From assembly GCF_032444005.1 (NCBI RefSeq), contig NC_091285.1, positions 516,274,001 to 516,338,000 of the forward strand: a stretch of 64,000 nucleotides of DNA, read 5' to 3'. The notes beneath the pieces were generated by a model. It had not been told where the DNA came from. It was given only the letters and a program-made list of their open reading frames with translations, and did no database searches. This stretch comes from Ranitomeya imitator (lineage: Eukaryota). A program made the position numbers and the translations under genes. Below, in pieces: positions 1-64,000 of this stretch. Each line of letters begins with the position of its first letter. The stretch's first letter is position 1.

Positions 1-240
1 CGGCACATCGCGATCATCTTTGATCGCGGTGTGCCAGGGGTTAATGTGCCGGGGGGCGGTCCGTGACCGCTCCTGGCACATAATGCCGGATGTCAGCTAC
101 GATAGGCAGCTGACACCCGGCCGCGATCGGCGGTGCTCCCCCCGTGAGCGCCGCCGATCGCGCTGGACGTTCTATCCCGTCCATGGTCATAGGGGCCCAC
201 CCCACATGGACGGGATAGTACGTCCGATGTCAGAAAGGGG
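1..240. mobile_element. Right end of a TTAA-flanked piggyBac-like non-autonomous element (runs off window start)
   Basis: Ends ...GTCAGAAAGGGG followed by TTAA (241-244); reverse complement TTAA-CCCCTTTCTGAC resembles the termini at 25788/43240; GC-rich, many short palindromes. Confidence 0.6.
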
Positions 241-244
241 TTAA

Positions 245-1066
245 AGGGGTTGTCTGATCAAAATCGATAAGTCTGCAGTCACTCTATGTGACTGCAGACG
301 TATGAATCCCCCCAGCACATGGACTGTGCACTTTGTGGATTTGTCGGTTTCAGATTCGGGAACAGAGGGTGCGTATGCATTATACATACCCCTGGCCAGT
401 GGGCGTGGCTTCACTCTATACACCTGTATTGAGCCAAGGCCGTACCCCTGCCAGTGACATAGATTGAGTGCGGTCTCGCTCCATTGAAGTATATGGAGAG
501 CTAGGCTGCGCCTGCTGGCCGGGACTATGTCTAACTCATATAAACCCTCCGTTCCTGTCTCTGAAACTGGCGAATCCCCGCTGTGCATACTTGAATACAG
601 TCGCTATGCGGACCACAAAAATGAAGGGACTTATTCAAAATCTACATGAATGGGGTGATCACTTTTGGTCATTCCCATGGTTAGATTTAAATGTCCAACT
701 TTTGTCAATGTATATGTTGCAAGCATAACAGTGACGCATAATCTGTTCTCAATAAGTACTGTACTGTTACATTAATAGGGATCTGAATAAATCATGTATT
801 GCTGTGAGAAGGATTTCCTTATCTTCTCTGAGAGCCCCCTAGATTATTATAGGGGATGGCCAACTTCAGGATGTCTGGTTGAATCTCTTGAGGTCTCTGA
901 GACAATGATTGCAAAGCAGGGGTAGTCCCAAGAAAAAAACTCAGAAGGTAGGAGGGGGTAAGTGACTTTTAAAAGAATCAGGAGGCATTAGCATATTATG
1001 GTATAATTTGTTTAATTAAAGATTACATCTGCTGGTTAGGATCTTTTTTTTTTCTGTGAATACCCT
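245..1066. mobile_element. Degenerate T2/Kolobok-type MITE
   Basis: TTAA-AGGGGTTGTC at the left, ...ATACCCT-TTTAA at the right; internal hairpin GTCTGCAGTCAC-TCTAT-GTGACTGCAGAC; TIR match weak. Confidence 0.45.
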
Positions 1067-1126
1067 TTTAAATGATTAAAAACAATGATTTAATTTTTTT
1101 TTTAATTTTTAGGATATTAGCCTTAA

Positions 1127-2008
1127 AGGGAACCTGTCACCCCCGTTTTTTGAGATTGAGATATAAATACTGTTAAATAGGGCCTGCGCTGTGCGTTACT
1201 ATAGTGTATGTAGTGTACCCTGATTCCCCATGTATGCCGAGAAATACATTACCAAAGTTGGCGTTTTCGCCTGTCAATCAGGCTGGTCTGGTCAGGTGGG
1301 CGTGTTCACAGCGTTCTTTTCTTCCCCAGGTTTCCGTTGGTGGCGTAGTGGTGTGCGCATGTCCAAGGTCCGGATTCCCTGTGCCCACGTGAAGACACAG
1401 CGCGCGATCTGCGCTGTCATTCCTTTCATCGGTGCGGGCGGCCATCTTCCTGGGGCCGCGCGTGCGCAGATGTAGTGCTCTGCTGCACGGGGCTTCAGGA
1501 AAATGGCCGCGGGATGCCGCGCGTGCGCAGAAGAGATCGCGGCGGCCATTTTCCCAAAGCCGAGTTTGCATCTCGGCTTTGGGAAAATGGCCGCCGCGAT
1601 CTCTTCTGCGCACGCGCGGCATCCCGCGGCCATTTTCCTGAAGCCCCGTGCAGCAGAGCACTACATCTGCGCACGCGCGGCCCCAGGAAGATGGCCGCCC
1701 GCACCGATGAAAGGAATGACAGCGCAGATCGCGCGCTGTGTCTTCACGTGGGCACAGGGAATCCGGACCTTGGACATGCGCACACCACTACGCCACCAAC
1801 GGAAACCTGGGGAAGAAAAGAACGCTGTGAACACGCCCACCTGACCAGACCAGCCTGATTGACAGGCGAAAACGCCGACTTTGGTAATGTATTTCTCGGC
1901 ATACATGGGGAATCAGGGTACACTACATACACCATAGTAACGCACAGCACAGGCCCTATTTAACAGTATTTATATCTCAATCTCAAAAAACGGGGTGACA
2001 GGTTCCCT
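1127..2008. mobile_element. Fully palindromic T2/Kolobok-type MITE, 882 bp
   Basis: TTAA (1123-1126)-AGGGAACCTGTCAC...GTGACAGGTTCCCT-TTAA (2009-2012); arms are reverse complements over ~437 bp with ~4 differences; loop at ~1565-1571. Confidence 0.93.
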
Positions 2009-3026
2009 TTAAAGAGAAGCTATAACTTTTGAGTAAAACTCCCAAAATATCAAATTATAAGATTTTTCTCAAACACGTTAGCAAATGAGATATACAGGTA
2101 CACAGGTTTTACTTTCTATCACAGTGAGGGGAAAATCTGGTGAGATTTTCTTCCCTGGAAAATATCAGCTGTAAGTAGGGGAATGACATATGGAATCTGA
2201 ATGGTAAATTGAGAATTATGCTAAGATTTGGATAGAATTCAGGATGAACAAATTATTTTGCCTGTTTTATTGTTGTCAACTAGCTGCTCTATAGAAGGCA
2301 ATGGGAGCATCAACTTACCTTTTTCACTCACAAATTTGCTAAAAGGGAAGAACAAACAGGGTTAATATATTAAGCAATGAATCAAAATATGTGGCAAACC
2401 AGCGAAATGCAAAAAATTTGAAAATGTTCCTCATCTACCAAAAGCTTGCACTGTACTTCATACATAATACTACTATATATCAGACGTTATACAATATCTC
2501 TGTGTATTCAGAAGCCCAGATAGAGGAGGAAGATGCAATTACCAGTAAAAGCTTAATCTACATGATAAGGACATGAGTGCTTCTATGTGGTTAATTTACT
2601 GGAAGAGAAAATAACTGCTTATAAAGGGCTATGTAAGGACATTGCTGCTTCTAAAGGGTTCATCTGAGTTTCAATAGATACACACAAAGCTTCCAGACAG
2701 AACAGAAGCTGTGAAAGGTTTTACCTCTGTAGCTGTTTCTTCCATCCTTCTATTCCTTCTCATCATGTTACATATTATAAAGGAATTCACCTTACCTCAC
2801 TTCATTTATCACTATATCCAGCAAGAAATAAGATAGCAGCACAGATATCCACTGTGTTCACAATCTGCCCACTCCTAGTCCCTCCCATACTGTGCTTTCC
2901 CCAGTGCACAACAGGAAGTTAGGCGGTAGTCAAGATAATGAGGAATCTGACTTTAGCCAACCTCATCCTCCTCTTTTTAAAGTGACAGCACTTTTATTGC
3001 TGGATCAGAGAAGAAATATTAACTTT

Positions 3027-3029
<3 letters not shown>

Positions 3030-3093
<64 letters not shown>
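3030..3093. repeat. (TA)n microsatellite
   Basis: ~32 uninterrupted TA units. Confidence 0.98.
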
Positions 3094-3096
<3 letters not shown>

Positions 3097-5219
3097 TTGA
3101 AAAAGGGTTACATTTTGCATTCCTTTCACCTCACCATGAAGATTCCCAGGAGGTGATTTGCCCTATTTAAATGTATGATAGCAGCAGGCACTAAATTGCA
3201 CATGTACCAAATAACCTATTTATAACATTAGGGATATATTTGATTTAAAAATTACCTTATGTTCTATGAGAAAATGCAGCATGGAATACTAAATAATACT
3301 TCACAAAACTCAGCTATAGCTAGCTTACATGGTAAATCCACAATGACAGTAATTTATATAGGACTAAAGGCTAAAATGTAATGACCGAATCATATAGCCA
3401 TATACCATAGTTATTTAGCTTGCAGTCTTTTTGTTTAGGGCATTTAAGAGGTTGAATACAATCACTTATATTTTAAACTCCAATTCCTCTGTCAGGCTCT
3501 GTGCTCAGTGTAATATGTGTATCATTTTAGACTTAGCTTTGGATATGGAGCAGGAGCATTACTTGTCGGATTCCAGTCCGCACATGTTCTGTATTCTTTA
3601 ATCCCTATTAATAGCCATTATTTTCTCTTATCTTAATCTCTTCTGAATCTTTCAATGCCACAGTCGTCTTCGATGGTTTCTCCAAACCCCCGAAGAGTAA
3701 AGAGGATTGAAAGAAAGTTTAAAAACCTCACTCTGGATCAAAATAAAAATTGGTCCTTAACCCTGTTGCTACCAGCAAGGACAGATGAAACATCCTTTTC
3801 TTCTGTGCAAGTTTCTGTATAAGTCAAAATTGGCTTATTTGGAAATCTGTGCAGCATAGCTGCTTTCACAAAGTTTGGGGAAATAATGTCATACGTGTTA
3901 AAACATCATGCAGCTTGGTGCAATGTCAGGACAAAATAGCTGGATTTGATAAAAAGTACAAAGGCACTTTAGATGGATATAAGGAACTTTATAATAGGAA
4001 AGGGAAATGTGTGGTAATAGTTTTGGGAACTATAAACCCAAGTATGTACTATAGACTACAGACTCCTGATGAAAGTAGGAGTACAATCTATGAAACAATG
4101 TAGCTGTCTTGCGAACTGTCCATAATTGATGGACAGCCTGCCAAAGTTGGGCACAAAAGCTATCCATGATTTTTTTCTTTTTATTGAAGTTTCTATGAAC
4201 ATGCACCAAAGACTGACAAGCACAATGTAAACTGGGTCAGATCTGCCAGAATGAGAAGAATGATGCAGGGAGGAGGAACTCCATTTTCTTTCCATTCCCC
4301 GGTCAGCCAGTGCTAACTGTCTGCCCCACTCGTCTAGAATGAAGTCTGTTGGGTGACTGATGTGTCATCTCTGACTACAGGCTCTGCTCCTGCGCTGCAG
4401 CTTGAGGTAGTAAAAAAAGATGAAAGGTCATAACGTGAGAGTGAGGAGACAACCTGACTACCTATGTCTCATACTCTGACATGATTATCATACAATCCGC
4501 TGGTACAATAGCAGTTTTCAAAGACTGCTGGTTCTACTTTGCTACGTTGTATGCATATGTAAGGGGGCTTGTGGCAGTGCCACGAGTGGGGGATTCGTTT
4601 TCCGTACCCAGGCCTACTAAAGAAAAACGGGGTTTGTTTTAAGTGTGTATGTACTGGTTACCATGATGGACATTTCCTAGCTCCTCTGGTCTGCCATGCA
4701 TTGCGCCACTTTGATTCCCCGCGGTGCCACGAACGGGAAACCACCTCAGTCCTGGGGTTGCGGCTTGTGACGATTTCGCAGGACTGATAACAGGTCAAGA
4801 GCAGAGAGGGAAGGTAGTTGAGCATTTAACTGCTGTATAGAAGTCAAGGGGCTGTAGAGGTGGCTGGGATTTCATGTATTAACACGTCAACCTGGAATGT
4901 AGCTAGGATATGGTGGGACCAGTCTACTTGACAACAAGCTGTACACTATGTTAGTCAAAAGATCTCAGGAAAACCACAGCAGATGGAAAAGGCCAGTCAA
5001 TTGCAAACTTGCTTATTTCTATGCTGCCTAAGTAAGCAATTGAATAACATGAGGATACCTTTTTAATGTATAATAGTTTGCTATTCATTTATGGTGAACA
5101 GAGTAGTTGATCTTCAAGATGAGAGTATTTATTTGAGTGATGCACATTTTTGCAATTTGCTTCCTGATGTATTTAGCAAAATTGCTATTTTACTAAACCG
5201 CTAAGGGCCTTCAAAAGGT

Positions 5220-5813
5220 TAAAAATTAAAAAGAAAACCCTTCTACTCACCATACTGCTCCCCTCTTTGGCCCCTTTGTTCCTCACATTCCCCTGTTGCA
5301 TCTTCTTATTATGTTTGTTATTCTCATTGGTCTTAAGACCAGCACCGCCCCCCTGCAAGTCAAGTCACTAGCGTGGGTGGCGGTTGTCTCTGCCTACCAG
5401 GTATTCTAACAATGTGCACTGACAGTGCGCTCTGTTGCCGGCTTGTTAATGCTGATCTGAGCCGGCAAGAGCACGCTGTTTTGAGAACATGGCACAGCAC
5501 ACATTGCGCAGGCTCTAGCCCAGCCCTTGAAATGAAGGTCACTGATGACGTGTAATTTCGGGGAGGGGGCAGAAGTTACTGCAATGACCAGAGCCTCTGC
5601 CCTCTGATGATGCTTTGTTTGAGTTTCCCAGCATGCACTGGACTTCTCAAACAAATCGTCATGAAATAGGAAGTAGGAACAAAAAGAAAAGCAGTTAGAT
5701 AGTGTAGTTAGGGAAGGATATGGAATTTTTATTGCAAGTACTGTATGTTTGATTATGGCATTAAATAGATAGGAATTTAGGATGAAAAATAATTTTTATT
5801 TCAGACCACCCCT
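5220..5813. mobile_element. Degraded T2-type MITE remnant
   Basis: Right terminus CAGACCACCCCT-TTAA (5814-5817); left terminus not resolved, so the start is approximate. Confidence 0.4.
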
Positions 5814-6830
5814 TTAAGAAATTGAAAAAAAACACATCCTAAAGCTAACAGCTATTTGTTAGTTTGCAAGGACTTCTTGAAAGGTTTGCAATGGGAAATC
5901 TAGGCTTCCAAAATTACAGTACTTCATTGGTGCGATGGAAGGGGTAATGCTTAATTTGAGGGAAATAGTGAATTTTTGTTTGCTATTATTTGCAGTCAAA
6001 TCAATAGCGGGAGAATTCTGCTGTCTCATTGGCAGGGTTGTGACTCGGAGCTCCTTAATTTATGTCATATAGGTAAACACCAGTAAATTCAGAAATAAAT
6101 AGTTCTATCACATTTAGAAGAAAGCAGCACTATAATAAGATGGCATGCTATTGCATAGACTTGCAAAGAAATATAACTCCATGCACTGTAGAATTTGTTT
6201 TTTTTCTAAACCTCTATTATGAATTAATTCAGGTAAAGATAAAGACTGAATGGAAATTAGGAATATATTTTTTATATATGAATGTGCAGCAAGTAAAATA
6301 AACAACTGCTTACAGCCTTCCGCAGTGTCTGACATATTAGAAATTGGATTGCTTTGAGCAATTGTCTCACATTATCTATTGAACATGAATTGTTTCCCAA
6401 TATTTATACAGCATGCATCATTTAATCATCATCCTGTATAATTGCTAGTGCTCGGCCTCACTAACAATATTTATTAGTGGAAGCCTTCCGGTCAGACATA
6501 ACATACAGCCTTAGGCTCAAAGTTGATAGGAAGCAAAGTGAATTAAAGCTGTCTTCAAATATTGTTGAAATGAAAATGTTGATGAACAATTGCTACAGAC
6601 CAGGGCTTATTAAAGCAAAGTCAACTTACATGTACACAAATTATCTTATTCTATATATTTTACTTCGGAAAGCAGCAGTTTGAGTCTTAGATCTGCTCCT
6701 CACAGTGTAATTTTGGACAGGAAACCATTAGCAGATATTTTGGAATGAAGAAGAATTTAAAGTACAGCATATATGACTAGAGATGAGCGAAACTTTCAAG
6801 ATTCGATTCGAATCGGCAAACCCTATAGAC

Positions 6831-7141
6831 TAGTGATGAGGGAGCATACTCGTTGCTTGGGTTTTCCAGAGTATGCTCAGGTAGTCTCCGAGTATTTGTG
6901 AGTGCTCGGAGATTTGGTTATGGTCAATGCAGCTGCATGATTTATGGCTGCTAGACAGGCTGAATACATGTGTGGAATGCCTGTTTGTTAGGGAGTCCCC
7001 ACATGTATTCAGGCTGTCTAACAGCCGTAAATCATGCAGCTGTGTTGACACAAACTAAATCTCCAAGCACTCACAAATACTCGGAGACCACCCGAGCGTG
7101 TTGGGGAAAACCCGAGCAACAAGCACACTCTCTCATCACTA
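6831..7141. mobile_element. hAT-family MITE, 311 bp
   Basis: TIRs TAGTGATGAG.../...CTCATCACTA with extended subterminal inversion; 8-bp TSD CTATAGAC (6823-6830) / TTATAGAC (7142-7149), 7/8 match. Confidence 0.85.
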
Positions 7142-8126
7142 TTATAGACACCTCTCCATTACTAAGCTATGGACTTGATGTCACCTGACAATTCAAAGAT
7201 GACATCAATCCCCCAAATATGTACCCCATTTGCCACTACCACAGGGCAAGTGGAAAGAGTCGGGGAAAGCGGCAGAATTGGCACATCTAATAGATGCGCC
7301 TTTTCTGGGCGGCTGCGGACTGCTACATTTAGGCTGGGGGTTAAATGAATAAGATGCTGCCTTTGTCTTTACATAGTGGTTCAGATATATTGTGCCAAGT
7401 GAAAAAGACAACTTGATGATCCAGATCCTCTTGATAAAAAAATTCAGCTCCAGAATTCAGCTAGCAATCCTTCCCGTCTGAGCCCTGCCATGTGCCCGAA
7501 CAGTAGTTTTCTACCACATATGGAGTATTGGTATAATCAGGAGTAATTGCATAACAAATTGTATGGTTAATTTTCTTCTTTTAACCTTGTGAAATTAAAA
7601 AAAATTGTGGCAAAACCAACATTTTAGAGGGAAACATTGATTTTTTTATTTTCACGGTTGAACTTTATAAAATTCTGTGATGCACCTGGGGATTCAAGTT
7701 GCTCACCACACCTCTATATACAGCTCTGGCAAAAATTAAGAGACAACTACAAAATGTTCAGTTTGCCTGATTTTTCTCTTTATAGGTATTTTTTTGAATA
7801 AAATGTCAATTTTTCATTTATTCTATAAACTTCTGACAGCATGTCTCTGAATTTCCAAGCAATAAATTTTGTATTTTTTTTTCTGAGAAATGGTCAAAAT
7901 TAAAAAGAAACAGTGCTTTCAGACCTCAAATAATGCAAAGAAAACAAGTTCATAATCATTTAGAAACAACAATACTAATTTTTAACTCAGGAAGAGTTCA
8001 GAAATCAATATTTTGTGGAATAACCATGATTTTTAATCACAGCTTTCATGCGTCTTGGCATGCTTTCCACCAGTCTTTCATATTGCTTCTGGTGCAAAAA
8101 TGTAAGCGGTTCTTCTTTGTTTGATG

Positions 8127-8478
8127 CAAAAATGGAAAACAAGTCAACTCACCTGTCCAGGCTACTCCTCTTCTGATCCCGCACGGAAGGAAGCCAAGCA
8201 ACTGATTAGAAATACACACGTGGAAAAGATCCAGCGGGACGTAGGTACTCGTATAAAAAATAACATTTATTTATCCATGATTCAATTTTTTTTCCCATAG
8301 ATGTACCATGAGGAATATATTGTGAACATCAACACATAGCAGCATATGACACTACAGCAATTATAGCCTACGCGTTTCAACAAGGTGTCTTATTCATGGC
8401 CATTTTTTAATCATGGATAAATAAATGTTATTTTTTATACTAGTACCTACATCCTGCTGGATCTTCTCCATGTGTGTA
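8127..8478 (-). mobile_element. Penelope-like short insertion with 15-bp target duplication and ~75-bp inverted repeat
   Basis: CTTCTTTGTTTGATG duplicated at 8112-8126 and 8479-8493; absent from the sister copy at 48203-48705; inverted arms 8208-8282 / 8409-8483; GAAACGCGTA motif. Confidence 0.65.
8363..8403 (-). ncRNA. Degenerate minimal type I hammerhead ribozyme motif
   Basis: Minus strand ATGGCC-ATGAATA-AGACACCTTGTT-GAAA-CGCG-TA-GGCTAT: stem I pairs 6 bp (one G-U), palindromic stem III ACGCGT, but core has two mismatches to CUGANGA. Confidence 0.4.
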
Positions 8479-9621
8479 CTTCTTTGTTTGATGGCTTGTG
8501 ACTATCCATCATCCTTTGGTTACATTCCAGAGGTTTTCAATGGGGTTCAGGTCTGGAGATTGGGCTGCCCATGACAGAGTTTTAATGTGGTGGTCTCTTA
8601 ATTTTTGCCAGAGCTGTAGCTCCCTTGAGGGGTGTAGTTTCTAACACTGGGTCACTTGTATGGGTTTTCCACTATTTAGGCACATCAGGGGCTCTGTAAA
8701 CGCTACACGGCAATCGCTATTGATTCCAGCCAATTTTTCATTCAAAAAATCCAAAATCCAATGGTGTTCCTTCCTTTCCGAGCGCTGCTGTGCACTCAAA
8801 CAGTAGTTTTCCATGACATACGTGATATTGGCGTAGTCAGGAGAAATTGCACAACAAATTGTATGGTCCATTTTCTCATATTACCCTTTTGAAAGTAAAA
8901 AAAATTGTAAATCAATGTTTTTGAGGGAAAAGTAACATTTTTTTGTTTTTTTCTTTCAGCATTACATTAATTCCTGTAAGTAACCTGAAGGGCTAATAAA
9001 CTTACTGTGGTTTTGAGCATTTTGTGCGGTGCAATTTTTAAAATGGTGTCACTTTTGGGTAGTTTCTATCATATAGACCCCTCAAAGTCAAAGTGATGTG
9101 GTCCCTGCAAAGGTTTGTTTTGTAAATTTTGTTGGAAAATTGATAAGTTGACGACCAACTGCCTAACAAAAAAAATTATGCTTATGTTTAGTAGACATAT
9201 GATAAATATTATTTATTAGCTATTTTGACTGATATAACTATGTGGTTTAAGTGCATAAAATGCAAAAGTTTTAAAATTGCAACATTTTCTAAATTTTAGA
9301 CACAATTCTGATATTTTCACAAATAAATGCAAAAAATGTCTGCCTAAATTTACACTATCGTGAAGTACAATGTGTCACGAAAAAACATTCTCAGAATCAC
9401 TGGGATACGTTGAAGCGGTCCAGAGTTATTGCCGCGTAAAGTGACACTGGTCAGAATTGTAAAATCTAGCCTGGCAATTATCTAAGTTCTAGCTTTATGT
9501 CTGAAATATGAATGCTAAAATGTGGCTGTATTATGATCATATGAAATTAGTCTTAGACTGGCATTTTTATCAGAATGCTAGAGTGGTTTTTGTGTGAATA
9601 TCAAATACATAAAACACTTTA

Positions 9622-10044
9622 AGGGAATCTGTCAGCAGTTTTTTTGCTATGTAATCTGAGAGCAGCTTGATATAGAGGCAGAGACCCCGATTCCAATGAT
9701 ATATCACTTACTGGACTGCTAGGTGCAGCTTTGAAAGAATCCCTATTTTCTCTGCTGTAGATGTAGCAATTCTATGAATGCTAAGCTCTGTAATACCCAC
9801 CCACTCCACTGATTGGCAGCTTTCTGTGTACACTGTACATAGGCAGAAAGCTGCCAATCAGTGGTGGGGGCAGGATTACACAGATTAGCTGAACTGCCTC
9901 GCACAGGACCTAGTCCGGCAGTGATAATCACTGATTGTATTGCAACTACAGCACACAGTAACTGACATATTGCTGAAATCAGGCTCTGCCTCTACATTTT
10001 TCTGCTTTCAGATTAAGTAACAAAAACCTGCTGACAGATTCCCT
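9622..10044. mobile_element. T2/Kolobok-type MITE, ~423 bp
   Basis: TIRs AGGGAATCTGTCAGCAG / CTGCTGACAGATTCCCT; TTAA at the right (10045-10048), TTA at the left. Confidence 0.85.
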
Positions 10045-10049
10045 TTAAC

Positions 10050-10790
10050 CAAATAATTTTTTTCACACCTTTGTTTTTTCCTGCTTCTAAGAGCCATTTT
10101 TTTTATTTTAGATGTAGAAATACTTGTTTTTGTTGTACGAGCTAACAGTTTTAATTATACATTCATTTTACCATGCAAATTACTGCCAGATATGAAGAAA
10201 ATTCCAAGTGGGATTAAATAGTGAAAAAATTAAATTCCACTATTTCTTACTTCTTTTTATGGTGTTCATTGTGCAAAAAAAAAAAATACCTGGAAATATG
10301 ATTTTACAGCTCAATGCGATTATGGCGATGCCAAACATGTATTGATTTTTTTTTCTATTTAAGTGATTAAAGCAAATTCTGAATAATGTAAAAATATATT
10401 TTTTTGCTTCCTGTTGCCATTTTCAGAGACCCATAATACTTTTATTTTTCTGTTGATGGACTCGTGAAAGATTGTTTTTTGAGCGATGAGCTGATGTTTT
10501 GTTGATACCTATTTTGTGTACATGTGACACTTTGATCGCTTATTATTCATTTTTTAGGGGGTGAGATGACAACCCCCAAACTCCCCCCCCCCCCCACCAC
10601 CACCACCACCACCATACTGGCATTTTGATTTTTTTTCTTCCTTACAGAGTTTACCAACAAGGTTAATTGATTCAGTATTTTGATATATCAGACTTTTATG
10701 ATATCTGTGATATCAAATATGTTTTTTTTCCTTTATTTTTAAAGGGGGAAAACATGGGAATTGATTTGACATTTTTAATATATTTTTATA
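10050..10790. mobile_element. AT-rich internal fragment of a non-autonomous DNA transposon family (related copy at 63135-64000)
   Basis: Collinear similarity to 63135-64000 (TTTTACCATG...AATTCCAAGTG...TTTTCAGAGAC); termini not seen. Confidence 0.5.
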
Positions 10791-11916
10791 CTTTTTTAAT
10801 TTAAAAAAAAATATTTAAGGCTTTGGTAGTAGTTGTTTAAGAGAGATGCCAGCTATATAATATAGATGTAAGTAAGATCATATAAGTCTTGTAGAGCAGA
10901 ATTAGTTTATATACTCTTTGTGTGACCAGTTAATATAATGTATTGGCTTAACATGAGCAATGCTAATCACAAAGTCCCCTCTGCTGCATCTGTATATTAT
11001 CTGGGCAAAAACAAATTGGGGAACTCGGTAACTGAAGGCGGCTTTAAATGGGGAAATTCACAGCAATGAATGAACAACACTAGTAAACATTAAACAGAGA
11101 ACAATAATCCCATCTCTGCACGTTGGATGTAGCACTTTATACATTGAGTCTCCACTATATGATGAATTGATCTACCATTTTGGAATGGGAAGAAGATAAA
11201 TTAGCCTGACATTTTACTCATTTTCTATTCTCTGTGGGAACGCTATTTGGGTCCTAAATATGTTATTTGCAGAGACCGCGTGAAATAATTGCAGTGTCTT
11301 TTCAGTAGCCAGGGAAACAAAATAAAAAGTGGCCCTCAAGTATACTGTCAGCGATCAATTCTTTATATGTCCATTCAGACACTAACTTTATGTATCTGCG
11401 TGACAGGCGGAAAGAAGGTGCTAGCAGGTGTGTATACAGTATATCTGTATATTCATACACAAGAACAATATATATATTTATATATGTAAAATACTTGTCA
11501 GCTGAGAAGTTCCATTCATGTGTATGTAACTAGAACACAATAATTATATGAATTTGTGGATGAAATCTGTAGAAGTGCTATCATTGGATGCATGCATCAA
11601 CCAGTGGCATAACTAGAATGCTATGGCCCCAGGGCAAAATGGGCCGCTACCACTAGGGTTACTCAAAGTTGTGGTTGTTAGAGTTTATAAAGATCAATGT
11701 TTGGCCCCTGTAAAAAAATGCAAGTATATTATATTAATCACACAGAAAACTAAGCAATAAGATCATTTTCTAAGTAATACTTCTTAATAATACGAACATA
11801 CAAATACCAAATTATTATATTGCCAGTGTTGGAAGAACAAGCATATTATCGTATTGTGTAATGTGAATTGTGCTATGCATTAATAATGTTAATGATGTGT
11901 GTTGTACAGTAGGAAA

Positions 11917-12460
11917 AATAATAATAATAACAATAATACATTTTTATTTATATAGCGCCAACATATTCCGTAGCACTTTACATTATAGAGGGGATTTGTA
12001 CAGACAATAGACGTTACAGCATAACAATAAACACAGATCAAAACAGATACAAAGAGGAATGAGGGCCCTGCTCGCAAGCTTACAATCTATGAAAAGTGAG
12101 AGTTATGGTTGGGATTAGCCCAGAGTGGGGAGGGGTCAAGCTGAAGGGAGTGAGACAGTTTCCAGGGAAAACGTCAGAAAGGGCTCAGTGTGCATAGAAA
12201 ATTGAAGTAAGTTCTGATATGAGCAGTGTTGCATGATGTAGATGTCCTTTACGTGAGAGGAGACCAAGAGAAAGAGATAGCAAGATTCTAGCGGAAAATG
12301 GAAGAGAAGTGACTGAAGGAGTAGAGTGATCGATAGGAGATGGGTCATGGGACAGGATGCCTAGCAGTACAGCCCAGAGTTTATAATTTATAGAAGCAGC
12401 GGGCCTAGACAGACCTCCACTTTCATGCAACGTGCTGGGACGTAAGAAATGAGTACCTCA
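11917..12460 (-). mobile_element. 5'-truncated L2-like LINE fragment with (TAA)n-type tail
   Basis: Minus strand ends GGAATATGTTGGCGCTATATAAATAAAA + (ATT)n; same 3' end at 47416-47612 and similar to the L2 tail at 61640-61690. Confidence 0.7.
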
Positions 12461-13440
12461 CCCACGGCTACAGCCTTGCGCCACGTTACATTATCACCAT
12501 ACTGTCATATTACCACATGATGACCAAATATGACAACATACAGATCATTAACAAAAAACATTTTACTAAGATTAATATTACCCCTATACAATGGCCATAA
12601 GTATACAGAGTACTGGTAAATCTAGAGCATTACCGGTGGTGTCTCTAATTGAGGGCAATAAAGAAGAGCAAACCAGACAAAATTCATATGTACTTGTGGG
12701 AGCGGATTTTCCTTCGAAATTCAAATTTAATGCCCCTTATTATGCGCAGGGTCTTTCCTCTTTCCAGACCCCAGAGCATAGTGAACTTAATATATAGGAA
12801 TACAAATTCTTATATTCACCTCACAGCTCACCTCTCCATCACCTCCGCTACTCACCATCATCCGTCCAGCCTTCATCCTTGGCAGGGATCAGATTATTTG
12901 ACAAGAACCAGACAGATGAAGATTACTATTCAAGAAATGGAGTCCAGTGATTGCAAAAAATTCTGCATTTTGGCGATAGTCGATGTTTATAAAATTTGAG
13001 TAGAATGAATAAATTCGCTCATTTCTAGATGACACTAATTTTCTCATTACTTCTTCATCTTGTGCAAACCGCTATGATGTATTCCAGCTAGATTGGAAAA
13101 TGCAGAGACATTTATGGTTGATTACTGTAGGACATTATCATATCTCACACCCCTCGCCCCCACACAGACATTTATACACAAGCTACATAGTGCCACAATT
13201 TCCACCTGGTGCTCTTCACAGTAATGCCCCCTCATGCTGATTCTAGTTTGGGATACATAAATCTCCTGCTAGGTTCCATTTAGTAGTATCCTCTTTGTGA
13301 CCGCCAAATATCATTAATGTCCCCCTTTGTGGCCACATATATGAATAATACCTTCGTTTGCGTTTCCTCATATATTCATAACTAGCTATTGAACCCGTTC
13401 TACGCCCGGGTGGCGAGCATTTATATTGGTATATTGTCTC

Positions 13441-16400
13441 CATCCTGGTATGTGCTGCTCCATCCTGCGTCCCCATCCTGTCATGCGCTGCTCCATCCTG
13501 CGTCCCCATCCTGTCATGTGCTGCTCCATCCTGCATCCCCATCCTGTCATGCGCTGCTCCATCCTGCGTCCCCATCCTGTCATGTGCTGCTCCATCCTGC
13601 GTTCCCCTTCCTGTCATGCGCTGCTCCCATCCTGCGTCCCCATCCTGTCATGCGCTGCTCCCATCCTGCGTCCCCATCCTGTGATGCGCTGCTCCCATCC
13701 TGTGATGCGCTGCTCCCATCCTGCGTCCCCATCCTGTCATGTGCTGCTCCATCCTGCGTCCCCATCCTGTCATGCGCTGCTCCATCATGCGTCCCCATCC
13801 TGTCATGCGCTGCTCCATCCTGCGTCCCCATCCTTATGTGCTGCTGCATCCTGCGTCCCCATCCTTATGTGCTGCTGCATCCTGCGTCCCCATCCTTATG
13901 TGCTGCTGCATCTTGCGTCCCCATCCTTATGTGCTGTTGCATCCTGCGTCCCCATCCTTATGTGCTGCTCCATCCTGCGTCCCCATCCTTATGTGCTGCT
14001 CCCATCCTGCGTCCCCATCCTTATGTGCTGCTCCATCCTGCGTCCCCATCCTTATGTGCTGCTGCATCCTGCGTCCCCATCCTTATGTGCTGCTGCATCC
14101 TGCGTCCCCATCCTTATGTGCTGCTCCATCCTGCGTCCCCATCCTTATGTACTGCTGCATCCTGCGTCCCCATCCTTATGTGCTGCTGCATCCTGCGTCC
14201 CCATCCTTATGTTCATGCTGCATCCTGCGTCCCCATCCTTATGTGCTGCTGCATCCTGCGTCCTCATCCTTATGTGCTGCTCCATCCTGCGTCCCCATCC
14301 TTATGTGCTGCTGCATCCTGCGTCCCCATCCTTATGTACTGCTGCATCCTGCGTCCCCATCCTTATGTGCTGCTGCATCCTGCGTCCCCATCCTTATGTT
14401 CATGCTGCATCCTGCGTCCCCATCCTTATGTTCATGCTGCATCCTGCGTCCCCATCCTTATGTTCATGCTGCATCCTGCGTCCCCATCCTTATGTGCTGC
14501 TCCATCCTGCGTCCCCATCCTTATGTGCTGCTCCATCCTGCGTCCCCATCCTTATGTGCTGCTGCATCCTGCGTCCCCATCCTTATGTGCTGCTCCCATC
14601 CTGCGTCCCCATCCTTATGTGCTGCTCCATCCTGCGTCCCCATCCTTATGTGCTGCTCCATCCTGCGTCCCCATCCTTATGTGCTGCTGCATCCTGCGTC
14701 CCCATCCTTATGTGCTGCTGCATCCTGCGTCCCCATCCTTATGTGCTGCTGCATCCTGCGTCCCCATCCTTATGTGCTGCTGCATCCTGCATCCCCATCC
14801 TTATGTGCTGCTCCATCCTGCGTCCCCATCCTTATGTACTGCTGCATCCTGCGTCCCCATCCTTATGTGCTGCTGCATCCTGCGTCCCCATCCTTATGTT
14901 CATGCTGCATCCTGCGTCAACATCCTTATGTGCTGCTGCATCCTGCGTCCCCATCCTTATGTGCTGCTGCATCCTGCGTCCTCATCCTTATGTGCTGCTC
15001 CATCCTGCGTCCCCATCCTTATGTTCATACTGCATCCTGCGTCCCCATCCTTATGTACTGCTGCATCCTGCGTCCCCATCCTTATGTGCTGCTGCATCCT
15101 ACGTCCCCATCCTTATGTTCATGCTGCATCCTGCGTCCCCATCCTTATGTTCATGCTGCATCCTGCATCCCCATCCTTATGTTCATGCTGCATCCTGCGT
15201 CCCCATCCTTATGTGCTGCTCCATCCTGCGTCCCCATCCTTATGTGCTGCTCCATCCTGCATCCCCATCCTTATGTGCTGCTGCATCCTGCGTCCCCATC
15301 CTTATGTGCTGCTCCCATCCTGCGTCCCCATCCTTATGTTCATGCTGCATCCTGCGTCCCCATCCTTATGTGCTGCTGCATCCTGCGTCCCCATCCTTAT
15401 GTTCATGCTGCATCCTGCGTCCCCATCCTTATGTTCATGCTGCATCCTGCGTCCCCATCCTTATGTGCTGCTCCATCCTGCGTCCCCATCCTTATGTGCT
15501 GCTGCATCCTGCGTCCCCATCCTTATGTGCTGCTGCATCTTGCGTCCCCATCCTTATGTGCTGTTGCATCCTGCGTCCCCATCCTTATGTGCTGCTCCAT
15601 CCTGCGTCCCCATCCTTATGTGCTGCTCCCATCCTGCGTCCCCATCCTTATGTGCTGCTCCATCCTGCGTCCCCATCCTTATGTGCTGCTGCATCCTGCG
15701 TCCCCATCCTTATGTGCTGCTGCATCCTGCGTCCCCATCCTTATGTGCTGCTCCATCCTGCGTCCCCATCCTTATGTACTGCTGCATCCTGCGTCCCCAT
15801 CCTTATGTGCTGCTGCATCCTGCGTCCCCATCCTTATGTTCATGCTGCATCCTACGTCCCCATCCTTATGTGCTGCTGCATCCTGCGTCCTCATCCTTAT
15901 GTGCTGCTCCATCCTGCGTCCCCATCCTTATGTGCTGCTGCATCCTGCGTCCCCATCCTTATGTACTGCTGCATCCTGCGTCCCCATCCTTATGTGCTGC
16001 TGCATCCTGCGTCCCCATCCTTATGTTCATGCTGCATCCTGCGTCCCCATCCTTATGTTCATGCTGCATCCTGCGTCCCCATCCTTATGTTCATGCTGCA
16101 TCCTGCGTCCCCATCCTTATGTGCTGCTCCATCCTGCGTCCCCATCCTTATGTGCTGCTCCATCCTGCGTCCCCATCCTTATGTGCTGCTGCATCCTGCG
16201 TCCCCATCCTTATGTGCTGCTCCCATCCTGCGTCCCCATCCTTATGTGCTGCTCCATCCTGCGTCCCCATCCTTATGTGCTGCTCCCATCCTGCGTCCCC
16301 ATCCTTATGTGCTGCTCCATCCTGCGTCCCCATCCTTATGTGCTGCTGCATCCTGCGTCCCCATCCTTATGTGCTGCTGCATCCTGCGTCCCCATCCTTA

Positions 16401-17677
16401 TGTGCTGCTGCATCCTGCGTCCCCATCCTTGTGTGCTGCTGCATCCTGCATCCCCATCCTTATGTGCTGCTCCATCCTGCGTCCCCATCCTTATGTACTG
16501 CTGCATCCTGCGTCCCCATCCTTATGTGCTGCTGCATCCTGCGTCCCCATCCTTATGTTCATGCTGCATCCTGCGTCAACATCCTTATGTGCTGCTGCAT
16601 CCTGCGTCCCCATCCTTATGTGCTGCTGCATCCTGCGTCCTCATCCTTATGTGCTGCTCCATCCTGCGTCCCCATCCTTATGTTCATACTGCATCCTGCG
16701 TCCCCATCCTTATGTACTGCTGCATCCTGCGTCCCCATCCTTATGTGCTGCTGCATCCTACGTCCCCATCCTTATGTTCATGCTGCATCCTGCGTCCCCA
16801 TCCTTATGTTCATGCTGCATCCTGCGTCCCCATCCTTATGTTCATGCTGCATCCTGCGTCCCCATCCTTATGTGCTGCTCCATCCTGCGTCCCCATCCTT
16901 ATGTGCTGCTCCATCTTGCGTCCCCATCCTTATGTGCTGCTCCATCCTGCGTCCCCATCCTGTTATGTGCTGCTCCATCCTGCGTCCCCATCCTTATGTG
17001 CTGCTCCATCCTGCGTCCCCATCCTGTTATGTGCTGCTCCATCCTGCGTCCCCATCCTTATGTGCTGCTCCATCCTGCGTCCCCATCCTTATGTGCTGCT
17101 CCATCCTGCATCCCCATCCTTATGTGCTGCTTCATCCTGCGTCCCCATCCTTATGTGCTGCTCCATCCTGCGTCCCCATCCTTATGTGCTGCTCCATCCT
17201 GCGTCCCCATCCTTATGTGCTGCTCCATCCTGCGTCCCCATCCTTATGTGCTGCACCCATCCTGCGTCCCCATCCTTATGTGCTGCTCCATCCTGCGTCC
17301 CCATCCTTATGTGCTGCTCCATCCTGCGTCCCCATCCTTATGTGCTGCTGCATCCTGCGTCCCCATCCTTATGTGCTGCTCCATCCTGCGTCCCCATCCT
17401 TATGTGCTGCTCCCATCCTGCGTCCCCATCCTTATGTGCTGCTCCATCCTGCGTCCCCATCCTTATGTGCTGCTCCATCCTGCGTCCCCATCCTTATGTG
17501 CTGCTTCATCCTGCGTCCCCATCCTTATGTGCTGCTCCATCCTGCGTCCCCATCCTTATGTGCTGCTCCATCCTGCGTCCCCATCCTTATGTGCTGCTCC
17601 ATCCTGCGTACCCATCCTTATGTGCTGCCCCATCCTGCGTCCCCATCCTTATGTGCTGCTGCATCCTGCGTCCCCAT
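13441..17677. repeat. 31-bp minisatellite array (~135 copies)
   Basis: Unit CATCCTGCGTCCCCATCCTTATGTGCTGCTG with variants; 33-bp variant units at the left edge. Confidence 0.97.
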
Positions 17678-17796
17678 ACTGCCTCTGACCCGCTCGGCGC
17701 CGAGTGCTGGGGGGTCTGAGCAGGCGGGGACACCGGCGCGCTGTGGGGGTCAGGTGCCGGTATCGCCGCCAGCTCAGGCCCCCCCAGCACTTACTT

Positions 17797-17980
17797 TATT
17801 CACCTGTCCCCGTTCCATCGCTGAGCGCCGCCATCTTCCCGGTCCTCTGGCTGTGACTGTTCAGTCAGAGGGCGGCGCCGGCGCGCATTAAGCGCGTCAT
17901 CGCGCCCTCTGAACTGAAGGTCACAGGCCGAAGACCGGGAAGATGGCGCCGCTCAGCGATGGAACGGGGACAGGTGAATA
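17797..17980. repeat. GC-rich 184-bp inverted repeat in the Helitron 5' region
   Basis: TATTCACCTGTCCCCGTTCCATCGCTGAGCG...CGCTCAGCGATGGAACGGGGACAGGTGAATA. Confidence 0.9.
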
Positions 17981-18262
17981 TGGCCGATGCTCACCCTCCT
18001 GGCGGTCCCTGCTTCTGCGGTGGAGATCGCGGTGTGCGTTCAGCGTGAACGCACACCGCGATCTCCCGGGAGCGTCGCTCTGTGAGGCCCAGACTGCGCC
18101 GGCGCTTGCGCTTGCGCAGTCTATAGAGGCTTCGGACAGAGTGACGCTCCCAGCGTTATATTATAGATGCTATCCTTTGTGACACCAATATATTAATAAT
18201 TCCCCTCACTCGGTCGTGTGATTATTTTAGAGCTGTAGATTAAACAGCCAAGTTGCATGCAG

Positions 18263-18683
18263 ATCTCAACCCCATAGCAAACCTTTGGAGGGAGTTGAAA
18301 GTCTGTGTTGCCCAGCAACAGGCCCAAAACATCACTGCTCTAGAGGAGATCTGCATGGAAGAGTGGGCCAACATACCACCAACAGTGTGTGCCAACCTTG
18401 TGAAGACTTACAGAAACCTTTTGACCTCTGTCATTGCCAACAAAGAATATTTAACAAAATATTGAGATGAACTTTCGTTAATTACCAAATACTTATTTTC
18501 CACCATAATTTGCAAAATAAAGCTTGCCAAATCAGACAAGATGATTTTCTGGATTTGTTTTCTCATTTTGACTCTCATAGTTGTGGTCTATCTATGATGT
18601 CAATTACAGGCCTCTCTCATCTTTTTAAGTGGGAGAACTTGCACAATTGGTGGTTGACTAAATAGTATTTTTTTTCCACACTG
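18263..18683 (+). mobile_element. Tc1-like 3' fragment (transposase C-terminus plus right TIR)
   Basis: Translates [39 protein letters not shown]...KY*; ends TTTTTTTCCACACTG-TA. Confidence 0.85.
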
Positions 18684-21301
18684 TATATTGCAATGCCCCC
18701 AATACACTGTATGCCTGATTTGCATATGTCTTCTACATTAGATTTCTTATGATTGCCAAATTGGATCTCTACTAAACTTATAATTTTAAAAGGAGAAAAG
18801 TGCACTCACTGCCATATTACGACTTCCAATTGTAAAAATGTGCTGCCATACTTCCCTTAAATGAAGAGAGATCTTAGCTTGCTGTGTTTCTGGCTTGGAG
18901 GCATCTTACTGCAGCAGAACCTTTCCTTACAATGTACGTCTCATTTATTTGAAGGCATAGTCTAGAGATGAGAAGATCTGAGAAGATTTGAAGTTGTCAA
19001 ATCACATGGAATTTACCTGGAAATTTGTTTTGAAACAAATTTATTCTCTGCAAATTAAATGTGTCCCTTATTATGCTCTGGGTTCTGGAGGGACCCCAGG
19101 ACAGCACAAATGTAAAACGTAGAAGACAGAAAACAACTAAAAATGTCACATCTCATCTTCACTGCTCACTCTTTCCTGTATGGTCCTGGGCGCATCTTCT
19201 TAGCACAGTGGATGGGATTCTAGAAGTCCCTTGTCCTCTATACGTGCATGGGCACCTGAGGATCACCAACGAAAACTGACATGTGGTGCGTCTTTCAGAT
19301 CGCAGCATGTCAATTTCTCTTCCAGAGACTCTAGTCTCCACAACAGAAATGTAATCAATAGAATGCATTGAATGCGGTAAATCCACATGGTTCAGTGAGA
19401 AGATGTACCTACAGTACCTGCGTAAATAGGACGCAGCGAAAATAAGCTGCATTCAAAAAGCTGCTAATTCATGATCATGGGCACATGGCCTAAATGTACC
19501 TGCGCACTGAATCTTCACACTATTCCTGGACTTCAAGCTGTGAGTAGGCACAGGGTGACCCTGTGCATTGTAAGGCCGCAGAGACGTCACAGGGTTGTAC
19601 AAGGAATAGCAGGTTGCCCCATGAGTGAAGATGCACAGCACAGCTGGGGTTAAAAAATGTGCTAAGGAGAAGGTGGCCAGAGTGGTGAGTATTGGTTTTT
19701 TTTCTTTTAACCTTTTACTGGCTCTCTGTGGTTGAGCTGTTCACCATTTTGCTGAATTTGCATTGAACTTAATTTTAAAAAAATTCTCCATTCTGGAGAA
19801 TATGTATTTTTGGAAAATTCAAGTAGAATTCAATTTCACTCGGATAAATTCTCCCTAGCTTTAGCACTGTCCTATCTGGGATATTTTTGGCCCCATCAAT
19901 GGGTCCCACGTATTGAGAATGGTCTATGGTCTTCATTATCATGAAAGTCAAGCATGTGTTGACACTTCTGCATTCATGAGAGCATGCTGGGGTTCCTTTC
20001 TTGAGATATATCCTCTGATATTTATGGCATATTCTATTAACATGCCATAAATGTCCCAGATAGGAACATCCCTTATTAGGGGCGTCCCATGCTTTGAATA
20101 CTGATGATCTATTCATAGGATAGGTCATCAATATGAAATCAAATCAGAGCAATCCTCTTTGGATCCGTACTCTGGTTACAACACCTAAACGGCGGGAATG
20201 CCAGGTTTTGGACTCCCACTCATCTGATATTAATGACCATAGAGGGGTTATCTGGGCAAGATAAGATATCACATATTTAAAGGATAGGTGAATAATGATT
20301 GAACGGTGTCCGTCTGCCCCCTGGGACAAGCACTGATTGGCAGGACACTTTTATCCTCATTAGATCAGCAATGCGCATGCCTGACTGCTGCTCGATTCAT
20401 TCTTTATGGGCTTTTGGAAAAAGTCAAGCGCACTGCTCGACAGCCCTGTAGGGATAGGTAATACTTAGCTTCACTGGACACAACCCCTTTAAGCCCAGAA
20501 AACCCCTTTAACCTTCATTTGAACACTGTATATATCATACTTTTTGTAAATACTGTCTGGACTAAAATAATACACAGTTTCTGCCTTTGGAAAGACATAG
20601 GCCTTAGACTCCAAGGCATAAGCTATTCTCTTCCTCTCTCTTTTTCAAGTTATAAAATTCCCCTTCAACTGAAATTTCCATTATAATTAAACCGGTTTTA
20701 GGGAGAAATGTCTCTGGGCTATAAATGAAATAATAATTCTACCTGCCTGGTATCACTCCTGAAAAATGTTCTGCATACATCAGATCTGTCTTTTCAACAC
20801 AGCACATTAATTGTACACCATTTAGCCATGATAGTGTGATTAGAGCCGCGTTGTGGTAGAGCAGAAATTCACATTGATAGCTTTCCCCCTAATTAGCAGC
20901 CTAGGATGCAATCAGCAGCAACATGATGATCATCGTTTTCTTCTAAAAATGGAAAAATATGGCAAAGAATTATCGGATTTTGACAATAGTTTGAAGCAAG
21001 AAATAAAAACCTTCTGAACAGTCCGCACGCATCTCCAGTGAATGTTTATCCGAGCTGTCAAGACCCAGCAGGGACAAGCATGTCACCATGCACTGCGGTG
21101 CCCATCTATAAAGTAACGATAACTGTTTAATATTCATGAGAACATTCACATTTGATGCAAGGTGACTTATGTTTAAAGGACAAGGATTGTTGATGGTGTC
21201 AATATGTGAAGTTTATTGCTGTTAGCAAACCTTGTAACTAAGATGTCATCATTTTATTAAGCCAAGAAGTGGTCAAAGATTCATTGCCAGTGATATAGGT
21301 A

Positions 21302-21540
21302 CCGTATTTTCCGGCGTATAAGACGACTGGGCGTATAAGACGACCCCCAACTTTTCCAGTTAAAATATAAAATCTTCTCAAAAGTCGGGGGTTGTCTTAT
21401 ATGCCGGGTGTCGTCTTATAGGGTGGGTGCGGAGCAATCTGCGGTCGAAGTATATAGTGGGGGGGAGTGGTCCCGATGACGAGGTGAGGGAGCGCCTCAC
21501 CAGGAAGGTGTAAGTGAAGCAAACTGTCAGCGTCTGGGAT
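21302..21540 (+). mobile_element. pogo/Tigger-like MITE end fragment
   Basis: TA-CCGTATTTTCCGGCGTATAAGACG, with the GCGTATAAGACG motif duplicated; partner TIR not found. Confidence 0.55.
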
Positions 21541-22098
21541 GCCAGGGTTATGCAAATATGAGAGAGCGGTGCTGTGCCTAGAAAAACACTCTTCTATCAC
21601 TAATCTGGCTCAACCTTGTATCCTATTATCTCCTTCTCTGCCTCTGCTTCACTTACACCTTCCCGGTGAGGTGCCCCCTCAAGGGTTAAAAAGTAGTCTT
21701 GTACGCCAGAAAATACAGTAATTCATTTGTGGTACAAATAGCTCAGGTGGTCCATACCTAGTCTGTAGGGCAGAGGGCTTGCAGGCCCATGATGTGTGGC
21801 TCGCGGCAATCTGCCAACTTAGTGCATTTGTACAAAGTCTAGCAAGCAACTAGAGGCCTTCAGATGGTGACTTTTGTTGAGTAACCTTGAACAGAAGAGC
21901 ACTTCTTGGTGCGCTAATACTGGCAGATTGAGGGTTAGCGGGGATAAATATGGTAAGCTGGAGATAGGATGATATTATTAGATAGAGGGGTGTTAAAACT
22001 GGATTAAATATTTCGCTGGGAGTGCTTCACGTTCCAAATAGGGGTAAATAAACCCCTGGATACAAGTCTTCTGCCTATAAGTGAGGGGGCACAAGGAA

Positions 22099-22575
22099 TA
22101 TACTCACCCTCGGACGCGCCCTGCTTCTTTCCGGCAGCCTTCCTTCCTAAGAATCAGCGCTTGCAAGACCTTGCGGTGACGTCGCGGCTTGTGATTGGTC
22201 GCGCGAGCGGTCACATGGGCGGTCGCGCGACCAATCACAAGCTGCGACGTCACCGCAAGGTCCTGCAAGCGCTGATTCGAAGGAAGGAAGGTTCCCGGTT
22301 AGTACCAGGGCGCGTCCAAGGGTGAGTATAGCGATATTTTTTATTTTAATTCTTTATTTTACACTTAAATATGGATCGCAGGGCCTGAAGGAGAGTTTCC
22401 TCTCCTTCAGACCCTGGGAACCATTGGAAACCCAATGCACTGCATTGGGTTTCGAGTTTCGGCCGACCCCGACATTTTTATAGGATCGGCCGATTTCACT
22501 CGACCCGACTTTTGAAAAAGTCTGGTTTCGTGAAACCCGACCCGATCCTATAAAAGTAAAAGTCGCTCAACCCTA
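22099..22575 (-). mobile_element. Truncated relative of the large hAT: one terminus plus a 232-bp palindrome
   Basis: Ends CGCTCAACCCTA (22575); ~140 bp is collinear with the reverse complement of 27504-27645; palindrome 22099-22330; no second TIR or TSD. Confidence 0.75.
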
Positions 22576-23612
22576 GTCCTGAGTATTTATTGAAAGCTTT
22601 TATTTAAAGACACCCAAACCAAAACCTTAATGACAAAATGTATATACTACAAACTGCAAGCTTCTGGCATATGTAAAAAGATGGTACGGTGTGCCTTCTA
22701 TGCAAGGAAATAAAGGAAAGGTAACTTACATATCCTACAGGCTAGTGTGATATGTGGTCCTAGTGCCACAATGTACGTTTCACCCTTGCTTCATCAGGGG
22801 GCGTGTAAGAAAAGGAACAAAAAGGTGGGTATATATAGGTGAATGTATGTATTAATTAACCAATGGTGACTTAACTATTTTGTATATGTGGAGCGCCCCC
22901 AGACACAGGGCCACAGGTTACTCGATACTGGTCCTCTCTGTCTCAATTCTGGGGTTGTCAGGTTGGCTGGACCCGGTCCGTGACCCTGCTAAGGGGCGTC
23001 CAATAAAAGGTGAATCAAGTCTATCAAGGTTTAGTGACGCCACCTGTGGTGTTCGGTCAGGGCGACCGATGCTGCTTCGGGGTCCACTGGGGTGATGGAA
23101 TGGCAGCTAGTTGGTATACCTTCCAACAGGTGAAGGTAATCCCCAGGGCTTCCCAGTAATGTAGATGGCGATGGTGTGAGGTGCAGTCAATAACGAGAAC
23201 ACAGGGTTGCAGTCTCTTTACCTCTTTACTGAAGGCTTCAGGATCCTCAATCCAGTGCACTGTTAACAGGGCTGTCTGAGACCGGCCGGTCCGAAGGCAC
23301 ATCCAGAGTTCCCTTTGCAGGTGGAAATCGTTGCCTACCACTAGCGCCTGTGTGTTGTAGTGCTTCCCTGCTGAGCATTCGGGATAGTCCTCACAACTTC
23401 TGTTCTCGTTCTTTCTAGTTCTTTCTATTCTCCGTCCCCCAGGTTTGTTATGGCTAGGATGCACCCGTTTGACAGGAAGGCTCGGAGCTCTTCCGGGACC
23501 CTAGAGACGCCCCTCTCCACGCGTTGCCCCCTATGTCTGCTTAGGTGATGTAAGGTAGACAGCCAACCTATAATTAACTGTCCTGAGGTATTTAAAGTAA
23601 TGCATAAAGTCA

Positions 23613-24667
23613 TCGTATTTTAGCAAATGGATAAAATTTAACCTTTATTAGGTATATTAAAAAAAGGCCAATGATAGGTACTTGCATATAGACCAAAAAT
23701 AATAATAAAACAAACAAATAGGAACCCTAGCGTGATATGTGCCCTATTACCTACACAGAATGGGGAAACAACAGACAAACAGACAGATACAAATAACAAA
23801 TACTCCGCAGCACAGACCGTGCTAATGATAAATTACCAATCCACAATAGTTCTAATAGGCTCTCCAAATGCGGGCCAACTATTCTACAGTCCAGCAAGAC
23901 ATAGGTATATGGACACAGAATGCACCCCTATAATAGGGTTTTGTACCTATAACTGTGTCTATTCAATCAAAGAAAGTATATACACTTGATCCTTACTCAG
24001 GAAAGCTTCTAAACAAGAGAGTGTTAGTGTGGTGTGTACACCGTACAAGACTCCACGTATAATCACTCCACTTAGATATATATAAATACAAATGTCTCTA
24101 CATAGGATTGGAATAACATCAGTGCAGAGTAGCAGACCACACATGCAGCATTATGAGATGCCCAACAATTATATATACCCATCCATATAGCTTTTGGGAT
24201 ACATATTAGCTCATTTCAACATTCTATGAGTGTTCCCTGAAGGGTTCAGTTTGTGGCACCCTAAAGGGTTAATGATGGTGGGGTATAATCCCAGGAGCGC
24301 TGTGATGCATGAGATCAGATATACAGCAACAATCATATGCTTGGTTAGATCTCACCGCATGTTCAACTCAGTCATCCCCAGCTGATCCTCTTTCATCATC
24401 CACCTCATGTCCTGACCCTTAGAAGTTTAAAGTGTGGTGCTGCAGGAAGCGTCTCCCGACACGTTTCTTCCTTGTGGATTCATCAGGGGAGAATGCTGCT
24501 GCCATTACGGGTCTCCCCCTTCTGTGTCCTTTATAGAATCAGCTCGTGCCGCTCTGACATAGGCCCTGCCCACCTGGCGTGTGACGCGCACATCGAGCTT
24601 ATCCAGGCAGCTCCAGCCGCTCGCCGGCTTCATTAAGCACAGGGAATCCCTGCTCAGTAGCGCATGC
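23613..24667 (-). mobile_element. Penelope-like insertion in the LTR, flanked by a 39-bp duplication
   Basis: TTAACTGTCCTG(A/C)GGTATTT(A/G)AAGTAA(T/G)GCATAAAGTCA at 23574-23612 and 24668-24706; carries a hammerhead motif; no ORF left, so family assignment is inferred. Confidence 0.6.
24452..24492 (-). ncRNA. Minimal type I hammerhead ribozyme
   Basis: Minus strand TCTCCC-CTGATGA-ATCC-ACAA-GGAA-GAAA-C-GT-G-TC-GGGAGA: 6-bp stem I, intact CUGAUGA and GAAA core, GUC cleavage triplet; A-A mismatch at the base of stem II. Confidence 0.72.
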
Positions 24668-26531
24668 TTAACTGTCCTGCGGTATTTGAAGTAAGGCATA
24701 AAGTCAGTTACTTCCTCGGTGTCCCGGGCACCGGCTACGCGCCTCAGTAGGATGTTTCCGTTCTCCGGGCACGACTCCTACTGGCTCTCCTTTGTGCTTG
24801 ATCTCGTTTCTCACTGTCCACAATATCCTTCGCTTCATGTCCTTTCTAAGGATACCGCCGCAAGGTAGTGCAGGCACGGTTCCGTTTCGTTCTGTTCTTG
24901 TCGCTAGGTACCTGCCAGGTTCCCACGCCTGACAGTGACCCCCCTGAATCTTCCCCCGCAAAACCCCCTGCCACGGGATGTTGCCTGGACAAAACCCAGT
25001 CAGCTTCTGACTAACTTCCTATCCAACCCCTAGTTTTACGAGTGTGAGGAGTGGCCTAATAAATAAAATCTTTTGCTCCCCCTAGTGGTCGGAGTGTGAA
25101 GTATACTGTGTGCTGGTGATACCTGGTCAGATGAACTCCTTTAGTGCCATCAGACGTACCATCACTCCCCTTAGTGGCAGAGCGATACTACTGCAACGAC
25201 CAGGTCTCTGGGGCGCTGCACTCCCCCCCCGGTTAAATCCAGTACTCCTGGACTGGGAAGAAGAACAACAATACTTATTAGCAAAAGACATGCAAATTTT
25301 TGAAATGCAAGGAAAATGTAACAATGCTTCCCTTTATGGGAGGTGAGGACACTTGAACGTTACAAACGAAAACAAATTTAAATATTTTAAATAACACTCT
25401 GACTATAAATAACTTCTGGTATGCAGTCGGGTATTCTACTAAGTGCAAATTCTGAACAATAATTTAACTTTTTCCTTTAAGGGTGTATAGGCTCAACCCA
25501 CTAAAGGCTTACTATAAAATACTATAAGGCAAACTTAACTTTTTCTTTACTTTTCTAACTTCACAAATGCAGGACCGCATAGCTCCTTGTCTGGGCATAC
25601 TGCTATCTGTTCTTCTGTCAGCGCAACTAACCATCTTTCTATGGTTCTCAGGAGGACTCTCTAACCCCCATGGGTTCACTATGTTGAAATTCAGCTTCCA
25701 ACTTTTCCTGTCCTCAATCTCTAGTAACATTATTAACATTTCCTAAATCTCAACAATTTAACTTTGTTAAGGCAACATTATACTTAAGCCCTTAGCGACC
25801 GCCGATACGCCTTTTAACGGCGGCCGCTAAGGGTACTTAAACCACAGCCCCGTTAATTAACGGCGCTGTGGAAAAAGTAAATAGCGCCCCCCAGAGTCGG
25901 ATTTTCTCCGGGGTCTCGGCTGCCGGGGGTAGCCGAGACCCCAGAGAACATGATTCGGGGTTTTTTTAACCCACCCCGCATTTGCGATCGCCGGTAATTA
26001 ACCTTTTACCGGTGATCGCAAAAAAAGCAACAAAACGCAATCTCGTTTTAATTTCTTCTGTCCTCCGATGTGATCGCACATTGGAGGACAGAGAAAATGG
26101 GTCCCAGGCAGCCCCCCAATACTTACCTATCTCCCCCGATGCTCCTCGTGGCTCCCGGTGGGCGCCGCCATCTTCAAAATGGCGGGCACATGCGCAGTGC
26201 GCCCGCCGGCCGGCCCCGCGAGAATCTTTGGGGTCTCGGCTGCCGGGGGTAGCCGAGACCCCAAAGAGCATGATCGGGGTCGGTTTTACCGACCCCTGTT
26301 TTGCGATCGCCGGTAATTAACTGTTTACCGGCGATCGCAAAAAAAAAAGTCAAAGTGTAATTCTCAGTCCTCTGATGTGATCGCAGAGGACAGAGAAATA
26401 GGGGGATTCGGAGACCCTGCCATACTCACCTGTGTCCCTGGGTCCTCCTGCTGCTCCTCCTGGCCGCCGGCAAAAGAAAATGGCGGGCGCATGCATCTGT
26501 CTCCATCTGCCGGCCGGCAGGAGAAGAGCAA

Positions 26532-26799
26532 NNNNNNNNNNNNNNNNNNNNNNNNNNNNNNNNNNNNNNNNNNNNNNNNNNNNNNNNNNNNNNNNNNNNN
26601 NNNNNNNNNNNNNNNNNNNNNNNNNNNNNNNNNNNNNNNNNNNNNNNNNNNNNNNNNNNNNNNNNNNNNNNNNNNNNNNNNNNNNNNNNNNNNNNNNNNN
26701 NNNNNNNNNNNNNNNNNNNNNNNNNNNNNNNNNNNNNNNNNNNNNNNNNNNNNNNNNNNNNNNNNNNNNNNNNNNNNNNNNNNNNNNNNNNNNNNNNNN
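26532..26799. other. Assembly gap (268 N)
   Basis: Run of n. Confidence 1.
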
Positions 26800-27503
26800 G
26801 GCTAAATTTAGGGTTAGGGTTGGGGCTAAATTTAGGGTTAGGCTTCTTTCACACTTACGTCAGTACGGGGCCGTCGCAATGCATCGGCCCGACATACCGA
26901 CACACGTTGTGAAAATTGTGCACAACGTGGGCAGCGGATGCAGTTTTTCAACGCATACATACACACATACAAAAAAACGTTACATTGAACGTTTTTTTGT
27001 GCTGACGGTCCGCCAAAACACTGATCCAGTGCACGACAGACGCGACGTGTGGCCATCCGTCACGATCCGTCGGCAATACAAGTCTATGGGCAAAAAACGC
27101 ATCCTGCGGGCACATTTGCAGGATCCGTTTCTTGTCCAAAACGACGGATTGCGACGGATGCCAAACAACGCAAGTGTGAAAGTAGCCTTAGGGCTAGGGT
27201 TAGGGTTGGGGCTAAAGTTAGGGCTAGGGTTGGGGCTAAAGTTAGGGTTAGAGTTTGGATTAGGGTTAGGGTTTGGATTAGGGTTGGTATTAGGGTTAGG
27301 GTTGGCATTAGGGTTACACTTGGGATTAGGGTTAGGTTTGGGATTAGGGTTAAGGTTAGGGTTGTGATTAGGGGTGTATTGGGATTAGGGTTAGGTTTGA
27401 GGTTAGGGTTGAGATTAGGATTAGGGGTGTGTTGGATTTAGGGTTTTGATTAGGGTTATGGTTAGGGTTGACATTAGGGTTGTTTTGGGGTAAGGGTTGT
27501 GAT
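26800..27503 (+). repeat. Degenerate telomere-like (TTAGGG)n tract, left part
   Basis: TTAGGG with TTGGGG, CTAGGG and GCTAAA variants; continues at 40108. Confidence 0.9.
26841..27187. mobile_element. PIF/Harbinger-like MITE, 347 bp
   Basis: TIRs GGCTTCTTTCACAC / GTGTGAAAGTAGCC; TSD TTA (26838-40 / 27188-90). Confidence 0.82.
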
Positions 27504-29227
27504 TAGAGTTGAGCGACCTTGACCTTTTTAGAGTCGAGCCGGGTTTTGCGAAACCCGACTATGTCCAAAGTCGGGTCGAGTGAAATCGGCCGATTATGAC
27601 GTAAAGTCGGGATCGACCGAAACACGAAACCCAATGCAAGTCAATGGGGCAGCATAGTCGGCAGTGAGTGGGGGCCAGGAAAACACCTAGAGTGGCCATT
27701 TTAATGTCAAAACCATCCATTCTTCTTAATGAAGCTTGTCAAGCGTAATTTACCTTATAATAATTGGAAGGCATTTGAAATTGGGGGTCATTTGGCTAAA
27801 GTTGTGGGGGGTAGGGCTGGTTCAAGTAATTAGTGGGCCCAGGAAATCTGGACCACGTCACGGCAGTGGAGCAGGGAGAGGTAAGTATTTCAACTTTGCA
27901 AGTGCTGTGAACCTGAGCAAGCAGGGGGGGCCCACTCGTTGGCATTGGCACTGGCACAGGGCCCCTCAAAGTACAGCGGTGTGTTTGCACGGTGGGGGCG
28001 CCTCCCACCGGCAGCAACACTTTTGCGTACTATGAGAGGCCCTGTGCCAGTGACGTCGCCAACTAGTATTCCTCCCCCCACCTGATGAAGGAACCTGCAC
28101 TTTCATCTGCACCTTCCTCTTTGTCCCCGTGTAAGGTGGTATGGTATGCGGGAAGAGCAACCTGACTTTCAGCAGGGTCACAATGTTGTTGTGTAGCGTG
28201 CACGGGGAATGTTGCGTTATGGGTCAATGTACCAGCAGACTCATCTATCACTGGCTGGGCAATGGGCACGATGAAGTGGAAACACAGATATAGGCCCAAA
28301 GAAGAAAGTGGGCTAAATGCAGTTCAAAATTGGTAACACAGGAATAACCAGGGGGCATTGCAGTGGAGGACAACTGGAATGAGAGGCTGACACAGAGAGT
28401 AGGGCCAAATCAGTAAGTAGTCGAAATGCAGTTCAAAATTGGCAACCGTAGTAAACAGGCGGCACAGCTTTGTTCAGTGGAGGAGAACAGCAAGGAGTGG
28501 CAGACACCGATAGTAGGCCCCAAACCAACTAGTACGCCAAATGCAGTTGTTCCATTTAACCACAATTTAATGAGAGCCTGAAGATAGAAGCTCAGGAAAG
28601 GCAACCTGGGGAACACCTTGGAGTGTAACACACCATCTCTCTACACCCCATACCCAATTTGAAGGCCTAATGCAGAGTAGTTTCCAAGAACTACTAAACG
28701 AGAGCCGGAAGATCGAAGCTCAGGAAAGGCAACCTGGGGAACACCTTGGAGTGTAACACAACGTCTCTCTACACGACGGAAGGGCTGATTCTTAGGAAGG
28801 AAGGCTGTTGGAAATAAGCATTGCGCGTCCGAGGGTGATTATATTCTTATTAGGTATATACTCACCCTCGGACGCGCCCTGCTTCTTTATTTGGAATGAA
28901 TGTTTATTTGCAATGTGGTGTTGACTTTCTCTATTATTTTGGTAATTAATGATTTTATTATTTTCATTATTTTGCATCTTCTCGGCAATAATATAAAGAA
29001 GACGCGACAGGACAACACTCGGTGGATGCCATATGTGTGTTTTCAATTTAAAAAAACTTTCAGTTAACTACTTGCAGGAGAAAGTAATTGTAGCTGGTGG
29101 CCATTTTTAGTACTGTACCAGATTTTAGTTGTGTGTTTGTTTTTAATGTTAAAATGTCTGCATTTGATATCTCACCAGTATTTTCTTTTTTATAAGCAAA
29201 ATACTTATTTTTATATTTTCTGATGTT

Positions 29228-30538
29228 GGTTCCAGGGGTACACGGCCAGCAGTGCCCTGGTCAGTGTAGTAGTAGTTGAAAGAATGGACCGCAGACAGGC
29301 ATCGAAGGCCTAAAATAATAACACATGGCTGTAGGCAATTTTAAATTGGTTCCAGGGGTACACGGACAGCAGTGGTGTGGTCAGTGGAGGCCTAGTGGAA
29401 GGAGTGACCGCAGACAGGCATCGAAGGCCTAAAATAATAACACATGGCTGTAGGCAATTTTAAATTGGTTCCAGGGGTACACGGACAGCAGTGGTGTGGT
29501 CAGTGGAGGCCTAGTGGAAGGAGTGACCGCAGACAGGCATCGAAGGCCTAAAATAATAACACATGGCTGTAGGCAATTTTAAATTGGTTCCAGGGGTACA
29601 CGGACAGCAGTGGTGTGGTCAGTGGAGGCCTAGTGGAAGGAGTGACCGCAGACAGGCATCGAAGGCCTAAAATAATAACACATGGCTGTAGGCAATTTTA
29701 AATTGGTTCCAGGGGTACACGGACAGCAGTGACCTGGTCAGTGTAGTAGTAGTTGAAAGAATGGACCGCAGACAGGCATCGAAGGCCTAAAATAAAAAAA
29801 TTGGGCTGGCTGTAGGCAATTTTAAATTGGTTCCAGGGGTACACGGGCAGCAGTGACCTGGTCAGTGTAGTAGTAGTTGAAAGAATGGACCGCAGACAGG
29901 CTTAGAAGGCCTAACATAACAAACTTGGGCTGGCTGTAGGCACTTTTAAATTGGTTCCAGGGGTACACGGGCAGCAGTGGTCTGGTCAGTGGAAGTCTAG
30001 TGGAAGGAGTGACCGCAGACAGGCTTCCAAGGCCTAACATAACAAACTTGGGCTGGCTGTAGGCACTTTTAAATTGGTTCCAGGGGTACACGGGCAGCAG
30101 TGGTCTGGTCAGTGGAAGTCTAGTGGAAGGAGTGACCGCAGACAGGCTTCCAAGGCCTAACATAACAAACTTGGGCTGGCTGTAGGCACTTTTAAATTGG
30201 TTCCAGGGGTACACGGGCAGCAGTGGTCTGGTCAGTGGAAGTCTAGTGGAAGGAGTGACCGCAGACAGGCTTCGAAGGCCTAACATAACAAAATTGGGCT
30301 GGCTGTAGGCACTTTAAATTGGTTCCAGGGGTACATGGGCAGCAGTGTATGGTCAGTGGAAGTCTAGTGGAAGGAGTGACGGCAGACAGTCTTCGAAGGC
30401 CTAACATAACAAAATTGGGCTGACTGTAGGCACTTTTAAATTGGTTCCAGGGTAACACGGCCAGCAGTGGCCTGGTCAGTGTAGTAGTTGTAGAAAGAAG
30501 GGACCGCAGACAGGCTTCGAAGGCCTAACATAACAAAA
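29228..30538. repeat. ~120-bp tandem array inside the hAT (11 copies, 119-124 bp)
   Basis: GGTTCCAGGGGTACAC recurs at 29228, 29348, 29467, 29586, 29705, 29829, 29953, 30076, 30199, 30321, 30443. Confidence 0.95.
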
Positions 30539-30997
30539 ATGTCAAAACAATGGTATTGTCAGTGCCAGGCATTGAAGGATGTCAGCGGCTAGACTACACA
30601 TTGGTGAAGCTGTGAGAGATAATTTTGCTAGTGGTAGAGCACTGTTTGAGCTGGGGGGGGGAACTGTCTTGTGGCCGGCGGTACAGGCACAGGGCCCCTC
30701 ATATTACAACGGTGTGTCTGACGTTGGGTGCGCACCACCACCGCCAGAGACACTTTATTGTACTATGAGGGACCCAGTGGCAGTGCCGTCGACCAAAAGC
30801 GGCCACACCCACCTCTTCAGACAAACAGCACTCTCAAGGGTCCAAGCGCAAAGTGGCGATAGCACGGCCCCGTGTGGGGAGTTTGGCCATTTCGTGAGGT
30901 GGAAACATGTCGTATGCTGGACAATCAGGTGAAGAAAATTACGAGATTGGAAAAGTCATTCAGAATAGTCCACAGGCAAGACCTTTTCATAGGAAAG

Positions 30998-33900
30998 CTA
31001 GGTGTCAGCCGGGCAGGGTGGGGCAAAAGATTTTGAAATCCAGTTGTGGTTCATTTTAATGAAGGTTAGATCATCTACATTTTGGGTAGCCAGACGAGTC
31101 CTTTTTTCTGTTAGTATTGAACCTGCAGCACTGAATACTCTTTCTGATAGGACACTAGCTGCCGGGCAAGCAAGCTCCTGCAATGCATATTCTGCCAATT
31201 CTGGCCAGGTGTCTAATTTGGATGCCCAGTAATCAAATGGGAATGACGGTTGAGGGAGAACGTCGATAAGGGATGAAAAATAGTTTGTAACCATACTGGA
31301 CAAATGTTGTCTCCTGTCACTTTGAATTGATGCTGCAGTACCTGTCCTGTCTGCGGTCATAGAAAAATCACTCCACAACCTGGTCAGAAAACCCCTCTGT
31401 CCAACGCCACTTCTGATTTCTGCCCCTCTAACACCTCTGGTCTGCTGGCCCCTGGAGCTTGTGTGAGAACGATCACGGGCGCTGTGTGCAGGGAATGCCA
31501 GAAGCAAACGGTCAACAAGAGTTGATTGTTTTGTTGCTAATATTAGTTCCAAGTTCTCATGTGGCATAATATTTTGCAATTTGCCTTTATAGCGAGGATC
31601 AAGGAGGCAGGCCAACCAGTAATCGTCATCGTTCATCATTTTTGTAATGCGTGTGTCCCTTTTGAGGATACGCAAGGCATAATCCGCCATGTGGGCCAAA
31701 GTTCCCGTTGTCAAATCTGCGGTTGTGCTTGGTTGAGGGGCAGTTGCAGGCAAATCTACGTCACTTGTGTCCCTCAAAAAACCAGAACCCGGCCTTGCCA
31801 CGCCACCAATTTCCCGTGCCCCCGGGAAAGCTTCCTCATTAAAAATATACTCATCCCCATCATCCTCCTCATCCTCCACCTCCTCTTCGCCCGGTACCTC
31901 GTCATGTACACTGCCCTGACCAGACAATCGCTGACTGTCATCAAGGCTTTCCTCTTCCTCTGGTGCAGACGCCTGATCCTTTATGTGCGTCAAACTTTGC
32001 ATCAGCAGACGCATTAGGGGGATGCTCATGCTTATTATGGCGTTGTCTGCACTAACCAGCCGTGTGCATTCCTCAAAACACTGAAGGACTTGACACATGT
32101 CTTGAATCTTCGACCACTGCACACCTGACAACTCCATGTCTGCCATCCTACTGCCTGCCCGTGTATGTGTATCCTCCCACAAAAACATAACAGCCCGCCT
32201 CTGTTCGCACAGTCTCTGAAGCATGTGCAGTGTTGAGTTCCACCTTGTTGCAACGTCTATGATTAGGCGATGCTGGGGAAGGTTCAAAGAACGCTGATAG
32301 GTCTGCATACGGCTGGAGTGTACAGGCGAACGGCGGATATGTGCGCAAAGTCCACGCACTTTGAGGAGCAGGTCGGATAACCCCGGATAACTTTTCAGGA
32401 AGCACTGCACCACCAGGTTTAAGGTGTGAGCCAGGCAAGGAATGTGTTTCAGTTGGGAAAGGGAGATGGCAGCCATGAAATTCCTTCCGTTATCACTCAC
32501 TACCTTGCCTGCCTCAAGATCTACAGTGCCCAGCCACGACTGCGTTTCTTGCTGCAAGAACTCGGACAGAACTTCCGCGGTGTGTCTATTGTCGCCCAAA
32601 CACTTCATAGCCAATACAGCCTGCTGACGTATGCCAGTAGCTGCCCCATAATGGGAGACCTGGTGTGCAACAGTGGCAGGTGCGGATGGAGTGTTTGTGC
32701 GACTGCGGTCTGTGGACGAGCTCTTGCTTCTGCAGGAGGACGAGGAGGAGGAGGAGGAGGGGGTGCGAACGGCTACAGACAACTGTTTACTAGACCGTGG
32801 GCTAGGCAGAACTGTCCCAAACTTGCTGTCCCCTGTGGACCCTGAATCCACCACATTTACCCAGTGTGCCGTGATGGACACGTAACGTCCCTGGCCATGC
32901 CTACTGGTCCATGCATCTGTTGTCAGGTGCACCTTTGTGCTCACAGATTGCCTGAGTGCATGGACGATGCGCTCTTTAACATGCTGGTGGAGGGCTGGGA
33001 TGGCTTTTCTGGAAAAAAAGTGTCGACTGGGTAGCTCGTAGCGTGGTACAGCGTAGTCCATCAGGTCTTTGAAAGCTTCGCTTTCAACTAACCGGTAGGG
33101 CATCATCTCTAACGAGATTAGTCTAGCTATGTGGGCGTTCAAACCCTGTGTACGCGGATGCGAGGCTAAGTATTTCCTTTTTCTAACCATAGTCTCATGT
33201 AGGGTGAGCTGGACTGGAGAGCTGGAGATCGTGGAACTAGCGGGGGTGCCGGTGGACATGGCAGACTGAGAGACGGTGGGAGATGGTATTGTTGCCGCCG
33301 GTGCCCTAGATGCAGTGTTTCCTACTACGAAACTGGTGATTCCCTGACCCTGACTGCTTTGGCCTGGCAAAGATACCTGCACAGATACAGCAGGTGGTGC
33401 GCTAAATGGTGGTCCTACACTGCCGGAAGGGATGTTGCGTTGATGACTAGCTTCATTGGCCGAGGGTGCAACAACCTTAAGGGACGTTTGGTAGTTAGTC
33501 CAAGCTTTCAAATGCATGGTGGTTAAATGTCTATGCATGCAACTAGTATTGAGACTTTTCAGATTCTGACCTCTGCTTAAGGAAGTAGAACATTTTTGAC
33601 AGATGACTTTGCGCTGATCAATTGGATGTTGTTTAAAAAAATGCCAGACTGCACTCTTTCTAGCATCGGATACCTTTTCAGGCATTGCAGACTGAGCTTT
33701 AACCGGATGGCCACGCTGTCCTCCACCAGGTTTTGGCTTTGCCACGCGTTTTGGGCAAGATACGGGCCCGGCAGATGGAACCTGTGGCGATGTTGATGCC
33801 TGCTGCGACCCCTCCTCCTCCTCTGCTTCAGAACTGCTGCCGCCTGCACCCTGTTCCCCCAATGGCTGCCAATCGGGGTCAAGAACTGGGTCATCTAATA

Positions 33901-34573
33901 ACTCTTCTTGTACCTCCTGCGCAACTTCGTCTGTGTCACCGTGTCGTTCGGTGGTATAGCGTTCGTGATGGGGCAACATAGTCTCATCAGGGTCTGATTC
34001 TTGATCAGCACCCTGCGAGGGCAATGTTGTGGTCTGAGTCAAAGGACCAGCATAGTAGTCTGGCTGTGGCTGTGCGTCAGTGCACTCCATGTCAGATTCA
34101 ATTTGTAATGGGCATGGACTGTTAACTGCTTCACTTTCTAAGCCAGGGACGGTATGTGTAAAGAGCTCCATGGAGTAACCCGTTGTGTCGCCTGCTGCAT
34201 TCTTCTCTGTTGTTGTTTTTGCTGAAGAGGACAAGGAAGTGACTTGTCCCTGACCGTGAACATCCACTAACGACGCGCTGCTTTTACTTTTACCAGTTTC
34301 ACGAGATGAGGCAAAAGAGCTAGAGGCTGAGTCAGCAAGATAAGCCAAAACTTGCTCTTGCTGCTCCGGCTTTAAAAGCGGTTTTCCTAATCCCAGAAAA
34401 GGGAGCGTTCGAGGCCTTGTGTAGCCGGACGACGAACCTGGCTCCACAGCTCCAGACTTAGGTGCAATATTTTTTCCCCCACGACCACCTGATGCTCCAC
34501 CACTACCACTACCCTCATTACCAGCTGACAATGAACGCCCCCGGCCACGACCTCTTCCACTAGACTTCCTCAT
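30998..34573 (-). CDS. hAT transposase (ZBED-like: BED zinc finger, DDE RNase H core, hATC dimerization domain), 1191 aa
   Basis: BED finger VWHFF...CQKC...MHRHLTTMH; catalytic LTTDAW, VVSDNG and SVLSERVFS; CLAH (CxxH) and TRWNS motifs; uninterrupted ORF. Confidence 0.95.
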   Translation of the reverse strand: MRKSSGRGRGRGRSLSAGNEGSGSGGASGGRGGKNIAPKSGAVEPGSSSGYTRPRTLPFLGLGKPLLKPEQQEQVLAYLADSASSSFASSRETGKSKSSASLVDVHGQGQVTSLSSSAKTTTEKNAAGDTTGYSMELFTHTVPGLESEAVNSPCPLQIESDMECTDAQPQPDYYAGPLTQTTTLPSQGADQESDPDETMLPHHERYTTERHGDTDEVAQEVQEELLDDPVLDPDWQPLGEQGAGGSSSEAEEEEGSQQASTSPQVPSAGPVSCPKRVAKPKPGGGQRGHPVKAQSAMPEKVSDARKSAVWHFFKQHPIDQRKVICQKCSTSLSRGQNLKSLNTSCMHRHLTTMHLKAWTNYQTSLKVVAPSANEASHQRNIPSGSVGPPFSAPPAVSVQVSLPGQSSQGQGITSFVVGNTASRAPAATIPSPTVSQSAMSTGTPASSTISSSPVQLTLHETMVRKRKYLASHPRTQGLNAHIARLISLEMMPYRLVESEAFKDLMDYAVPRYELPSRHFFSRKAIPALHQHVKERIVHALRQSVSTKVHLTTDAWTSRHGQGRYVSITAHWVNVVDSGSTGDSKFGTVLPSPRSSKQLSVAVRTPSSSSSSSSCRSKSSSTDRSRTNTPSAPATVAHQVSHYGAATGIRQQAVLAMKCLGDNRHTAEVLSEFLQQETQSWLGTVDLEAGKVVSDNGRNFMAAISLSQLKHIPCLAHTLNLVVQCFLKSYPGLSDLLLKVRGLCAHIRRSPVHSSRMQTYQRSLNLPQHRLIIDVATRWNSTLHMLQRLCEQRRAVMFLWEDTHTRAGSRMADMELSGVQWSKIQDMCQVLQCFEECTRLVSADNAIISMSIPLMRLLMQSLTHIKDQASAPEEEESLDDSQRLSGQGSVHDEVPGEEEVEDEEDDGDEYIFNEEAFPGAREIGGVARPGSGFLRDTSDVDLPATAPQPSTTADLTTGTLAHMADYALRILKRDTRITKMMNDDDYWLACLLDPRYKGKLQNIMPHENLELILATKQSTLVDRLLLAFPAHSARDRSHTSSRGQQTRGVRGAEIRSGVGQRGFLTRLWSDFSMTADRTGTAASIQSDRRQHLSSMVTNYFSSLIDVLPQPSFPFDYWASKLDTWPELAEYALQELACPAASVLSERVFSAAGSILTEKRTRLATQNVDDLTFIKMNHNWISKSFAPPCPADT

Positions 34574-34859
34574 TGTTTTAAAAACGTAACCAAACTAACG
34601 TTATTTGTTGCAGTCACACAACTTACACGGTGAGCTATAACTTCAGTATGATTTAGCTACCCCTTTACAGGTTGGTGAGACCACAGCGAAAATCAGGCCC
34701 AATGTTACACACTCTTTTTTTGGTGGCTGCAAATTAGAGAGATGCCCCACACGCAGGACTGTCACTGAAGCACAAATGTTAATATTAATGTCACACTATT
34801 ATTTTTTTTTTATTTTTATTTTTTTCAGGAACACTTTAGAAACCCCCCCAAAAAAAAAA

Positions 34860-35157
34860 AATAGATTTTTGCAGGGAGAATTTAGAAAACAAATGTAACA
34901 AACTATATGCTTTCTATGGGCCACTGAGTGAGAGATGACGCACACAGGAATCAGGAGTGGCACACAAGCCCAGAGGCCAATATTTTTCTACCAATGATTG
35001 ATGGAGTTATTTTCTCTGGTAGATTTTGGAACCCAAATCAAGGAAAAAAAATGTAGGCTTTCTATGGACCACAATTGGAGAGAGAGAGAGAGAGAGATGG
35101 CACACCCAGGAGTCAAGACTGGCACACAAGCAGAAAGGCCAATATTAATCTCCCACT

Positions 35158-35191
<34 letters not shown>

Positions 35192-35482
35192 CAGGGAGAC
35201 TTTAGAAAAAAAAATAATAAAAAAAATATGATTTTATCAGGAAGAATTTAGAAACCAAATAAAATAAAATGATTTTTTCAGGGAGAATTTATAAAACAAA
35301 TAAAAACAAAAATAGGCGTTCTATGGCCCACTGACTGAGAGATGACGCACACAGGAGTCAGGAGTGGCACACAAACCCAGAGGCCAATATTTTTCTACCA
35401 ATGATTGATGTAGTTATTTTCTCTGGTAGATTTTAGAACCCAAATCAAGGAAAAAAAATATAGGCTTTCTATGGACCACAAT

Positions 35483-35527
<45 letters not shown>

Positions 35528-36134
35528 CACCCAGGAGTCAAGACTGGCACACAAGCAGAAAGGCCAATATTAATCTCCCACTGTTTTTTTTGGTTGTTTT
35601 TTTTTTTTTTTTTTCAGGGAGACTTTAGAAAAAAAAATAATAAAAAAAATATGATTTTATCAGGAAGAATTTAGAAACCAAATAAAATAAAATGATTTTT
35701 TCAGGGAGAATTTATAAAACAAATAAAACCAAAAATAGGCGTTCTATGGCCCACTGACTGAGAGATGACGCACCCAGGAGTCAAGACTGGCACACAAGCA
35801 GAAAGGCCAATATTAATCTCCCACTGTTTTTTTTTTTTTTTTTCAGGGAGACTTTAGAAAAAAAAATAATAAAAAAAATATGATTTTATCAGGAAGAATT
35901 TAGAAACCAAATAAAATAAAATGATTTTTTCAGGGAGAATTTAGAAAACAAATAAAACCAAAAATAGGCGTTCTATGGCCCACTGACTGAGAGATGACGC
36001 ACACAGGAGTCAGGAGTGGCACACAAACCCAGAGGCCAATATTTTTCTACCAATGATTGATGTAGTTATTTTCTCTGGTAGATTTTAGAACCCAAATCAA
36101 GGAAAAAAAATATAGGCTTTCTATGGACCACAAT

Positions 36135-36179
<45 letters not shown>

Positions 36180-39100
36180 CACCCAGGAGTCAAGACTGGC
36201 ACACAAGCAGAAAGGCCAATATTAATCTCCCACTGTTTTTTTGGTTGTTTTTTTTTTTTTTTTTTCAGGGAGACTTTAGAAATAAAAATAATAAAAAAAA
36301 TATGATTTTATCAGGAAGAATTTAGAAACCAAATAAAATAAAATGATTTTTTCAGGGAGAATTTAGAAAACAAATAAAACCAAAAATAGGCGTTCTATGG
36401 CCCACTGACTGAGAGAGAGAGAGAGATGGAACGCTTAGTACTGACACACAAGCCCAAAGGGCAATATTAATCTCCCTTTTTTTTTCCAGGGAGAATTTCT
36501 AAAACCCAAAAAAAAAATAAAATAGGCTTTCTATGGCCCACTATTTGTGAGAGAGATGGGACGCTCAGGACTGGCACAGATGGCACGCTCAGGACTGGCA
36601 CAGAAGCCCAGAGGCCAATATTAATCTCCCTTTTTTTCTGGGAGAATTTATAAAACCAAAAAAATATTTAAATAGGCTTTCTATGGCCCACTATTTGTGA
36701 GAGAGATGGCACGCTCAGGACTGGCACAGATGGCACGCTCACAACTGGCACACAAGCCCAGAGGCCAATATTAATCTCCCTTTTTTCAGGGAAAATTTAT
36801 AAAACAAAAAAAAAAATTAAATAGGCTTTCTATGGCCCACTATTTGTGAGAGAGATGGCACGCTCAGGGCTGGCACAGATGGCACGCTCAGGACTGGCAC
36901 ACAAGCCCAGAGGCCAATATTAATCTCCCTTTTTTTCAGGGAGAATTTATAAAACCCCCAAAAAAAATAAAATAGGCTTTCTATGGCCCACTATTTGTGA
37001 GAGAGATGGGACGCTCAGGACTGGCACAGATGGCACGCTCAGGACTGGCACAGAAGCCCAGAGGCCAATATTAATCTCCCTTTTTTTCTGGGAGAATTTA
37101 TAAAACCAAAAAAATATTTAAATAGGCTTTCTATGGCCCACTATTTGTGAGAGAGATGGCACGCTCAGGACTGGCACAGATGGCACGCTCACAACTGGCA
37201 CACAAGCCCAGAGGCCAATATTAATCTCCCTTTTTTCAGGGAGAATTTCTAAAACCCAAAAAAAAAAAAAATAGGCTTTCTATGGCCCACTATTTGTGAG
37301 AGAGATGGGACGCTCAGGACTGGCACAGATGGCACGCTCAGGACTGGCACAGAAGCCCAGAGGCCAATATTAATCTCCCTTTTTTTCTGGGAGAATTTAT
37401 AAAACCAAAAAAATATTTAAATAGGCTTTCTATGGCCCACTATTTGTGAGAGAGATGGCACGCTCAGGACTGGCACAGATGGCACGCTCACAACTGGCAC
37501 ACAAGCCCAGAGGCCAATATTAATCTCCCTTTTTTCAGGGAAAATTTATAAAACAAAAAAAAAAATTAAATAGGCTTTCTATGGCCCACTATTTGTGAGA
37601 GAGATGGCACGCTCAGGGCTGGCACAGATGGCACGCTCAGGACTGGCACACAAGCCCAGAGGCCAATATTAATCTCCCTTTTTTTCAGGGAGAATTTATA
37701 AAACCCCCCAAAAAAATAAAATAGGCTTTCTATGGCCCACTATTTGTGAGAGAGATGGGACGCTCAGGACTGGCACAGATGGCACGCTCAGGACTGGCAC
37801 AGAAGCCCAGAGGCCAATATTAATCTCCCTTTTTTTCTGGGAGAATTTATAAAACCAAAAAAATATTTAAATAGGCTTTCTATGGCCCACTATTTGTGAG
37901 AGAGATGGCACGCTCAGGACTGGCACAGATGGCACGCTCACAACTGGCACACAAGCCCAGAGGCCAATATTAATCTCCCTTTTTTCAGGGAGAATTTCTA
38001 AAACCCAAAAAAAAAATAAAATAGGCTTTCTATGGCCCACTATTTGTGAGAGAGATGGGACGCTCAGGACTGGCACAGATGGCACGCTCAGGACTGGCAC
38101 AGAAGCCCAGAGGCCAATATTAATCTCCCTTTTTTTCTGGGAGAATTTATAAAACCAAAAAAATATTTAAATAGGCTTTCTATGGCCCACTATTTGTGAG
38201 AGAGATGGCACGCTCAGGACTGGCACAGATGGCACGCTCACAACTGGCACACAAGCCCAGAGGCCAATATTAATCTCCCTTTTTTCAGGGAGAATTTCTA
38301 AAACCCCAAAAAAAAATAAAATAGGCTTTCTATGGCCCACTATTTGTGAGAGAGATGGGACGCTCAGGACTGGCACAGATGGCACGCTCAGGACTGGCAC
38401 AGAAGCCCAGAGGCCAATATTAATCTCCCTTTTTTTCTGGGAGAATTTATAAAACCAAAAAAATATTTAAATAGGCTTTCTATGGCCCACTATTTGTGAG
38501 AGAGATGGCACGCTCAGGACTGGCACAGATGGCACGCTCACAACTGGCACACAAGCCCAGAGGCCAATATTAATCTCCCTTTTTTCAGGGAAAATTGATA
38601 AAACAAAAAAAAAAATTAAATAGGCTTTCTATGGCCCACTATTTGTGAGAGAGATGGCACGCTCAGGGCTGGCACAGATGGCACGCTCAGGACTGGCACA
38701 CAAGCCCAGAGGCCAATATTAATCTCCCTTTTTTTCTGGGAGAATTTATAAAACCAAAAAAATATTTAAATAGGCTTTCTATGGCCCACTATTTGTGAGA
38801 GAGATGGCACGCTCAGGACTGGCACAGATGGCACGCTCACAACTGGCACACAAGCCCAGAGGCCAATATTAATCTCCCTTTTTTCAGGGAAAATTTATAA
38901 AACAAAAAAAAAAATTAAATAGGCTTTCTATGGCCCACTATTTGTGAGAGAGATGGCACGCTCAGGGCTGGCACAGATGGCACGCTCAGGACTGGCACAC
39001 AAGCCCAGAGGCCAATATTAATCTCCCTTTTTTTCAGGGAGAATTTATAAAACCAAAAAAAAAAATAAATAGGCTTTCTATGGCCCACTATTTGTGAGAG

Positions 39101-39300
39101 AGATGGCACACTCAGGACTGGCACACAAGCCCAAAGGCCAATATTAATCTCCCACTGTATTTTTATCAGGGAGAATTTATACACCCCACAAAAAAAAATA
39201 CAGAAAAATGAAAAGGCTTTCTATGGCCCACTATGTGAGAGAGATGGCACACACAGGGATGGCACTCTAGCAGAAATGCCAAATTGCCAATCTTAATCTC
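34860..39300. repeat. Composite satellite array in the hAT: longer mixed units (34860-36440), then ~19 copies of a ~150-bp unit
   Basis: ATAGGCTTTCTATGGCCCAC recurs every 149-151 bp from 36521 to ~39070; embedded (GA)n and poly-A/T tracts. Confidence 0.95.
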
Positions 39301-39799
39301 CCACCAAAAAAAAAAAAAAAAAAAAAACAGGGAATGTCCTACAATTACTATCTCCCTGCCTGCAGTAATCTCAGCCAGGTATGGCAGGCAGCTACTATCT
39401 CCCTGCCTGCAGTAATCTCAGCCAGGTATGGCAGGCAGCAATAAGGAGTGGACTGATGCACAAATGAAATAAAAAGTGTGGACAAACAAAAAAGATAGCT
39501 GTGCAGAAAGGAAGGAACAAGAGGATTTGTGCTTTGAAAAAAGCAGTTGGTTTGCACAGCGGCGTACACACAGCAATGCAGCTATCAGGGAGCCTTCTAG
39601 GGCAGCCCAATGAGCTACAGCGCTGAGGGGAAAAAAAAAAAAAAAAAAACTTCCACTGTCCCTGCACACCGAGGGTGGTGTTGGACAGTGCAAATCGCTG
39701 CAGCACAAGCGGTTTTGTGGTTAATGGACCCTGCCTAACGCTATCCCTGCTTCTGACAAAGCGGCAGCAACCTCTCCCTAAGCTCAGATCAGCAGCAGT

Positions 39800-39944
39800 A
39801 AGATGGCGGTCGGCGGGAACGCCTCTTTATAGCCCCTGTGACGTCGCAGACAGCAAGCCAATCACTGCAATGCCCTTCTCTAAGATGGTGGGGACCAGGA
39901 CCTATGTCATCACGCTGCCCACACTCTGCGTTTACCTTCATTGG
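39800..39944 (-). promoter_or_regulatory. Putative Pol II promoter of the hAT transposase
   Basis: Minus-strand order: CCAAT (39940-44), inverted CCAAT (39858-62), CRE-like CGACGTCA (39839-46), TATA CTATAAAG (39825-32), YY1-like CCGCCATCTT (39800-09) at the expected start site; motif-only evidence. Confidence 0.55.
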
Positions 39945-40107
39945 CTGAGAAATGGCGCTTTTCGCGTCATTGAAACGCGACTTTGGCGCGAAAGTCGCGT
40001 ACCGCATGGCCGACCCCGCACAGGGGTCGGATCGGGTTTCATGAAACCCCGACTTAGCCAAAAGTCGGCGACTTTTGAAAATGTTCGACCCGTTTCGCTC
40101 AACCCTA

Positions 40108-40205
40108 GTTGTGATTATGGTTAGGGTTAGTGATTAGGATTATGGATCAGGTTGGAATTAGGGTTAGGGGTGTGTTGGGGTTAGGGTTGGAGCTAGAATT
40201 GGGGG
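40108..40205 (+). repeat. Degenerate telomere-like tract, right part
   Basis: TTAGGG/TTGGGG variants continuing after the hAT TSD. Confidence 0.8.
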
Positions 40206-42700
40206 GTTTCCACTGTTTAGGTACATCAGGGGGTCTCCAAACACGATAGCCAATTTTGCGCTCAAAACATCAAATGGTGCTCCCTCCCTTCTGAGCTCTG
40301 CCGTGTGCCCAAACAGTGGGTTACCCCCACATATGGGGCATCAGCATACTCGGGATAAATTGGACAACAACTTCTGGGGTCCAATATCTCTTGTTACCCT
40401 TGTGAAAATAAAAACTTGGGGGCTACAAAATCCTTTTTGTTGAAAAATATATATATATTTTTTTATGACTCTGCATTATAAACTTCTGTGAAGCACTTGG
40501 GCATTCAAAGTTCTCACCACACATCTATATAAGTTCCTTGGGGGGTCTAGTTTCCAAAACGGGGTCACTTGTGGGGGGTTACTACTGTTTAGGTACATCA
40601 GGGGCTCTGCAAACGCAACATAACGCCCACAGACCATTCTATCTAAGTCTGCATTCCAAAACGGCGCTCCTTCCCTTCCGAGCTCTGCCGTGCGCCCAAA
40701 CAGTGGTTTACCCCCACATATGGGGCATCAGCATACTCAGGATAAATTGGACAACAACTTCAGTGGTCCAATTTATCCTGTTACCCTTGTGAAAATAAAA
40801 ACTTGGGGGCTACAATATCTTTTTTGTGAAAAAAAAAAAAATATTTTTTATTTTCACGACTCTGCATTCTAAACTTCTGTGAAGCACTTGGGCATTCAAA
40901 GTTCTCACCACACATCTAGATAAGTTCCTTGGGTGGTCTAGTTTCCAAAATGGGGTCACTTGTGGGGGTTACTACAGTTTAGGTACATCAGGGGCTCTGC
41001 AATCGCAACATAATGCCCACAGACCATTCTATCAAAGTCTGCATTCCAAAAAGGCGCTCCTTCCCTTCCGAGCTCTGCCGTGCGCCCAAACAGTGGTTTA
41101 CCCCCACATATGGTGCATCAGCATACTCGGGATAAATTGGACAACAACTATTGCAGTCCAATTTCTCCTGTTACCCTTGTGAAAATAAAAACTTGGGGGC
41201 TACAATATCTTTTTTGTGGAAAAAAAAATATTTTTTATTTTCACGACTCTGCATTCTAAACTTCTGTGAAGCACTTGGGCATTCAAAGTTCTCACCACAC
41301 ATCTAGATAAGTTCCTTGGGGGGTCTAGTTTCCAAAATGGGGTCACTTGTGGAGGGTTTCTACTGGTTAGGTACATCAGGGGCTCTGCAAACGCAACATA
41401 ATGCCCGTAGACCATTCTATCAAAGTCTGCATTCCAAAACGGCGCTCCTTCCTTCCGAGCTCTGCCGTGCGCCCAAACAGTGGTTTACCCCCACATATGG
41501 GGTACCAGCATACTCAGGACAAATTGGACAACAATAAGTTCCATGGGGGGTCTAGTTTCCAAAATGGGGTCACTTGTGGGGGATTTCTACTGTTTAGGCA
41601 CATCAGGGGCTCTCCAAACGCGACATGGCATCCGATCTCAATTCCAGCCAATTCTACATTGAAAAAGTAAAACGGCACTCTTTCTCTTCCAAGCTCTGCG
41701 GTGCGCCCAAACAGTGGTTTACCCCCACATATTGGGTATCGACGTACTCAGGAGAAATTGCACAACAACATTAGTGGTCTAATTTTTCCTGTTACCCTTG
41801 TGAAAATAAAAATTTGTGGGCAAAAAGATCATTTTTGTAGAAAAAATGCGATTTTTTTTTTCACGGCTCTACGTTATAAACTTCTGTGAAGCACATGGGG
41901 GTTTAAAGTGCTCACCACACATCTAGATAAGTTCCTTAAGGGGTCTAGTTTCCAAAATGGTGTCACTTGTGGGGGGTTTCCACTGTTAAGGCATCAGGGG
42001 CTCTCCAAACGCGACATGGTGTCCAATCTCAATTCCAGCCAATTCTACATTGAAAAAGTAAAACGGCGCTCCTTCACTTCCAAGCTCTGCCATGCGCCCA
42101 AACAGTGGTTTACCCTCACATATGGGGTATCGACGTATTCAGGAGAAATCGCACAACAACTTTTGTGGTCTAATTTCTCCTGTTACCCTTGTGAAAATAA
42201 GAATTTGTGGGCGAAAAGATCATTTTTGTGTAAACAAAAGCGATTTTTTTATTTTCACGGCTCTACGTTATAAACTTCTGTGAAGCACTTGGGGGTTCAA
42301 AGTGCTCACCACACATCTAGATAAGTTCCTTAAGGGGTCTAGTTTCCAAAATGTTGTCACTTGTGGGGAGTTTCCACTGTTTAGGCACATCAGGGGCTCT
42401 CTAAACGTAACATGGCGTCCGATCTCAATTCCAGCCAATTCTCCATTGAAAAAGTCAAACGGCGCTCCTTCACTTCTAAGTTCTGCGGTGCGCCCAAAAA
42501 GTGGTTTACCCCCACATATCGGGTATTGGCGTATTCAGGAGAAATTGCGTAACAAAATTTATGGTTACATTTCTGTTTTTACACTTGTGAAAATAAAAAA
42601 AATGGTTCTGAATTAAGATGTTTGCAAAAAAAAGTTAAATGTTCATTTTTTCCTTCCACATTGTTTCAGTTCCTGTGAAGCACATAAAGGGTTAATAAAC
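40200..42700. repeat. ~390-bp diverged tandem repeats in the piggyBac-like element
   Basis: GGGTCTAGTTTCCAAAA...GTCACTTGTGGGG near 40543, 40935, 41321, 41549, 41941, 42335 (one shortened unit). Confidence 0.85.
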
Positions 42701-43598
42701 TTCTTGAATGTGGTTTTGAGAACCTTGAGGGGTGTAGTTTTTAGAATGGTGTCACACTTCATTATTTTCTATCATATAGACCCCTCAAAATGACTTCAAA
42801 TGTGATGTGGTCTCTAAAAAAAAATGGTGTTGTAAAAATGAGAAATTGCTGGTCAACTTTTAACCCTTATAACTCCCTAACAAAAAAAAATTTTGTTTCC
42901 AAAATTGTGCTGATGTAAAGAAGATATCTGGGAAATGTTATTTATTAACTATTTTTCATGACATATCTCTCTGATTTAAGGGCATAAAAATACAAAGTTT
43001 GAAAATTGCAAAATTTTAAAAATTTTCGCCATATTTCCGTTTTTTTTCATAAATAATCGCAAGTAATATCGAAGAAATGTTACCACTAACATGAAGTAAA
43101 ATATGTCACGAAAAAACAATCTCAGAATCAGCAGGATCCGTTAAAGCGTTCCAGAGTTATAACCTCATAAAGTGACAGTGGTCAGAATTGCAAAAATTGG
43201 CTCGGTCATTAAGTACCAAATTGGCTCTGTCACTAATGGGTTAAGTGCAACACGTAACATTCCCTTTAAGAGGGAACTAAGTCTCTTTGAGGTAGTGCAG
43301 ATTCTCTCTATCTGCAAGTCCGTTAGAAAGCAAGAACTTCTGTGCTGTATTCAGAAACAGTCTCTTCGCAAAGTCTTCTTTCCTTTGTAAAACCAGTAGA
43401 GGGCACCTTTAAGAAGGTGCGAACTATTTACAACACAGTTTGTGAACCATTCACAGTCCATGATTCGGCAGTCTTTTAACAATGATGAACTTGTAGAAAA
43501 TAGGAAAAAATGTAAAACAATAGGGATCCCAGGTAAACGAAGGGATCCCTTTAAGAAAATAACCCTAGACGGGTTTAAAGCAGCAAAAGCAGGAAACA

Positions 43599-44079
43599 CG
43601 CCTCAGTAGGATGTTGCCGTTCTCCGGGCACGACTCCTGCTGGCTCTCCTTTGTGCTTGATCTCGTTTCTCACTGTCCACAATATCCTTCGCTTCGTGTC
43701 CTTTCTAAGGATACTGCCGCAAGGTAGTGCAGGCACGGTTCCGTTTCGTTCTGTTCTTGTCGCTAGGTACCTGCCAGGTTCCCACGCCTGACAGGGACCC
43801 CCCTGAATCTTCCCCCGCAACACCCCCTGCCACGGGATGTTGCCTGGACAAAATCCAGTCAGCTTCTGACTAACTTCCTATCCAACCCCTAGTTTTACCA
43901 GTGTGAGGAGTGGCCTAATAAATAAAACCTTTTGCTCCCCCTAGTGGCCGGAGTGTGAAGTGTACTGTGTGCTGGTGATACCTGGTCAGATGAACTCCTT
44001 TAGTGCAATCAGACGTACCATCACTCCCCTTAGTGGCAGAGCGATACTACTGCAATGACCAGATCTCTGTTGCGCTGCA
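43599..44079 (-). repeat. 5' LTR remnant
   Basis: 481-bp match (~97%) to 24740-25220; ends GCGCTGCA-TATG. Confidence 0.88.
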
Positions 44080-47000
44080 TATGTATACCAAATAAACCAA
44101 TCCTTGAAGTCATATTCATGATGTCACCTAACTTCAGCAAATCCCATCCTGTGTGTAATGTGGATCCATATAATTAACCTGTGAGAATGCCAGTAGTTTA
44201 TATTGTGAATGCACTCCCTTTTCTTATTACATCATCCCTCATCCTATCTTTCTGGTCCGTGGGTGCTATGAAACTGCCACCTACCAATAAATTGGCGAAT
44301 ATTACAAATTTGATGATCATAATCTGAAACGAACATTGAAATATTCGCTCATCTCTAGTGGCCAACACAAATAATAGTTTCACGTGGTTGCGCAATGGCT
44401 AGACTACCTCCAATGAATAACGGCCTGATGGACGAGGCTACACCTGTCATGTTTGGGGTCTATACAATGATAAAATCATGATCACAAATATGATGGCAAT
44501 GTCTAGCACCTGCGACCCTTGGGAGCAAAGATATTGTGAATGTAGGGAATCTCATAATTTTCTTAAACTGAAGCCATATCCCATTACTGGCCATGTTATG
44601 AGTCAACAAGGGGAGATGTGTGGGTGTAACTTTGGAGCTAATAAAAGGGAAGTGCTATTAAAGTTCCCCAGTTTTTCCCTTGTTTCCTTCCCATTTTATC
44701 CTTCCCCCCTCCTTCCTTCCTTCCCCTATCCCACCACCTTCCTTTCCCTTTATAAAATTTGAAAATTCTCTCATATTTGACACTTGTCACTTATAATGGT
44801 TCATAAAAATTATTTGAAACAGAAAAAAAAAGGGAAGTGCTAAATTTTGGACCTTGTCAGCCCCTGGAGCTGCAGCTAACTGTGGTTCTGTCCATTTCTT
44901 TCTGGAGTTCATCCCTTCATAAATCTGAAGCCCTTGCAGTGATATCAGGTTTAGTAAGTTTCTTTTGTTAATCCTTTTTATTTTTTTTTGTAATTGTATA
45001 TCCTGCATTGTTTTGTTCTTTTTGTAAAATATTTAGTTTATTTGTTGTAAACACTGCCTATATTTCTGGATTAAATATAAAATTGAATAGTTCTATTCCT
45101 TTTGTTCTGTAAATCGCACCCTGAAGCCATACAGTACCTGAATCCGGTATCCAATTTGCCTGTATAAATAATTGGTCATGACAGCTAGTAATATTTCTTG
45201 GGTTAATGTGGAGTTGGCACTGACCGTTCTGAGGTATATATATTTATTCTCCATGCACTGGAATCGGTGATATATGTACAATACGCTCACTGTGAGTTCC
45301 CCAATAACTGGCCTAGTAATGCAATTGTCCTGACGACTGGGGGCAACAGAGGGCTGATTGTGACAAAAAGGTAACAACATGACCTCCGCCGTCACCGGCT
45401 GTGATCTTTGACAAATTGGTGGCAGCGTTGGGATCTGCGTGATCTCTCTGGTGTTATCCTTGACATGATTATTCAAAGTAATTGCATGTCGTTGTGTCCA
45501 GTTTACAATCAAATGGTACAGTGTGTAGTCAGAGCACCCAGAGCATTAAGACTTAGTGGCAGGGATGACAAACTGATTTTTATTTTTTTGGATATATATA
45601 TATATATAACGAAGCCAGCTGGAATAAAATGTATCAAATTCTGAAGAGGCGCCAGAATTGCTAAACAGTTTAGACAAGTCATAAAAAGTGACACTAACTG
45701 ATTTATTCATAGTAATAATCTTATGATAAATGGATATATTGTAGACTACATTATTATTTGCAAATCTTTTGGGCAACAGGCCAATTCTATTTTTGATCAA
45801 GAGGAGACAAAGATACAGAGGGAACTATAAAATTTAGATACTCATATGCAAACGTGACATCCTTAGATCATGCAAATTCATCTCTTGAAGATGAGCAACT
45901 TTAGAAATAACTGAAATTATTTTCATAATGCCGAACAAAAACATTAATAATATTGCAAAGCCACAAGGCAGATTTTACATACATAATGAATTGTTAAGGG
46001 CCGTTGACATCTTGCCGCTTTGAGGATACATGGTTAATGGGCTGCACCACCAATGTAGACAGGTGTTTGTGATTGATTCATCTGTTAATCAAACTAACTA
46101 CCTATGTTTAAGATTCCCATTAATTCTGAAAAGAGAACTCCCAGGTAACATGACAGTTGATCAGTCCTCAGTTAATGTCTCTGAGTTTCCTGATTATTTT
46201 TGCGACTTGTATTTTGGGTAATGTTTCTCCTGCTAAAAATGGGGTATTTTTTTTTAAAGTGACACGTGGCCATAGGCATGTGGCTATATAATGTATCCAT
46301 AATAGTTCTTTAAAGTGAATCTATCAGTAGGATTTCACCCCCTAAAACTATTTATATTATTACATAGTAAAAACGATTTTCACAAACTGACAATAGAGGC
46401 CACTATAATGTTTTGTAAATAGAATGTGAATAGTTTTTTTTATTATACATTTTTTATGCTATTCTCTAGTGAAATGAGAAAACTATTCAGCTGCAGGTAA
46501 TAGGATTAGGTTTATATAGCAATTTAGGTTTAGTAGCGCCAGTGGACAAGGTATATTATTAATTTGAATTTGATGACTTTGCAGAATTTTATTCCAAAAT
46601 TTGATAAATTTGCACGAATTTAAATACTTAAAAAGTTATAAAAGATCAAAAAATTAACGGAAAGAAATGGCCATGGGTGGAGAATAGAGCTGGAGTGACA
46701 GATGCTTTAGTTTTACCATAGTTATTCAGCCTCATTTGCATATAAATTCAAACATTTCTCAGTAACAGAGGAATGGACTGACCATGTAACGGTATTGGTG
46801 GACTTGTCTTTGAAAGACAAATTGTTTGGGGTTAATATCCAGCTGATTGATTTCTTTAAGAGGGGGTCTACTGTGTAGCTACAAATGCTGCTGCACTGCT
46901 GGAGCCCAGCAGCACCGGAGGTGCTAACAAGTAATTTTTTTATATGTTTTGGGGCAGGAAGCTTTATGAAGTCTCTTTGCTACCCTATTCTCTTATTTCG

Positions 47001-47415
47001 CTTCTGTGCTAATTTCTATGGACACGACATATTGATCCTATTACTTTTCTGGACTCAACTACAGATCGTCTTTGTAGTTATAGGCAGTACAATTTTGCCT
47101 CAGGCCCCTACAGACTATTTGTTTCTCATCAGCTACTGATTCTCAGCCTTGCAAGTGCCTATTACTAACCTTTCACCTTCTTCCCAGTGGAAGGTCAGCA
47201 AGCTGAAATTGACCACCACAGGTCAGCGACTGGAAGCTATGTGCGAAGACCTTTGTCTGATTAGTATTACGTGTGGTATATTTTCCGTCAGCTATTATAA
47301 TATTCATCCAATAAATAGATGATAATGAATGGATGAATTGAGCTTACTTTTAGTTTAGGCAAGGTCATCATTATAATTATATTGATTTGAGATCTAACTG
47401 ATTACAAACCATCTA

Positions 47416-47612
47416 TAATAATAATAATAATAATTTTATTTATATAGCGCCAACATATTCCGCAGCGCTTTACAAATTATAGAGGGGACTTGTACAGACA
47501 ATAGACATTACAGCATAACAGAAATCACAGTTCAAAATAGATACCAAGAGGAATGAGGGCCCTGCTCGCAAGCTTACAAACTATGAGGAAAAGGGGAGAC
47601 ACGAGAGGTGGT
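47416..47612 (-). mobile_element. L2-like LINE 3' end
   Basis: Closely similar to 11917-12090; (TAA)n tail. Confidence 0.75.
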
Positions 47613-48202
47613 GACACCTATGATTTATAATATAATTGTTAGCATGCGAGCAACAGCCATTCATAGACAAAATAGTCAAAGGGAATCTATCAGCATTTTT
47701 GTCCCCCAAAATTACCGACATAATGAGAAGTAAACCAATTTAGACATAACTTTTTGGCTCCAGAGATGCCAAGTGGTCTGACCGCAGTCCCTAATGGTAA
47801 GAATGGCGGCCGCGACCAATCAGCGATGCGGGATTTTTGGGACAAACAGACAGACGGAAGTGACCCTTAGACAATTATATAGTAAATTCTACTGTTTACC
47901 AACATTGAATAAAGCCTACAAAGAAAAGAACACAGTACCTTTTGGCAAAATGCATGTCTCTGTGTCAGCAGTGGGGTTCTCCTGGGACTCCTGCCATAGC
48001 GCTTCATTTCATTCAAATTTTGATAGATAGTTTGTGCTGACTAGAGATGAGCAATCTTTTCAAGTTTCAGTTTGGTTCGGATTGATGAAGCAAAACTAAA
48101 TGTATAGACAACATCTTCAAGGGGGCCAAAAAGCTACCAAATCAGCTCAAATTAGGGACAGACACCAGGAAAAGTGACATCAATTGACCCAGAGTACAAA
48201 TA

Positions 48203-48705
48203 CAGCTCTGACAAAAAATTAAGAGACCACTGCAAAATTTTCAGTTTGTCTGATTGATCTCTTTATAGGTATATGTTTGAGTAAAATGTAAATTGTTCTT
48301 TTATTCTTTAAACTTCTGACAACATGTCTCTGAATTTCCAAGCAATAAATTTTGTATTTTTTTCTGATAAAATGGTCAACATAAAAAAAACCCCAGTGCT
48401 CAAATAATGCAAAGAAAACGAGTTCATAATCATTTAGAAACAACAATACTAATGTTTTAACTCAGTAAGAGTTCAGAAATCAATATTTTGTGGAATAACC
48501 ATGGTTTTTAATCACAGCTTTCCACTAGTCTTTCACACTGCTTCAGGTGCAAAAATGTAAGAAGTTCTTCTTTGTTTGATGGCTTGTAACTATCCATCAT
48601 CCTCTTGATTATATTCCAGAGGTTTTCAATGGGGTTCAGGTCTGGCGATTGGGCTACCCATGACAGGGTTTTGATGTGGTGGTCTATTAATTTTTGCCAG
48701 AGCTG
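48203..48705 (-). mobile_element. Non-autonomous Tc1-like element, second copy (503 bp)
   Basis: TA-CAGCTCTGACAAAAAATTAAGAGACC...TTAATTTTTGCCAGAGCTG-TA. Confidence 0.9.
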
Positions 48706-49935
48706 TAGTATAATTTCTCAGCATGGATGCATGGATAGGCCTGGGGCAGGGCTTGGACCAGCATTTCTAGCTTAAACATTGATCAGTAACAGATGGATGA
48801 GTGATAGGTGTAGGTCTGGTGCTGTGAGAGTTCTGCCAAATTCAGGCAACACATATGAAGGAGACCCAACTTGGAGTCCAAACATTTACAAAAATTAGGG
48901 GCAGACACCAAAAAGTGTCATCAATTGACCCACAGTAGAAACTTGATAATGGCACAGCAGCAGACAGACCTGGGCCATACATGAGGTATCATGGTCTGGG
49001 CCAGCATTTAGAACTTTGAATTTAAGTTTAAATTAACATGAAGTGAGGGACCGGTGTAAGTCCGCTGTGCGGGGAGCCCTGATACCTAATGCAACAGCTC
49101 AAACAGCTTTTTTGCTCAGCCACAGTTTGTTATTTTTAAATAAAATGGAAAACTGTGTTTAGTCTTATTTCTAATAAAGGACTTTATTCTGGTTGTGTCT
49201 TTATTTACCATACAACTATAGGATTAGTAATGGATATGTGTCTTATAGATGCCTGTACATTAGTAATCCATTGGCTTGCTGTCACCAGACAATACAAAGG
49301 TGACATCATCCCCATCAGGATCACCTCCATCCCAGGGGTCAACATCTGTTGATGAGGGTCTGGATTCTGCTTGGACCCTACTTTGTCCTGCCCTGGTTCC
49401 AACTGAAAAAATTTGGGGCATCTGTGCAGATGCTGTCCTCCTCTTGAGTCTGTGAATCTTTGGAGCAGACCTCTGATGCCCATGGAATAGAATATGTGAA
49501 CAGCTCTGCAGACTCTCCCATCTGTGGTTCCCCACAGTAAGTTGGGCGGTTGGAGAGTTGCGGGGGGAAACAAGGGAAATTTGGGTGCCATCTCTGAAGA
49601 TTGTACTGTGTGTGATGTTAAGGTGAAGGACGAGGAGAGACCATTTGATGCAGTGCTTGCCATCCACTGGAGCACATGCTCTTTCTTGCCCTTATCTACA
49701 AGGCATGCTGTAGAGCGGCTGCCAAAGAAAGGGAGTTGAGTAGCCCGTTGTTAGTTGTCTTTGTATAGGATGAGATGATGTTTGTTCAGTAGAATGTACA
49801 GCAACATTATCAGCTAACCCACGTACACCCTGAACACCAAGCATATTCACCCTTCCACCGCAACCTCACTTTTTTCCACTCTTGTTGGATGTTCCCTTCC
49901 CCTTTTTTAACCATTATTTATTTGCTGAGTCAGTG

Positions 49936-50445
49936 TGTCTGGACCATACTATTAGCAGAAAGGATTCAAAAATGTAGGCTGGTGTCTGGACCACATTATT
50001 AGCAGTAAGGATTTAGATTCAGAAATGTGGCCTGGTGTCTGGACCACACTATTAGCAGAAATGATTTAGATTCTGAAAAGTGGAATCTTGGCTGGACCAC
50101 ACTATTAGCACAAACAATTTAAATTCTGAAATGTGGCCTGCTGTATGGCCCACACTATTAGCAGAAAGAGTTTAGATTCTGAAGAGTGGCCTGGTATCTG
50201 GCCCACACTATTAGCAGAAAGATTTTACATTCTGAAATGTGGTCTGGTGTCTGGACCACACTGTTAGCACAAACAATTTAGATTATGAAATGTGATATGA
50301 TGTATGGCCCACACTATTAGCACAAGCGATTTAGATTCGGAAATGTGGACTCCTAGCTTGCCCATACTATTAGCACAAAAGATTTAGATTCGGAAATGTG
50401 GCCTGATCTCTGGCTCACAATATTAGCACAAACGATTTAGATGCT
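49936..50445. repeat. ~52-bp minisatellite (~10 copies)
   Basis: CCACACTATTAGCA recurs every 47-54 bp. Confidence 0.88.
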
Positions 50446-51095
50446 GGAAGGCCAATTTCACACAGGTTCCTCTCTATCTGAAGCATCTGACTATTTCTAG
50501 CAGCAGGAGCAGCTTCTCTGCCCTGTTACACTGATAAAATAGTGCAAAAACAACATGTCCTCTTTTTACATGGAGAGAGACATGTGACTTCGGCAGCCAG
50601 CGATGGAAGCCCTTGTGTCTGGACATTGTGGATGATTTCTGCGCCCTGATTGGCTGCTGGAATGTCCACACATTAATTTAATTAAAAAAAATTACACTCT
50701 GTCTCCACTCTGACCTCTCCCCACTCCATCCCCTCATCAAATACGTCCCCGCTGCTCATCATACAGTACCATTATCCTAGACAAAATCCTAACAAAAGCA
50801 TTAGTGGAAACTCGATGATTTACCTAGTTTTGGCTGAATTTTGCCGATTTTTAGGAAAAATGCTTGGGAATCCGAACACGAATCCGAATGTGCAATGTTC
50901 GTGCCGAATTTGAGATTGGCGAACATTTTTCGAACAAGTTCCCTCATATCTAATAATAAATTCAAGTTGCAATAGATGCCTTGTTTTGCAAAAGATGTAC
51001 AACTGCCGTCATATAAAAAGCCTGTTACCATAAAAAAAATGGCTGTTTAAGATTGCTAATAAATTAATCTTATTACTCTACTGCTCTGATACTAA

Positions 51096-51802
51096 AGGTA
51101 CCGTCACACATAGCGACAACGATCCGGATCGCTGCAGCGTCGCTGTTTGGTCGCTGGAGAGCTGTCACACAGACAGCTCTCCAGCGACCAACGATCCCGA
51201 GGTCCCCGGTAACCAGGGTAAACATCGGGTAACTAAGCGCAGGGCCGCGCTTAGTAACCCGATGTTTACCCTGGTTACCATCCTAAAAAGTAAAAAAACA
51301 AACGCTACATACTTACCTACAGCCGTCTGTCCTCGGCGCTCTGCTTCTCTGGTCTGGCTGTGAGCGCCGGGCAGCCAGAAAGCAGAGCGGTGACGTCACC
51401 GCTCTGCATTCCGGCTGACCGACGCTCACAGCCAGTACAGGAGGAGAGCAGAGCACAGCGCTGGAGGACAGACGGCTGTAGGTAAGTATGTAGCGTTTGT
51501 TTTTTTACTTTTAGGATGGTAACCAGGGTAAATATCGGGTTACTAAGCGCGGCCCTGCGCTTAGTTACCCGATGTTTACCCTGGTTACCAGCGAAGACAT
51601 CGCTGAATCGGTGTCACACACGCCGATTCAGCGATGTCTACGGGGAGTCCAGCGACGAAATAAAGTTCTGGACTTTCTTCCCCGACCAGCGATCTCCCAG
51701 CAGGGGCCTGATCGCTGCTGCCTGTCACACTGGACGATATCGTTAGCGAGGACGCTGCAACGTCACGGATCACTAGCGATATCGTCTAGTGTGACGGTAC
51801 CT
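51096..51802. mobile_element. Palindromic PIF/Harbinger-like MITE, ~707 bp
   Basis: TAA-AGGTACCGTCACAC...GTGTGACGGTACCT-TAA; internal inverted arms ~51200-51350 / 51460-51590. Confidence 0.82.
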
Positions 51803-52980
51803 TAAGCTGCCCCTGCCTCCTGAGCTTAATCTTCATTACACAAGGATCAGTGTGAGTTCTAAAGATTTGCTATTACATACTTATGGATGGACAGATTCAG
51901 CCTAATGAATACAAGTACTAGTTTATTTAGAGAGATACCAAGGCCTTGCTAGGTAGATTATCAGCAGCAAGTGTGGGGGTTGACAGCATCTTGTTTGGCA
52001 GCCTTCCAGGCAGCCAATCAATGATAGGGAATGAAACAGCTAATTCCCTGCTGCTTTTCCAAGTAGAAATCACTGGAAGTTATCAATACCTTGTAAAATT
52101 ACATCATTGATGCGTTTCCAGCGTAACAAGGAACAACACATTTACTTAACCTCTGGATAAAGTTCGGCAGGGAGAGCGTTACTGATCGGGTCTTAAAAAC
52201 ACAATGCACAGACGTTAATTTTAGCAGCTGACTTCATTCCCCACTGAACGACACACATCTACAATAATTGTCAAGGGCCAATCAGTATCTGCATAAGCTG
52301 AACTCTTGGAATACACAAGAGTATTTAATAATTACATACTACCATGCCTGTGGGGGGAAAACTTGTTGGTATTCAGAAATGAAGATGTTGCAGACAGAAT
52401 TTCTTTGAATCATTTGCAACAAATATATTTTTTAAATATGTAATTGGATAAAATATTTGAACTACATAAATAATAATCTACACACATTATATATTATTCA
52501 TTAATACATTTACATATCTATTCATGGCACGTCACAGGCTATAGATAAGTTATAAGTCAGGGATTGCTCATAGCAGGGGCAGACACAGACTGCAGAGGGC
52601 CCCTGTGCAAGAAATCTCCCCCCCCTCCATAGTGCAACAAAGATATCTAAACATATAGGCAGGGGTGGGATTCAAATTTTTAGCAACAGGTTCTGTGTTT
52701 GTGTGTAGGAAAACCACACCCATTTTTTAAGCCACACCCATTTACACACACCTTTTCCTCAAACATATGCAAGCAGGGGCGCAGTTAAACCATACCTCCC
52801 AACTTTTGAAGAGGGGAAAGAGGGATAAAGTTTGCGGGGCGCACAGCGGCAAATTTTAAGCCACGCCTTTGACCACACCCATTTCATAACTAGTCACACC
52901 CATATCCACATCCCAACCACAGCCATTTAGCATTGCTGATCACACTGTTTCATAAACAATAATTATAAACAAAAAAATAT

Positions 52981-53508
52981 GGCCACACAGTGCTCCATAC
53001 TGTATAATGGCCACACATGATGCTCCATACTGTATAATGGCCCCACAGTGCTCCATACTGTATAATAGCCACACATGATGCTCCATACTGTATAATGGCC
53101 CTACATGATGCTCCATACTGTATAATGGCCACACATGATGCTCCATACTGTATAATGGCCACACACGATGCTCCATACTGTATAATGGCCACACATGATG
53201 CTCCACACTGTATAATGGCCACATATGATGCTATATACTGTATAATGGCCACACATGATGCTACATACTGTATGATGGCCAGATAGTGCTCCATACTGTA
53301 GAATGGCCACACATGATGCTACATACTGTATAATGGCCACACATAGTGCTCAATACTGTATGATGGCCACACATGATGCTACATACTGTATGATGGCCAC
53401 ATAGTGCTCCATACTGTGTAATGACCACACATGATGCTCCATACTGTATAATGGCCACACATGATGCTACATACTGTATGATGGCCCCACATGATACTAC
53501 ACACTGTA
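52981..53508. repeat. 30-bp minisatellite (resumes at 55058-55105 after the Tc1)
   Basis: Unit GGCCACACATGATGCTCCATACTGTATAAT, ~17 copies. Confidence 0.93.
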
Positions 53509-55057
53509 CACTGTGTGCAGAATTATTAGGCAAGTTTATATTTTGATCACATGATACTTTTTATACATGTTGTCCTACTCCAAGCTGTTCAGGCTTGAGA
53601 GCCAACTACCAGTTAAGTAAGTCAGGTGATGTGCATCTCTGTAATGAGGAGGGGTGTTGTCTAATGACATCAAAACCCTATATAAGGTGTGCTTAATTAT
53701 TAGGCAACTTCCTTTCCTTTGGCAAAATGGGTCAGAAGAGAGATTTGACGGACTCTGAAAATACCAAAATTGTGAGCTGTCTTGCAGAGGGATGCAGCAG
53801 TCTTGAAATTGCCAATCTTTGGAAGCGTGATCACCGAACAATCAAGCGTTTCATGGCAAATAGCCAACAGGGTCGCAAGAAGCGTGTTGGGCAAAAAAGG
53901 CGCAAAATAACTTCCCATGAATTGAGTAAAATCAAGCCTGAAGCTGCCAAGATGCCATTTGCCATCAGTTTTGTAATATTTCAGAGCTGCAATGTTACTG
54001 GAGTAACAAAAAGCACAAGGTGTGCGATACTCAGGGACATGGCCAAGGTAAGGAAGGCTGAAAAACTACCACCTTTGAACAAGAAACTTAAGATAAAACC
54101 TCAAGACTGGGCCAAGAAATACCTTAAGACTGACTTTTCAAAGGTTTTATGGACTGATGAAATGAGAGTGACTCCTGATGGGCCAGATGGATGGGCCAGA
54201 GGCTGGATCAGTAAAGGGCAGAGAGCTCCGCTCCGACTCAGACGCCAGCAACGTGGAGGTGGGGTACTGGTATGGGCTGATATCATCAAAGATGAACTTG
54301 TGGGACCTTTTCGGGTTGAGGATGGACTAGAGTGAAGCTCAACTCCCAGAGCTACTGCTACTTTCTGGAAGACAACTTCTTCAAGCAGTGGTACAGGAAG
54401 AAGTCGGTATCGTTCAAGAAAAACATGATTTTCATGCAGGACAATGCTCCATCACATGCCTCCAACTACTCCACAGCATGGCTGGCCAGTAAAGGTCTCA
54501 AAGAAGAAAAAATAATGACATGGCCCCCTTGTTCACATGATCTGAACCCCATAGAGAACCTGTGGTCCCTCATAATGTGAGATCTACAGGGAGGGAAAAC
54601 AGTCCACCTCTCGGGACAGTGTCTGGGAGGCAGTGGTGGCTGCTGCACGCAATGTTCATCGTAAACAGATCAAGCCACTGACAGAATCAATGGATGGAAG
54701 GCTGTTAGTGTCATCATAAAGAAAGGTGGCTATATTGGTCACTAATTTTGGGGGGTTTTGTTTTAGCATGTCAGAAATGTTTATTTCTAAATTTTGTGCA
54801 GTTATAGTGATTTACCTGGTGAAAATAAACAAGTGAGATGGGAATATATTTGGTTGCCTAATTCTGCACAGTAATAGTTACCTGCACAAAGAGATATCCT
54901 CTTAAGATAGCCAAATATAAAAAACCCCATTCCAACTTCCAAAAATATTAAGCTTTGATATTTATGAGTCTTTTGGGTTGATTGAGAACATAGTTGTTGA
55001 TCAATAATAAAAATAATCCTCCAAAATGCAACTTGCCTAATAATTCTGCACACAGTG
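53509..55057 (+). mobile_element. Full-length Tc1-like transposon, DD37E type, 1549 bp
   Basis: TA-CACTGTGTGCAGAATTATTAGGCAAGTT...AACTTGCCTAATAATTCTGCACACAGTG-TA. Confidence 0.93.
53727..54745 (+). pseudogene. Disrupted DD37E Tc1 transposase
   Basis: MGQKRDL...WTDE...; frameshift and stop at ~54330; QDNAPSH...DLNPIEN with 37 residues between D and E; second frameshift at ~54578; ends GGYIGH*. Confidence 0.88.
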
Positions 55058-55109
55058 TATAATGGCCACACATGATCCTGCGTACAGTATAATGACCACA
55101 CATAGTTAC

Positions 55110-55740
55110 TTCTACACACAGGGCTCCCCTCCGTACACCTTGCATACACGGCTCCGCTCCGTACACCTCATAAACACACGGCTCCGCTCCGTACACCGCA
55201 TACACACACGGCTCTGCTCTGTACACCTGATACACACATGGCTCCGCTTCGTACACCTCATACACACGGCTCCACTCTGTACACCTCATACACACACGGT
55301 TCCGCTCCGTACACCTCATACACACAGGGCTCCACTCCGTACACCTCATGCACACACAGCTCTGCTCCGTACACCTCATACACACATGGCTCCACTCCGT
55401 ACACCTCATACACACACACGGCTCTGCTCCGTACACCTCATGCACACACGGCTCCGCTCTGTACACCTCATACACACACACAGAGCTCCGCTCTGTACAC
55501 CTCATACACACACTGCTCCGCTCCGTACACCTCATACACTCACGGCTCCGCTCACCTTATACACACACGGCTCCGCTCCGTACACCTCATGCACACACAG
55601 CTCTGCTCCGTACACCTCATACACACATGGCTCCACTTCGTACACCTCATACACACACACGACTCCGCTCCGTACACCTCATTCACACACACGGCTCCGC
55701 TCTGTACACCTCATACACATACACACACGGCTCTGCTACA
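55110..55740. repeat. ~31-bp minisatellite
   Basis: Unit CACACGGCTCCGCTCCGTACACCTCATACA(CA), ~20 copies. Confidence 0.92.
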
Positions 55741-56678
55741 TCCACACTGTAAACAACTCCTGACCCCACACATAAGCTTACCGTCTAGCACCATGACAGC
55801 ACAGCAGAGTCCTGCAATACACGGAGGCCCTGATCATGTGACTCCTGACTCCTCCCCTCCTGTGACCTCATCACAGGTCCTGTGCGCACAGAGCAGCAGT
55901 GGCCATACATGTGATGTATGGCTCTGAGCAAGCTTCAGTGACTCACTGTGACTGAGAGGCCCTCCTCCTCCCTCCTCCTCCCTCCTCTCTTCCTGGTCCA
56001 GCGTCTGCTACCCATCACCTCACCGCAGACTGCAGCAGAAGAGACAGTAGCATAATATATGCTAGCAGGTGAGGAGGGGGGGCCTGTTTAACTGTCATAT
56101 CACATGTGTGCAGCAGAGCGGGCCCCTCTGCTTCTCCTGTTAGCAGTAATACTACCGCCGGCTGTCATCCACATTCATTGCTTTGTATGCCCGTCGGGGG
56201 CCCCCTCCCGCTCTGGGCCCCTGTGCGGTTGCACAGGTTGAACAGGCGGAATGTCCGCCCATGGTTCATAGGACTTTAGAGAATGACAAGACGAGGGACA
56301 ATTTAATCTGAACCTGTCAAGTTGTGCATGCTGTCCAATCTGTAGATGGTGTGTATTGGGAAATGTTGCCCATTGATTTAGAAGAGTATTGTGAGATTAT
56401 ACACAAGAGTTGGACTTTCAGTTAATGCTTCAATTAATCCCAAATTGTTTTAATAAGGTTGAGACCAGGGCTTTGTGCTGACCACTTGAGTTTCTTCATA
56501 CCAATGTTATCAAGCAATAAATTCAAGGACCCTATTTTCTGCACAAGGGAACTCTCAGGCTGGAAAAGAAATGGCCTTCCCTAAACTATTACAGCACAAG
56601 AAGAAGCTTACAACTGTCTAAAATATATTTGTATGTTGTAGCATTAACAATATAGTGACTATCCCAAACTCTTAATAT

Positions 56679-56873
56679 GGCCGGGATCACACTACAGCGA
56701 GATACGGCCGAGTCTCGCTGGTTAAAACCAAGCTCTGGCACCGGCACTCCGGAGCGGAGCGTGCGGCTCCATGTATTGCTATACGGCCGCACGCTCCGCT
56801 CTGGAGTGCCGGTGCCAGAGCTTGGTTTTAACCAGCGAGACTCGGCCGTATCTCGCTGTGTGTGATCCCGACC
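56679..56873. mobile_element. Palindromic MITE, ~195 bp (Harbinger-like)
   Basis: Near-perfect hairpin GGCCGGGATCACAC...GTGTGATCCCGACC; flanks TAT/TAA. Confidence 0.75.
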
Positions 56874-57635
56874 TAACAGCTTCATACCATTATAGCAGGC
56901 ACTATGCATTCTTGCAGGTAGCAACGTCTGAACATTTATGAACACAAATCTGTTCACCATATTGCCAAATAGTGAGGAGTGCTTCGTCGGAGACCAAATT
57001 TGCTTTACAGCTCCTCCTAGTTCTTAGCATTGCCCAAAAATGTTTTAGTTTTGGGTGTAGCTGCTCTACTATAAATACCCTTTAAATGGAATTTGTCTGG
57101 TGGCAATGTCATTTCAATATCAATAGACAAACCACCAGGGTTTGCACCAGGAAAGGCAATTTTGAAACACCCACTTTGCAAGTTTGCATGGTCTACTGCT
57201 TTGTGTTACTCCAAGATGTTTCAACTTAAAATTGACTTGGACAGATCTACCACACCCAGAAATATTACAAACCGACTGGTCACAAAAGAGTCATCATTTG
57301 ACAGTGCCATATTCTCTTATACAGGACTACATTAATTTTTACTGAGGGTCTAAGAACTAACCGGCAGTTATTTGCTAACTATCTGCATGTTCTGCCCACC
57401 GCAGATCTCTACTAACACAGAACAATCACTGACCGCTACTGCTTGTGATTCTCTGACTTCTCATCCACTCTTTGGTGTGACTACTGATGTCCAGCTTATT
57501 GACAGCTGGCTTGTTGCTTCCTAACTGGTGGAAGTCAATCAACATGCTGCACGCCCAGTTGATAGAGCAGCCCAGACTTGCAGGTAGTTTATAACTAGTT
57601 GTCAACTGCCTGCCTGATAGTTTTTCATCTCTTAG

Positions 57636-57824
57636 TAGTGATGAGCGAGTATGCTCGTTACTCGAGTTTCTCTGAGCATGCTTGGGTGGTCTCCGAGTTT
57701 TTTGGTGTGCTCGGAGATTTAGTTTATGTCGACACAGCTGCATAATTTGCGGCTGTTAGACAGCTTGAATACATGTGGGGATTGCCTAACAAACTCGAGT
57801 AACGAGCATACTCGCTCATCACTA
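57636..57824. mobile_element. hAT-family MITE (same family as 6831-7141), 189 bp
   Basis: TAGTGATGAGCGAGTATGCTCGTTACTCGAG / CTCGAGTAACGAGCATACTCGCTCATCACTA; TSD not recovered. Confidence 0.8.
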
Positions 57825-58073
57825 TAGACTCTAAGTAAAAAAAAAAAATTTAGTCCTGGATAATACCTTTAACTAACAATTACAACCAATACTATTACCA
57901 CTGTTTTTGGAAAGTGCATAACTGTGTGATTGATTTTATGCACCTATGGTTGTGCTCAAAAGTTTACATACGCTGGCAGAATTTAGTCATTGCGTGAAGC
58001 CATTTATTATCAAACTACTGTGTTTTCTCTTTTTAAATCATAATGGCAACCCAAAACATTCAAATGACCCTTA

Positions 58074-58385
58074 GCCTAGGTTCACATTGCGTTAGGGCAA
58101 TCCATTAAGTGCATAGCGCTAACGGATTGCGCTAACGCAATGTTTGTTTAGGGTCCGCGTTTTGCGAGGGACGGACCTCGGACGCCACAAAAGGTCTGTC
58201 ACAAAAGAACAGCACATCGCTAGCGCGTGCCGAAAATGGCATGCGCTAGCGATGCGCTACAGCAAAAAATAACATTGCTGTCAATGGGTGCGCTAACGGA
58301 CCCGTTGCATGGCGTTAATTGCGACATTTTCGCCGTGCAACGCAGTCTGTTAGCATTAACCCATTAACGCAATGTGAACCTAGCC
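58074..58385. mobile_element. PIF/Harbinger-like MITE, 312 bp
   Basis: TTA-GCCTAGGTTCACATTGCG...CGCAATGTGAACCTAGCC-TTA. Confidence 0.83.
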
Positions 58386-58843
58386 TTATCAAAAGTTTAC
58401 ATACCCTGGTGATTTTGGCCTGATAACATGCACAGAAGTTGACACAAATGGGTTTGAATGGCTACTAAAGGTAACATCCTCACATGTTACCTGTTTGCTT
58501 GTAATCAGTGTGTGTGCATAAATGCTGAGTTGGTTTCTGGGATCCAGACAGACTCTTGCATCATTCATCTAGCCACTGACATTTCTGGATTATGAGTCAT
58601 GGAGAAAGAATTGTCAATGGATCTACGGGAAAATATAGTTGAACTGCATAAAACAGGAAAGAGATACAAAAAGATATCCAAGGATTTGATATCCAAGGAA
58701 CTCCTTGATAAGCAAGAAATTAAAAAGATATCCAAGGAATAGACCAACAAAAATTTAGTCTACAAATGCAAGGAAAATTGTTTGGGATGCAAAGAAAAAT
58801 CCATAAATAACATCAGCTGAAATACTGGACTCTCTGAAAACTA

Positions 58844-59218
58844 TTTAATCCTACAAAGAACAAGGAGTAAAAATCCCATACGCAGGTATAAAAAAGAACG
58901 TATAACAATCTTTATTAAACACATATACAAATATAATATACAGACTGACTATACAAGGTACAGAAACTGGTGCAAATACAGAGGACACAAACACTGTGGT
59001 AACACATGGGGCTTAATAAACGGATGACCTCAGATGAAAGGTAACCAAACGTATCACAATACTGTGCTGTAAGTACTATATGGTATAATATGAGTCGTAA
59101 CTGACTACCAAACTCCACACATTGCAAGTCACTTCTAAAATTAAGTCATAAAGAAAGTGGGAGGTCCACCATTCATCTTACCCGCAAATATGTGCCAGTG
59201 CGTGACTCCAGCAGCCCC
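58844..59218. mobile_element. Unclassified 375-bp insertion (possibly Penelope-like)
   Basis: Splits the Tc1 coding region; AAAACTA duplicated at 58837-43 and 59219-25. Confidence 0.55.
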
Positions 59219-59378
59219 AAAACTAGCGGTGTGGCTGTTTCAAGATGTACAATAAGGAGGCACTTGAAGAAAAATGGGTTGCATGGTCAAGTCACCAGAA
59301 GAAAGCCATTACTGCTCAAATGCCACAAAGTATCTTGCCTACAATACGTAAAACAGCACAGAGACAAGCCTCAAAACT

Positions 59379-61690
59379 CCCATCCCTAACCCACCGCTTC
59401 ACCCTATCACTATCTTCTGGCACCTTCCCTTCTGCTTTCAAACAAGCCACAATCACGCCTATCCTTAAAAAGACAACCCTCGATCCAACTGCTATGTCCA
59501 GCTATCGCCCAATATCACTGTTCCCATTCGCTTCCAAACTCCTGGAGCAGCACGTCCACTCTGGACTTTCCTCCCACCTCTCATCTAACTTGCTCTTTGA
59601 CAATCTGCAATCTGGTTTCTGCCCCCATCACTCAACTGAGACAGCCCTGACCAAAATCACTAACAACCTACTTACCGCGAAAGCTAATGGACAATACTCT
59701 GTACTCCTAATTCTAGACCTGTCCTCTGCTTTCGACACGGTTGACCACTGCCTCTTACTACAGATCCTCTCCTCCTTTGGCATCAAAGACCTCGCCCTAT
59801 CCTGGATCTCTTCGTACCTTTCCAACCACACATTCAGCGTCTCCCACTCCCACACTACCTCCTCATCCCACCCTCTCTCTGTTGGAGTCCCCCAAGGCTC
59901 TGTCCTCGGGCCCTTACTCTTCTCAATCTATACTCTTGGCTTGGGACAACTCATAAAGTCCCATGGATTCCAGTACCATCTATGCTGATGACACTCAGAT
60001 CTACCTCTCAGGCCCAGACGTCACGGCTCTGCTGTCCAGAATCCCAGAGTGCCTATCAGCCATTGTTAGGGCTAGCGGAACGCACCAAATACTAAGACAG
60101 ATAGAGTATGGTGCGTTCGCAGCCCAGGGTCCACCGTGCAGAGATGGAACCTGCTGCCAAGTAATGACGGACTATATGGCGGTACTCATAAGTATACACA
60201 CGTGGGTTAAACTTCACCCAGCGTGAAGGAAGCGATCCTGTTGCGTCACAGGATCGCGGTACCGCACATAGAGCGCGAGCAAGTAGTCAGCGAACTCAAC
60301 CCCAACTAGGATTGAAGTCCGATTAGACCCTTGCTGGCACAACACCACAACTGGGTGTGTAAGGAAGCTAAATAACTATATTAGGGCACAAGAGTGCATG
60401 CGGTGCCGCACTGACGAACGCCACTAACCACCCAGGCATGGGTAAGGAAAGCACAGAGGAAGTGCACGGCGCCGTACTGGCGGTCACAGCAACTGGACGC
60501 TGTAATGTGTGATTCGTGCTGTAGGATAAGTCGGGCGCTAGATAGCAACCATACACCTTCCGCGAACAGGCATTCAATAGGGAAGGGGTATCCAAGGACG
60601 ACTTGCACTCACAACAAACACACATATGCAAATGTACACTAGCACATGGCCGTGCGGTCATGCGCAGTTAATATAGTTGCAGCACAGGAAGTGGCCACAG
60701 AAACTTTGCCCTTCCAAGACCTGCCAAGAGGACCAATGGAATGTGCTGCAGGGCCTGAGCACATGACCCTCGATCTCCAACGGGAGATCTTGCCCTGGGC
60801 ATGCTCAGTGTGTGCAGACAAGGACTTAGTCCCAGAGAAGTCTGCTCGCTGCTGACCAGCACTGGCTTTAATGGCAGAAGCTGAAGAAGCAGCAGTAACT
60901 CTCTGTACAGAGTGAGACTGAGCAAGACGCTGGGACCGACGTCCCTGCTGAGCAGACTCCGCTGCGGCTGGATAAGAATGGGAGACCGCAGCGGAGATGG
61001 CTCGAGATTCCCCCTGTGCAGAAGCGGGAACTCGAGACCTAACAGCCATATCCTCCTCCTTCTCCTCTCACTTCCTCAAACTCAATGTGGACAAATCTGA
61101 ACCCATCATCTTTTTTCGTCCATCCCATAGATCTTCATTACCTGACCTATCTATCGCAATCAATGACATCATGCTTTCCCCCGTACCAGAAGTCCGCTGC
61201 CACGGAGTAACCTTCGACTCTGCCCTGTCCTTCAAACCGCACATCCAAGCTCTTTCCACCTCCTGTCGCCTCCAGCTCAAAAATATCTCCAGAGTCCGTC
61301 CTTTCCTCAACCGTCAATCTACTAAAATGCTTGTGCACGCCCTCATCTCCCGCCTTGACTACTGCAACATCCTTTTCTGCAGCCTCCCTGCTAACACCCT
61401 TGCACCTCTCTAGTCCATTCTTAACTCTGCTGCCCGACTAAGTCGTCTCTCTCCTCGCTAATCCTCTGCTTCCCCCCTCTGCAAATCTCTTCACTGGCTC
61501 CCATTCCCTCAGCGTATCCAGTTCAAATTACTAAAACTGACCTACAAAGCCATCCACAACCTGTCTACTCTATATATCATTGTTAGTTTGTTTACTGTAA
61601 GTGATATCTGTAACTTGTATGTAACCCCTTCTCATGTAAAGCACCATGGAATCAATGGTGCTATATAAATAAATAAATAATAATAATAAT
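59379..61690 (+). mobile_element. 5'-truncated L2 LINE, reverse transcriptase pseudogene
   Basis: [67 protein letters not shown]; (TAA)n tail; AACT duplicated at 59375-78 / 61691-94. Confidence 0.92.
60064..61044. mobile_element. Solo LTR, 981 bp
   Basis: TGTTAGGG...ACCTAACA; perfect 5-bp TSD GCCAT (60059-63 / 61045-49); the L2 RT frame resumes on the other side. Confidence 0.92.
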
Positions 61691-63134
61691 AACTTCTGGA
61701 ACAAGGTAATTAGGAGTGATGAGACTAAAATTGAAATTTTTGGCCACAAACATAAACGTTACATTTGGAGAGAGGTCATCAAAGCCTATGATGAAAGCTA
61801 CACCATTCTTACTGTAATGCATGGAAGTGGAGCACTGATGTTTTGGGGATGTGTCAGTTATAAAGGCACAGGAAGCTTGTTCAAAGTTGAAGGAAAAATG
61901 AATGCAGCACGTTATTATCAGCAATACTCGAGGCAAATTTGCAATCATCAGCCCAGAAGCTGCGCATGGGATGTACTTGGATGTTCCAACATGACAACGA
62001 TCCAAAACACAAGGACAAGTTGACCTGTCATTGGCTACAGCAGAGCAAATTGAAGGTTCTTGAGTGATCATCTCAGTCTTCTGACCTCAATATCATTGAG
62101 CCACTCTGAGGAGATCTCAAGCGCACAGTTCATGCTAGACAGCCCAGGAATTTACAGGAACTGGAGGCTTTTTGTCAAAAAGAGAGGGCAGCTCTACCAT
62201 CTGAGAAAATAAAGAACCTCACCCACAACTACCACAAAAGACTTCAAGCTGTCATTGATGTTAGAGGGGGCAATACACGGTATTAAGAAATGGGGTATGT
62301 AAACTTTTGCTTAGGGTCATTTGGATGTTTTGGGTTGTCATTATGATTTAATGATTTAGTGTGACAATAAATGGCTTCACCTATCGACTAATCATGAGTG
62401 GAGAAAATGTTTTGGTGTTATCATTCATATTCTCTGAAAAAAGGCCAAGAAAGCAAAAATTCTGCTGGGGTATGTAAACTTTTGAGCACAACTGTATTTG
62501 CAATGCTTGTCTGAATCTCCTGACGTCAATAATTAGAGTGTCATCCACATACTTTTGACAAAATAATGTATTTGCTGGACTATGAAATACTTCATATTAA
62601 TATATGGCAAATCCATTACAAATCTGCTGAAAAAATGTGTATGTTTACTAACATAGCAGTTCCGATTGAGAGAACTTCACAAAACAGCCAATCACAAAGG
62701 GAATTAAATCAACCTTGGCAGGTCTCTTCATCAGAAGTTCCAAAGAAAATAAATATGCTTCTTCTATGGTGCACATGTCCTTGACAGGAACACTGCATGA
62801 TTTCTAGCATTGGAATAAATCAAGCATTACTACTTATAATTCCACAATCAACCTATGTCACCAAAGAATACATACTATAATGCAGCAGTGTTCACAGAGT
62901 CACCCAGGTTAGTCCAATGTAAATGTCTTTATTTTAAAACTCACAAAATAAATCCAGAACTTTTATCCTCCGGTTCACATCCAGAATGTCTGTGGGCGAC
63001 CGCACATCTGTATTCCTCGAGGGTGGGTCAGTAGCTTTGCCTTCTTTGGCCTGAGTTCAGTCTCACAGAGACCTGACTTGCATAGAACCTTCTCTGAAGC
63101 TTGCAAACAAAACACTGACACACCCAAACTACAA

Positions 63135-64000
63135 CTCAATAATTGTACTTTTGAACAACATCATTGATTTTACCATGTCGTTTAACAGAAAACGGGAATA
63201 AAATCCAAGTGCGGTGAAATTGCAAAAAAAGTGCAATCCCACAATTGTTTTTTTGTTTGGCTTTTTTACTAGGTTTACTAAATGCTAAAACTGGCCTGCC
63301 ATTATGATTCTACGGGTAATTACGAGTTCCTAGACACCAAACATGGCTAGGTTCTTTTTTATCTAAGTGGTGAAAAAAAATTCCCATATTTGTAAAAAAA
63401 AAAAAAAAAGTAGCCATTTTCCGAAACCTGTAGCATCTCCATTTTTTGGGATCTGGAACTGTGTGAGGGCTTATTTTTTGCTTGCCCATCTGACATTTTT
63501 ATTGATACCATTTTAGTGTAGATACGATCACCTGTTATTGCATTTTATTACAAGGTTGCAGTGACCAAAAAAACGTAATTCTGGTGTTTCAATTTTTTTC
63601 TCACTACACCGTTTACCGATTGGATTAATTATTTTTATATATTGATAGATCAGGTGATTCTGAATGTGGTGATACCAAATTTGTGTATATTTAATTTTTT
63701 TAATTGTTTTATTTTGAATGGGGTGAAAAGGGGGGTGATTTTGAACTTTTATATTTTTTTATTTTTTAAATATTTTTTTCTTACTTTTTACTTGCTTCAA
63801 TAGTCTCCATGGGAGACTAGAAGCTGCAGTTGTCCGATTGCCTCTGCTACATAGAGTGGGGCTGCAGCTCTGCTCTATGAAGCAGATAAGCTCACTTGCT
63901 ATGAGCGCCGACCACTGGGCGCTGCTTATAGCTATACGGCTATGACAACCACAAGGGTCTCCTGCTGACCCCGAGTTGTCATGCCAACCCATCGGTGACC
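63135..64000. mobile_element. Non-autonomous DNA transposon internal sequence (related to 10050-10790), runs off window end
   Basis: Collinear motifs with 10050-10790; termini not seen. Confidence 0.5.

What the first reader, a model, noticed from the sequence alone, without database searches (positions are those of the whole stretch)
34574..39832. A ~5.2-kb AUG-free leader between the hAT promoter and the transposase start codon
Seen by line-by-line manual scan: no CAT on the plus strand (no ATG on the transposase sense strand) from the start codon (34571-73) up past the TATA box; the next is at ~39908, upstream of the promoter core. The opposite strand has abundant ATGs, and the 120-bp array on the 3' side of the gene has sense ATGs in its units. 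Even counting only ~1.5 kb of non-redundant sequence, about 20 would be expected by chance. Inference: the satellite-filled interval is a retained, giant 5' UTR purged of upstream AUGs, so array expansion is constrained by translation and array length might tune transposase output. The sense strand is rich in poly-U and UC tracts. Caveats: sense AATAAA motifs near 34805-34820 and a possible acceptor at 34727 allow an intron model, though an intron would not need AUG purging.
Basis: partly seen in the sequence, partly recalled or inferred. Interest (0 to 1): 0.85.

Follow-up and report, generated by a model that had tools for sequence, protein, structure and literature searches.

The report
Start-codon-free 5-kb leader in frog transposon
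A jumping gene in a poison-frog genome has 5.3 kb of mostly repeated DNA between its likely promoter and its transposase start codon without one ATG on the coding strand, and two related frog transposon lineages show the same pattern, so upstream start codons are probably selected against, though no transcript evidence yet shows the whole stretch is in the mRNA.

Summary
The + strand has no CAT (sense ATG) from 34574 to 39907. This 5,334-nt tract starts at the start codon of an intact 1,191-aa BED/hAT transposase. It ends about 75 nt upstream of a TATA box. ATG is the only trinucleotide missing on the sense strand.

Most of the tract is young tandem array. Real complexity is about 1.5 kb, and only about 0.8-1.0 kb has no internal relative. 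Those 811 nt alone should hold about 12 ATGs (P about 7e-6).

New evidence comes from two related hAT lineages (43% and 35% protein identity). Both carry unrelated tandem arrays directly upstream of the homologous start codon, again with almost no ATG. Twenty outgroup hATs show normal ATG density.

Selection against upstream AUGs in a transcribed leader is the best reading. However, the 150-bp array is only three unit variants, so it is ATG-free by descent. Nothing shows that array growth is constrained or tunes output.

The RNA-library contigs could not tell a retained 5.2-kb leader from a spliced one or from internal transcription starts.

This is a new variant of a known kind. Interest is moderate to high.

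The parts
27496..27503 (.). Target-site duplication GTTGTGAT, left copy
   Evidence: Read directly. It is identical to 40108-40115.
27504..27515 (+). Terminal inverted repeat at the 3' end of the element (TAGAGTTGAGCG)
   Evidence: 11 of 12 bases match the reverse complement of the other end.
29226..30537 (-). 119-bp tandem array (10.8 copies) downstream of the transposase gene. It serves as an internal control because it does contain sense ATGs.
   Evidence: tandem repeat finder; 16 sense ATG in 1,312 nt.
30998..34573 (-). Intact transposase ORF, 1,191 aa, with BED zinc finger and hAT dimerisation domain. The start codon is at 34573-34571, in the context AAACAATGA.
   Evidence: M1 and the hAT catalytic and signature residues (D553, D694, C713/H716, R777/W778, E1144) are invariant in an 8-sequence alignment.
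34574..34735 (-). ATG-proximal part of the leader with no relative elsewhere in the tract. It holds a GTAAGT donor-like site at 34626.
34736..36423 (-). Higher-order tandem array, about 650-bp period built from 162-245-nt units, with (TC)n and poly-T tracts. It has 0 sense ATG.
36424..39125 (-). 150-bp tandem array of 18 copies, made of only three unit variants (a, b, c). It has 0 sense ATG.
39126..39330 (-). Unit copies at the distal edge of the arrays. The most distal one (anchor at 39302) is strongly diverged from the array consensus and may mark the leader segment from which the arrays grew (inferred).
   Evidence: unit u606 aligns with many differences and a 16-nt gap.
39331..39804 (-). 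Distal unique leader, from the predicted start site A39804 down to the arrays. It includes a 47-bp direct duplication at 39346-39439. It has 0 sense ATG.
39826..39831 (-). TATAAA box. An Inr-like CCATCTT with A at 39804 lies 27 nt downstream. A CRE-like CGACGTCA is at 39846-39839, and CCAAT motifs are at 39944-39940 and (inverted) 39862-39858.
   Evidence: Read directly. Promoter function is inferred, not tested.
39908..39910 (-). First sense ATG upstream of the tract. Four more follow within the next 135 nt (39939, 39968, 40005, 40040).
40096..40107 (-). Terminal inverted repeat at the 5' end of the element (TAGGGTTGAGCG), followed by subterminal AAGTCG-type repeats
40108..40115 (.). Target-site duplication GTTGTGAT, right copy

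Best explanation
The tract is the 5' leader of the transposase mRNA of an intact, recently active 12.6-kb hAT transposon (27504-40107) in a Ranitomeya poison frog. The proposed mechanism has four steps.

1. Transcription starts about 27 nt downstream of the TATA box, near 39804 (inferred).
2. Ribosomes load at the cap and scan. The transposase AUG at 34573 is the first AUG they meet, because every upstream AUG has been kept out of the roughly 1.5 kb of distinct leader sequence (the selection is shown statistically, the mechanism is inferred).
3. The arrays grew by tandem amplification of a segment of this already AUG-free leader, so they inherited the property. They are too young to have been tested much by selection themselves (shown for the 150-bp array).
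4. Array sequence must reach translated mRNAs at least some of the time. Three lineages with unrelated arrays all keep them nearly AUG-free, while arrays on the 3' side of the same element are not (shown as a pattern, the link to mRNA content is inferred).

Whether the usual mRNA carries all 5.2 kb or a variable part of it is open.
For: The ATG gap is exact and strand- and triplet-specific. Non-redundant sequence alone expects about 12 ATG and has 0, with 0/5000 shuffles for the 649-nt distal part. The boundaries coincide with the start codon and a TATA/Inr/CRE/CCAAT promoter, and 5 sense ATGs lie in the 200 nt just upstream. A family variant that creates an ATG sits exactly at the predicted start site, 39804-39802, and none of the other listed variants inside the leader creates one.

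Homologues. L001 (43% identical protein) has 684 nt of a 306-nt tandem unit and 0 ATG against 8.9 expected. L087, from the same lineage, has 2 ATG against 16.6 expected in 1,166 nt, both private point changes giving 3- and 5-codon uORFs. L003/L086 (35%) have 274 nt of a 137-nt unit running up to the true start codon and 0 ATG. The three arrays share no detectable similarity. Downstream flanks and CDS of the same contigs have normal ATG density.

Controls. Twenty outgroup hAT ORFs have 284 ATG against 323 expected in the upstream 1 kb, with a median ATG-free run of 82 nt and a maximum of 261 nt. The 3' array of the same element has 16 sense ATGs.

Other points. Canonical poly(A) signals are scarce on the sense strand (2 AATAAA, 0 ATTAAA) against 24 + 4 of their complements. 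There is no strong splice donor on the start-site side. Contigs from three RNA-labelled studies run collinear through 34643-34949 and 39128-39270, with no splice joint listed. Long leaders can be scanned: the 913-nt LINE-1 leader is scanned cap-dependently, and length as such is not limiting (PMC6769788).
Against: There is no direct transcript evidence. The laid data are short assembler contigs of a very high-copy family. They cover the DNA upstream of the predicted start site and even run into flanking DNA, so they may be genomic carry-over or read-through. The start site is predicted from motifs only.

The arrays' lack of ATG needs no ongoing selection. The 150-bp array is three variants, and the diversification test is over-dispersed. 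Acceptor-like sites are abundant, including 34727 and 34765, so removal of the arrays as an intron is possible.

Two AATAAA motifs lie 240 nt before the start codon. A transposase acts in trans, so selection on any single copy's leader is weak. One homologous copy (L087) does carry two uAUGs. Homologue contigs end inside their arrays, so their promoters and full leader lengths are unknown, and their source organisms are not named.
Confidence: 0.55

Rival explanations
1. 5'-UTR intron model. Only the unique ends (about 39804-39300 and about 34730-34574) are exonic and kept AUG-free by selection. The arrays lie in an intron that is always spliced out. They lack ATG only because they were amplified recently from an AUG-free piece of the old leader.
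For: The 150-bp array is three unit variants with almost no private mutations, so descent alone explains its lack of ATG. The whole interval 39155-34736 is related by self-BLAST to the most distal unit copies. Acceptor-like sites with pyrimidine tracts lie at 34727 and 34765, and inside the L003 unit. The diversification test is not cleanly significant.
Against: The start-site side has no good donor. The best are 4.7 and 4.2 bits on a consensus matrix, where the GTAAGT at 34626 scores 7.1. No splice joint appears in three RNA-labelled runs, and their contigs cross 34727 unspliced (weak evidence). Three lineages with unrelated arrays would each have had to amplify an ATG-free unit: P is about 0.008 for the 306-nt unit and 0.08 for the 137-nt unit. 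In L003/L086 the array runs to within about 37 nt of the start codon. Unit types in the window differ at 154 states with no ATG created.
Confidence: 0.25
2. Dispersed-initiation ('ATG desert') or monomer-promoter model. Array units themselves start transcription, as mouse L1 5' monomers do. mRNAs then begin at many places, and the whole array must lack ATG so that every transcript yields transposase. No single mRNA needs a 5.2-kb leader.
For: ATG deserts are described for promoter regions with multiple start sites and are explained this way (PMC5580651, citing Lee et al. 2005). TATAAA occurs in 15 array units. Tandem units upstream of the first ORF recur in three lineages.
Against: The TATAAA is not conserved among unit types: it is TAGAAA in variant c and TCTAAA in most units of the 34.7-36.4 kb part. 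No Inr-like motif lies at the right distance (read). The unique 474 nt between the distal TATA box and the arrays is also ATG-free, which points to use of the distal promoter. Promoter activity could not be tested.
Confidence: 0.12
3. Chance or composition. A low-complexity, T-rich repeat happens to lack ATG.
For: About 80% of the tract is redundant. A single 150-nt unit lacks ATG by chance about 9% of the time (from the densities). Across a multi-gigabase scan, some ATG-free stretches of several hundred nt are expected somewhere.
Against: The non-redundant 811 nt expects about 12 ATG (P about 7e-6) and a 657-nt higher-order unit expects 9.5. ATG is the only absent triplet, while ATN and NTG triplets are common. 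The antisense strand has 106-109. The boundaries are the start codon and the promoter. The pattern is replicated in two lineages and absent in 20 outgroups and in the element's own 3' array.
Confidence: 0.01

Closest known systems
Long untranslated leader of the maize hAT element Activator (Ac)
   Same: Same superfamily. A long non-coding leader lies between a subterminal promoter and the transposase start codon. Shortening the Ac leader raised activity in Arabidopsis (PMC2921059, citing Lawson et al. 1994 and others), so leader length affects output there.
   Different: The Ac leader is roughly 0.65 kb (my recollection, not checked here) and is not built of tandem arrays. This leader would be about 8 times longer and about 80% array. 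Whether length affects output here is untested.
General depletion of upstream AUGs in eukaryotic 5' UTRs, and 'ATG deserts' around dispersed promoters (Lee et al. 2005, as summarised in PMC5580651)
   Same: Strand-specific lack of ATG between transcription start(s) and the start codon, explained by the need for the main AUG to be the first one met.
   Different: The scale is 5.3 kb (about 1.5 kb of distinct sequence) rather than tens to a few hundred nt. A TATA box sits at the distal boundary, whereas the review cited (PMC5580651) ties ATG deserts to dispersed promoter regions with multiple start sites. The host is a DNA transposon and the tract is filled by satellite-like arrays.
Tandem monomer arrays in the 5' UTR of mouse LINE-1 (established knowledge, not checked here)
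   Same: A mobile element whose region upstream of the first ORF is a variable-length tandem array of about 150-300-nt units.
   Different: L1 is a retrotransposon and its monomers are promoters that offset 5' truncation. Here the element is cut-and-paste, unit promoter activity is unknown, and the TATA-like motif is not conserved among unit types.
Human LINE-1 913-nt 5' UTR, translated by cap-dependent scanning (Dmitriev et al. 2007, via PMC6769788)
   Same: A transposable-element mRNA with an unusually long leader that ribosomes scan end to end. Length as such is reported not to be limiting.
   Different: It is about six times shorter and GC-rich, not array-based. No experimental data exist for the frog element.
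Giant array-carrying hAT elements noted elsewhere in this genome by this scan (s1-294801, s1-280605, s1-292466)
   Same: Same genome and superfamily, an intact transposase flanked by home-grown tandem arrays, high copy number.
   Different: Those notes concern size and array cargo. None reports the ATG-free state of arrays on the 5' side. I could not read those windows.

Membership tests
hAT superfamily autonomous transposon | 8-bp target-site duplication and short terminal inverted repeats | tested here: met
   GTTGTGAT at 27496-27503 and 40108-40115. The TIRs TAGAGTTGAGCG and TAGGGTTGAGCG match at 11 of 12 bases.
hAT superfamily autonomous transposon | Transposase with BED zinc finger, RNase-H-like DDE core with the CxxH and RW motifs, and a C-terminal hAT dimerisation domain | tested here: met
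   Pfam zf-BED 9.8e-10 and Dimer_Tnp_hAT 7.3e-11. D553, D694, E1144, C713/H716 and R777/W778 are invariant in alignment A1. The ORF is uninterrupted at 1,191 aa.
uAUG-purged 5' untranslated leader | Sense-strand ATG depletion beyond composition and redundancy | tested here: met
   0 ATG against about 12 expected in 811 non-redundant nt, with 0/5000 shuffles for the 649-nt part. ATG is the only absent triplet.
uAUG-purged 5' untranslated leader | The tract lies between the transcription start and the start codon | tested here: inconclusive
   The proximal boundary is the conserved start codon. The distal boundary is about 75 nt upstream of a TATA box with an Inr-like A 27 nt downstream. The start site is predicted, not mapped.
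uAUG-purged 5' untranslated leader | The tract is present in the mature, translated mRNA | tested here: inconclusive
   Contigs from RNA-labelled runs are collinear and unspliced through both ends of the tract. They also cover DNA upstream of the predicted start, so DNA carry-over cannot be excluded.
uAUG-purged 5' untranslated leader | The property is conserved in relatives | tested here: met
   L001, L087, L003 and L086: unrelated arrays upstream of the homologous start codon with 0, 2, 0 and 0 ATG. Twenty outgroup hATs are normal.
5'-UTR intron | Consensus donor near the start site, acceptor near the start codon, and a splice joint in RNA | tested here: inconclusive
   Donors on the start-site side are weak, at most 4.7 bits. 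Acceptor-like sites are present at 34727 and 34765. No such joint is listed for the RNA-labelled runs, but the data are short contigs.
ATG-desert / dispersed promoter class | Multiple dispersed start sites across the ATG-poor region | not testable with these tools
   This needs CAGE or 5'-RACE. A TATA box is present at the distal boundary, and the TATA-like motif inside units is not conserved.
L1-like promoter monomer array | Each tandem unit has promoter activity | not testable with these tools
   Only motif evidence is available. TATAAA is present in 15 array units and is replaced by TAGAAA or TCTAAA in others.

The most novel reading that the evidence does not exclude
The mature transposase mRNA of this frog hAT family carries the whole array-filled leader, 5.2 kb in this copy, and small ribosomal subunits scan all of it to reach the first AUG. 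That would be by far the longest AUG-free scanned leader I know of. Because the arrays expand and contract between copies, leader length would then be a fast-evolving, heritable dial on how much transposase each copy makes, a built-in self-limiting device of the transposon.
Probability: 0.2. Interest if true: 0.85.

Novelty: new variant of a known kind. Interest (0 to 1): 0.6.

Why it matters
Depletion of upstream AUGs is a known mark of scanned leaders, but not at this scale or in this setting. Here several kilobases of satellite-like array sit inside a DNA transposon, and the pattern recurs in three lineages with unrelated arrays.

If the arrays are in the mRNA, the element gives a natural series of AUG-free leaders of different lengths. 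That series could be used to ask how far a 40S subunit can scan in vivo and what length costs. It would also show that tandem-repeat growth inside a transposon is filtered by translation on one side of the gene and not on the other.

If the arrays are spliced out, the finding still marks a conserved leader architecture of anuran ZBED4/6-like hAT elements. It also gives a practical rule for spotting their expressed, autonomous copies.

Tried and rejected
1. Other genomic copies. BLAST of the element against the rest of the window found no second copy, only an 82% match of the 3' end at 22441-22575.

2. Transcript evidence. The single read-laying run returned only short assembler contigs of a very high-copy family. 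Depth is not bounded by the predicted start site and some contigs run into other flanks, so it cannot separate RNA from DNA carry-over.

3. Wider homologue searches. Scans of bacterial/archaeal genomes and of viral contigs found no relatives. The metagenome scan gave only distant hATs, with best-segment identity mostly 21-37%, which I used as controls. L004 and L005 have only 92 and 105 nt upstream and are uninformative. L002 (28% identity) has normal ATG density.

4. Test for ongoing purging inside the arrays. There were 0 ATG-creating states against 6.6 expected. The same calculation on all triplets gives observed/expected ratios from 0 to 4, so I do not rely on its nominal P of 8e-4. The analogous consensus-based test on the L001/L087 units was confounded by a chimeric consensus.

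5. RNA structure. Folds of three leader pieces are unremarkable, with z of -2.1, -1.1 and +0.5. This gives no sign of selection for an unstructured or an IRES-like leader.

6. Known RNA families. Rfam finds nothing in the leader.

7. Earlier scan notes. Searches by words and by sequence gave no note on ATG-free leaders.

8. Rejected: composition as the cause, and a promoter close to the start codon. No TATA-like motif is visible there, and such a promoter would leave the ATG-free 649 nt at the far end unexplained.


Full report
**Observation**

A direct count finds CAT on the + strand at 34571-34573, which is the transposase start codon read on the minus strand, and not again until 39908. The gap is 5,337 bp. 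The next-largest CAT gap in the whole 64-kb window is 560 bp, and the largest ATG gap is 450 bp. The same interval has 106 ATG on the + strand.

On the sense (minus) strand ATG is the only one of the 64 trinucleotides with a count of zero. The other rare ones all contain CpG. ATA, ATT and ATC (128, 185, 72) and GTG, CTG and TTG (174, 149, 128) are plentiful. The lack is therefore specific to the triplet and to the strand, and is not a matter of composition.

**What the surroundings are**

The tract lies inside a 12.6-kb hAT transposon at 27504-40107.
- It has terminal inverted repeats TAGAGTTGAGCG and TAGGGTTGAGCG and a perfect 8-bp target-site duplication GTTGTGAT. An earlier scan note (s1-294851) gave the same bounds.
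- It is inserted in a degenerate TTAGGG-like satellite.
- The ORF 34573-30998 encodes 1,191 aa with a BED finger and a hAT dimerisation domain.
- In an alignment with seven relatives, the first methionine and the catalytic and signature residues are invariant.
- The nearest proteins are Ranitomeya imitator and R. variabilis models at 83-100% identity.
- More distant relatives are 'ZBED4/6-like' models from Hyperolius, Leptodactylus, Bombina, Hyla and Anomaloglossus.

The window is therefore from a Ranitomeya poison frog, and the family is widespread in anurans.

The distal boundary of the tract carries promoter-like motifs.
- A TATAAA box sits at 39831-39826 on the sense strand.
- An Inr-like CCATCTT has its A at 39804, 27 nt downstream of the TATA box.
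- A CRE-like CGACGTCA is at 39846-39839, and there are two CCAAT motifs.
- Five sense ATGs lie in the 200 nt just upstream, from 39908 to 40040.

A start at 39804 would give a 5,231-nt leader. This start site is inferred from motifs only.

**Repeat anatomy and the proper null**

The tract is mostly tandem array.
- A 150-bp unit occurs 18 times at 36424-39125.
- An array of about 650-bp period at 34736-36423 is built from 162-245-nt units of the same family.
- Further unit copies lie at 39126-39330. The most distal one is strongly diverged.

Self-BLAST leaves only 967 nt with no earlier relative within the tract. The tract has 1,481 distinct 8-mers out of 5,327.

Dinucleotide-preserving shuffles give the following.
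- 39804-39156 (649 nt): 9.7 ATG expected, 0 seen, 0 of 5,000 shuffles reach zero.
- 34735-34574 (162 nt): 2.2 expected.
- These two together: Poisson P about 6.6e-6.
- One 657-bp higher-order unit: 9.5 expected, 0 of 5,000 shuffles.
- One 299-bp pair of 150-bp units: 4.7 expected, 17 of 5,000 shuffles.

Elsewhere in the element, sense ATG density is ordinary: 17/kb in the CDS, 12/kb in the 3' part and 25/kb just upstream of the promoter. The 119-bp array on the 3' side has 16 sense ATGs in 1.3 kb. Arrays in this element are therefore not ATG-free as such.

A genome-scale scan would find some ATG-free stretches of several hundred nt by chance. It would not find them on the right strand, exactly between a promoter and the start codon of an intact gene, and replicated as described next.

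**Relatives**

Four contigs from public assemblies carry full-length relatives with readable upstream DNA. Their source organisms are not named.
- L001 (43% identical protein) has 684 nt upstream, made of a 306-nt tandem unit. It has 0 ATG against 8.9 expected, and 20 CAT.
- L087 is from the same lineage. After 40 nt of sequencing adapter are removed, it has 1,166 nt, or 3.8 units. It has two ATGs against 16.6 expected. Both are private point changes in the two most distal units and give 3- and 5-codon uORFs. The 715 nt next to the start codon are ATG-free (1 of 5,000 shuffles).
- L003 and L086 (35% identity) have a 137-nt tandem unit that runs to within about 37 nt of the true start codon. 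That codon lies 25 codons upstream of the called start and gives MTGRGRPPRRGRRGRG, which matches the family's N-terminus. There is no ATG in 274 nt.

The three arrays show no detectable similarity to one another. At the level of one unit, P(0) is 0.008 for the 306-nt unit and 0.08 for the 137-nt unit. CDS and downstream flanks of the same contigs have normal ATG counts.

As a control, 20 distinct outgroup hAT ORFs from metagenome contigs have 284 ATGs against 323 expected in their upstream 1 kb. Their ATG-free runs before the start have a median of 82 nt and a maximum of 261 nt. A 28%-identical relative (L002) is also normal.

A tandem array directly upstream of the start codon that stays nearly free of ATG is therefore a trait of this anuran hAT clade. 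It is not a trait of hATs in general.

**How much of this is selection on the arrays themselves**

The 18-copy 150-bp array consists of three unit variants in a regular pattern with almost no private changes. It is very young and lacks ATG by descent.

Across all 27 units there are 154 distinct substitution states. About 6.6 of them would be expected to create an ATG, and none does. When the same calculation is run for every triplet, observed/expected ratios range from 0 to 4, and ATG ties for lowest with the CpG-bearing TCG. I treat this as suggestive only, with an empirical rank of about 1-2 in 48.

The claim that array expansion is constrained by translation is therefore not demonstrated in this copy. 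The better argument for it is the recurrence across lineages and the contrast with the 3' array.

**Is the tract in the mRNA?**

Nineteen runs hold the sequence. Runs labelled as RNA from three studies hold 50-72% of its sampled words. Laid on 34400-40150, three RNA-labelled runs and one run of unrecorded type (X14, probably DNA) gave only short assembler contigs, and the family is very high-copy.

In the RNA-labelled runs, contigs run collinear with the genome across 34643-34777 (through the acceptor-like site at 34727), 34750-34949, 39128-39270 and 39759-39929. No joint linking the distal leader to the region near the start codon is listed for them.

The same runs also cover 39968-40150, upstream of the predicted start, and some contigs continue into other flanks. 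Genomic carry-over or read-through cannot be excluded, and I count this evidence as inconclusive.

One detail fits the predicted start site. Among the family variants listed, the only one that creates a sense ATG is at 39802. It makes ATG at 39804-39802, exactly at the predicted cap site.

The run of unrecorded type (X14) shows many joints between different units, which suggests that array arrangement differs among copies. Such joints in repeats are unreliable.

**Sequence features bearing on the rival models**
- A consensus-matrix scan finds no good splice donor on the start-site side. The best scores are 4.7 and 4.2 bits, while acceptor-like sites are plentiful.
- The strongest donor-like site in the whole leader is GTAAGT at 34626, 52 nt before the start codon. 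A GGTGAGT lies 13 nt before the start codon in L001 and L087. I leave this unexplained.
- Canonical poly(A) signals are scarce on the sense strand (2 AATAAA, 0 ATTAAA) against 24 + 4 of their complements. This fits a strand that must be transcribed through, but redundancy makes the count weak.
- TATAAA occurs in 15 array units but is TAGAAA or TCTAAA in the other unit types. A promoter in every unit is therefore not supported by conservation.
- RNA folds of three leader pieces are unremarkable.
- Rfam finds nothing in the leader.

**Explanation**

The best-supported reading is that the interval is the 5' leader of the transposase mRNA and has been kept free of upstream AUGs, so that scanning ribosomes reach the transposase AUG first. 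The arrays grew out of leader sequence that was already AUG-free. Array sequence reaches translated mRNAs at least part of the time.

- Shown: the statistical signal, its boundaries, its recurrence and the controls.
- Inferred: the start site, retention in the mRNA, and scanning.

Published work shows that a 913-nt transposon leader (human LINE-1) is scanned cap-dependently and that length as such is not limiting (PMC6769788). Shortening the leader of the hAT element Ac raised its activity in Arabidopsis (PMC2921059). ATG-poor regions are explained by the need for one protein from several start sites (PMC5580651).

The main rival is a 5'-UTR intron that removes the arrays. A second rival is initiation inside the units. 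Chance is effectively excluded.

**Novelty and verdict**

Depletion of upstream AUGs is known. I found no description of a multi-kilobase, array-filled, AUG-free interval in a DNA transposon, recurring in three lineages with unrelated arrays, in the literature searches I ran.

I rate it a new variant of a known kind. Interest is 0.6, and the decisive experiment is long-read cDNA with 5'-end mapping.

Noticed in passing
window 34621-34632; L001:668-684 and L087:1190-1206: The strongest splice-donor-like site of the whole leader (CGT|GTAAGT) lies only 52 nt upstream of the transposase start codon. A GGTGAGT lies 13 nt upstream of the homologous start codon in the 43%-identity lineage. A donor here would remove the start codon. 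It may be chance or a regulatory splice.
   Followed up: partly
window 39802: A substantial fraction of family copies in the sequencing runs carry G>C here. That makes a sense ATG at 39804-39802, exactly at the predicted cap site 27 nt after the TATA box. It is the only listed leader variant that creates an ATG.
   Followed up: partly
window 22441-22575 and 22094-22162: There is an 82-97% match to parts of the 3' end region of the element (27504-27638 and about 28780-28888). This is probably the end of a related hAT or a non-autonomous derivative.
   Followed up: no
window 27440-27503 and 40108-40270: The element sits in a degenerate TTAGGG-like (telomere-like) satellite. Contigs in the runs join the left flank directly to the right flank (loose ends at 40108). 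This shows uninterrupted satellite units elsewhere, not necessarily an empty allele.
   Followed up: partly
window 28812-28888: A near-perfect 38-nt inverted repeat with a 1-nt loop lies in the 3' non-coding part of the element. It gives a weak, sub-threshold Rfam match to a plant miRNA family (27 bits against a gathering score of 75), which I take as chance.
   Followed up: no
window 40272-41534: A 387-bp tandem repeat (3.3 copies) lies just outside the 5' end of the element. It contains 41-nt inverted repeats (GGATAAATTGGACAACAAC...).
   Followed up: no
L087:1-40: The public contig begins with an Illumina adapter sequence (GTGACTGGAGTTCAGACGTGTGCTCTTCCGATCT). This is an assembly artefact, and I excluded it from the counts.
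   Followed up: yes
L003:275-349 and L086:138-212: The gene caller's start is 25 codons too far downstream. The in-frame ATG at L003:275 gives an arginine/glycine-rich N-terminus that matches the family (MTGRGRPPRRGRRGRG, against MRKSSGRGRGRGRS in the window).
   Followed up: yes
window 39805-40107 versus 34574-39804: The subterminal promoter region is CpG-rich, with repeated AAGTCG-type motifs that are also present at the other end (27520-27620) and are likely transposase-binding sites. The leader is strongly CpG-depleted (CGG, CGA and TCG occur 1-3 times).
   Followed up: no
   Followed up: no
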